The position numbers and the translations under genes are program-made. Positions 1 through 24,561 of a stretch of DNA of 24,561 bases are shown here, one piece after another (positions within the stretch are counted from its first letter, which is position 1; the number at the start of each line of letters is the position of its first letter). The DNA comes from a virus. Taxonomy: Duplodnaviria; Caudoviricetes. The DNA is taken from the IMG/VR virus record IMGVR_UViG_3300030376_000668, positions 1 to 24,561 of that record, one strand, 5' to 3'. The notes under the pieces were generated by a model. The model worked only from the letters and a program-made list of their open reading frames with translations. It was not told the DNA's origin and made no database searches.

Positions 1-116
1 TCACACCAGTAGTTTAGGTATCGGTTTACGGTTTCTTCCCACGTCTCTCGCCTCTGCTCCTCTGGCAGGTAACGAGCGTAACGTGACTTGTGTATGTATT
101 GTTGATAAGCGTCCAT
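1..116 (-). CDS. nrdJ: Class II (cobalamin-dependent) ribonucleotide reductase, N-terminus only (runs off window)
   Basis: Not in the ORF track. ATG at 116 with AAGGA RBS; reads MDAYQQYIHKSRYARYLPEEQRRETWEETVNRY, the SRYAR...RETW.E.V.R start typical of phage NrdJ/RTPR. Confidence 0.8.
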   Translation of the reverse strand, partial: MDAYQQYIHKSRYARYLPEEQRRETWEETVNRYLNYWC

Positions 117-131
117 ATTAATTTCCTTTGA

Positions 132-410
132 TTACCAGCGGTCAACTACTTTAAACTTTGTCTTTGGGTATCTTGATTCACCTTGGTTCGACCACTTAAA
201 GTAAATGGTTCGGTCATCGTCACGCCAACAACCGTCATAGGTATCGCCTTCGTTGTTGTACCAATAAGCCCTTTGCATGTTTTCATGCCTTTCACAAGCC
301 TCGTCGGTTAGGACTATCTCGCCACCTTGTTTAAGACTTCGGTAAGCTTTGGTGTCTGCTACTGCTGGAACAGCTAACAAAGCACTCAATAAAATTACAA
401 GCTTCTTCAT
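132..410 (-). CDS. Small exported hypothetical protein
   Basis: MKK + hydrophobic stretch + AVA-D signal-peptidase-like site; two Cys; ATGA overlap with the upstream gene and AAGGAG RBS. Confidence 0.7.
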   Translation of the reverse strand: MKKLVILLSALLAVPAVADTKAYRSLKQGGEIVLTDEACERHENMQRAYWYNNEGDTYDGCWRDDDRTIYFKWSNQGESRYPKTKFKVVDRW

Positions 411-703
411 TCGTTTATCTCCTTAATTAATCTGTCAATGTACCAGCGACACTTGCGTAAGTCTTCAACTGGTTTACCTTTGTAGTCGTAGCGCCACAAA
501 TACTTCAGTGCGTTGCCTTTTAAGTAGCCGTTAAACTCATTAGCTGGCATAGATGCCTTGATAGCTTCGATGGCTTCGATTGATCCCTTGTTGTAGTGAT
601 CAGGTTGTTCTACCGGGTCTATCTTTTTTGGCTTTCTGATAGACAGGTTATTCAATGCTCTTACTGTATCCCATTCTGAGGGAGTAGCGTCATCAATACT
701 CAT
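407..703 (-). CDS. DUF3310 family protein (T7 gp1.7-related)
   Basis: DPVxxPxHY...IEAIEAI...GNALKYLWRY..KG..EDLxKxxWY signature. Confidence 0.85.
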   Translation of the reverse strand: MSIDDATPSEWDTVRALNNLSIRKPKKIDPVEQPDHYNKGSIEAIEAIKASMPANEFNGYLKGNALKYLWRYDYKGKPVEDLRKCRWYIDRLIKEINE

Positions 704-1460
704 ACTTTCTCCTTAAATAGTTCATGCTTACAGGTAACTCATCAAAGGAACCGTTGTCTACTTCGTTGAGCATCCATATACCAGACCAGCTACCGTTTGT
801 TTGAGGATTTAAGTACTCCTCATAGTGGTTGTAATAGATACCAGCAAACAACCCTGTGATGTTACTACCATCTGCTTTCCTTGCATAGGCTATGTCACGA
901 TCTTGTACATGTCCCATGATGCACGACATGAACTTCTTTTGCAACATCAGCTTTGCACACGTTACTGGTCTGCCCATGACACCGCTAGTAAAGTAGTGAC
1001 AGTAAGCAATACCATCAATGATGATAGGCTCAAGGAACGGTACAACTTCCCAACCAGATTGCTCCAGCTGAAAGTCATCGTAGCTCATCAGTCCTTCAAG
1101 CTTTGCATCTGTTTCGATAGCCCGTTCAATGCGCTGTTCATGGTTACCTAACAAGAATACCATGCGTGGGTTCCATGTCTTCTTCTTGTGAAGACGTAGG
1201 CGTTTCTGCTCCTCACGAATAGGTTTCAAGAAAGCCCACATAGCATGCTTACCAGCTTCGATGTCGCTAACGTACCGTCTACCCTCGAATGACTTCTTCC
1301 CAACGTCATAGCTACTGAGACTTGGCATGTCCCAGTGATCCCCCAGATGAATGATAACGTCAGGTTTAGTTGCTGCCGCATAACGACCAGCCCAGTACAG
1401 GTGGTCAACAGGCATGTCAGGTTTTACTTGTGTATCAGGTATTACTAGATGTCTAGTCAT
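693..1460 (-). CDS. Calcineurin-like metallophosphoesterase
   Basis: IPDTQ, HLGDHWD, GNHE, CHY and GHVQ metal-binding motifs. Confidence 0.85.
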   Translation of the reverse strand: MTRHLVIPDTQVKPDMPVDHLYWAGRYAAATKPDVIIHLGDHWDMPSLSSYDVGKKSFEGRRYVSDIEAGKHAMWAFLKPIREEQKRLRLHKKKTWNPRMVFLLGNHEQRIERAIETDAKLEGLMSYDDFQLEQSGWEVVPFLEPIIIDGIAYCHYFTSGVMGRPVTCAKLMLQKKFMSCIMGHVQDRDIAYARKADGSNITGLFAGIYYNHYEEYLNPQTNGSWSGIWMLNEVDNGSFDELPVSMNYLRRKYEY

Positions 1461-1864
1461 CGCTTTTTACTCCATCCGACAGGACAGGTTTCTGGCGTGT
1501 ACCACGTGAATCCCTGTTTGTCTGCCCATTCTTGCATGGTGTATTTAGTCCCGTCACTTCTACGTCTTGCTCCGGGCATGACTGTTCTTGGGTTTTGGAA
1601 GACAAAGACCAACGTCTCCTGCTCGCCAAGGCATCTGCTAATATCAACATACTTCTTCGCTTCTGCTCTATCACGGAACCTCCCTTTAGCCTCAATGTAA
1701 ATTGTATACGGACCGTCCTTGTATATAAAGTCAGGCTCGTATGTTCTTACTTGAGTGTACGTTATACCACAAGAGTGGTACTCACACCGCTTAAGCTTTT
1801 GATGCAGGTCATACTCAAACCAACTATCAAAACCTCTTGGTACGTTACGCCTCGTTCTCTTCAC
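1457..1864 (-). CDS. Endonuclease I / Holliday junction resolvase (T7 gp3-like)
   Basis: FDSWFE...YEPDF...IEAKG PD-(D/E)xK motif and final YxxWADKxGF. Start moved from 1954 to GTG at 1864, near the exonuclease 3' end. Confidence 0.85.
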   Translation of the reverse strand: MKRTRRNVPRGFDSWFEYDLHQKLKRCEYHSCGITYTQVRTYEPDFIYKDGPYTIYIEAKGRFRDRAEAKKYVDISRCLGEQETLVFVFQNPRTVMPGARRRSDGTKYTMQEWADKQGFTWYTPETCPVGWSKKR

Positions 1865-2537
1865 TTGGTCTTTCCCATAGTTGATTAGGCTCACGACGTA
1901 GCCAGAGCAGCCTAGCGTTCTCAATGACACGCTCTTCAGACTCCAACAACTCAACGCACTTGTTAAACATCTCTATCTCTGACAGTCCTTCGAGGAGCTT
2001 CTGAGACTTTTTATCACCGATACCATACACGCCGACAATGTTATCAGCTTTGTCACCCATGATGATCTGACGGTAGAAGAACAGTAAGCCTTCCTCTTCA
2101 GTAACAGAAGACAGTTCACGTTTGTTGAAGTTGTAGTGTCTGCACGGTACTTGCTTGAAGTCCTTGTCAAGGCTGACGATAATGCTGTCAGGAGTAGAGG
2201 TAGCGTCGATAGCAATCAAGTCATCAGCTTCCTCACCTTCTGACACAACAGCATTCCAATCATCTATCAGATACTGACGTATGGCTTCCAAGTGTACAGG
2301 CTTTTCTTTGTCCTTACGATTACCCTTGTAAGGCGCAGTCACGGCTATGTCTTTACGGAAGTTACCCTTGCCTGTCAGGTAGACACGGTACTCTGGTTCG
2401 CTATCTATCTGTGTGTATAGATCACTAATCAGATCAGATAAGAAACTGCCCGTAGTATAACAGGCAGTCTTAACTGACTCATCGTCGCACTTGAATGCAC
2501 AACGATAAGCTACGATGTCACCATCAACAAGGATCAC
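1845..2537 (-). CDS. 5'-3' exonuclease (T7 gp6 / FEN family)
   Basis: LVDGD, YKGNR, EADD, SLDKD and GDKADNIxGVxGIGxK (helix-hairpin-helix) motifs. Confidence 0.92.
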   Translation of the reverse strand: MILVDGDIVAYRCAFKCDDESVKTACYTTGSFLSDLISDLYTQIDSEPEYRVYLTGKGNFRKDIAVTAPYKGNRKDKEKPVHLEAIRQYLIDDWNAVVSEGEEADDLIAIDATSTPDSIIVSLDKDFKQVPCRHYNFNKRELSSVTEEEGLLFFYRQIIMGDKADNIVGVYGIGDKKSQKLLEGLSEIEMFNKCVELLESEERVIENARLLWLRREPNQLWERPSEENEA

Positions 2538-2938
2538 AACGCTTCCGCTTCAGAGACGGCGTTGTCAGTGTACTCGATCAACTCAGTCACCTTCATCTTG
2601 ATCATCGATGGTGAACGACCTGTACCAACAGACCAATCGTAGTAGCCTACCACTGCCACTGCTTGTGATCCGTTAGCGATCAGTACATCTTCAGGTATCT
2701 CCACACCGTTCTCGTCTGTCAACCGCATTGGGTTGTTAGACTTCATGGTAATGAAGAAGTTACGCTCATCACCTTTGTTGCTAGGTGCAATACCCATATC
2801 TTCAAGTGCCTCAACAGCTTTCTCGCTGAGGTTACCAAGCTGCACTTGATACTTGTTACTGTACTTGTTGAGCTTATTACGCTCACACCAGTAGACGGTA
2901 CCGCGTACAGTGATGGGTGGTAGTTTGTTCGCAGACAT
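2534..2938 (-). CDS. Single-stranded DNA-binding protein (gp2.5-like)
   Basis: Lies between polymerase and exonuclease; OB-fold-like pattern (G.VYW, KY.VQL, I.NGS), ends in VTELIEY plus a short acidic tail. Confidence 0.7.
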   Translation of the reverse strand: MSANKLPPITVRGTVYWCERNKLNKYSNKYQVQLGNLSEKAVEALEDMGIAPSNKGDERNFFITMKSNNPMRLTDENGVEIPEDVLIANGSQAVAVVGYYDWSVGTGRSPSMIKMKVTELIEYTDNAVSEAEAL

Positions 2939-2948
2939 AAGTTTCTCC

Positions 2949-4589
2949 TTAATGTGTCTCTGCCCAATTGTTGCCTACTCTATACTCGCCGTCTAGCGGA
3001 CACTGTAGGCCAAGTGTCTCCCCGGCGATTCTGATTGAGCGCACACCGATACGTCCGACTGTATCTGCGTAATGCGCTGGTGTTTCTATCTGCCACTCGT
3101 CATGTACGTTGGCTACAAATTTGTGTGGGATGTTGCGTAGTTTATCTGCTAAGTGTACCAGCGCTTGTTTCATAACGCAAGCCCCTGCGCCTTGCAAAAG
3201 TGTATTTAATGCGGCATGTTGGGATCTGACTCTGAGCTTTCGTCCATCGAGGCCAACAAGTACGCCTGACTGAGCCTGTCTGTCAATTCTTCCTCTAAGT
3301 TCTTCAAGAGCAGGCGTGTTGTGTAGAAATCTCTCTTTAAGCCTTCTTCCAGTGCCGCTATTTCCTCCAACGATAGCTCCGATCTTAGCATCTCCGGCCC
3401 CATACAGAAACGCATATATGAATGTCTTTGCAAGAGGTCTAGACGCAAGTCCCGCAGCCCGTTGATTAGCTGTATGAATATCGCCATTGAGGATTTCATT
3501 TGTATAGTCATCGTCGTCCATGTAATGAGCCAACATACGTAGCTCTAAACCGCTGGCATCAATACCAACAAGTACGTTACCGTCTTCGACAGTCCAGCAT
3601 CTTCTGCACTCAGGACCGAACGGTGCAGATACTGCAGGAACCTGAGCCATGTTAGGTGCTTGGTGTGTCATGCGTCCTGTCACAGCTCCGTTGGTAATCA
3701 CTCTACCGTGTACTCTACCATCATCCTTGACAGATTTCAACCATGAATCGATCTGTGCAACACGTTTTTGTAGCATCATGTAACGTGCAACAGCCTTAGC
3801 TTCTGGTCTGTCAATACCTTCGAGTACCTTCTCATCAACGATGATGTTTCCCTTCTCAGTCTTCTTGTCGAACTTGACACCAAGACCTTGCAGTCGCTCT
3901 GCTATCTGCTTACGTGAGCCGGGATTGAACACAGTAACTTTGTCCTTCAGCTGCTTACCCGTCTTCTCTGACCAGCGCTCTTCAACGATGGGTGGGAAGA
4001 TGTCTTGAAGGCTTGCTTCAATGTTGTTCATTTCAAACATCAAGTCCATCATCAACTGTTCTGCATTATCGCAGTCGAGCTTGAAACCGTTACGTTCCTG
4101 CTCAGTAACAAGCCAGCCTACTCGATGCTCAAGATCAATTGACTGCTGAGAGAATCCTTCACTGTGTAGCTGTAACTCTAACCACTTGTGAACCTGTTCA
4201 GTAAGTTCAACGTCAGCGATACAGTACTCGATCATCTCGTCACTCAGTCCACCGTCGTAGTCTGTGAAGTCGAGCTTGCCTGTTCCTCCAAGGATGGTTC
4301 CCCAATTACGCAGTGAATGTCCCCCGTCTTGGCTGGGGTTGTAGAGTCTGGAGAGGTAGAGAGTATCCACAACAGTATCCCTAGAGATATGTACGTTCCA
4401 AACACGATCAAGAACACCCACGTCGAATCCAATGAGGTTGTGTCCAATGATTTTGTGTGCATCATTCAACACCTTCTGCAAAGTACTGGCTGTAGTGTGG
4501 ACTTGTATATCGTTCTTCACCTTCGTAACTGCACACCAGATCGTTGAGTGATCCAAAGTAGTTTCGATATCCAAGTAACAGATACTCAT
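2949..4589 (-). CDS. Family A DNA polymerase with 3'-5' exonuclease
   Basis: Exo I LDIET, Exo II GHNLIGFD, Exo III YCIADV; motif A DASGLELR, motif B RPLAKTFIYAFLYG, motif C VHDE. Confidence 0.97.
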   Translation of the reverse strand: MSICYLDIETTLDHSTIWCAVTKVKNDIQVHTTASTLQKVLNDAHKIIGHNLIGFDVGVLDRVWNVHISRDTVVDTLYLSRLYNPSQDGGHSLRNWGTILGGTGKLDFTDYDGGLSDEMIEYCIADVELTEQVHKWLELQLHSEGFSQQSIDLEHRVGWLVTEQERNGFKLDCDNAEQLMMDLMFEMNNIEASLQDIFPPIVEERWSEKTGKQLKDKVTVFNPGSRKQIAERLQGLGVKFDKKTEKGNIIVDEKVLEGIDRPEAKAVARYMMLQKRVAQIDSWLKSVKDDGRVHGRVITNGAVTGRMTHQAPNMAQVPAVSAPFGPECRRCWTVEDGNVLVGIDASGLELRMLAHYMDDDDYTNEILNGDIHTANQRAAGLASRPLAKTFIYAFLYGAGDAKIGAIVGGNSGTGRRLKERFLHNTPALEELRGRIDRQAQSGVLVGLDGRKLRVRSQHAALNTLLQGAGACVMKQALVHLADKLRNIPHKFVANVHDEWQIETPAHYADTVGRIGVRSIRIAGETLGLQCPLDGEYRVGNNWAETH

Positions 4590-4692
4590 AGTACGCCTCG
4601 TTCAAATCGTTTTGTTCAGGGTTGTGGTTAAACTTCTTGTAAGTCTCCATCAACTGTTCCTGTTCCAATATCCAGTTCCCAATCTTGCTCAT
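4462..4692 (-). CDS. Small hypothetical protein overlapping both neighbours
   Basis: GAGGAG RBS about 10 nt before the ATG; overlaps the Zn-finger gene and the polymerase start. Confidence 0.45.
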   Translation of the reverse strand: MSKIGNWILEQEQLMETYKKFNHNPEQNDLNEAYYEYLLLGYRNYFGSLNDLVCSYEGEERYTSPHYSQYFAEGVE

Positions 4693-4870
4693 GGTAGATC
4701 ATCTCCTCTAAGTCTGCGAGTGTACGTAAGTCTGCACGGTCGATTACATCACCGTCATCTAAAGTAACAGCAAAGCATCTGTTGCACAAGTCTACAAACT
4801 CTCCGCTGACTGCATACCGTCTTGTCGCTTCGTAGTCTGTAAGTTCTACGTCACACGCTTTACATCTCAC
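4628..4870 (-). CDS. Small Zn-finger protein
   Basis: CKAC...CNRC; coupled to the primase-helicase stop (GTGA-type overlap); acidic tail. Confidence 0.7.
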   Translation of the reverse strand: MRCKACDVELTDYEATRRYAVSGEFVDLCNRCFAVTLDDGDVIDRADLRTLADLEEMIYHEQDWELDIGTGTVDGDLQEV

Positions 4871-6495
4871 AACACATTCTCCTCGCGTTCCTCTCGTTGT
4901 GTTAGTCGTCCTGTCGCCTCATTGTAGAACACCTCACATGCCTTGCCTGTCTTGCCAGTGTATCGGTTCTTCAACACACGTAGTACGGTCGTGTTCTTGA
5001 CGATAGGATCATCAGCCTGACTGTTACGCTCTGCACCAATGACTGCATCAGACAGCTGTGCAATCGAGGCAGAGCCACGCAGCATACCCAGACTAGTCAC
5101 TGCACCGTCCTCCAGCTGCTTGCCTTCTGGTCTGCGAAGGTGACTGACAAGGAACATACAGATGTTCATCTCCTGCACGAATGTTCGCAGTTTTGTCATG
5201 ATCATGTCAAGTGCACGGCGTTCGTCCCCGTTACTCTGATCGGACACCAGTATTGATACGTGATCCAGCACGATGAATCTAACGCCAAGTACCTTCACAA
5301 AGTACCGCATCCTGCCCAGTACGTTCTCGATCTCGTTACTGCCGAAGTGTTCCCATAAGAAGACACGGTTCTCGTAGTCCATCGTATCATAGACTAGGTC
5401 GATGTCAGTGTCGTCGTACTCACAGTCTGGTAGGTGAATAGGCTTGTTCAGTTCAAGACCTACGAGTCCACGCATGGTGCGCTCAGGTGTCTCCTCAAGG
5501 AACATCAGACCAAGGTTATCTTCAGACTGCGCCATGATGGAACTGACTATCTCACGTAGTAACGTTGACTTGCCTAGCCCAGAGCCAGCACAGATCGTCA
5601 CAAGCTCTGCCATGCGTATGCCGTACAGGTGCTTGTTCAGTCCCTCGAACGGGTACTGTACCTTGGCCTTGGCTAGTGGCTTCTTGATCAACTCACGTAG
5701 CTCGCCAGCACCTACGATACCTTCGGGTGTGTACGGTTGAGCAGACCACCACGCTTTGGTGTACATCTCTGAGTCGTTGTTGGCTAGGTAATCACACGCA
5801 TCCTTGTAGCCATTGACGTGCTTAACAATCCTAGCCTTGTTACCGAACAGATCAGCACATTCCTTTGCCGCGTTCTGTCCCGGTTCATCAGCATCGAAAC
5901 ATATAACAACAGTCTCAAAGCTGTTCAGCCAGTCGTAGAAGAGACGGCAGTCCTTCGCCGCTGACGTTGCACCGTTGCGTACACTGACAACAGGAAACTT
6001 ACTGCCTGTCATTTGGTGTGCCGCTAACGCATCGTACTCGCCCTCAACAATGGTGACATATTTGCCCCCTTCAGGGAACAGGTGCTGCCCGTACAGCCCT
6101 GCGTTCTTCCAGTCGCCAATGATACTGAACCGCTTGTCAGGATTGCGTACCTTGGCGGCAACAGGCTTAGTCGGATCGTCAGGATCGTAGTAACCAAACG
6201 TCGTAACATCGCCTTGCTTCAGTGCTGAGTACTTCTTCGCTGTCGTCCCAGTGATGAGACGGTCAGTGATGGTACGGTACTCAGCTGTGATAAGACGGTG
6301 CTCAGTCTGACTGAACGATGGCTTGGGTGCGTTGTTGATAGCTCCTAGTTCACGTACGTTTTCTCGTACGCTGTCCTTGGGTGCTGGCGTAAACGTATCA
6401 CAAACAAAACACTTGCTTGACCCGTCGTCGTTGAATGCAAGACCGTCACTGCTTCCGCAGTCTTGACATGGTTGGTGTGTTTCAGTGAATGGCAT
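4867..6495 (-). CDS. Primase-helicase (T7 gp4-like)
   Basis: N-terminal CQDC...CFVC zinc-binding domain; TOPRIM EGEYDA and FDADEPG; SF4 helicase GSGLGKS, LDH, SHLRR, LRGS, KNRYTG. Confidence 0.97.
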   Translation of the reverse strand: MPFTETHQPCQDCGSSDGLAFNDDGSSKCFVCDTFTPAPKDSVRENVRELGAINNAPKPSFSQTEHRLITAEYRTITDRLITGTTAKKYSALKQGDVTTFGYYDPDDPTKPVAAKVRNPDKRFSIIGDWKNAGLYGQHLFPEGGKYVTIVEGEYDALAAHQMTGSKFPVVSVRNGATSAAKDCRLFYDWLNSFETVVICFDADEPGQNAAKECADLFGNKARIVKHVNGYKDACDYLANNDSEMYTKAWWSAQPYTPEGIVGAGELRELIKKPLAKAKVQYPFEGLNKHLYGIRMAELVTICAGSGLGKSTLLREIVSSIMAQSEDNLGLMFLEETPERTMRGLVGLELNKPIHLPDCEYDDTDIDLVYDTMDYENRVFLWEHFGSNEIENVLGRMRYFVKVLGVRFIVLDHVSILVSDQSNGDERRALDMIMTKLRTFVQEMNICMFLVSHLRRPEGKQLEDGAVTSLGMLRGSASIAQLSDAVIGAERNSQADDPIVKNTTVLRVLKNRYTGKTGKACEVFYNEATGRLTQREEREENVL

Positions 6496-6661
6496 GGCTG
6501 GCTCCTAAGTCTGCGTAACGTCTGCGAAGATCTTCCTCTTCGAGTTCACCGTAGCCTACGGCTAAGAACGTACCTACCATATTGATCATCTCAGTCACAG
6601 TCAAGTGTTCTAAGTCGTACTCAACAAGCTCGTTGATGATGTCATCTTTACAGATAGTCAT
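6482..6661 (-). CDS. Small acidic hypothetical protein (59 aa)
   Basis: Below the ORF-track cutoff. MTICKDDIINELVEYDLEHL...; AAGGA RBS; first gene after the sigma70 promoter at 6711-6739. Confidence 0.7.
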   Translation of the reverse strand: MTICKDDIINELVEYDLEHLTVTEMINMVGTFLAVGYGELEEEDLRRRYADLGASHAIH

Positions 6662-6710
6662 TACAATATTTCCTTAATAAATTTAACATTACTGTTGACT
6701 TTACAGATAG

Positions 6711-6739
6711 ATTTTATCATGGATCTTGTCACGTGTCAA
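6711..6739 (-). promoter_or_regulatory. Sigma70-type promoter for the replication operon
   Basis: Minus strand TTGACA-17 nt-TAAAAT with TG extended -10. Confidence 0.85.
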
Positions 6740-6927
6740 CCCTTCGGTTCATATACCACCTCTTCTCTGATAACACGGACGCGTTCGCCGTCTGCTTTGT
6801 AACTGTTACAAAAATATTTTGCGTTGTCGAGTGTGCTGTACCAGTCAGACCCGTCAGCACTACGAGCAACCCAGTCACATAAACGCTCGTCCCATTTCTG
6901 TACGTTGTACCATGTATCAATACTCAT
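6736..6927 (-). CDS. Hypothetical early protein (63 aa)
   Basis: Start reassigned to MSIDTW at 6927, behind the AAGGAG RBS inside the 36-bp repeat. Confidence 0.7.
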   Translation of the reverse strand: MSIDTWYNVQKWDERLCDWVARSADGSDWYSTLDNAKYFCNSYKADGERVRVIREEVVYEPKG

Positions 6928-7531
6928 AGTTGATATACTCCTTTTCAATCCTGTCAAGAACCTTTTCAAACCAATCAATTAATCCATCAGGCGTGTACTC
7001 TCTTTGTTTCTGAGTACAACGTACCGTACCCTCCACGTTACCTGCAATGCTGCGGCGCTTTCCCTTTTCACATAAGTGAACGGTGTCGTCCTTTGGCGGT
7101 AGTTGAGGAAGATTTTCAGGCAACACACCAACGATATATAGCTTTGTTTTCTTGTGCGCGACATGGCCAAAATCGTATTGATCCACGTCAACAACAAAGC
7201 CTCCATATATATCAATCTGCCCTGCTTCAGGAAGGTACTTGAACAAACGTGACGCAGAAGGATGCTCAAGTATTCCCCCTTGTTCTCGGACTTTGTTGAC
7301 TGACCAAACCGCTAAAAACTTTTCGTCGTCAATCTGATCCTGAGTCATCTTACCTCCCCTGCCTGCGATATGGCTTAGTTGTCCCCAGAATCTACAGGGC
7401 GGGTGACATACTACAGGGCCGTCGCCTTCATACGTTAGAGCGTTACGGTCAGCGTCGTAAACATCCCAGTGCTGCCGTGTCTTGTAATCTGAATCACGCC
7501 TACAAAACAATGCTGTATATTTAATACTCAT
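6917..7531 (-). CDS. C5-cytosine methyltransferase-like protein (atypical)
   Basis: HPPC (motif IV-like), LEHP (motif VI-like), Q.DFGH..KKT (motif VIII-like); no canonical FxGxG. Start reassigned to MSIKY at 7531. Confidence 0.55.
   Translation of the reverse strand: MSIKYTALFCRRDSDYKTRQHWDVYDADRNALTYEGDGPVVCHPPCRFWGQLSHIAGRGGKMTQDQIDDEKFLAVWSVNKVREQGGILEHPSASRLFKYLPEAGQIDIYGGFVVDVDQYDFGHVAHKKTKLYIVGVLPENLPQLPPKDDTVHLCEKGKRRSIAGNVEGTVRCTQKQREYTPDGLIDWFEKVLDRIEKEYINYEY
6919..6954. repeat. 36-bp direct repeat, copy A (copy B at 7523-7558)
   Basis: aatactcata(g/a)ttgatatactccttttcaatcctgt, 35/36 identical; encodes RIEKEYINYEY and carries the next gene's RBS and ATG. Confidence 0.95.
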
Positions 7532-7721
7532 AATTGATATACTCCTTTTCAATCCTGTTGTAGTCAGCGCAGAGGTCTTCGTACTCCTGTTGAAGAACCT
7601 TCTGCGTGTAGTGTTGCGCCTCAGTCAAACCAAAGTCAATGTCCATCTTGTTTAGTTTACCCAGCGCGTCTTCGATCATATCGATAACATCAGCGAGCGC
7701 ATCTAGTCTGTCGCTGTCCAT
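7521..7721 (-). CDS. Acidic helical hypothetical protein (66 aa)
   Basis: Start reassigned to MDSDRL at 7721, after a GGAGGT RBS. Confidence 0.7.
   Translation of the reverse strand: MDSDRLDALADVIDMIEDALGKLNKMDIDFGLTEAQHYTQKVLQQEYEDLCADYNRIEKEYINYEY
7523..7558. repeat. 36-bp direct repeat, copy B
   Basis: Matches 6919-6954 with one mismatch. Confidence 0.95.
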
Positions 7722-7722
7722 A

Positions 7723-7974
7723 TCACACCTCCACATCATATCCGTATTTTTTTCTAACGTATTTGGTTTCATACTCCGATAGCTCTTTGTACTTCAAGGC
7801 ACACTGCTGTTCGTGTATGTCTTTCATCTCTGCAAGGATTCGTTCGCATTCTTCCACTGCTATGTTGTCAATAAAACCTATGATGTCATCATACTGCGTG
7901 AACGGAACAACTTCACGTAACTCGTTGTAAGCCCTCATAGATTTTACTTTCAACTTAAGTATTGAGCTAGTCAT
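7723..7974 (-). CDS. Hypothetical protein flanked by 16-bp direct repeats
   Basis: GGAGGT RBS; ends YDVEV like the upstream gene; repeat acacctccacatcata at 7725-7740 and 7979-7994. Confidence 0.7.
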   Translation of the reverse strand: MTSSILKLKVKSMRAYNELREVVPFTQYDDIIGFIDNIAVEECERILAEMKDIHEQQCALKYKELSEYETKYVRKKYGYDVEV

Positions 7975-7976
7975 AT

Positions 7977-8363
7977 TTACACCTCCACATCATAGACCGT
8001 AGTGGTCTCTTCATCTTCATCACGGAATGTCTGTACGTCATTGTCCGTCCACTCATAAGACATGTCCAGAGACTCCATCGCATAATCGACAGCAGCTATC
8101 TCTGCATCACACTCATCTGAAGCCTTGACATACACACGTCGTGTACAAGTGACAGTTACGTCGTATGCGTAGACGTGTTCCTTGAGCTTGCTGTCCATCT
8201 CGTCGAGGTGTTCAACCACGTCGTTCAGTCGTGACTCAAGCTCGTCAAACAACTCAGACTTTGAATGGTAGTCCCTGTCGTACTCGATCTGTTGCCTAAT
8301 ACCGTTGATGGTGCGTCGGAATCCTACAAGGTCGTCTCGTGTTGTTAATAGATCTTCTCTCAT
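7977..8363 (-). CDS. Acidic hypothetical protein
   Basis: Coiled-coil-like N-half then YDVTVT...VYVKA.DE..A; GAGGAG RBS and ATGA overlap. Confidence 0.75.
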   Translation of the reverse strand: MREDLLTTRDDLVGFRRTINGIRQQIEYDRDYHSKSELFDELESRLNDVVEHLDEMDSKLKEHVYAYDVTVTCTRRVYVKASDECDAEIAAVDYAMESLDMSYEWTDNDVQTFRDEDEETTTVYDVEV

Positions 8364-8686
8364 GATGTCATCTCCTCTACATGTTTAACAATTTTATCAC
8401 CATACTCATTCGCTGAGTAGTCGCTGATTACTTCGATGGCTTCGCTATGACTTGTGACGTTGCCGTACACAAATTGAAACCATGCGACATAGTAACCACG
8501 GTTATCGCTCCACACACCCACGTCGTCGAAGTCACACTGTCCCATGTTGTCAAGTACTGTGAAGTGTTCGCGTGATTGTTCAACGTCAGCTTCCTCGCCT
8601 TCGCCATACACGCTGATGCTCTTGTCTGGATCGCTGAGTACTGTGTCAACGAAATATTCTGCTACTCGTTTCTCTGTGAAATGCAT
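8360..8686 (-). CDS. Acidic hypothetical early protein (108 aa)
   Basis: Start reassigned to MHFTEK at 8686 (AAGGAG RBS); the track's ATG lies inside the palindrome. Confidence 0.75.
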   Translation of the reverse strand: MHFTEKRVAEYFVDTVLSDPDKSISVYGEGEEADVEQSREHFTVLDNMGQCDFDDVGVWSDNRGYYVAWFQFVYGNVTSHSEAIEVISDYSANEYGDKIVKHVEEMTS

Positions 8687-8719
8687 AGTTGTTTCTCCTT
8701 CATTACTGGATACAAGTTT

Positions 8720-8735
8720 CGGTAACATGTTACCA
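8720..8735. repeat. Palindromic motif cGGTAACATGTTACCa, copy 1 of 4
   Basis: Perfect 14-bp palindrome, intergenic, 2 nt after a stop codon. Confidence 0.95.
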
Positions 8736-8736
8736 A

Positions 8737-9456
8737 TTAAAAATTGATGGTTGGTATTACATCGTTGTCAACGACAAAGCCGTTGGTGTTAGTCTTCGCT
8801 GGCCCTTTTGCCACCAGCCCCACTACTACTCCGCGATGATTAACATTGACCCAGTCTGAGTTGTCGCCGTTGATCACCTCTCTCCCCATAAACGTCCATG
8901 GGAAATTCTTGTTCCTGAACACGACTGCCATAGGTGCGTCGCTGTAGGATTTGAGAAAGCTCTGCACCTGAGATTGATAGTTCTTGGCTCCGCTGTAGCT
9001 GAACATTAGTCGGTAGTTGTCCGGCTGTCGCTGTCCGTGGAAACGTCGAGCCTTCTTTGTGTAGTCATAGAACTGCAACTCAGGGAATGACTGAGGCACG
9101 TCGTAGTCTTCCCAGCTGATATCGCTCATTACGTTGAGACGTACAACGCCCTGCACACGTTGCTTCGCACACAGCCTTGAGAAGTTCTCTAGCTCTCGTG
9201 ACAGCTGTACCAGAAAGCGTTCCTGTTCGTTGTGCCAGTAGTCAGTGCGAGCCTGTCGTGCTTGGTTGATCGATGGGTACACACTACCTAGCCCTGCGTC
9301 TTTGAGGCAGTCTTCCATACAGCCCGCAGCTTTTGCACCAGCGCATACCACATTGTCGGGATGCATTGTCAGCGTAGCCATGCGTATGGTCTCGTCGCGG
9401 TTAGTCTTTCGAGCCTTGGTGTTGCCAAGTCTTTTGCTCGTGTCAAGTAGTTTCAT
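8737..9456 (-). CDS. GP88-like (radical-SAM-related) phage protein
   Basis: C-x7-C-x3-C cluster, then VRLNVMSD, FYDYTK, Y.L.FS.S, AVVF, GD.SD, VGL.AKG. Start reassigned to 9456 (TAATG coupling, GGGAG RBS). Confidence 0.65.
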   Translation of the reverse strand: MKLLDTSKRLGNTKARKTNRDETIRMATLTMHPDNVVCAGAKAAGCMEDCLKDAGLGSVYPSINQARQARTDYWHNEQERFLVQLSRELENFSRLCAKQRVQGVVRLNVMSDISWEDYDVPQSFPELQFYDYTKKARRFHGQRQPDNYRLMFSYSGAKNYQSQVQSFLKSYSDAPMAVVFRNKNFPWTFMGREVINGDNSDWVNVNHRGVVVGLVAKGPAKTNTNGFVVDNDVIPTINF

Positions 9457-9674
9457 TACATATACTCCCAATAGTTTACGTCGTCTTCGGTGATCTCAAT
9501 GCGTAGCCAGCCCAGTGCCAGTATGTATGACTCGCCACCGTCTACTGTGCGTGGGCAGTAAAACGTGGTGATCATGAATAGCGTTGACCAGTACAGATCG
9601 ATCAAGTGGTCGTCGGTTTTGATAACGATGCCGCTACCTTCGCCGTACCATTTCCGTGCAGTTGTGATTTTCAT
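9456..9674 (-). CDS. Hypothetical early protein
   Basis: GAGGG RBS, directly downstream of a sigma70-type promoter. Confidence 0.7.
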   Translation of the reverse strand: MKITTARKWYGEGSGIVIKTDDHLIDLYWSTLFMITTFYCPRTVDGGESYILALGWLRIEITEDDVNYWEYM

Positions 9675-9696
9675 CGCTTTTCCCTCGCTTTTTTAT

Positions 9697-9725
9697 AGAT
9701 TAGGTATTGACATTTGATAAGTCAA
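9697..9725 (-). promoter_or_regulatory. Sigma70-type promoter
   Basis: Minus strand TTGACT-17 nt-TAATCT; overlaps a TTGAC-N9-GTCAA inverted repeat. Confidence 0.7.
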
Positions 9726-9759
9726 CACCATTTACAGATTTATTTTCGGTACAAAACAT

Positions 9760-9775
9760 CGGTAACATGTTACCA
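9760..9775. repeat. Palindromic motif cGGTAACATGTTACCa, copy 2 of 4
   Basis: Exact copy, 3 nt after a stop codon. Confidence 0.95.
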
Positions 9776-9777
9776 GC

Positions 9778-10113
9778 TCAGTCCCTAAACATTTCCGTCG
9801 CCATTTCGAGCATGAACTCTATGTCTTCTGGGCTTTCCCATTCGTCAGGGTAGTCTGACATGTCTTGCACCATCGCAATATTAAACATCATGTCGCGGTC
9901 GTATATTGGCGCAAGCGTACAGTGTTTAGGCTTCGTCGTTAGTCCAGCGCGTTCGCGTAAACGTCCACTATCTGGCTTGAATGCGTTGCAGCCTAGCTCT
10001 TTAAATCTCTGGACGGCTTGCTTATAAGTCATGTCGTCGCCTGTCCAGCCTTCCATTTCGTGCAGTTCGTCGTGATCCCACGGTTCACCGCAGTGTCTGC
10101 AATGTATGTCCAT
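9778..10113 (-). CDS. Hypothetical protein with N-terminal CxxC
   Basis: MDIHCRHCGEPWD plus later Cys residues; GAGGA RBS. Confidence 0.75.
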   Translation of the reverse strand: MDIHCRHCGEPWDHDELHEMEGWTGDDMTYKQAVQRFKELGCNAFKPDSGRLRERAGLTTKPKHCTLAPIYDRDMMFNIAMVQDMSDYPDEWESPEDIEFMLEMATEMFRD

Positions 10114-10116
10114 CGT

Positions 10117-10215
10117 TTATTCCTCGTCGTTAGTGAGAGCGTACAGCACAAAGCCTACGCCGGTCGTGGTTAGTAGCAGGACAACGTCCCACCAAGGTTG
10201 CCATTGTTCAAACAT
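10117..10215 (-). CDS. 32-aa single-pass membrane peptide
   Basis: Not in track. MFEQWQPWWDVVLLLTTTGVGFVLYALTNDEE; AAGGAG RBS; fills the gap between its neighbours. Confidence 0.65.
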   Translation of the reverse strand: MFEQWQPWWDVVLLLTTTGVGFVLYALTNDEE

Positions 10216-10357
10216 CGTCTAAAAACTCCTTTAACAGTGCGATCGCCGTTTCAGTATCTTCTCTTTCTAAGGCTTCGCGTACTAAATGGGCATTAACTAT
10301 GGCCTTCCCTAGCGCCACAAACGCTTTTTCATAAGAATCTTTTTCATCGTATGACAT
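10208..10357 (-). CDS. 49-aa helical hypothetical protein
   Basis: Not in track. MSYDEKDSYEKAFVALGKAIVNAHLVREALEREDTETAIALLKEFLDDV; GAGGA RBS. Confidence 0.65.
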   Translation of the reverse strand: MSYDEKDSYEKAFVALGKAIVNAHLVREALEREDTETAIALLKEFLDDV

Positions 10358-10376
10358 CGTCTGATCCTCTCAAAAT

Positions 10377-10392
10377 CGGTAACATGTTACCA
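10377..10392. repeat. Palindromic motif cGGTAACATGTTACCa, copy 3 of 4
   Basis: Exact copy, just 3' (minus sense) of the hammerhead. Confidence 0.95.
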
Positions 10393-10399
10393 GTTTAGG

Positions 10400-10454
10400 T
10401 TTCCGTTTCGTCCGCACAGGACTCGTCAGCACGGCTCTATACCGTGGACGGAAA
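10400..10454 (-). ncRNA. Type III hammerhead ribozyme
   Basis: Minus-strand RNA: UUUCC-GUC | CACGGU-AUAGA-GCCGUG (stem I) | CUGACGA | GUCC-UGUGC-GGAC (stem II) | GAAA-CGGAAA (stem III). All core nucleotides are present; predicted cut between 10447 and 10446. Confidence 0.92.
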
Positions 10455-10475
10455 AGCGCACCTCCGAAGAGGTGC
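10452..10475 (-). terminator. UUCG-capped hairpin, weak intrinsic terminator or 3'-end stabiliser
   Basis: GCACCUC-UUCG-GAGGUGC followed by GCUUUU; the short U-tract overlaps hammerhead stem III. Confidence 0.6.
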
Positions 10476-10497
10476 AAGGCTCTACGGGTTGAGCGGG

Positions 10498-10968
10498 TTA
10501 TACTGACAGCTTGCGCATCTCTTCAGCGATCATTTCGAGCACGCTATCCGGCACTTCGGAAGCGTCAAGCTTTTGCGCAAGTGTAGTCAAGATATCGCGG
10601 GTTTCAGACTCTTCTGTTTCTTCTGTCTCGTGAATGTAAAAACTGCAGATACCGTCTTTCAGGCTGAAGGTTATATCAAGGCCTAAACCGCCTTTCTCAA
10701 TATCCTTTCGCGTCTCTCTGCGTAGGGTTTGTCTCAACACCTTCAATGCTGATTTAGCCTTTCCACCATCCGCGTCATCATGTGCGCGTAATTCCTTAGT
10801 GGCTCGCTTCGCTTGGATGATCTCAACGGCGTCCTTCAGCGTGTCCAATCCGGTCACATTGCCATGCGCGTCAATGTTGATCACTGGTAGGAATGCTCGG
10901 ACGTGGCCAGCGAGTCGACCGTATGCCATTGCTGTGTCTGTGATTTGTCGTGTAGTTGGTAGTGTCAT
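10498..10968 (-). CDS. First early gene, hypothetical (156 aa)
   Basis: Start reassigned to MTLPTT at 10968 (GAGGAGG RBS); first ORF downstream of the sigma54-type promoter. Confidence 0.75.
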   Translation of the reverse strand: MTLPTTRQITDTAMAYGRLAGHVRAFLPVINIDAHGNVTGLDTLKDAVEIIQAKRATKELRAHDDADGGKAKSALKVLRQTLRRETRKDIEKGGLGLDITFSLKDGICSFYIHETEETEESETRDILTTLAQKLDASEVPDSVLEMIAEEMRKLSV

Positions 10969-10992
10969 TTTCGTGTCCTCCTCGGACGTTAG

Positions 10993-11008
10993 CGGTAACA
11001 TGTTACCA
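10993..11008. repeat. Palindromic motif cGGTAACATGTTACCa, copy 4 of 4
   Basis: Exact copy in the 5' leader of the first early gene. Confidence 0.95.
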
Positions 11009-11063
11009 GTAGCGCACCATTTTGGTGCATGGGTAGACTGTCCTCCAGCCTTACCAAATATAG

Positions 11064-11079
11064 TGCAAGCTGCATGCCA
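11064..11079 (-). promoter_or_regulatory. Sigma54 (RpoN) -24/-12 promoter
   Basis: Minus strand TGGCAT-GCAGC-TTGCA versus consensus TGGCAC-N5-TTGCW; exact GG-N10-GC spacing; faces the early genes; predicted +1 near 11053. Confidence 0.8.
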
Positions 11080-11098
11080 CCTATAAAAAATCCTTACA

Positions 11099-11111
11099 AA
11101 TCAATGACTTA
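11099..11111 (+). promoter_or_regulatory. IHF binding site
   Basis: AATCAA-TGAC-TTA matches WATCAA-N4-TTR exactly, with an A-tract 5' of it; about -46 to -58 of the sigma54 start. Confidence 0.75.
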
Positions 11112-11118
11112 CGAGATC

Positions 11119-11226
11119 TGTTACCCTGAAATGATACCGATAAAGTGTTACTTTGTTACCGCTGGTGACACTGTTACTGTTACCGGTAACACTTGGGTAA
11201 CACATTCACGCTGCTTATAGGTAACA
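11119..11226. promoter_or_regulatory. Array of TGTTAC/GTAACA half-sites (candidate enhancer, CbrB-like)
   Basis: TGTTAC at 11119, 11146, 11154, 11172, 11178; GTAACA at 11186, 11197, 11221; variants TGATAC (11132) and GTGACA (11165). Confidence 0.6.
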
Positions 11227-11320
11227 CAATGCAGATTCATATGCTGAATTATGTAGACCAATGATGTTAACAGGGTTTACATTCACGTCCTGAATGGTCC
11301 AACCTAGACTCTCACACCTG

Positions 11321-11385
11321 CCTATTGAGAATCATTCTTGTTTGCTAATGAGAATCATTCCCGAATGCTAATGAGAATCGTTATC
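11321..11385. promoter_or_regulatory. Three tandem Fur-box-like sites, 23-bp period
   Basis: CCTATTGAGAATCATTCTT, GCTAATGAGAATCATTCCC, GCTAATGAGAATCGTTATC: 13, 15 and 16 of 19 matches to GATAATGATAATCATTATC. Confidence 0.65.
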
Positions 11386-11586
11386 GTTAACTGCACCGGG
11401 GGAGGGGCTGTGTCTGCGGCGATTGCGTGTGTTGCTACTCAGACACAAAAAAGAGTAAAATTAGAACTTAATATAGCCAATAGTTCTAAGCAGATAAACT
11501 GTATAGAAAACAAGGACTTAGTAGTGCAGAATCTGGACCGTGACTGTACAGTTTAAAGGACATTGTAGTCTTGTTTAAAATAATGC

Positions 11587-11615
11587 TTGACAAATCATCA
11601 AAAGTATGGTACAAT
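11587..11615 (+). promoter_or_regulatory. Sigma70-type promoter for the packaging operon
   Basis: TTGACA-17 nt-TACAAT with TG extended -10. Confidence 0.85.
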
Positions 11616-11630
11616 AAATAGTATGTTATG

Positions 11631-11713
11631 TCTTTAAAGATACTTTACCGTAACGGTAATGGTAAATTTTATAAATATATTATTAAAAGTTTACGGTAAT
11701 GCAACTTTAAAGA
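11631..11713. repeat. Bipartite inverted repeat around an AT-rich core
   Basis: TCTTTAAAG-N5-TTACCGTAA (11631-11653) and its reverse complement (11691-11713); a further TCTTTAAAGA at 11715-11724. Confidence 0.8.
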
Positions 11714-11731
11714 TTCTTTAAAGAGGTATTT

Positions 11732-12121
11732 ATGTCAGATGTTGATAATCCTCCTCGCCGAAAGCGTGGAAGACCGCGTAAAAGTGACGTAGCTGCATCA
11801 AAAAAAGGTAATCGCAATGCTGTTGGTCGCCCGAAGGGTGACGCTGCGGTCATAAACGAGTACAAAGCACGGATGTTAGCGTCTCCTAAGTCCAGAAAAG
11901 TGCTTGATACAATATTTGAAGCGGCTCTTGACCACGATCATAAGAATCAAGCAGCGGCGTGGAAGCTTGTTATGGACAGAATACTGCCCGTTGCAGCTTT
12001 TGAAAAAGATATTGTTAAAGATGGAGGTAGAAACGCCATTCAGATTAATATTAGTGGTGTTGGTGCAGTAGATATTCCTGAACCTACAGTAATTGAAGGA
12101 GAGGTGGTAGATGAATCTTAA
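11732..12121 (+). CDS. Probable terminase small subunit
   Basis: First gene of the packaging arm; AT-hook-like RKRGRPRK and GRPKG, then A.KLVMDRILP; GAGG RBS. Confidence 0.65.
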   Translation: MSDVDNPPRRKRGRPRKSDVAASKKGNRNAVGRPKGDAAVINEYKARMLASPKSRKVLDTIFEAALDHDHKNQAAAWKLVMDRILPVAAFEKDIVKDGGRNAIQINISGVGAVDIPEPTVIEGEVVDES

Positions 12122-12461
12122 GCATTTTGATCCTTCAGAGTTTAACTGTCAAGTCACTGGACACAATAACATGGAAAGGGACTTCCTTGAAAAGCTAGAC
12201 AAGTTAAGAGAGGCGTGCGGGTTTCCTTTCGTAATTACCAGCGGGTACAGACACCCGACTGAGCATCCGATAGAAGCTAAGAAAGACGTACCCGGCACAC
12301 ATGCCCAAGGCATCGCGGCGGATATAAAAATAACAAACGCCGTGTTTCGCCTTAAGCTTGTCACTGCTGCAATAGGTCTTGGTTTTACAGGTATAGGAAT
12401 TGCTGAAGACTTTATTCACGTCGATACTCGTGGTACAACGCCAGTTATGTGGACTTACTAA
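12111..12461 (+). CDS. Peptidase M15A (endolysin-type)
   Basis: F...EF.C, ITSGYR, H..G.AAD and FIHVD zinc ligands. Confidence 0.9.
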   Translation: MNLKHFDPSEFNCQVTGHNNMERDFLEKLDKLREACGFPFVITSGYRHPTEHPIEAKKDVPGTHAQGIAADIKITNAVFRLKLVTAAIGLGFTGIGIAEDFIHVDTRGTTPVMWTY

Positions 12462-13030
12462 TGTTATATACTAAGCATCTTACAATAACAAACACAGATC
12501 TGCACGAAGTGTTTGCTGTGCCTAACGGTTACGTATGTAGTATTAACTATATTTTTGTAGCCAACCACAATACCTCTACTAACTCAGTAGATTTGTATTG
12601 GGATCAAATAGGAGCCAGTGAGTCTAGTGTACCAAGTCCGGGAACTACGACACTAAACTATACTTTTACTAGTCCGGCTACAAGTACTTATCTTGAAGTA
12701 AGAAAAAACGGAACTGTTCTTATAGAAGGTGTTGGTAATGACTACACCGTTGATTTAGTTACAAAAACAGTAACACTAACTACAGCATCAGCTAGCGGAG
12801 AAGAGTACACAATTGCACGTCTAGATCCTCAAGTTTATATTTTTGACGGGACTAACGTTGGCGGAGGTGACAGATTAGTGCTAGGAGGTCAGTCGTCTTT
12901 AGGCATCTTTGCTTTACACGAAGAAGAAACTGTTAAAGCACAAGTGTCAACAATAGGTAACGTAGAAGTAGCAGTTACTTTTGAATTACTAGAAAAGCCA
13001 GCGGTACTCGTAGACTTTAATGGATCTTAA
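12461..13030 (+). CDS. Beta-rich putative virion protein with an internal inserted module
   Basis: Start reassigned to 12461 (TAATG coupling). Thr/Val-rich; central segment resembles the tail-fibre inserts. Confidence 0.65.
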   Translation: MLYTKHLTITNTDLHEVFAVPNGYVCSINYIFVANHNTSTNSVDLYWDQIGASESSVPSPGTTTLNYTFTSPATSTYLEVRKNGTVLIEGVGNDYTVDLVTKTVTLTTASASGEEYTIARLDPQVYIFDGTNVGGGDRLVLGGQSSLGIFALHEEETVKAQVSTIGNVEVAVTFELLEKPAVLVDFNGS

Positions 13031-14273
13031 TATAGAACTACTGCCTTGGCAACAAGATGTCTGGGCAGACGACACAAGATTTAAAATAGTAGCTGCTGGG
13101 CGACGTACTGGTAAGTCTAGGTTAGCAGCGTGGATGTTAATTGTAAACGCACTACAGGCGGACAGAGGTCATGTATTTTACGTCGCACCTACTCAGGGAC
13201 AAGCCAGAGACATCATGTGGCAAACCTTGTTGGAATTGGGGCACCCTGTTATTGCTGGTAGTCACATTAATAATCTTCAAATTAAGCTTGTCAACGGTGC
13301 TACCATTAGCCTAAAAGGAGCCGATAGACCAGAGACAATGCGAGGTGTCAGCCTTAAGTTTTTAGTAATGGACGAGTATGCTGACATGAAGCCAGAGGTT
13401 TTTGAGCAGATTCTTAGACCTGCCTTGGCTGACCAAAAAGGCTGTGCGATGTTCATAGGTACGCCTATGGGTCGCAACCATTTTTATGAACTATACAAAT
13501 ATGCAGAGTTAGATGATGATCCGACGTACAAAGCTTGGCACTTTACTTCTTATGATAATCCACTATTGGACCCGTCTGAAATTGACATTGCTAAACGCAG
13601 CATGTCGAGTTATGCGTTTCGCCAAGAATTTATGGCATCGTTTGAAGCTCGCGGTTCAGAAATGTTTAAGGAAGACTGGGTACGCTTTGGTGAGGATGAG
13701 TCAGAAGTAGGAGATTATTACATTGCGGTTGACTTGGCTGGATTTGAAGAAGTCAACAAAAAGAAAACTAAAAACACAAAGCTTGATGATACAGCAATTG
13801 CCGTCGTTAAGGTCAGTGAGCACGGTTGGTTTGTTGATAATATTATTTATGGACGATGGAGTCTTGACGAAACGGCACTTAAGATATTTCAGGCCGTTAG
13901 AGATTACCGTCCCCTTAGTGTGGGCATCGAACGAGGAATTGCTAAACAAGCAGTAATGTCTCCTTTAATGGATATGCAAAAACGTTATGGTATGTTTTTT
14001 AGAGTTGAAGAGTTGACACACGGAAACAAAAAGAAAACAGATCGTATTATGTGGGCATTGCAAGGACGATTTGAAAACGGCTTTATAACATTAAACAAAG
14101 GTGAGTGGAACAGTAGATTTTTAGATCAGTTATTTCAGTTCCCTGATCCACTAACACACGATGACTTGGTAGACGCTTTAGCGTACATAGATCAGTTAGC
14201 TAACGTACCTTACGGTATAGCTGACCTAGACTTAGACGAACCTGAAATTTTAGATATTGTAGCAGGATACTGA
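13020..14273 (+). CDS. terL: Terminase large subunit
   Basis: AGRRTGKS Walker A, YVAPT, LRG-like MRG, VMDE Walker B, GTP.G.N coupling motif; nuclease VDLAG and HDDLVDA. Confidence 0.95.
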   Translation: MDLNIELLPWQQDVWADDTRFKIVAAGRRTGKSRLAAWMLIVNALQADRGHVFYVAPTQGQARDIMWQTLLELGHPVIAGSHINNLQIKLVNGATISLKGADRPETMRGVSLKFLVMDEYADMKPEVFEQILRPALADQKGCAMFIGTPMGRNHFYELYKYAELDDDPTYKAWHFTSYDNPLLDPSEIDIAKRSMSSYAFRQEFMASFEARGSEMFKEDWVRFGEDESEVGDYYIAVDLAGFEEVNKKKTKNTKLDDTAIAVVKVSEHGWFVDNIIYGRWSLDETALKIFQAVRDYRPLSVGIERGIAKQAVMSPLMDMQKRYGMFFRVEELTHGNKKKTDRIMWALQGRFENGFITLNKGEWNSRFLDQLFQFPDPLTHDDLVDALAYIDQLANVPYGIADLDLDEPEILDIVAGY

Positions 14274-14274
14274 T

Positions 14275-16308
14275 ATGACTGAACTGTATGAACAAGATCC
14301 ATTGATGATCCAAGAGTCTCTAGAAGATTGGGTTATTAACAAATGTGAAGACTGGAGGGATTTTTACGAAAGCAATTATGAGGAAAGATTTGAAGAATAT
14401 TATAGATTATGGCGTGGTATATGGGACCCTGCTGACAGCCAGCGTGGGTCTGAGCGTTCCCGTATTATTTCTCCTGCACTTCAACAGGCAGTTGAGTCTA
14501 ATGTAGCAGAACTAGAAGAAGCTACGTTTGGCCGTGGTAAATGGTTTGACGTTAGCGATAACTTTGGTGACACGGAGCGTCAAGACGTACAGTTTTTACG
14601 TAACAAACTAACAGAAGACTTTGAAAACTGTATGGTACGTAAAGCAGTAGCAGAATGTTTGATTAACTCTGCAGTCTTTGGTACGGGTATTGGTGAAATT
14701 GTAATTGAAGAAATGAAAGAAATGGCTCCTGCTACTCAGCCTATTATGGGTGGAGATTTGCAAGCAGTAGGAGTTAATATTACTGAGCGAGTTAAAGTAA
14801 AACTAAAACCTGTACTACCTCAAAACTTTTTGATTGATCCTGTAGCTACTTCTGTAGAAGACGCTATGGGTGTAGCCATTGATGAGTTTGTAAGCAGCCA
14901 CCATGTAGAGCAACTACAAGAGCAAGGAATATATCGAGACGTATACGTAGGTAATGCTGCTCCTGATACTGATCTTGAGCCTGACCAAGACCTTACGATT
15001 TATAACGATAACAAAGTACGTTTGACTAAGTACTACGGTTTAGTGCCACGAGAGCTTCTAGATGACGCTACAAACGACGATGACTCCGAAGAGGTATCAG
15101 AGGCAGGCCCTGATTCAAAGTACGTAGAGGCAGTTGTAGTAGTCGCTAACGGGGGTATTCTTTTAAAGGCTGAAGCTAACCCTTATATGATGCAAGATCG
15201 TCCTGTTGTTGCTTTCCCTTGGGACGTAGTACCCGGACGTTTCTGGGGTCGTGGTGTATGCGAAAAAGGCTATAACAGTCAGAAGGCTTTGGATACTGAG
15301 TTACGCGCACGCATTGACGCACTAAGCCTTACTATTCACCCAATGATGGCTATTGATGCTACACGTCTGCCACGCGGGGCTAAACCTGAAGTGCGTCCCG
15401 GTAAGATGATTTTAACTAATGGAGATCCTCGTGAAGTTCTTCAGCCTTTTAACTTTGGTCAAGTTAGTCAAATCACTTTTGCTCAAGCAGGAGCATTGCA
15501 GCAAATGGTACAACAAGCAACAGGAGCCGTTGACTCAGCAGGAATTGCAGGTCAGGTTAACGGCGAGAGTACTGCCGCTGGTATTAGTATGTCTCTTGGC
15601 GCTATTATTAAACGTCATAAGCGCACATTAATTAACTTTCAACAATCATTCCTTATTCCGTTTGTCAAAAAAGCTGCTTATCGTTACATGCAGTTTGATC
15701 CTGAGTCGTACCCTGTAGCAGACTACAAGTTTAATGCAAGCTCAACGTTGGGCATTATTGCTCGTGAGTATGAAGTTACTCAGCTTGTACAGTTGCTGCA
15801 AACAATGGGTAAGGACTCACCGTTGTACAACACATTGATTCAATCTGTTGTTGACAACATGAATTTATCTAATCGTGAAGAACTACTTGCAGCCCTCGCT
15901 CAAGCTTCACAGCCTAACCCAGAAGCACAGCAAATGGCTATGGCAGCACAACAAGCACAACTACAGTTCCAGCAGTCACAGACTCAAGCGTTGTCTGCAC
16001 AGGCTCAAGAGTCACAAGCACGTGCTGCTAAGTTGTCAGCAGAAGCCGTTGCTGTACCGCAAGAACTAGAAATTGATAAGATTAATGCTATCACCCGAAA
16101 CCTTAAAGAAGGTGATCAAGAAGATAAAGAGTTTGAGCGACGTATGCGCGTTGCTGAGACTTTCCTCAAAGACAAAGCAATAGAAGGTAAAACAAATGCT
16201 AATAACGCAGAAGGAAATGCAGTCTCTGCTAGACCAAGTCAACAACCATTTCAAGGGAACGTTCCAGCGCCTAGACCAGTTGGAAGCCAAGGTGGAGGAA
16301 CTGAGTAA
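14275..16308 (+). CDS. Portal protein
   Basis: 677 aa directly after TerL; FWGRG and Q-rich C-terminal barrel region typical of podovirus portals. Confidence 0.88.
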   Translation: MTELYEQDPLMIQESLEDWVINKCEDWRDFYESNYEERFEEYYRLWRGIWDPADSQRGSERSRIISPALQQAVESNVAELEEATFGRGKWFDVSDNFGDTERQDVQFLRNKLTEDFENCMVRKAVAECLINSAVFGTGIGEIVIEEMKEMAPATQPIMGGDLQAVGVNITERVKVKLKPVLPQNFLIDPVATSVEDAMGVAIDEFVSSHHVEQLQEQGIYRDVYVGNAAPDTDLEPDQDLTIYNDNKVRLTKYYGLVPRELLDDATNDDDSEEVSEAGPDSKYVEAVVVVANGGILLKAEANPYMMQDRPVVAFPWDVVPGRFWGRGVCEKGYNSQKALDTELRARIDALSLTIHPMMAIDATRLPRGAKPEVRPGKMILTNGDPREVLQPFNFGQVSQITFAQAGALQQMVQQATGAVDSAGIAGQVNGESTAAGISMSLGAIIKRHKRTLINFQQSFLIPFVKKAAYRYMQFDPESYPVADYKFNASSTLGIIAREYEVTQLVQLLQTMGKDSPLYNTLIQSVVDNMNLSNREELLAALAQASQPNPEAQQMAMAAQQAQLQFQQSQTQALSAQAQESQARAAKLSAEAVAVPQELEIDKINAITRNLKEGDQEDKEFERRMRVAETFLKDKAIEGKTNANNAEGNAVSARPSQQPFQGNVPAPRPVGSQGGGTE

Positions 16309-16381
16309 TGCCAGCAAAGAAAGATCCAAGACTAGCACGAGCGGGCGTAAGCGGGTACAACAAACCAAAGAGGACGCCTAA
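16196..16381 (+). CDS. Small coiled-coil protein, fully overlapped by its neighbours
   Basis: AAGG RBS-like site; heptad pattern (RLDQLEAKVEEL). Confidence 0.45.
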   Translation: MLITQKEMQSLLDQVNNHFKGTFQRLDQLEAKVEELSNASKERSKTSTSGRKRVQQTKEDA

Positions 16382-16592
16382 TCATCCAACCAAGTCCCAT
16401 GTAGTTGTTGCTAAAGAAGGCGATAAAATTAAAACTATTAGGTATGGACAGCAAGGAGTTAGCGGTGCAGGCAAAAATCCTACAACTGCTAAAGAAAAAG
16501 CACGACGTAAATCGTTTAAGGCGCGTCATGCAAAAAACATAGCTAAAGGCAAAATGTCTGCAGCTTTTTGGGCCAATAAATCAAAATGGTAA
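16308..16592 (+). CDS. Small basic protein
   Basis: GGAGG RBS, TAATG coupling; K/R-rich with RYGQQG, RRKSFKARH and SAAFWA...W. Confidence 0.8.
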   Translation: MPAKKDPRLARAGVSGYNKPKRTPNHPTKSHVVVAKEGDKIKTIRYGQQGVSGAGKNPTTAKEKARRKSFKARHAKNIAKGKMSAAFWANKSKW

Positions 16593-16602
16593 GGAGACTA
16601 CT

Positions 16603-16716
16603 ATGCCAATGGTAAACGGTAAAAAGTACGCATACACAGCAGCAGGTAAGAAAAAAGCTAAGGCAGCTGCTAAAAAAACAGGGAAGAAGGTTAGTTATGG
16701 CTCGCGCAAAAAGTAG
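16603..16716 (+). CDS. 37-aa Lys/Ala-rich peptide
   Basis: Not in track. MPMVNGKKYAYTAAGKKKAKAAAKKTGKKVSYGSRKK; AAGGAG RBS. Confidence 0.75.
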   Translation: MPMVNGKKYAYTAAGKKKAKAAAKKTGKKVSYGSRKK

Positions 16717-16852
16717 TCCTAAACCTAAAAACAAAGCTCTTTATTCACGAGTCAAGGCAGAAGCTAAAAAGAAATACAAAGTTTGGCCTAGTGCTTATGC
16801 TTCAGGTTGGTTGACTAAAGAGTATAAAAAGCGTGGTGGAACCTATGAGTAA
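16697..16852 (+). CDS. 51-aa basic protein (DUF5872-like N-part)
   Basis: Not in track. P.NKALY.RVK.EAK...WPSAYASG....YKKRGG.Y. Confidence 0.7.
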   Translation: MARAKSSPKPKNKALYSRVKAEAKKKYKVWPSAYASGWLTKEYKKRGGTYE

Positions 16853-17099
16853 AACCAAAGGTGGTCTTACTAAATGGTTTAAAGAAGATTGGGTAGACGT
16901 TAAAACGGGTAAGCCTTGTGGACGCAAGTCAGCTACCAAGAGTAAACGTCCTTACCCTTCTTGTAGACCTAAAGCAGTTGCAGCAAAGATGACCGCAGCA
17001 GAAAAAAAATCATCTGCTAAACGTAAAACAGGACCAGCTAAAATTAAACATGCAGTAACAGCGTCAGGCCGTAGAAGAAAAACTTCTAAAAAGTCTTGA
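16845..17099 (+). CDS. Basic protein (DUF5872-like C-part)
   Basis: GLTKWFKEDWVD..TGKPCGR...YPSCRP; start reassigned to ATG 16845. Confidence 0.7.
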   Translation: MSKTKGGLTKWFKEDWVDVKTGKPCGRKSATKSKRPYPSCRPKAVAAKMTAAEKKSSAKRKTGPAKIKHAVTASGRRRKTSKKS

Positions 17100-17124
17100 C
17101 ATTTAATAAAATGTATGGTATAAT
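17096..17124 (+). promoter_or_regulatory. Consensus sigma70 promoter for the capsid operon
   Basis: TTGACA-17 nt-TATAAT with TG extension. Confidence 0.9.
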
Positions 17125-17154
17125 ATTACTATACAGTAAACTTTAGAGGAAACT

Positions 17155-17409
17155 ATGACACCCGAGCTTGAAACATATTTTAACAATTACAATGAATTGT
17201 TTAATCATGAAGGTTTCAAACAACTCGTTAGCGAACTTTCCAACAACGCAACACAGTTAGCAGATATTCAAACAGTAAAAGATCTGGAAGATTTATACTT
17301 TCGCAAAGGTCAAGTAGCTGCTTTCGCAACTGTTATTAACTTACAAGGTACTATTGAAGCTGCTCGTGATCAAGCAGAAGCCGAAGAAGAAGGGCCTGTA
17401 AGTGTATAA
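17155..17409 (+). CDS. Hypothetical head-module protein
   Basis: GAGGA RBS; LF..EG(F/W)K and LYFRKGQ; acidic and helical. Confidence 0.75.
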   Translation: MTPELETYFNNYNELFNHEGFKQLVSELSNNATQLADIQTVKDLEDLYFRKGQVAAFATVINLQGTIEAARDQAEAEEEGPVSV

Positions 17410-17608
17410 AATTTATGACTTCCGTTGTACTAACGGACATGTCTTTGAAGAATTTGTAAAGGATGGTACTACAACCAGTAGGTGCGGTTGCGGTGCTAAC
17501 GCTACAAAGATGGTATCTGCCCCGTCTTTCCACCTTAATGGCGCTGATGGTTCATTCCCCGGCGCACATATGAAATGGGTTAGGGAGCACGAAAAAGCAG
17601 GTAAATAA
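17402..17608 (+). CDS. FmdB-like zinc-ribbon protein
   Basis: IYDFRC..GH.FE...CGCG; GTG start. Confidence 0.7.
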   Translation: MYKIYDFRCTNGHVFEEFVKDGTTTSRCGCGANATKMVSAPSFHLNGADGSFPGAHMKWVREHEKAGK

Positions 17609-17646
17609 TAACATCTCCATAATGATTATAATCACGGAGCTTAATA

Positions 17647-18444
17647 ATGTCAAGAGCAACATTAGTTGACCCACAACCAGAAATGGAAAACGTGGACGAT
17701 ATAAACGAAGAAGCAGTAGAGACTCAGTTTGTAGAAGAAGAAGCTGAACAACCTCAAGAGCAACCTACATTACCAGAGAAGTACCAAGGTAAATCACTGG
17801 AAGAAGTTGTACAGATGCACCAAGAAGCTGAAAAGCTTTTAGGTCGTCAGTCCGGCGAAGTAGGTGAACTTCGTAAAGTGGTGGATGATTACATTGCTAG
17901 TCAAACACCAACTCAAGCACCTCAACAAAACGTTGAGCCTGAAGATGATATAGATTACTTCACTGATCCACAAGGTGCTGTTAATCGTGCAATTGAGAAT
18001 CATCCTAAGATTCGAGAAGCAGAACAGTATTCAACGCAGTATAAGCAACAAGCTGCTTTGGCTACGCTTAATACTAAACATCCAGACATGCAAGAAATAC
18101 TTGGTGACCCTAAGTTTGCTGAATGGATCAAAGCTTCAAAGATTAGGACTCAATTGTTTGTAGCCGCTGACCAGCAGTATGATGCTGACGCAGCTGACGA
18201 ACTCTTCTCACTCTGGAAAGAACGGAAGGTAGTAACCCAGCAAACTGCCGATGTTGAAAAACAGGCACGTAAGCAACAACTTAAGGCAGCTAATACAGGC
18301 AATGCACGAGGAAGTACCGAAGGAACACGGAAGAAAGTTTATCGACGGGCCGATATTATTAAACTTATGAGAACAGACCCTGATCGTTATACTGCTTTAG
18401 CCGATGAAATCATGGAAGCGTATGCGGAGGGTCGCGTAAAATAA
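17647..18444 (+). CDS. Capsid scaffolding protein
   Basis: Acidic, helical, directly before the capsid gene; PEKYQGKS and C-terminal AYAEGRVK. Confidence 0.8.
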   Translation: MSRATLVDPQPEMENVDDINEEAVETQFVEEEAEQPQEQPTLPEKYQGKSLEEVVQMHQEAEKLLGRQSGEVGELRKVVDDYIASQTPTQAPQQNVEPEDDIDYFTDPQGAVNRAIENHPKIREAEQYSTQYKQQAALATLNTKHPDMQEILGDPKFAEWIKASKIRTQLFVAADQQYDADAADELFSLWKERKVVTQQTADVEKQARKQQLKAANTGNARGSTEGTRKKVYRRADIIKLMRTDPDRYTALADEIMEAYAEGRVK

Positions 18445-18458
18445 TCTAGGAGATTATA

Positions 18459-19433
18459 ATGGCTACTCAAACTTATCCCGGTACGGTTGGCGGCGGAAGT
18501 ATCGTCAACAAAACTGCTGCTGCTACTTTCATCCCAGAAATCTGGAGTGATGAAGTAATTGCTGCATATCAAAAGAACCTGAAGATGGCTCCTCTTGTTA
18601 AGAAGCTGCCAATGACAGGTAAGAAAGGCGACGTAATTCACGTACCTAAGCCTATCCGTGGCGCTGCTTCTGCTAAGGTTGCAGACACTGCGGTTAACAT
18701 TCAGGCTAACGTAGAAGGTGAATTGCAGATCTCAGTTGATCGTCACTTTGAATACTCACGCTTCATTGAAGACATCGTAGAAGTACAGGCACTCAACAGC
18801 CTCCGTCAGTTCTATACTGAAGACGCTGGTTATCAGTTGGCACTTAAGGTTGACACTGATCTTATGAACGCTGCTACTGGTTTCGGTAACGGTACTATGG
18901 ACCTAAATGCTCCTTCTGGTGCTGACTGGGTTAACAGCAACAGCTACTACTTCGACGCTGCTTCTGCTGGTGGTACTCCACTGACAGCCTTTGCTGCTTC
19001 TACTGTAGCTGCTGGTGATGTCTTCACTGACGCTGGTTTCCGTCAGGCTATCCAGCTTCTTGACGACGCTGACGTACCAATGGACGGACGTTGCATTATT
19101 GTTCCTCCAGTAGTACGTAACACCATCATGGGCACTGAGCGGTTCTCGTCTTCTGACTTCGTTTCAGGACAGACTGTAAACACTGGTCTTATCGGTAACC
19201 TCTACGGTGTAGACGTTTACGTTTCGTCTAACTGCCCAACTCTTGAGAGCAACGTTCGCGGTTGTATCCTCATGCAAAAAGAAGCTCTCGTTCACGCAGA
19301 GCAAATGTCTGTACGTTCACAGACTCAGTACAAGCAGGAGTACCTCTCAACTCTGTACACTGCTGATACTCTATACGGCGTTCAGGTATACCGTCCTGAA
19401 GCTGGTTTGGTACTTGCTGTCTACGACGCATAA
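18459..19433 (+). CDS. Major capsid protein (HK97 fold)
   Basis: FIPEIWS, GD.IH.P, LD.A.VP..GR, G.IG.LYG.DV..S, D.LYG...RPE; AGGAG RBS. Confidence 0.92.
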   Translation: MATQTYPGTVGGGSIVNKTAAATFIPEIWSDEVIAAYQKNLKMAPLVKKLPMTGKKGDVIHVPKPIRGAASAKVADTAVNIQANVEGELQISVDRHFEYSRFIEDIVEVQALNSLRQFYTEDAGYQLALKVDTDLMNAATGFGNGTMDLNAPSGADWVNSNSYYFDAASAGGTPLTAFAASTVAAGDVFTDAGFRQAIQLLDDADVPMDGRCIIVPPVVRNTIMGTERFSSSDFVSGQTVNTGLIGNLYGVDVYVSSNCPTLESNVRGCILMQKEALVHAEQMSVRSQTQYKQEYLSTLYTADTLYGVQVYRPEAGLVLAVYDA

Positions 19434-19442
19434 TACCTCTCT

Positions 19443-19469
19443 GGGGGTCTCCATGGCCCCCTTTTCTTT
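19443..19469 (+). terminator. Rho-independent terminator after the capsid gene
   Basis: GGGGGUC-UCCAU-GGCCCCC followed by UUUUCUUU. Confidence 0.85.
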
Positions 19470-19492
19470 CCTTTCTTTTGTAGGAAACTTAA

Positions 19493-22400
19493 ATGACTGA
19501 TTATACTAAGACTACGGACTTTGCTGCAAAAGATTCTTTGCCTTCTGGTGATTCCAATAAGGTTATTCGCGGCACTGAGTTTGACACAGAATTCAACAAT
19601 ATTGCCACAGCTAGTGCTACTAAAGCAGACCTATCTAACCCTAGTTTTCAGGGTGATGTTTCTGTTGCTGGCAATATTTCAGTAAGCGGAACTGTTGACG
19701 GTCGTGATGTAGCTGCCGATGGTACAAAGTTAGACACAGTTGAAACCAATGCAGACGTAACAGACACAGCAAATGTAACTGCTGCTGGCGCTGTAATGGA
19801 CTCTGAGCTAACTGACGAAGCAGCTGTAAAAGCGCTTGACCAAGGTGTTGCTACTACTGACAGTCCTACATTCGCAGGTGCTACACTAGGCGCTGTTACT
19901 TACGCAGCGACTGACGGCACAGACGGACAGGTATTGACAACGGATGGCGCAGGTAATGCGACGTTTGAAGCTCTGCCTGATTCTTTGTATTTAAACGTCA
20001 AGGACTTTGGCGCTACGGGTGACGGCTCAGATCAAACCACGGCTCTTCAAAACGCCATTAATCACGCTTCTACTCGTGGTATTCAAACTATCTTCTTCCC
20101 AGAGGGTCACTACAAGTACACCACTCTGCGTTTCTACCATGACCAAACTGACAACACCGGATTCCAAGGCACTAATGTATATGTTGGTGACGGAACAACA
20201 GATGATTTTAATTTCGGCTGGTACATTGCAGACGCTTCTGACCTTACAGTAACAGTAGAAGGTGTAGAGCAAACACTCAACACTCACTACACAGTATCGG
20301 GCGTTGGTTCTGACACTGGTGGCACTGTTACGTTTACTGCAGGAAATATTCCTTCAGCACCCGCAGGCAGTACTGTTACAAACCGTAAAGGCGATGGAAC
20401 AACGTCAGAGTTTTTCTACAGCGGGACAGTTATACCAGACGCATCTAATGTTTCAGTAACAGTTGATGGTGTCGCTTCAACGCAATTTACAGTTGATATT
20501 GGTAAAAGATTAGTAGTATTTAATGCGGGTCATGAGCCACCTGCTCCTGCTAACCCCAACGATAACAACGTTGTCATTACCATTCAAAAGACGGTTAACA
20601 TTTCGTCTAACAACCGTGATGGTCGTGTTCAACTTCGTGGTACTGGGCGTCTGGCTATTGCAGATCTAGTAGGTCTTGATAAGAACCGTACTCGCATATA
20701 TGGCTCTGTTCTTGAATCTACTGGTGACGGCATCATTATCGACACCGACCAAGAATTCAGCACTCCAGTTGATGCTCGTAACTTTGTAGCGAAAGACTTA
20801 ACGTTCCTTGCAGACAATACGGGGCAGATAATTAAAGCAGAAAAGAATCCGGGCATGTCGTTTGACACCTGTTCTTTCAAGCAATTTAACCCTGCTGGCA
20901 CTGGTTTAGAGGTTCGTAACTGCTGGTTCTTTACAATGAATCAGTGTTATGTCGTGGGTCAGCGGTATCAAGAAACATATACAGGAGATGGCACTCAACA
21001 GACCTTTACTTATACGTTTGATAATCCATCTGCAACAAGCGATATTCTTGTTCAGCTTAACGGTGGTGCGTTAACAGAGACTACCGACTACACCGTAACA
21101 ATGGGGGCTACAAAAACAGTTACCCTAACCTCAGCAGGAGCTACAAAAGTATCCGACGCGATTGCTTTGTCTGGTGCTAAAACAATAAACGTACAAAGGA
21201 TTAATACCGGCGACGGCATTTCTTCTCAGTTCGTTGGTCGTACGTTTGGTAGCTTTGCTGGCCTATGGACTATTACGCAGTCTTTGGTTGATTCTTTTGC
21301 AAACGGTGTTCACTGGACTGGCGGCACTGTTACTAACCTTTCGATTCGTGATACAGCAGTACAAAACTGCGGTAACTACAACATATACGCTGATTCTGGT
21401 GTTATTCAGCAGATGTTGCTTGACAACGTTTATTTTGAAAACCAAAAGACACAGGGTGTTAGCTTTATAAAAGGCGACGGAACTGCGCCTCCCGACAACA
21501 GTGCAGTTATTAGAAATCTACGGATGACTAACTGCTTCATGCTTGGTGGTGGTACTAACCCAAGAGTTACAGGACCGTGTATTGATCTTGATAATGTAGA
21601 TGCTGTTGATATTGAAGGTATGTATGTTTTCAGAGTGCGTCAGTCATTCTTAAATATTACGCGCACTAAGAATTCTCAAGATGTTCCCGGTGAAGTTAAA
21701 AATAGTATTTTCTTAACAAGTTCTGACCAAACTAAATTTTTAGATTTAGAACCAACCGTGTACTTGTTAACGGGTATTCTTCCTAATGCACATAACTGTG
21801 TATGGCCTAGTATAAACGACAGCTTCCACGATACTACTAACAACATTAATTTGTTTGATCCTACAGTTGATGAAGGCTATTTGCGTAGCTCTACTGATTT
21901 TATGGGATCAACTGCCATTTCTAGATTTAGCTTTGGCGACACAACTGTTAGGGCTTTTCAAAACGCAGACTCTAATCAGCCTAATTATTTTACAGGCGCG
22001 TATGAGCTTAATTTTGGACAGGAGTATAAAACTTACTACGACCTGACAACTAACATGTCTGGTGGGTTGGCTGTTTACTTACCTGATACAGGAAACGTAG
22101 GTCAAAGCGAAGTAAATGACGGTCGGCTTGTGATTGTTAAAAACAACGAGGCAAGTACGTCTTCGTTGAATTATCCTTATATTAACGTTTTTAACAGAAG
22201 CAATCCTACTAGCGGTAATCAAATAGCTCAATTAGCTCCCGGACAAACTGGGCTGTTTATTTTTGATTCTCAAGACAGCGAAAAGTTTAAGTTTGTTGGT
22301 CGTACTTTTAATGACAGGATTGACTTATACGACAATGAAAAACTTACCTTTGGTCGTGGAACTTCTTCTGCTGCAGACATGGAGATCTACCACGACAGTA

Positions 22401-24561
22401 CTTCAGGTGAAAGCAGGATTGATACTCTTGCTGGTCTAACGCTTGACGGCATTACCTACCCAACAGCAGACGGCTCTGCTAATCAGGTACTAACTACAGA
22501 CGGCTCAGGTACGCTATCGTTTGCCAATGTATCTGGTGTAGGTATTAACGCAGTAGTAGACGACACTACGCCACAGCTTGGTGGTGATCTTGACCTCAAT
22601 AGTCATGACATTACTGGCACTGGAAACTTAGATTTCACAGGAACTATCAACACAGTCCTTTCTGTAGACGGTACTACGGAAGACGTGTTTATTACTGGTG
22701 GTGCTCCAGCGCTCGAATGGGTAGAGAATGACGCAGGTGCGGGTCGAGTCCGTTCTGCGCTAAGTAATTCTGTCATTTTCCATTCGCACTATGGAGACTC
22801 TACAACTACCTACGGTGGTTATGTCTTGCAGACTAGAGCGTCTGACGGGTCTAACAACCAAGTAGTTTACACGTACGACGCAGGCGCTAATGATCGTCAC
22901 TGGTGGGGTACTAGAACGTCTGGCGATGTGCTTATGCAGCTGGAGTCAGATGGTACCTTTAACGTCCGTGGCGGCGATGTGTCGTTTGAAGACTCTTCAC
23001 TTGTTGAGAAGTTTTACTGGGACGCAAGCACTGCGCGATTAGGTCTGGGAAGAACAAATCCCGCAGAAGAGATTCACATTGATGCGTCAATTCCTACGAT
23101 ACGCTTGCAGGATTCTGACGGCACTGATCAATACGCAAACATCTATCAGTCTGGCGGTACTACTAATATTTATACTCGTAACGGCACTGATTATGGTGAT
23201 TTCTATATTCGTCGCTATAACGGCACTGACTTAGATATTTCGTTCCGTGTACAAAACAACGGCGACATTATCTTTTATGGAGATGATGGCTCGACACAAG
23301 GCGTTAAATTTGACGCAAGCACCAATCGACTTGGCATAGGTACTACGCTGCCTAGCACAACCTTAGATGTTGCGGGGACTGTCACTGCAAATGATTTAAC
23401 TCTGTCAGATACACAGCCAGTATTAAAACTAGAGGACTCTGACGGCACTAATCAAACGCTAGAGGTACTTACGTCAGCAGGAGCGTCATTTTTGACTGCC
23501 CGAAACGGTTCTTCAAATGGAACAATTAACCTGCGTCGAACTGATGGCACTACCACTAAAAGAACTATGCAAGTGCAATCGTCAGGTGACATTGCTATCT
23601 ATGCAGACGACGGCACGACAAAAGCCCTCTACTGGGACGCAAGCACTTCACGGTTAGGTCTGGGTATTACGAATCCAGCTTACGAGCTTGATGTATACAG
23701 CACTATCCACATTGGAAACGACGGAGGCTCTGGCTTTTCCCATTCACGTTTGATACTAGACTCTAACGGTGCTGGTCGTGGGGCAGGAATATTTAGTCAC
23801 AACCAAGTAAATGATACAGAGTGGTTCTTTGGTAATCCCTATGACACTCCTGATTCATTTGCTATCAACAGACTGGCAACGGCCTCGCATTCAGATGCTA
23901 CCGCAAACAAGACCAACTCATTAGTCACTGTTAATAGCTCTGGCAATGTTGGTATAGGTGTCGTCCCAGAAACAGATTGGCACAGTAATTATACCGCTCT
24001 TCAGGTAAATACTGGCGGCGCATTAGCTTCTTACGCCAGCGGAACGACGTTCGGAACTGCTATATCAACGAACCAAAGAACAACTGGCGATACGTTTGTT
24101 AATGGTAATAAGTACATAGCAAATGCGGCGGCTCAGTTATACCTACAAGATAACGGCGGCAACCACATTTGGTATAACGCCGCATCAGGAACAGCAGACG
24201 CAACAATAAGCTGGAATGAGCGTATGCGTATCACAAGCTCTGGCAACTTGCTGGTTGGTAAGACTGGTTCAGCCTTTGGCACAGCAGGTACAGAGCTACA
24301 AGCTGACGGCGCTGTAACGATTACACGAAGCGGCTCTACTGGTGGCACTCCGTTCTTTGTAAATCGACTGGCTAATGACGGCGAACTTGCGGCGTTTTAC
24401 AAGGACACAGTTCATGTCGGTAGTATTCGCAGTCGTAGTGGCCTTGTAAGCACGATTATTTTAGACCCTCGAAGCGACGGCTCGGGCTTGACTGGTTCGA
24501 CTAATGGCCTGTTGCCAGTTGATGAAAATGGAAGTATATCAGACGATGGTATCGATTTAGG
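19493..24561 (+). CDS. Large tail fibre/tailspike (>1,680 aa, runs off window) with pectate-lyase-like beta-helix
   Basis: Not in track because it has no stop; I read this frame open to the window end. N-terminal anchor MTDYTKTTDFAAKD..I.G.EFD.EFN.I; NVKDFGATGDG..FFPEGHY beta-helix start; GNVGIG, ERMRI.SSGN and WDAST.RLG.G fibre repeats. Confidence 0.9.
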   Translation, partial: MTDYTKTTDFAAKDSLPSGDSNKVIRGTEFDTEFNNIATASATKADLSNPSFQGDVSVAGNISVSGTVDGRDVAADGTKLDTVETNADVTDTANVTAAGAVMDSELTDEAAVKALDQGVATTDSPTFAGATLGAVTYAATDGTDGQVLTTDGAGNATFEALPDSLYLNVKDFGATGDGSDQTTALQNAINHASTRGIQTIFFPEGHYKYTTLRFYHDQTDNTGFQGTNVYVGDGTTDDFNFGWYIADASDLTVTVEGVEQTLNTHYTVSGVGSDTGGTVTFTAGNIPSAPAGSTVTNRKGDGTTSEFFYSGTVIPDASNVSVTVDGVASTQFTVDIGKRLVVFNAGHEPPAPANPNDNNVVITIQKTVNISSNNRDGRVQLRGTGRLAIADLVGLDKNRTRIYGSVLESTGDGIIIDTDQEFSTPVDARNFVAKDLTFLADNTGQIIKAEKNPGMSFDTCSFKQFNPAGTGLEVRNCWFFTMNQCYVVGQRYQETYTGDGTQQTFTYTFDNPSATSDILVQLNGGALTETTDYTVTMGATKTVTLTSAGATKVSDAIALSGAKTINVQRINTGDGISSQFVGRTFGSFAGLWTITQSLVDSFANGVHWTGGTVTNLSIRDTAVQNCGNYNIYADSGVIQQMLLDNVYFENQKTQGVSFIKGDGTAPPDNSAVIRNLRMTNCFMLGGGTNPRVTGPCIDLDNVDAVDIEGMYVFRVRQSFLNITRTKNSQDVPGEVKNSIFLTSSDQTKFLDLEPTVYLLTGILPNAHNCVWPSINDSFHDTTNNINLFDPTVDEGYLRSSTDFMGSTAISRFSFGDTTVRAFQNADSNQPNYFTGAYELNFGQEYKTYYDLTTNMSGGLAVYLPDTGNVGQSEVNDGRLVIVKNNEASTSSLNYPYINVFNRSNPTSGNQIAQLAPGQTGLFIFDSQDSEKFKFVGRTFNDRIDLYDNEKLTFGRGTSSAADMEIYHDSTSGESRIDTLAGLTLDGITYPTADGSANQVLTTDGSGTLSFANVSGVGINAVVDDTTPQLGGDLDLNSHDITGTGNLDFTGTINTVLSVDGTTEDVFITGGAPALEWVENDAGAGRVRSALSNSVIFHSHYGDSTTTYGGYVLQTRASDGSNNQVVYTYDAGANDRHWWGTRTSGDVLMQLESDGTFNVRGGDVSFEDSSLVEKFYWDASTARLGLGRTNPAEEIHIDASIPTIRLQDSDGTDQYANIYQSGGTTNIYTRNGTDYGDFYIRRYNGTDLDISFRVQNNGDIIFYGDDGSTQGVKFDASTNRLGIGTTLPSTTLDVAGTVTANDLTLSDTQPVLKLEDSDGTNQTLEVLTSAGASFLTARNGSSNGTINLRRTDGTTTKRTMQVQSSGDIAIYADDGTTKALYWDASTSRLGLGITNPAYELDVYSTIHIGNDGGSGFSHSRLILDSNGAGRGAGIFSHNQVNDTEWFFGNPYDTPDSFAINRLATASHSDATANKTNSLVTVNSSGNVGIGVVPETDWHSNYTALQVNTGGALASYASGTTFGTAISTNQRTTGDTFVNGNKYIANAAAQLYLQDNGGNHIWYNAASGTADATISWNERMRITSSGNLLVGKTGSAFGTAGTELQADGAVTITRSGSTGGTPFFVNRLANDGELAAFYKDTVHVGSIRSRSGLVSTIILDPRSDGSGLTGSTNGLLPVDENGSISDDGIDL

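Follow-up and report, generated by a model that had tools for sequence, protein, structure and literature searches.

A type III hammerhead ribozyme and an RNase III-like hairpin at the same early gene junction of related phages

A hammerhead ribozyme between gene 1 and gene 2 of an early phage operon raises the question of what a self-made cut at that point is for. Hammerheads have been reported in phage and prophage intergenic regions since 2011 (PaP3, Bcep176, haloviruses HF1/HF2 and prophage clusters), and processing of polycistronic RNA has been proposed for them, with an HF1/HF2 transcript end lying within 3 nt of the cut (PMC3088659, in excerpt). The biological role that self-cleaving ribozymes play in bacteria and phages has been called largely elusive, polycistronic processing having only been suggested (PMC6765202 and PMC3088659, both in excerpt). 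The locus studied here lies in the window, by which we mean the whole stretch of DNA analysed, a 24.6-kb viral record that is 67% complete.

Sequence, fold and setting of the hammerhead

The features of the junction and its surroundings are collected in the table below. The hammerhead was read on the minus strand as the stem III 5' strand (10454-10448), C17 (10447), stem I (10446-10441/10435-10430; 6 bp, loop AUAGA), the core CUGACGA (10429-10423), stem II (10422-10419/10413-10410; 4 bp, loop UGUGC), GAAA (10409-10406) and the stem III 3' strand (10406-10400), which gives a stem III of 7 bp. The type III core is complete (C3 U4 G5 A6 N7 G8 A9, G12 A13 A14, A15.1-U16.1, H17), G10.1-C11.1 is present, and stems I and II are closed by loops while stem III is open. 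The predicted cut falls between 10447 (C17) and 10446, 11 nt 3' of the 7-bp UUCG hairpin. The full hammerhead descriptor matched once in the window versus no match in 2000 first-order Markov windows. A preliminary description of this DNA had placed a full hammerhead at the gene 1/gene 2 junction in the sense of both genes, with a UUCG hairpin about 10 nt before the cut and a 5'-OH end at 10446; the sequence and the RF00008 match confirm the element and the hairpin (10475-10458), and the hammerhead coordinates give the same 5' end.

Features of the gene 1/gene 2 junction and its upstream region in the window
Feature	Position	Strand	Description	Basis
Sigma-54-type -24/-12 motif	11064..11079	-	Likely promoter of gene 1 and the ribozyme	Sequence match to the consensus
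Gene 1	10498..10968	-	156 aa from Met with ribosome-binding site; candidate operator-binding regulator	
Linker	10482..10497	-	Directly after gene-1 stop; nearly invariant in both alleles	
Upstream hairpin	10458..10475	-	7 bp, UUCG loop; probably shields the 3' end of the gene-1 fragment; weak terminator by its score in the window allele	
Type III hammerhead ribozyme	10400..10454	-	Canonical core, GUC triplet	Sequence, RF00008, isolated MFE, Markov control
Palindrome	10378..10391	.	Perfect, 14 bp, 9 nt downstream of the ribozyme; likely DNA operator	
Gene 2	10208..10357	-	49 aa; its start codon lies 89 nt beyond the predicted cut; gene at this position differs among relatives	

A comparison with Rfam had been proposed earlier as a check. 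The Rfam type III family RF00008 (clan CL00010) matched 10400-10454 over all 54 model positions with 42.3 bits (in a search of 181 nt at E 2.2e-8, in the whole record at E 6.9e-10), with which the element shares the full core, the GUC triplet, the closed stems I and II and the open stem III. It differs from the family in scoring below the gathering score of 48.5, which is a curation cut-off and not a mechanistic feature, and in a loop 2 without the common 3' A (PMC2632901, in excerpt); the whole-window Rfam scan reported no hammerhead, and likewise none at the sister-lineage locus L014. Hammerheads of close relatives scored 41.7-44 bits. A common tertiary contact of hammerheads joins a loop-1 U to the loop-2 3' A (PMC2632901, in excerpt), and it is missing in the window hammerhead because loop 2 ends in C. 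The loop-2 5' U and the loop-1 3' A are invariant in 8/8 hammerhead versions of the junction and possibly form the contact in swapped orientation. By every structural feature that could be checked the window element is a type III hammerhead, short of the Rfam cut-off and with a putative tertiary contact.

Folded alone (55-58 nt), the hammerhead had the active fold as its MFE structure, yet with a z-score of only -1.7 and a different centroid. In a 141-nt context the MFE was a misfold in which stem I extends into the core, aided by the C7 of the window phage. The probability of the active secondary structure at 37 C, in a model that leaves tertiary contacts outside, was 0.004-0.06 in the window and up to 0.38 in the hammerheads of relatives, and it fell to 0.0004 in the window when 60 nt of coding sequence was added. 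Phage hammerheads self-cleave in vitro and in E. coli (PMC3088659, in excerpt). One metatranscriptome matched at 6% of words, and its contigs come mostly from relatives. The single contig that spans gene 1 leaves out 10395-10498 and runs through the non-coding control region as well; it may therefore derive from DNA.

The minus strand of the window encodes a T7-like primase/helicase, DNA polymerase and exonuclease, and on the plus strand lie the genes for terminase, portal and capsid. A scan of 33 proteins from this 67% complete record returned no RNA polymerase, so T7, named in the preliminary description, serves here as an analogy and not as a relative. A search for cultured relatives returned no DNA match among 50,697 phage records; the best protein matches in cultured phages were 35% for the capsid and 51% for the DNA polymerase (pelagiphage HTVC103P). 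Directly after the capsid gene lies an open-ended ORF (19493-24559; at least 1689 aa) with no Pfam or PHROG match, and a strong sigma-70-like promoter (11587-11615, plus strand) stands ahead of the late genes. Within the early arm, sigma-70-like promoters were spotted by eye at 9725-9697 and 6739-6711 (minus strand), and a 36-nt direct repeat (97%; 6919-6954 and 7523-7558) flanks one 204-aa gene, which suggests a recently inserted or excisable cassette. No convincing internal promoter was found for gene 2.

Gene 1 had no Pfam, PHROG or Atlas match, and a profile search returned nine matches. Two structure models were obtained (pLDDT 43 for the first, 78.9 for the second), and the second matched no viral fold at E<=0.001. 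The gene was absent from 5/5 near-complete relatives in a search run without a positive control. The 14-bp palindrome occurs in four exact copies at early gene junctions (10994, 10378, 9761, 8721), and its type switches with the gene-1 lineage, being GGTAACATGTTACC in the window, CTAACATGTTAG in L173/L174 and TTGTAANNTTACAA in L014/L033/L138; L027 retains a single site like those in the window. It is possible that gene 1 is an operator-binding regulator of no known family.

The control region was compared with sigma-54, IHF, NtrC and Fur consensus motifs. The sigma-54-type motif is the only exact match in the window (matches at one mismatch occur at chance level), and its GG and TGCA are retained in relatives while the spacer varies. 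An IHF-like site (11099-11111) lies 20 nt further upstream and is also retained in relatives. The two motifs would point to a proteobacterial, probably gammaproteobacterial, host. An NtrC-like box (11029-11013, minus strand) is found upstream of the IHF site in several relatives, the pattern by itself being at chance level, and eight TGTTAC half-sites occupy 11119-11226 (TGTTAC enriched, 38 vs 19.75). TGTTAC is a reported subsite of the Pseudomonas activator CbrB (PMC6296734, in excerpt). The whole set at 11013-11226 suggests nutrient-gated early transcription. At 11321-11390 three tandem 23-nt repeats agree with 13-16 of the 19 positions of the Fur box and include the window's best matches to it, and more distant relatives (L076, L081, L085, L089, L094) carry two to three tandem sigma-54-like motifs 265-370 nt from the small-terminase start.

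Alternation with an RNase III-like hairpin among relatives

Relatives of gene 1, taken together with the window, gave 16 distinct versions of the junction once identical copies had been merged; L166 (contig ends) and L173/L174 (other palindrome) were left out of the count. Eight of the 16 carry the hammerhead and eight a long hairpin. Among the hammerhead versions 7 of 55 positions vary, namely one in loop 1, two in loop 2, N7, U4 (as U4C), a U.G/U-A pair atop stem I and the outermost pair, and no internal pair is broken. The covariation check suggested earlier found no compensatory double change in this family, while the hammerheads of a sister lineage do covary (see below). U4C was present in 2/8 of the window-family versions; this change lowers activity in vitro yet supports viroid infectivity (PMC3088659, in excerpt). 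Nucleotide identity to the window is 90-94% in the slot vs 76-89% in gene 1, a pattern that fits either selection or recent exchange by recombination.

The other eight versions keep the post-stop linker, the upstream hairpin and the palindrome, and an unrelated hairpin fills the slot. This hairpin (e.g., that of L006) is 44 nt long, with 20 positions that form 18 pairs and two 1x1 mismatches (z -4.7; no Rfam match up to E 10). The two alleles are interspersed on the gene-1 tree (16 rows, with the partial L151 left out and L149 and L150 as two rows), where three changes are needed, at least two of them forced by well-supported branches, and 0/200 bootstrap trees gave a single change; the alleles are still more clustered than in shuffles (13 and 19 of 500). 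The hairpin allele also stands behind a 46%-identical gene 1 in L173/L174.

The top pairs of the alternative hairpin, read from the loop down (C-G, U-A, U-G, A-U), are those of R1.1 in the T7 record. Rules for RNase III sites ask for at least 11 bp and a UA/UG distal box; at proximal positions 2 and 4 a G-C pair is an antideterminant, and a G-U in the middle box enhances cleavage (PMC1540722, in excerpt). One register of the hairpin agrees with all of these rules, which hold for E. coli and were applied in the proximal box to positions 2 and 4, and its length suffices, with at least 11 bp from cut to loop and ~20 bp in total. The predicted 3' cut falls at the C.C mismatch 13 nt past the loop, as does the R1.1 cut at 5887; the other cut predicted for L006 lies 9 nt after the upstream hairpin. 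As a control, 17% of pair-shuffles of the hairpin yielded some passing register, and identity of the top four pairs arose in 0.076% of shuffles, a post hoc figure. The boxes of RNase III sites have degenerate sequences that lack conservation between species (PMC3867540 and PMC5371410, both in excerpt).

An out-of-sample set was formed from the 54 of 80 fetched terminase-anchored loci that have an early arm of at least 2.5 kb. A long hairpin with an R1.1-like top, C-G or U-A being allowed as the last pair, was found on the sense strand of 14/54 early arms vs 0/54 on the other strand, and five control tops were found 0-1 times each in the same arms. One of the 14 is the allele itself and 13 belong to two unrelated hairpin families; in 5/5 loci inspected the hairpin lay directly before or after the first early gene. 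None of the four hammerhead loci within the 54 had such a hairpin, and 36/54 early arms had neither element.

A sister lineage, in which gene 1 is 26-28% identical, has another, different type III hammerhead ahead of gene 1 (RF00008, 38.3 bits), placed after a hairpin and ~10 nt before that lineage's own palindrome. Between L014 and L138, two of its four versions, six compensatory stem-pair changes were counted by eye, and the loop-loop pairing covaries as well (GCC:GGC to GCU:AGC, likewise counted by eye). U4C occurs in 2/4 hammerheads of this family. A MAFFT alignment of both families came out of register and was left out of the pair counts. In the same lineage (L137 3480-3900; L136; L138 2150-2380) a sigma-70-like promoter is followed by a ~200-450-nt non-coding leader with repeated CCATCAC and ACGGA motifs, which the hammerhead would release as a separate RNA. 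Rfam matched only the hammerhead in these leaders, and as speculation the leader might act as a protein-binding decoy RNA.

Across the clade the descriptor found hammerheads in 4/80 terminase-anchored loci, many of them without an early arm. RF00008 matched 4/50 records (one weakly) and 0/7 near-complete ones, counts that are lower bounds because three descriptor-positive records were missed. The ribozyme is thus an option in this clade and not a requirement. Pattern scans for a hammerhead with a palindrome returned 18 loci, ten of them from this clade; among the eight others, L120 and L121 hold real-looking hammerheads of other phages, with two type III hammerheads within ~5 kb.

Termination, cleavage and competing readings of the junction

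The upstream hairpin is present in both alleles, which differ in one of its pairs (A-U to G-C) and in its loop. Its U tract had been described as stem III's 5' strand; it consists of only four U (10455-10452), starts 2 nt after the hairpin stem and has three of the four within stem III. Terminator scores were -37/-22 for the window hairpin, +8.3 for the hairpin allele, +3.2 for T7 TE and -82 for the sister lineage, and a loose terminator scan marginally listed the window hairpin as terminator-like. Because of these scores, read-through past the window hairpin is likely, and the other allele perhaps combines a leaky terminator with an RNase III site. Both alleles would leave gene-1 RNA with nearly the same 3' end. 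A cyclic phosphate leaves RNase II and RNase R largely unaffected (PMC10250234, in excerpt), and therefore 3' protection would rest on the hairpin. Both alleles keep the hairpin with compensatory changes, and this fits the 3' protection of gene-1 mRNA proposed earlier.

We consider it likely that the hammerhead cuts the early transcript constitutively after gene 1, in a slot where close relatives have a predicted RNase III site. Transcription would start, most plausibly, at the sigma-54-type promoter ~100 nt upstream of the gene-1 start, the polymerase would mostly read through the weak UUCG hairpin, and cleavage at 10447/10446 by the ribozyme would follow. The upstream product would be a gene-1 mRNA ending in the hairpin and an 11-nt tail with a 2',3'-cyclic phosphate, and the downstream product would carry a 5'-OH directly on stem I and a leader of 89 nt before gene 2. 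Selection would act on the cut as such, by which gene 1 is uncoupled from the genes downstream, and not on the chemistry of the ends. Since about half of the close relatives have a predicted RNase III hairpin at the same spot, the spot likely splits the early message either way. The notion of a protein-free form of early mRNA processing, put forward in the preliminary description, gains comparative support from the predicted RNase III site in 8/16 junctions and from similar ones at the start of the early arm in two other families of the clade. What was observed is the sequence, its Rfam match, its conservation, the exchange of alleles and the resemblance to R1.1; transcription, read-through, a cut by either route and any effect on stability are deduced.

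Other readings of the junction start from the same elements. The slot could be mainly a 3'-end former for the gene-1 mRNA, the alleles differing mostly in the amount of downstream RNA; the hairpin allele would then combine a leaky terminator with RNase III trimming, and the hammerhead allele would have lost the U tract and use the ribozyme to make the same 3' end. The positive score of the hairpin allele, like that of T7 TE and set against the negative window scores, is in keeping with this, as are the closely spaced ends (termination 7-9 nt vs ribozyme cut 11 nt after the same hairpin) and the listing of the window hairpin by the loose scan. We regard it as unlikely. Against it, in the L014 lineage an A-run follows the hairpin that precedes the hammerhead (score -82), and this hairpin sits upstream of gene 1; R1.1-like hairpins in L047 and L063 also precede the first gene. 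The preliminary description had instead seen the point of the ribozyme in its 5'-OH end, which would shield the downstream mRNA from 5'-monophosphate-dependent decay by RNase E. RNase III leaves 5'-phosphate ends, and this weakens the 5'-OH as the selected feature, because the alternative allele, i.e., half of the junction versions, would yield a 5'-monophosphate. RNase E does cut 5'-hydroxylated substrate inefficiently and E. coli apparently has no kinase for hammerhead-made 5'-OH ends (cited there as unpublished), but direct, 5'-end-independent entry is a major RNase E route (PMC4191395, in excerpt). The 3' product does start on a stem, and we nevertheless hold the shield to be quite unlikely as the reason for keeping the ribozyme.

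A regulated switch, in which gated cleavage frees the gene-2 ribosome-binding site or waits while gene-1 protein on the palindrome stalls the polymerase with stem III buried, seems very improbable. The MFE structure pairs the post-stop linker with the gene-2 SD, and the palindrome, whose type tracks the gene-1 lineage, lies within ~10 nt after the RNA element in three lineages. Against this, DNA binding by gene 1 is putative, the linker/SD pairing shows no covariation, and cutting eases SD opening by 0.6-4.5 kcal/mol in 5/7 versions and worsens it in 2/7 (37 C); cleavage-gated translation of gene 2 was rejected as inconsistent. The least probable reading makes the ribozyme a passenger, near-neutral or with hardly any activity, that recombination has spread. 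The predicted misfolding in context, U4C in 2/8 window-family and 2/4 sister-family versions and the patchy occurrence in the clade would all suit a passenger, but the variation spares internal pairs and every core position except U4 and N7, and at the start of the early arm there are two distinct families of hammerheads and three of R1.1-like hairpins.

The junction beside known phage hammerheads and T7

T7 early RNA is processed at five sites. At R1.1 the cut lies between early genes beside a protective hairpin (PMC1540722, PMC3867540 and PMC8708148, all in excerpt), as we infer for the window, and the alternative allele shares the top four pairs and the register of R1.1. The window element differs in being protein-free and in leaving a 5'-OH and a cyclic phosphate, the alternative hairpin has two 1x1 mismatches and not the asymmetric loop of R1.1, and the window phage, unlike T7, has divergent arms and no RNA polymerase in the window. 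In comparison to the phage hammerheads of PMC3088659 (in excerpt), the window ribozyme is likewise intergenic, on the sense strand and in the early region; it is a single ribozyme and not a cluster, and it alternates with an RNase III-like hairpin. What is new here is this natural swap between a hammerhead and an RNase III-like site; the ribozyme alone is ordinary. Dataset S1 of PMC3088659 may list related sequences. No published natural hammerhead/RNase III allele swap was found in the open-licence literature.

We tentatively propose, as a reading that falls somewhat short of an even chance, that the ribozyme and the host-protein site are interchangeable alleles of one locus, repeatedly recombined within one phage population, and that the choice of allele determines the dependence on the host, the chemistry of the 5' end and how far a sigma-54-driven early operon is read through. 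The two cassettes (~95-110 nt) have the same flanks on either side and different cutting devices, and therefore both the processing idea and the role of the 5'-OH can be tested by one reporter swap. If the proposal is true, the interchangeable alleles would amount to a controlled experiment run by nature, one that shows phage hammerheads substituting for RNase III.

Follow-up and report, generated by a model that had tools for sequence, protein, structure and literature searches.

The closest described counterparts of the element reported here are the Pseudomonas promoters of crcZ, crcY and PP2810 (PMC6296734, PMC8871633), and as far as the available text of these papers goes they have in common with it a three-subsite consensus, the orientation of the sites, the IHF position and the distance to the -24/-12 box. 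The CbrB consensus has been given as TGTTAC-N12-14-GTAACA-N15-19-GTAACA (PMC8871633, available text). For such promoters a dependence on cbrB and IHF under carbon limitation has been demonstrated, and the CbrB half-sites resisted conversion to a predictive consensus (both in the available parts of PMC6296734). The phage version differs from these promoters in that it drives a protein gene instead of an RNA titrating Crc/Hfq, carries five additional half-sites as well as NtrC boxes close by, and lacks an adjacent cbrAB.

Control of phage genes by host regulators is already known for PhoB, which is an OmpR-type activator, and for CtrA, LexA and Spo0A. Cyanophages have Pho-box promoters under the host PhoBR system (available parts of PMC10976474, citing Zeng and Chisholm 2012), and these likewise wire a phage promoter to a nutrient-sensing two-component system of the host. 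Their targets are auxiliary and replication genes and their signal is phosphate, whereas here the target would be the first early gene, the signal carbon or nitrogen, and the control a sigma54 enhancer that stays inactive without its activator. The clusters of CtrA sites with lytic deferment in alphaproteobacterial phages, the Spo0A control of phi29 and the LexA-controlled phages (PMC9437464) are likewise cases in which phages have convergently acquired sites for host regulators, in many instances close to the genome ends and with a proposed role in lytic timing, but the regulators and signals are others and a sigma54/IHF loop is unmentioned in the available text of that paper. The virulent Pseudomonas phage YuA, which has no RNA polymerase of its own, uses a sigma54-like promoter, P015, with a mapped start (10.1101/2023.10.13.562163), to which the available text assigns no enhancer or host activator. 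The injection-stop region of T5 has eight DnaA boxes (10.1101/866236, available text), i.e. an array for a host protein in a terminal repeat, comparable to the slot adjacent to our promoter; T5 keeps one kind of site, whereas the phage family studied here exchanges arrays within a single slot, among them Fur-like, DnaA and sigma54 arrays. In the literature searched, mostly papers accessible without subscription, we found no phage promoter described with a CbrB- or NtrC-type enhancer.

It has long been asked whether marine phages in starved hosts lyse, wait or persist, and molecular handles on this question are few. A sigma54 promoter stays silent until an activator of the host fires it, so that a first gene behind such a promoter would tie the start of infection to the carbon or nitrogen state of the host, and matching carbon- or nitrogen-sensor versions would let marine phages read that state. 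We analysed a 24,561-nucleotide stretch of phage DNA (the window), a 24.6-kb record that is about 67% complete, so that a third of the genome is missing. The minus-strand arm encodes small early genes, primase/helicase and DNA polymerase, and the plus-strand arm encodes TerS (a small ORF named by position alone, with no family match), endolysin, terminase, portal and capsid. The promoter region sits between the early and late arms, before the first early gene, gp1, and has the following features.

11079-11064, minus strand: sigma54 -24/-12 promoter, TGGCAT-N5-TTGCA, 12/12 consensus positions
11052..11053, minus strand: predicted transcription start, placed by means of the Rfam CrcZ model
11099-11111, plus strand: exact IHF site, WATCAANNNNTTR, 32 bp upstream of the sigma54 box
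11119..11226, no strand assigned: half-site array of eight TGTTAC/GTAACA hexamers
11154..11202, minus strand: CbrB three-subsite enhancer, F1 (11202-11197)-N13-R1 (11183-11178)-N18-R2 (11159-11154)
11013..11029, minus strand: NtrC-type box, about +24 to +40, in the gp1 leader

The sigma54 box, the eight half-sites (hexamers starting at 11119, 11146, 11154, 11172, 11178, 11186, 11197 and 11221) and the N13 (11178-11202) and N3 (11154-11170) pairs are all found where the initial annotation had put them. With the sigma54 consensus as used in PMC4253122 (GG-N10-GC within TGGCAC-N5-TTGCW), the box is the sole strict match in the window, and it is present on the gp1-facing strand only (12/12 versus 6/12 on the other strand). 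The layout is that of a sigma54 architecture, for which activator sites about 80-150 bp upstream and an IHF site between are expected. Besides F1, R1 and R2, five further hexamers belong to the array, which also contains another three-site set in inverted orientation (11178-11226).

Boxes predicted in phage genomes have been described as unreliable (PMC10976474, available text). Our chance estimate comes from 150 simulated windows of first-order composition, which contain 0.033 strict sigma54 matches per window, the three-site CbrB consensus in none of the 150, and at most 3 half-sites per 110 bp versus 8 in the phage. The IHF consensus motif occurs 1.1 times per simulated window, i.e. at the chance level, and hence only its position counts. 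The earlier claim of an exact IHF consensus thus stands for the match and its place (1 of 2 exact matches in the window), but the motif alone carries no weight. A second IHF-like site is at 11508-11520.

The enhancer had been called CbrB-like, and this is well borne out, since three half-sites fit the published consensus in forward orientation on the gp1-facing strand (N13/N18) at crcZ-like distances. Relative to the sigma54 box the phage sites are at -117 (F), -98 (R), -74 (R) and -32 (IHF), and at most bacterial loci they are at -115 to -118, -95 to -98, -73 to -76, and -32 or -33, respectively. The end of the enhancer 74 bp before the sigma54 box and the IHF offset of 42 are both the modal bacterial values. 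The distance to sigma54 formed no part of the three-site search pattern, and among 30 bacterial matches of this pattern the sigma54 box is 73-86 bp downstream in 26 and at 73-76 in 21, with a cbrB-type gene adjoining 24 of the 30 (one of these is the query). The pattern occurs in 25 of 401 Cellvibrionales genomes versus 1 for the reversed control. A three-site scan of genome contigs gave at least 120 matches (25/64 parts), and among the 120 listed a sigma54 box is downstream in 5, one of them opposite in direction; all five are Gammaproteobacteria, four of them Cellvibrionales by title. Rfam CrcZ matches 4 of 14 scanned loci from the 30 bacterial three-site matches with 317-351 bits, and the remaining loci have A-rich tracts downstream that score below the model. 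In 4/4 loci the CrcZ model begins at a distance of 27 nt from the T of TGGCA, which would put the phage start at 11052.

A CbrA-like kinase is encoded upstream of cbrB in 3/3 marine MAGs, 43-52% identical to that of the CrcZ-bearing G376. The C-terminal, predicted DNA-recognition helix of CbrB is near-identical in marine Gammaproteobacteria, and CbrA/CbrB orthologues are present in marine Cellvibrionales. From the spacing and these marine cbrAB loci we conclude that the phage element has the geometry of a host crcZ promoter and that suitable marine hosts exist. A marine gammaproteobacterium with CbrAB, e.g. a member of Cellvibrionales, is the likely host; a host search by TerS in genome contigs returned no relative. 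The promoter layout may in this way hint at host groups for uncultured phages. CbrAB has been called unique to Pseudomonadaceae in the available text of PMC8871633; contrary to this, our data suggest that CbrAB with a CrcZ-like RNA extends beyond this family. Six loci (L332, L333, L335 and L421-L423; G002, G003, G005) have cbrA-cbrB, then a sigma54 promoter, then a AANAANAA-rich RNA. The carriers of this RNA are Cellvibrionales and another gammaproteobacterial MAG, and their CrcZ-like RNAs score below the Rfam model. We also observed that matches to the Rfam family P36 (L350, L357 at 1496-1556) fall on the sites for CbrB in the crcZ promoter, and hence the P36 model may describe promoter DNA, not RNA.

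The transcript expected from the promoter, and the early arm behind it, have the following features.

10498..10968, minus strand: gp1, first early gene, 156 aa, ATG behind a Shine-Dalgarno sequence at 10981-10976
10457..10476, minus strand: intrinsic terminator-like hairpin directly after gp1, 8 pairs, moderate T tail
10400..10454, minus strand: candidate type III hammerhead ribozyme, Rfam RF00008
6711..6739, minus strand: strong sigma70-type promoter before the replication genes, 11/12
11587..11615, plus strand: strong sigma70-type promoter of the late arm, 11/12
10994..11007, no strand assigned: palindrome GGTAACATGTTACC, copy 1, between the start site and the ribosome-binding site
10378..10391: palindrome GGTAACATGTTACC, copy 2
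9761..9774: palindrome GGTAACATGTTACC, copy 3
8721..8734: palindrome GGTAACATGTTACC, copy 4, flanks inverted in some relatives

Judging from its motifs and distances, the element is likely a working sigma54 promoter for gp1, predicted to be fired by the host CbrB through an IHF loop under carbon shortage. The host sigma54-RNA polymerase would sit at 11079-11064, CbrB would bind the half-sites, IHF would bend the intervening DNA and transcription would begin near 11052. Most transcripts would stop at the hairpin after gp1, and the hammerhead would cut the read-through RNA. NtrC would add a nitrogen input, as an activator where the enhancer holds an NtrC box, and with either sign at the +25 box. 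The likely benefit would be a strong expression of the first gene in starved cells. The 250-bp element is well defined and testable in standard Pseudomonas mutants without phage culture.

Since gp1 is followed by a terminator-like hairpin and the early arm has sigma70-type promoters of its own further on, including a weaker one near 9726-9698 that was seen by eye and recurs in relatives, the sigma54 dependence probably covers mainly gp1, unless gp1 governs the remaining genes. The initial annotation had made the first phage transcript depend on a nutrient-sensing system of the host, and this gains from the spacing, the joint conservation and the marine CbrA/CbrB, but it should probably be narrowed to mainly gp1 and does not extend family-wide. 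The hammerhead candidate is a full-length model match with 42.3 bits and E 6e-08, below the gathering score of 48.5, and its core is present in 6 of 12 gp1 loci checked. Hammerhead candidates are also encoded just downstream of a CbrB-type promoter in three other phage contigs (L266:2016-2068, L268:2143-2201 and L378:2298-2359).

We compared the window with 11 further first-gene loci, which together give 8 distinct sequences. The joint conservation that the initial annotation had proposed to look for is found for the contact bases of sigma54 (GG and TGCA 100%, spacer 59%) and IHF (WATCAA and TTR 100%, N4 66%) and for the core TGTTACCGGTAACA of the half-site array, which is invariant in 8/8, but the full three-site set in forward geometry is intact in only 2/8. 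The F1 hexamer is deleted in 2/8, and in 6/8 an NtrC-type box stands in place of the R2 region, the F1-R1 pair being shifted 20 bp upstream where F1 survives. Both CbrB- and NtrC-type sites are present in 6/8. The box near +25 is present in 4/8. The NtrC assignment is based on the dyad TGCAC-N7-GTGCA, which occurs once in each of 4/5 bacterial genomes (control 0) before ORFs that, going by their sequences, we take to be ntrB- or glnA-like. NtrC is thus likely a second input besides CbrB, going by these boxes, and it was absent from the initial annotation.

The invariance of TGTTACCGGTAACA also bears on the possibility that the promoter is of the sigma54 type but that its TGTTAC sites are bound by some other enhancer-binding protein of the host, by a repressor of the GntR/LacI type at TGTTACCGGTAACA, or by a factor of the phage. 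This palindrome is the most conserved element (8/8), recurs in a distant lineage and bears some resemblance to the GntR operator. The GntR (LacI-type) operator is a 16-bp dyad with AT outer bases, and the inner 14 bp match while the outer bases differ. A repressor is unable to open a sigma54 promoter, which counts against the GntR/LacI-type version. For a phage factor, the missing third of the genome leaves room, but the initial annotation had seen no RNA polymerase or activator gene, and this holds up, with no RNA polymerase or enhancer-binding ATPase gene among the 34 ORFs of the window in a PHROGs scan of the about 67% complete record. With the three-site spacing and the promoter distance fitting the cbrB-crcZ loci, we regard a binder other than CbrB as improbable.

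The phage family is large, with about 1,500 stored stretches, and is present in marine runs; RNA runs contain 5-8% of the words. We found no cultured close member, and among the matches listed cultured phages reach at most 42% identity for the terminase, about 35% for the capsid and about 51% for the polymerase. Our survey of the family started from 80 TerS loci, 65 of them with enough upstream DNA, the window being added and one duplicate dropped. The CbrB-type promoter is present in 10 of the 65 distinct loci, all within a near clade of 30. It is absent from 55/65 loci of the family, including 20 of the 30 near relatives and phages with identical TerS; one promoter-bearing phage has a TerS identical to that of three phages lacking the promoter (in a tree whose bootstrap had not converged). 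The promoter-bearing loci represent two alleles with different first genes. The second allele, which was found via TerS rather than by pattern, has R at -97, R at -75 and IHF at -32 in 3/3 profiled loci, and F with one mismatch at -117 in 2/3. Going by these distributions, the CbrB-type promoter is an exchangeable allele and not a family-wide feature. Several relatives without it have sigma70-like elements in its place, with scores that overlap (7-10 of 12 with the promoter versus 8-9 of 12 without). An SOS-box-like CTGT-N8-ACAG was seen upstream of the left flank in the promoter-less alleles L010, L015, L016, L025, L026, L028, L029, L032 and L033.

Such a patchy array is hard to reconcile with replication or packaging iterons near the genome end, for which the sigma54 and IHF matches would be incidental. 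The region does adjoin a likely terminal repeat, but an array that is missing from most of the family and co-occurs with sigma54 and IHF at fixed distances where it is present makes this explanation highly unlikely.

The layout is not limited to the relatives of the window. A viral scan for half-site, IHF and sigma54 gave 15 stretches versus 0 for the complemented control, and 14 of the 15 have 2-8 half-sites and fall into the clade of the window and five other lineages, where the layout precedes unrelated first genes. Of two sites for which the scan did not select, F at -117/-118 is present in 3/5 of these other lineages, and the middle R is present in 4/5. The strict layout matched six metagenome contigs, i.e. 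two cbrB loci and four contigs of the phage clade of the window. By the three-site pattern alone, a sigma54 box is downstream of 8 and upstream of 9 among 120 viral matches. A scan for NtrC box, IHF and sigma54, run without a control, gave 20 stretches, 9 of them of the clade of the window and 11 from six other lineages, the latter with at most one CbrB half-site each. These NtrC-only promoters (L441, L442, L443, L447, L452, L453, L455-L458 and L460) include some with 2-3 boxes, and most precede the first ORF. In L441, L455 and L457 we further observed a repeat with core TAACAAATGTTA and an upstream A-run, occurring four times, mostly before ribosome-binding sites of early genes.

The four GGTAACATGTTACC palindromes are placed at early gene junctions and are confined, among the TerS loci, to the gp1 clade; the leader has the order NtrC box, palindrome, gp1. 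In a divergent allele of the first gene (43-48% identity; two contigs, one event) copies 1-3 switch together to a CTAACATGTTAG core, and the enhancer retains TGTTAC despite the changed palindromes. Folded as RNA, the palindrome reaches about -4 kcal/mol here versus -0.3 to -1.0 in the divergent allele. Because the variant barely folds as RNA and the flanks of copy 4 are inverted, a double-stranded DNA site read by gp1, a candidate regulator, is favoured. Three other roles of the palindromes were considered and rejected or weakened. RNA hairpins would have only -0.3 to -1.0 kcal/mol in the divergent allele; a role as CbrB sponges is weakened since this allele drops TGTTAC there and keeps it in the enhancer; and against a host operator the palindrome is not enriched in one candidate family, being present in 18 of 121 genomes, fewer than the control.

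The operator model is itself weakened, since four copies of a similar TAACA..TGTTA core are present in an unrelated lineage of the NtrC type whose first gene is non-homologous to gp1 (relatedness probability 0.2%) and since the gp1 model lends no support to a known DNA-binding fold. gp1 falls into 5 representatives when clustered at 50% and has no convincing sequence match in Pfam, PHROG, ESM Atlas or PDB. A first structure model was too weak (pLDDT 50); the second, with mean pLDDT 79, has no Foldseek match at E 0.001 or better, and VIA-align lists no helix-turn-helix protein among the top matches. Its best Z is 7.1, to a helical bundle, within the range usual for unrelated helical proteins, and a winged-helix guess for gp1 appears without support in these model comparisons. 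We speculate that marine gammaproteobacterial phages have repeatedly built a starvation switch, in which a sigma54 promoter of the first phage gene responds to carbon through the host CbrB or to nitrogen through NtrC, and in which gp1, in the clade of the window, is a new kind of DNA-binding regulator acting on the four palindromes to hold or release the lytic programme by nutrient state, with sigma70, CbrB, NtrC and dual alleles partitioning starved and fed hosts. This wider scheme is possible but doubtful.

Next to the promoter there is a second variable region, which, like the NtrC box, the four palindromes and the hammerhead candidate, is missing from the initial annotation.

11296..11407, plus strand: slot with exchangeable arrays, bounded by a conserved flank (11296-11318) and a G-run (11398-11407)

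In the window the slot holds three 23-bp repeats (11322-11390) that resemble Fur boxes. Among 65 non-dereplicated loci in which both anchors are present (the left one misplaced in 4), the slot has at least two sigma54 boxes in 19 (7-9 boxes, on both strands, in 8), at least three DnaA boxes in 19 (9-13 boxes in 10), at least three Fur-like boxes in 8, other repeats in 7 and none in 12. With 2-9 sigma54 boxes on either strand in the slot of some relatives, such a box is not necessarily a promoter in this family; the single, oriented and phased site of the window differs from these arrays. The interchangeable host-protein arrays of this neighbouring slot, along with the denser packing of half-sites in the phage than in host promoters, fit an account in which our sites serve as decoys or as pads for end protection, binding sigma54, IHF and CbrB without any needed transcript. 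A decoy has no need, however, of a single box facing a ribosome-binding site and gene, or of an IHF and enhancer spacing that is exact in phase and maintained in unrelated lineages, and we give this account little chance next to a working promoter.

The data suggest that the slot is within a terminal repeat: of the 15 contigs that have an end within 700 bp from TerS, 7 start at the conserved flank, and a terminal repeat of 146 nt covers the slot in one contig of 35.8 kb, though assembly breaks at the border of conserved and variable sequence could look alike. The arrays swapped among relatives also include TTGCA repeats or GTTC repeats (array loci: window 11296-11407; L063, L064, L069-L072, L074, L077; L036, L043, L045-L047, L050, L066, L067, L079, L080). 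At the far end of the record an open-ended ORF (19493-24559, at least 1,689 aa) without a PHROG match is probably a tail fibre. The late leader contains, at 11631-11713, a 23-bp inverted repeat with TCTTTAAAG units that is conserved in relatives.
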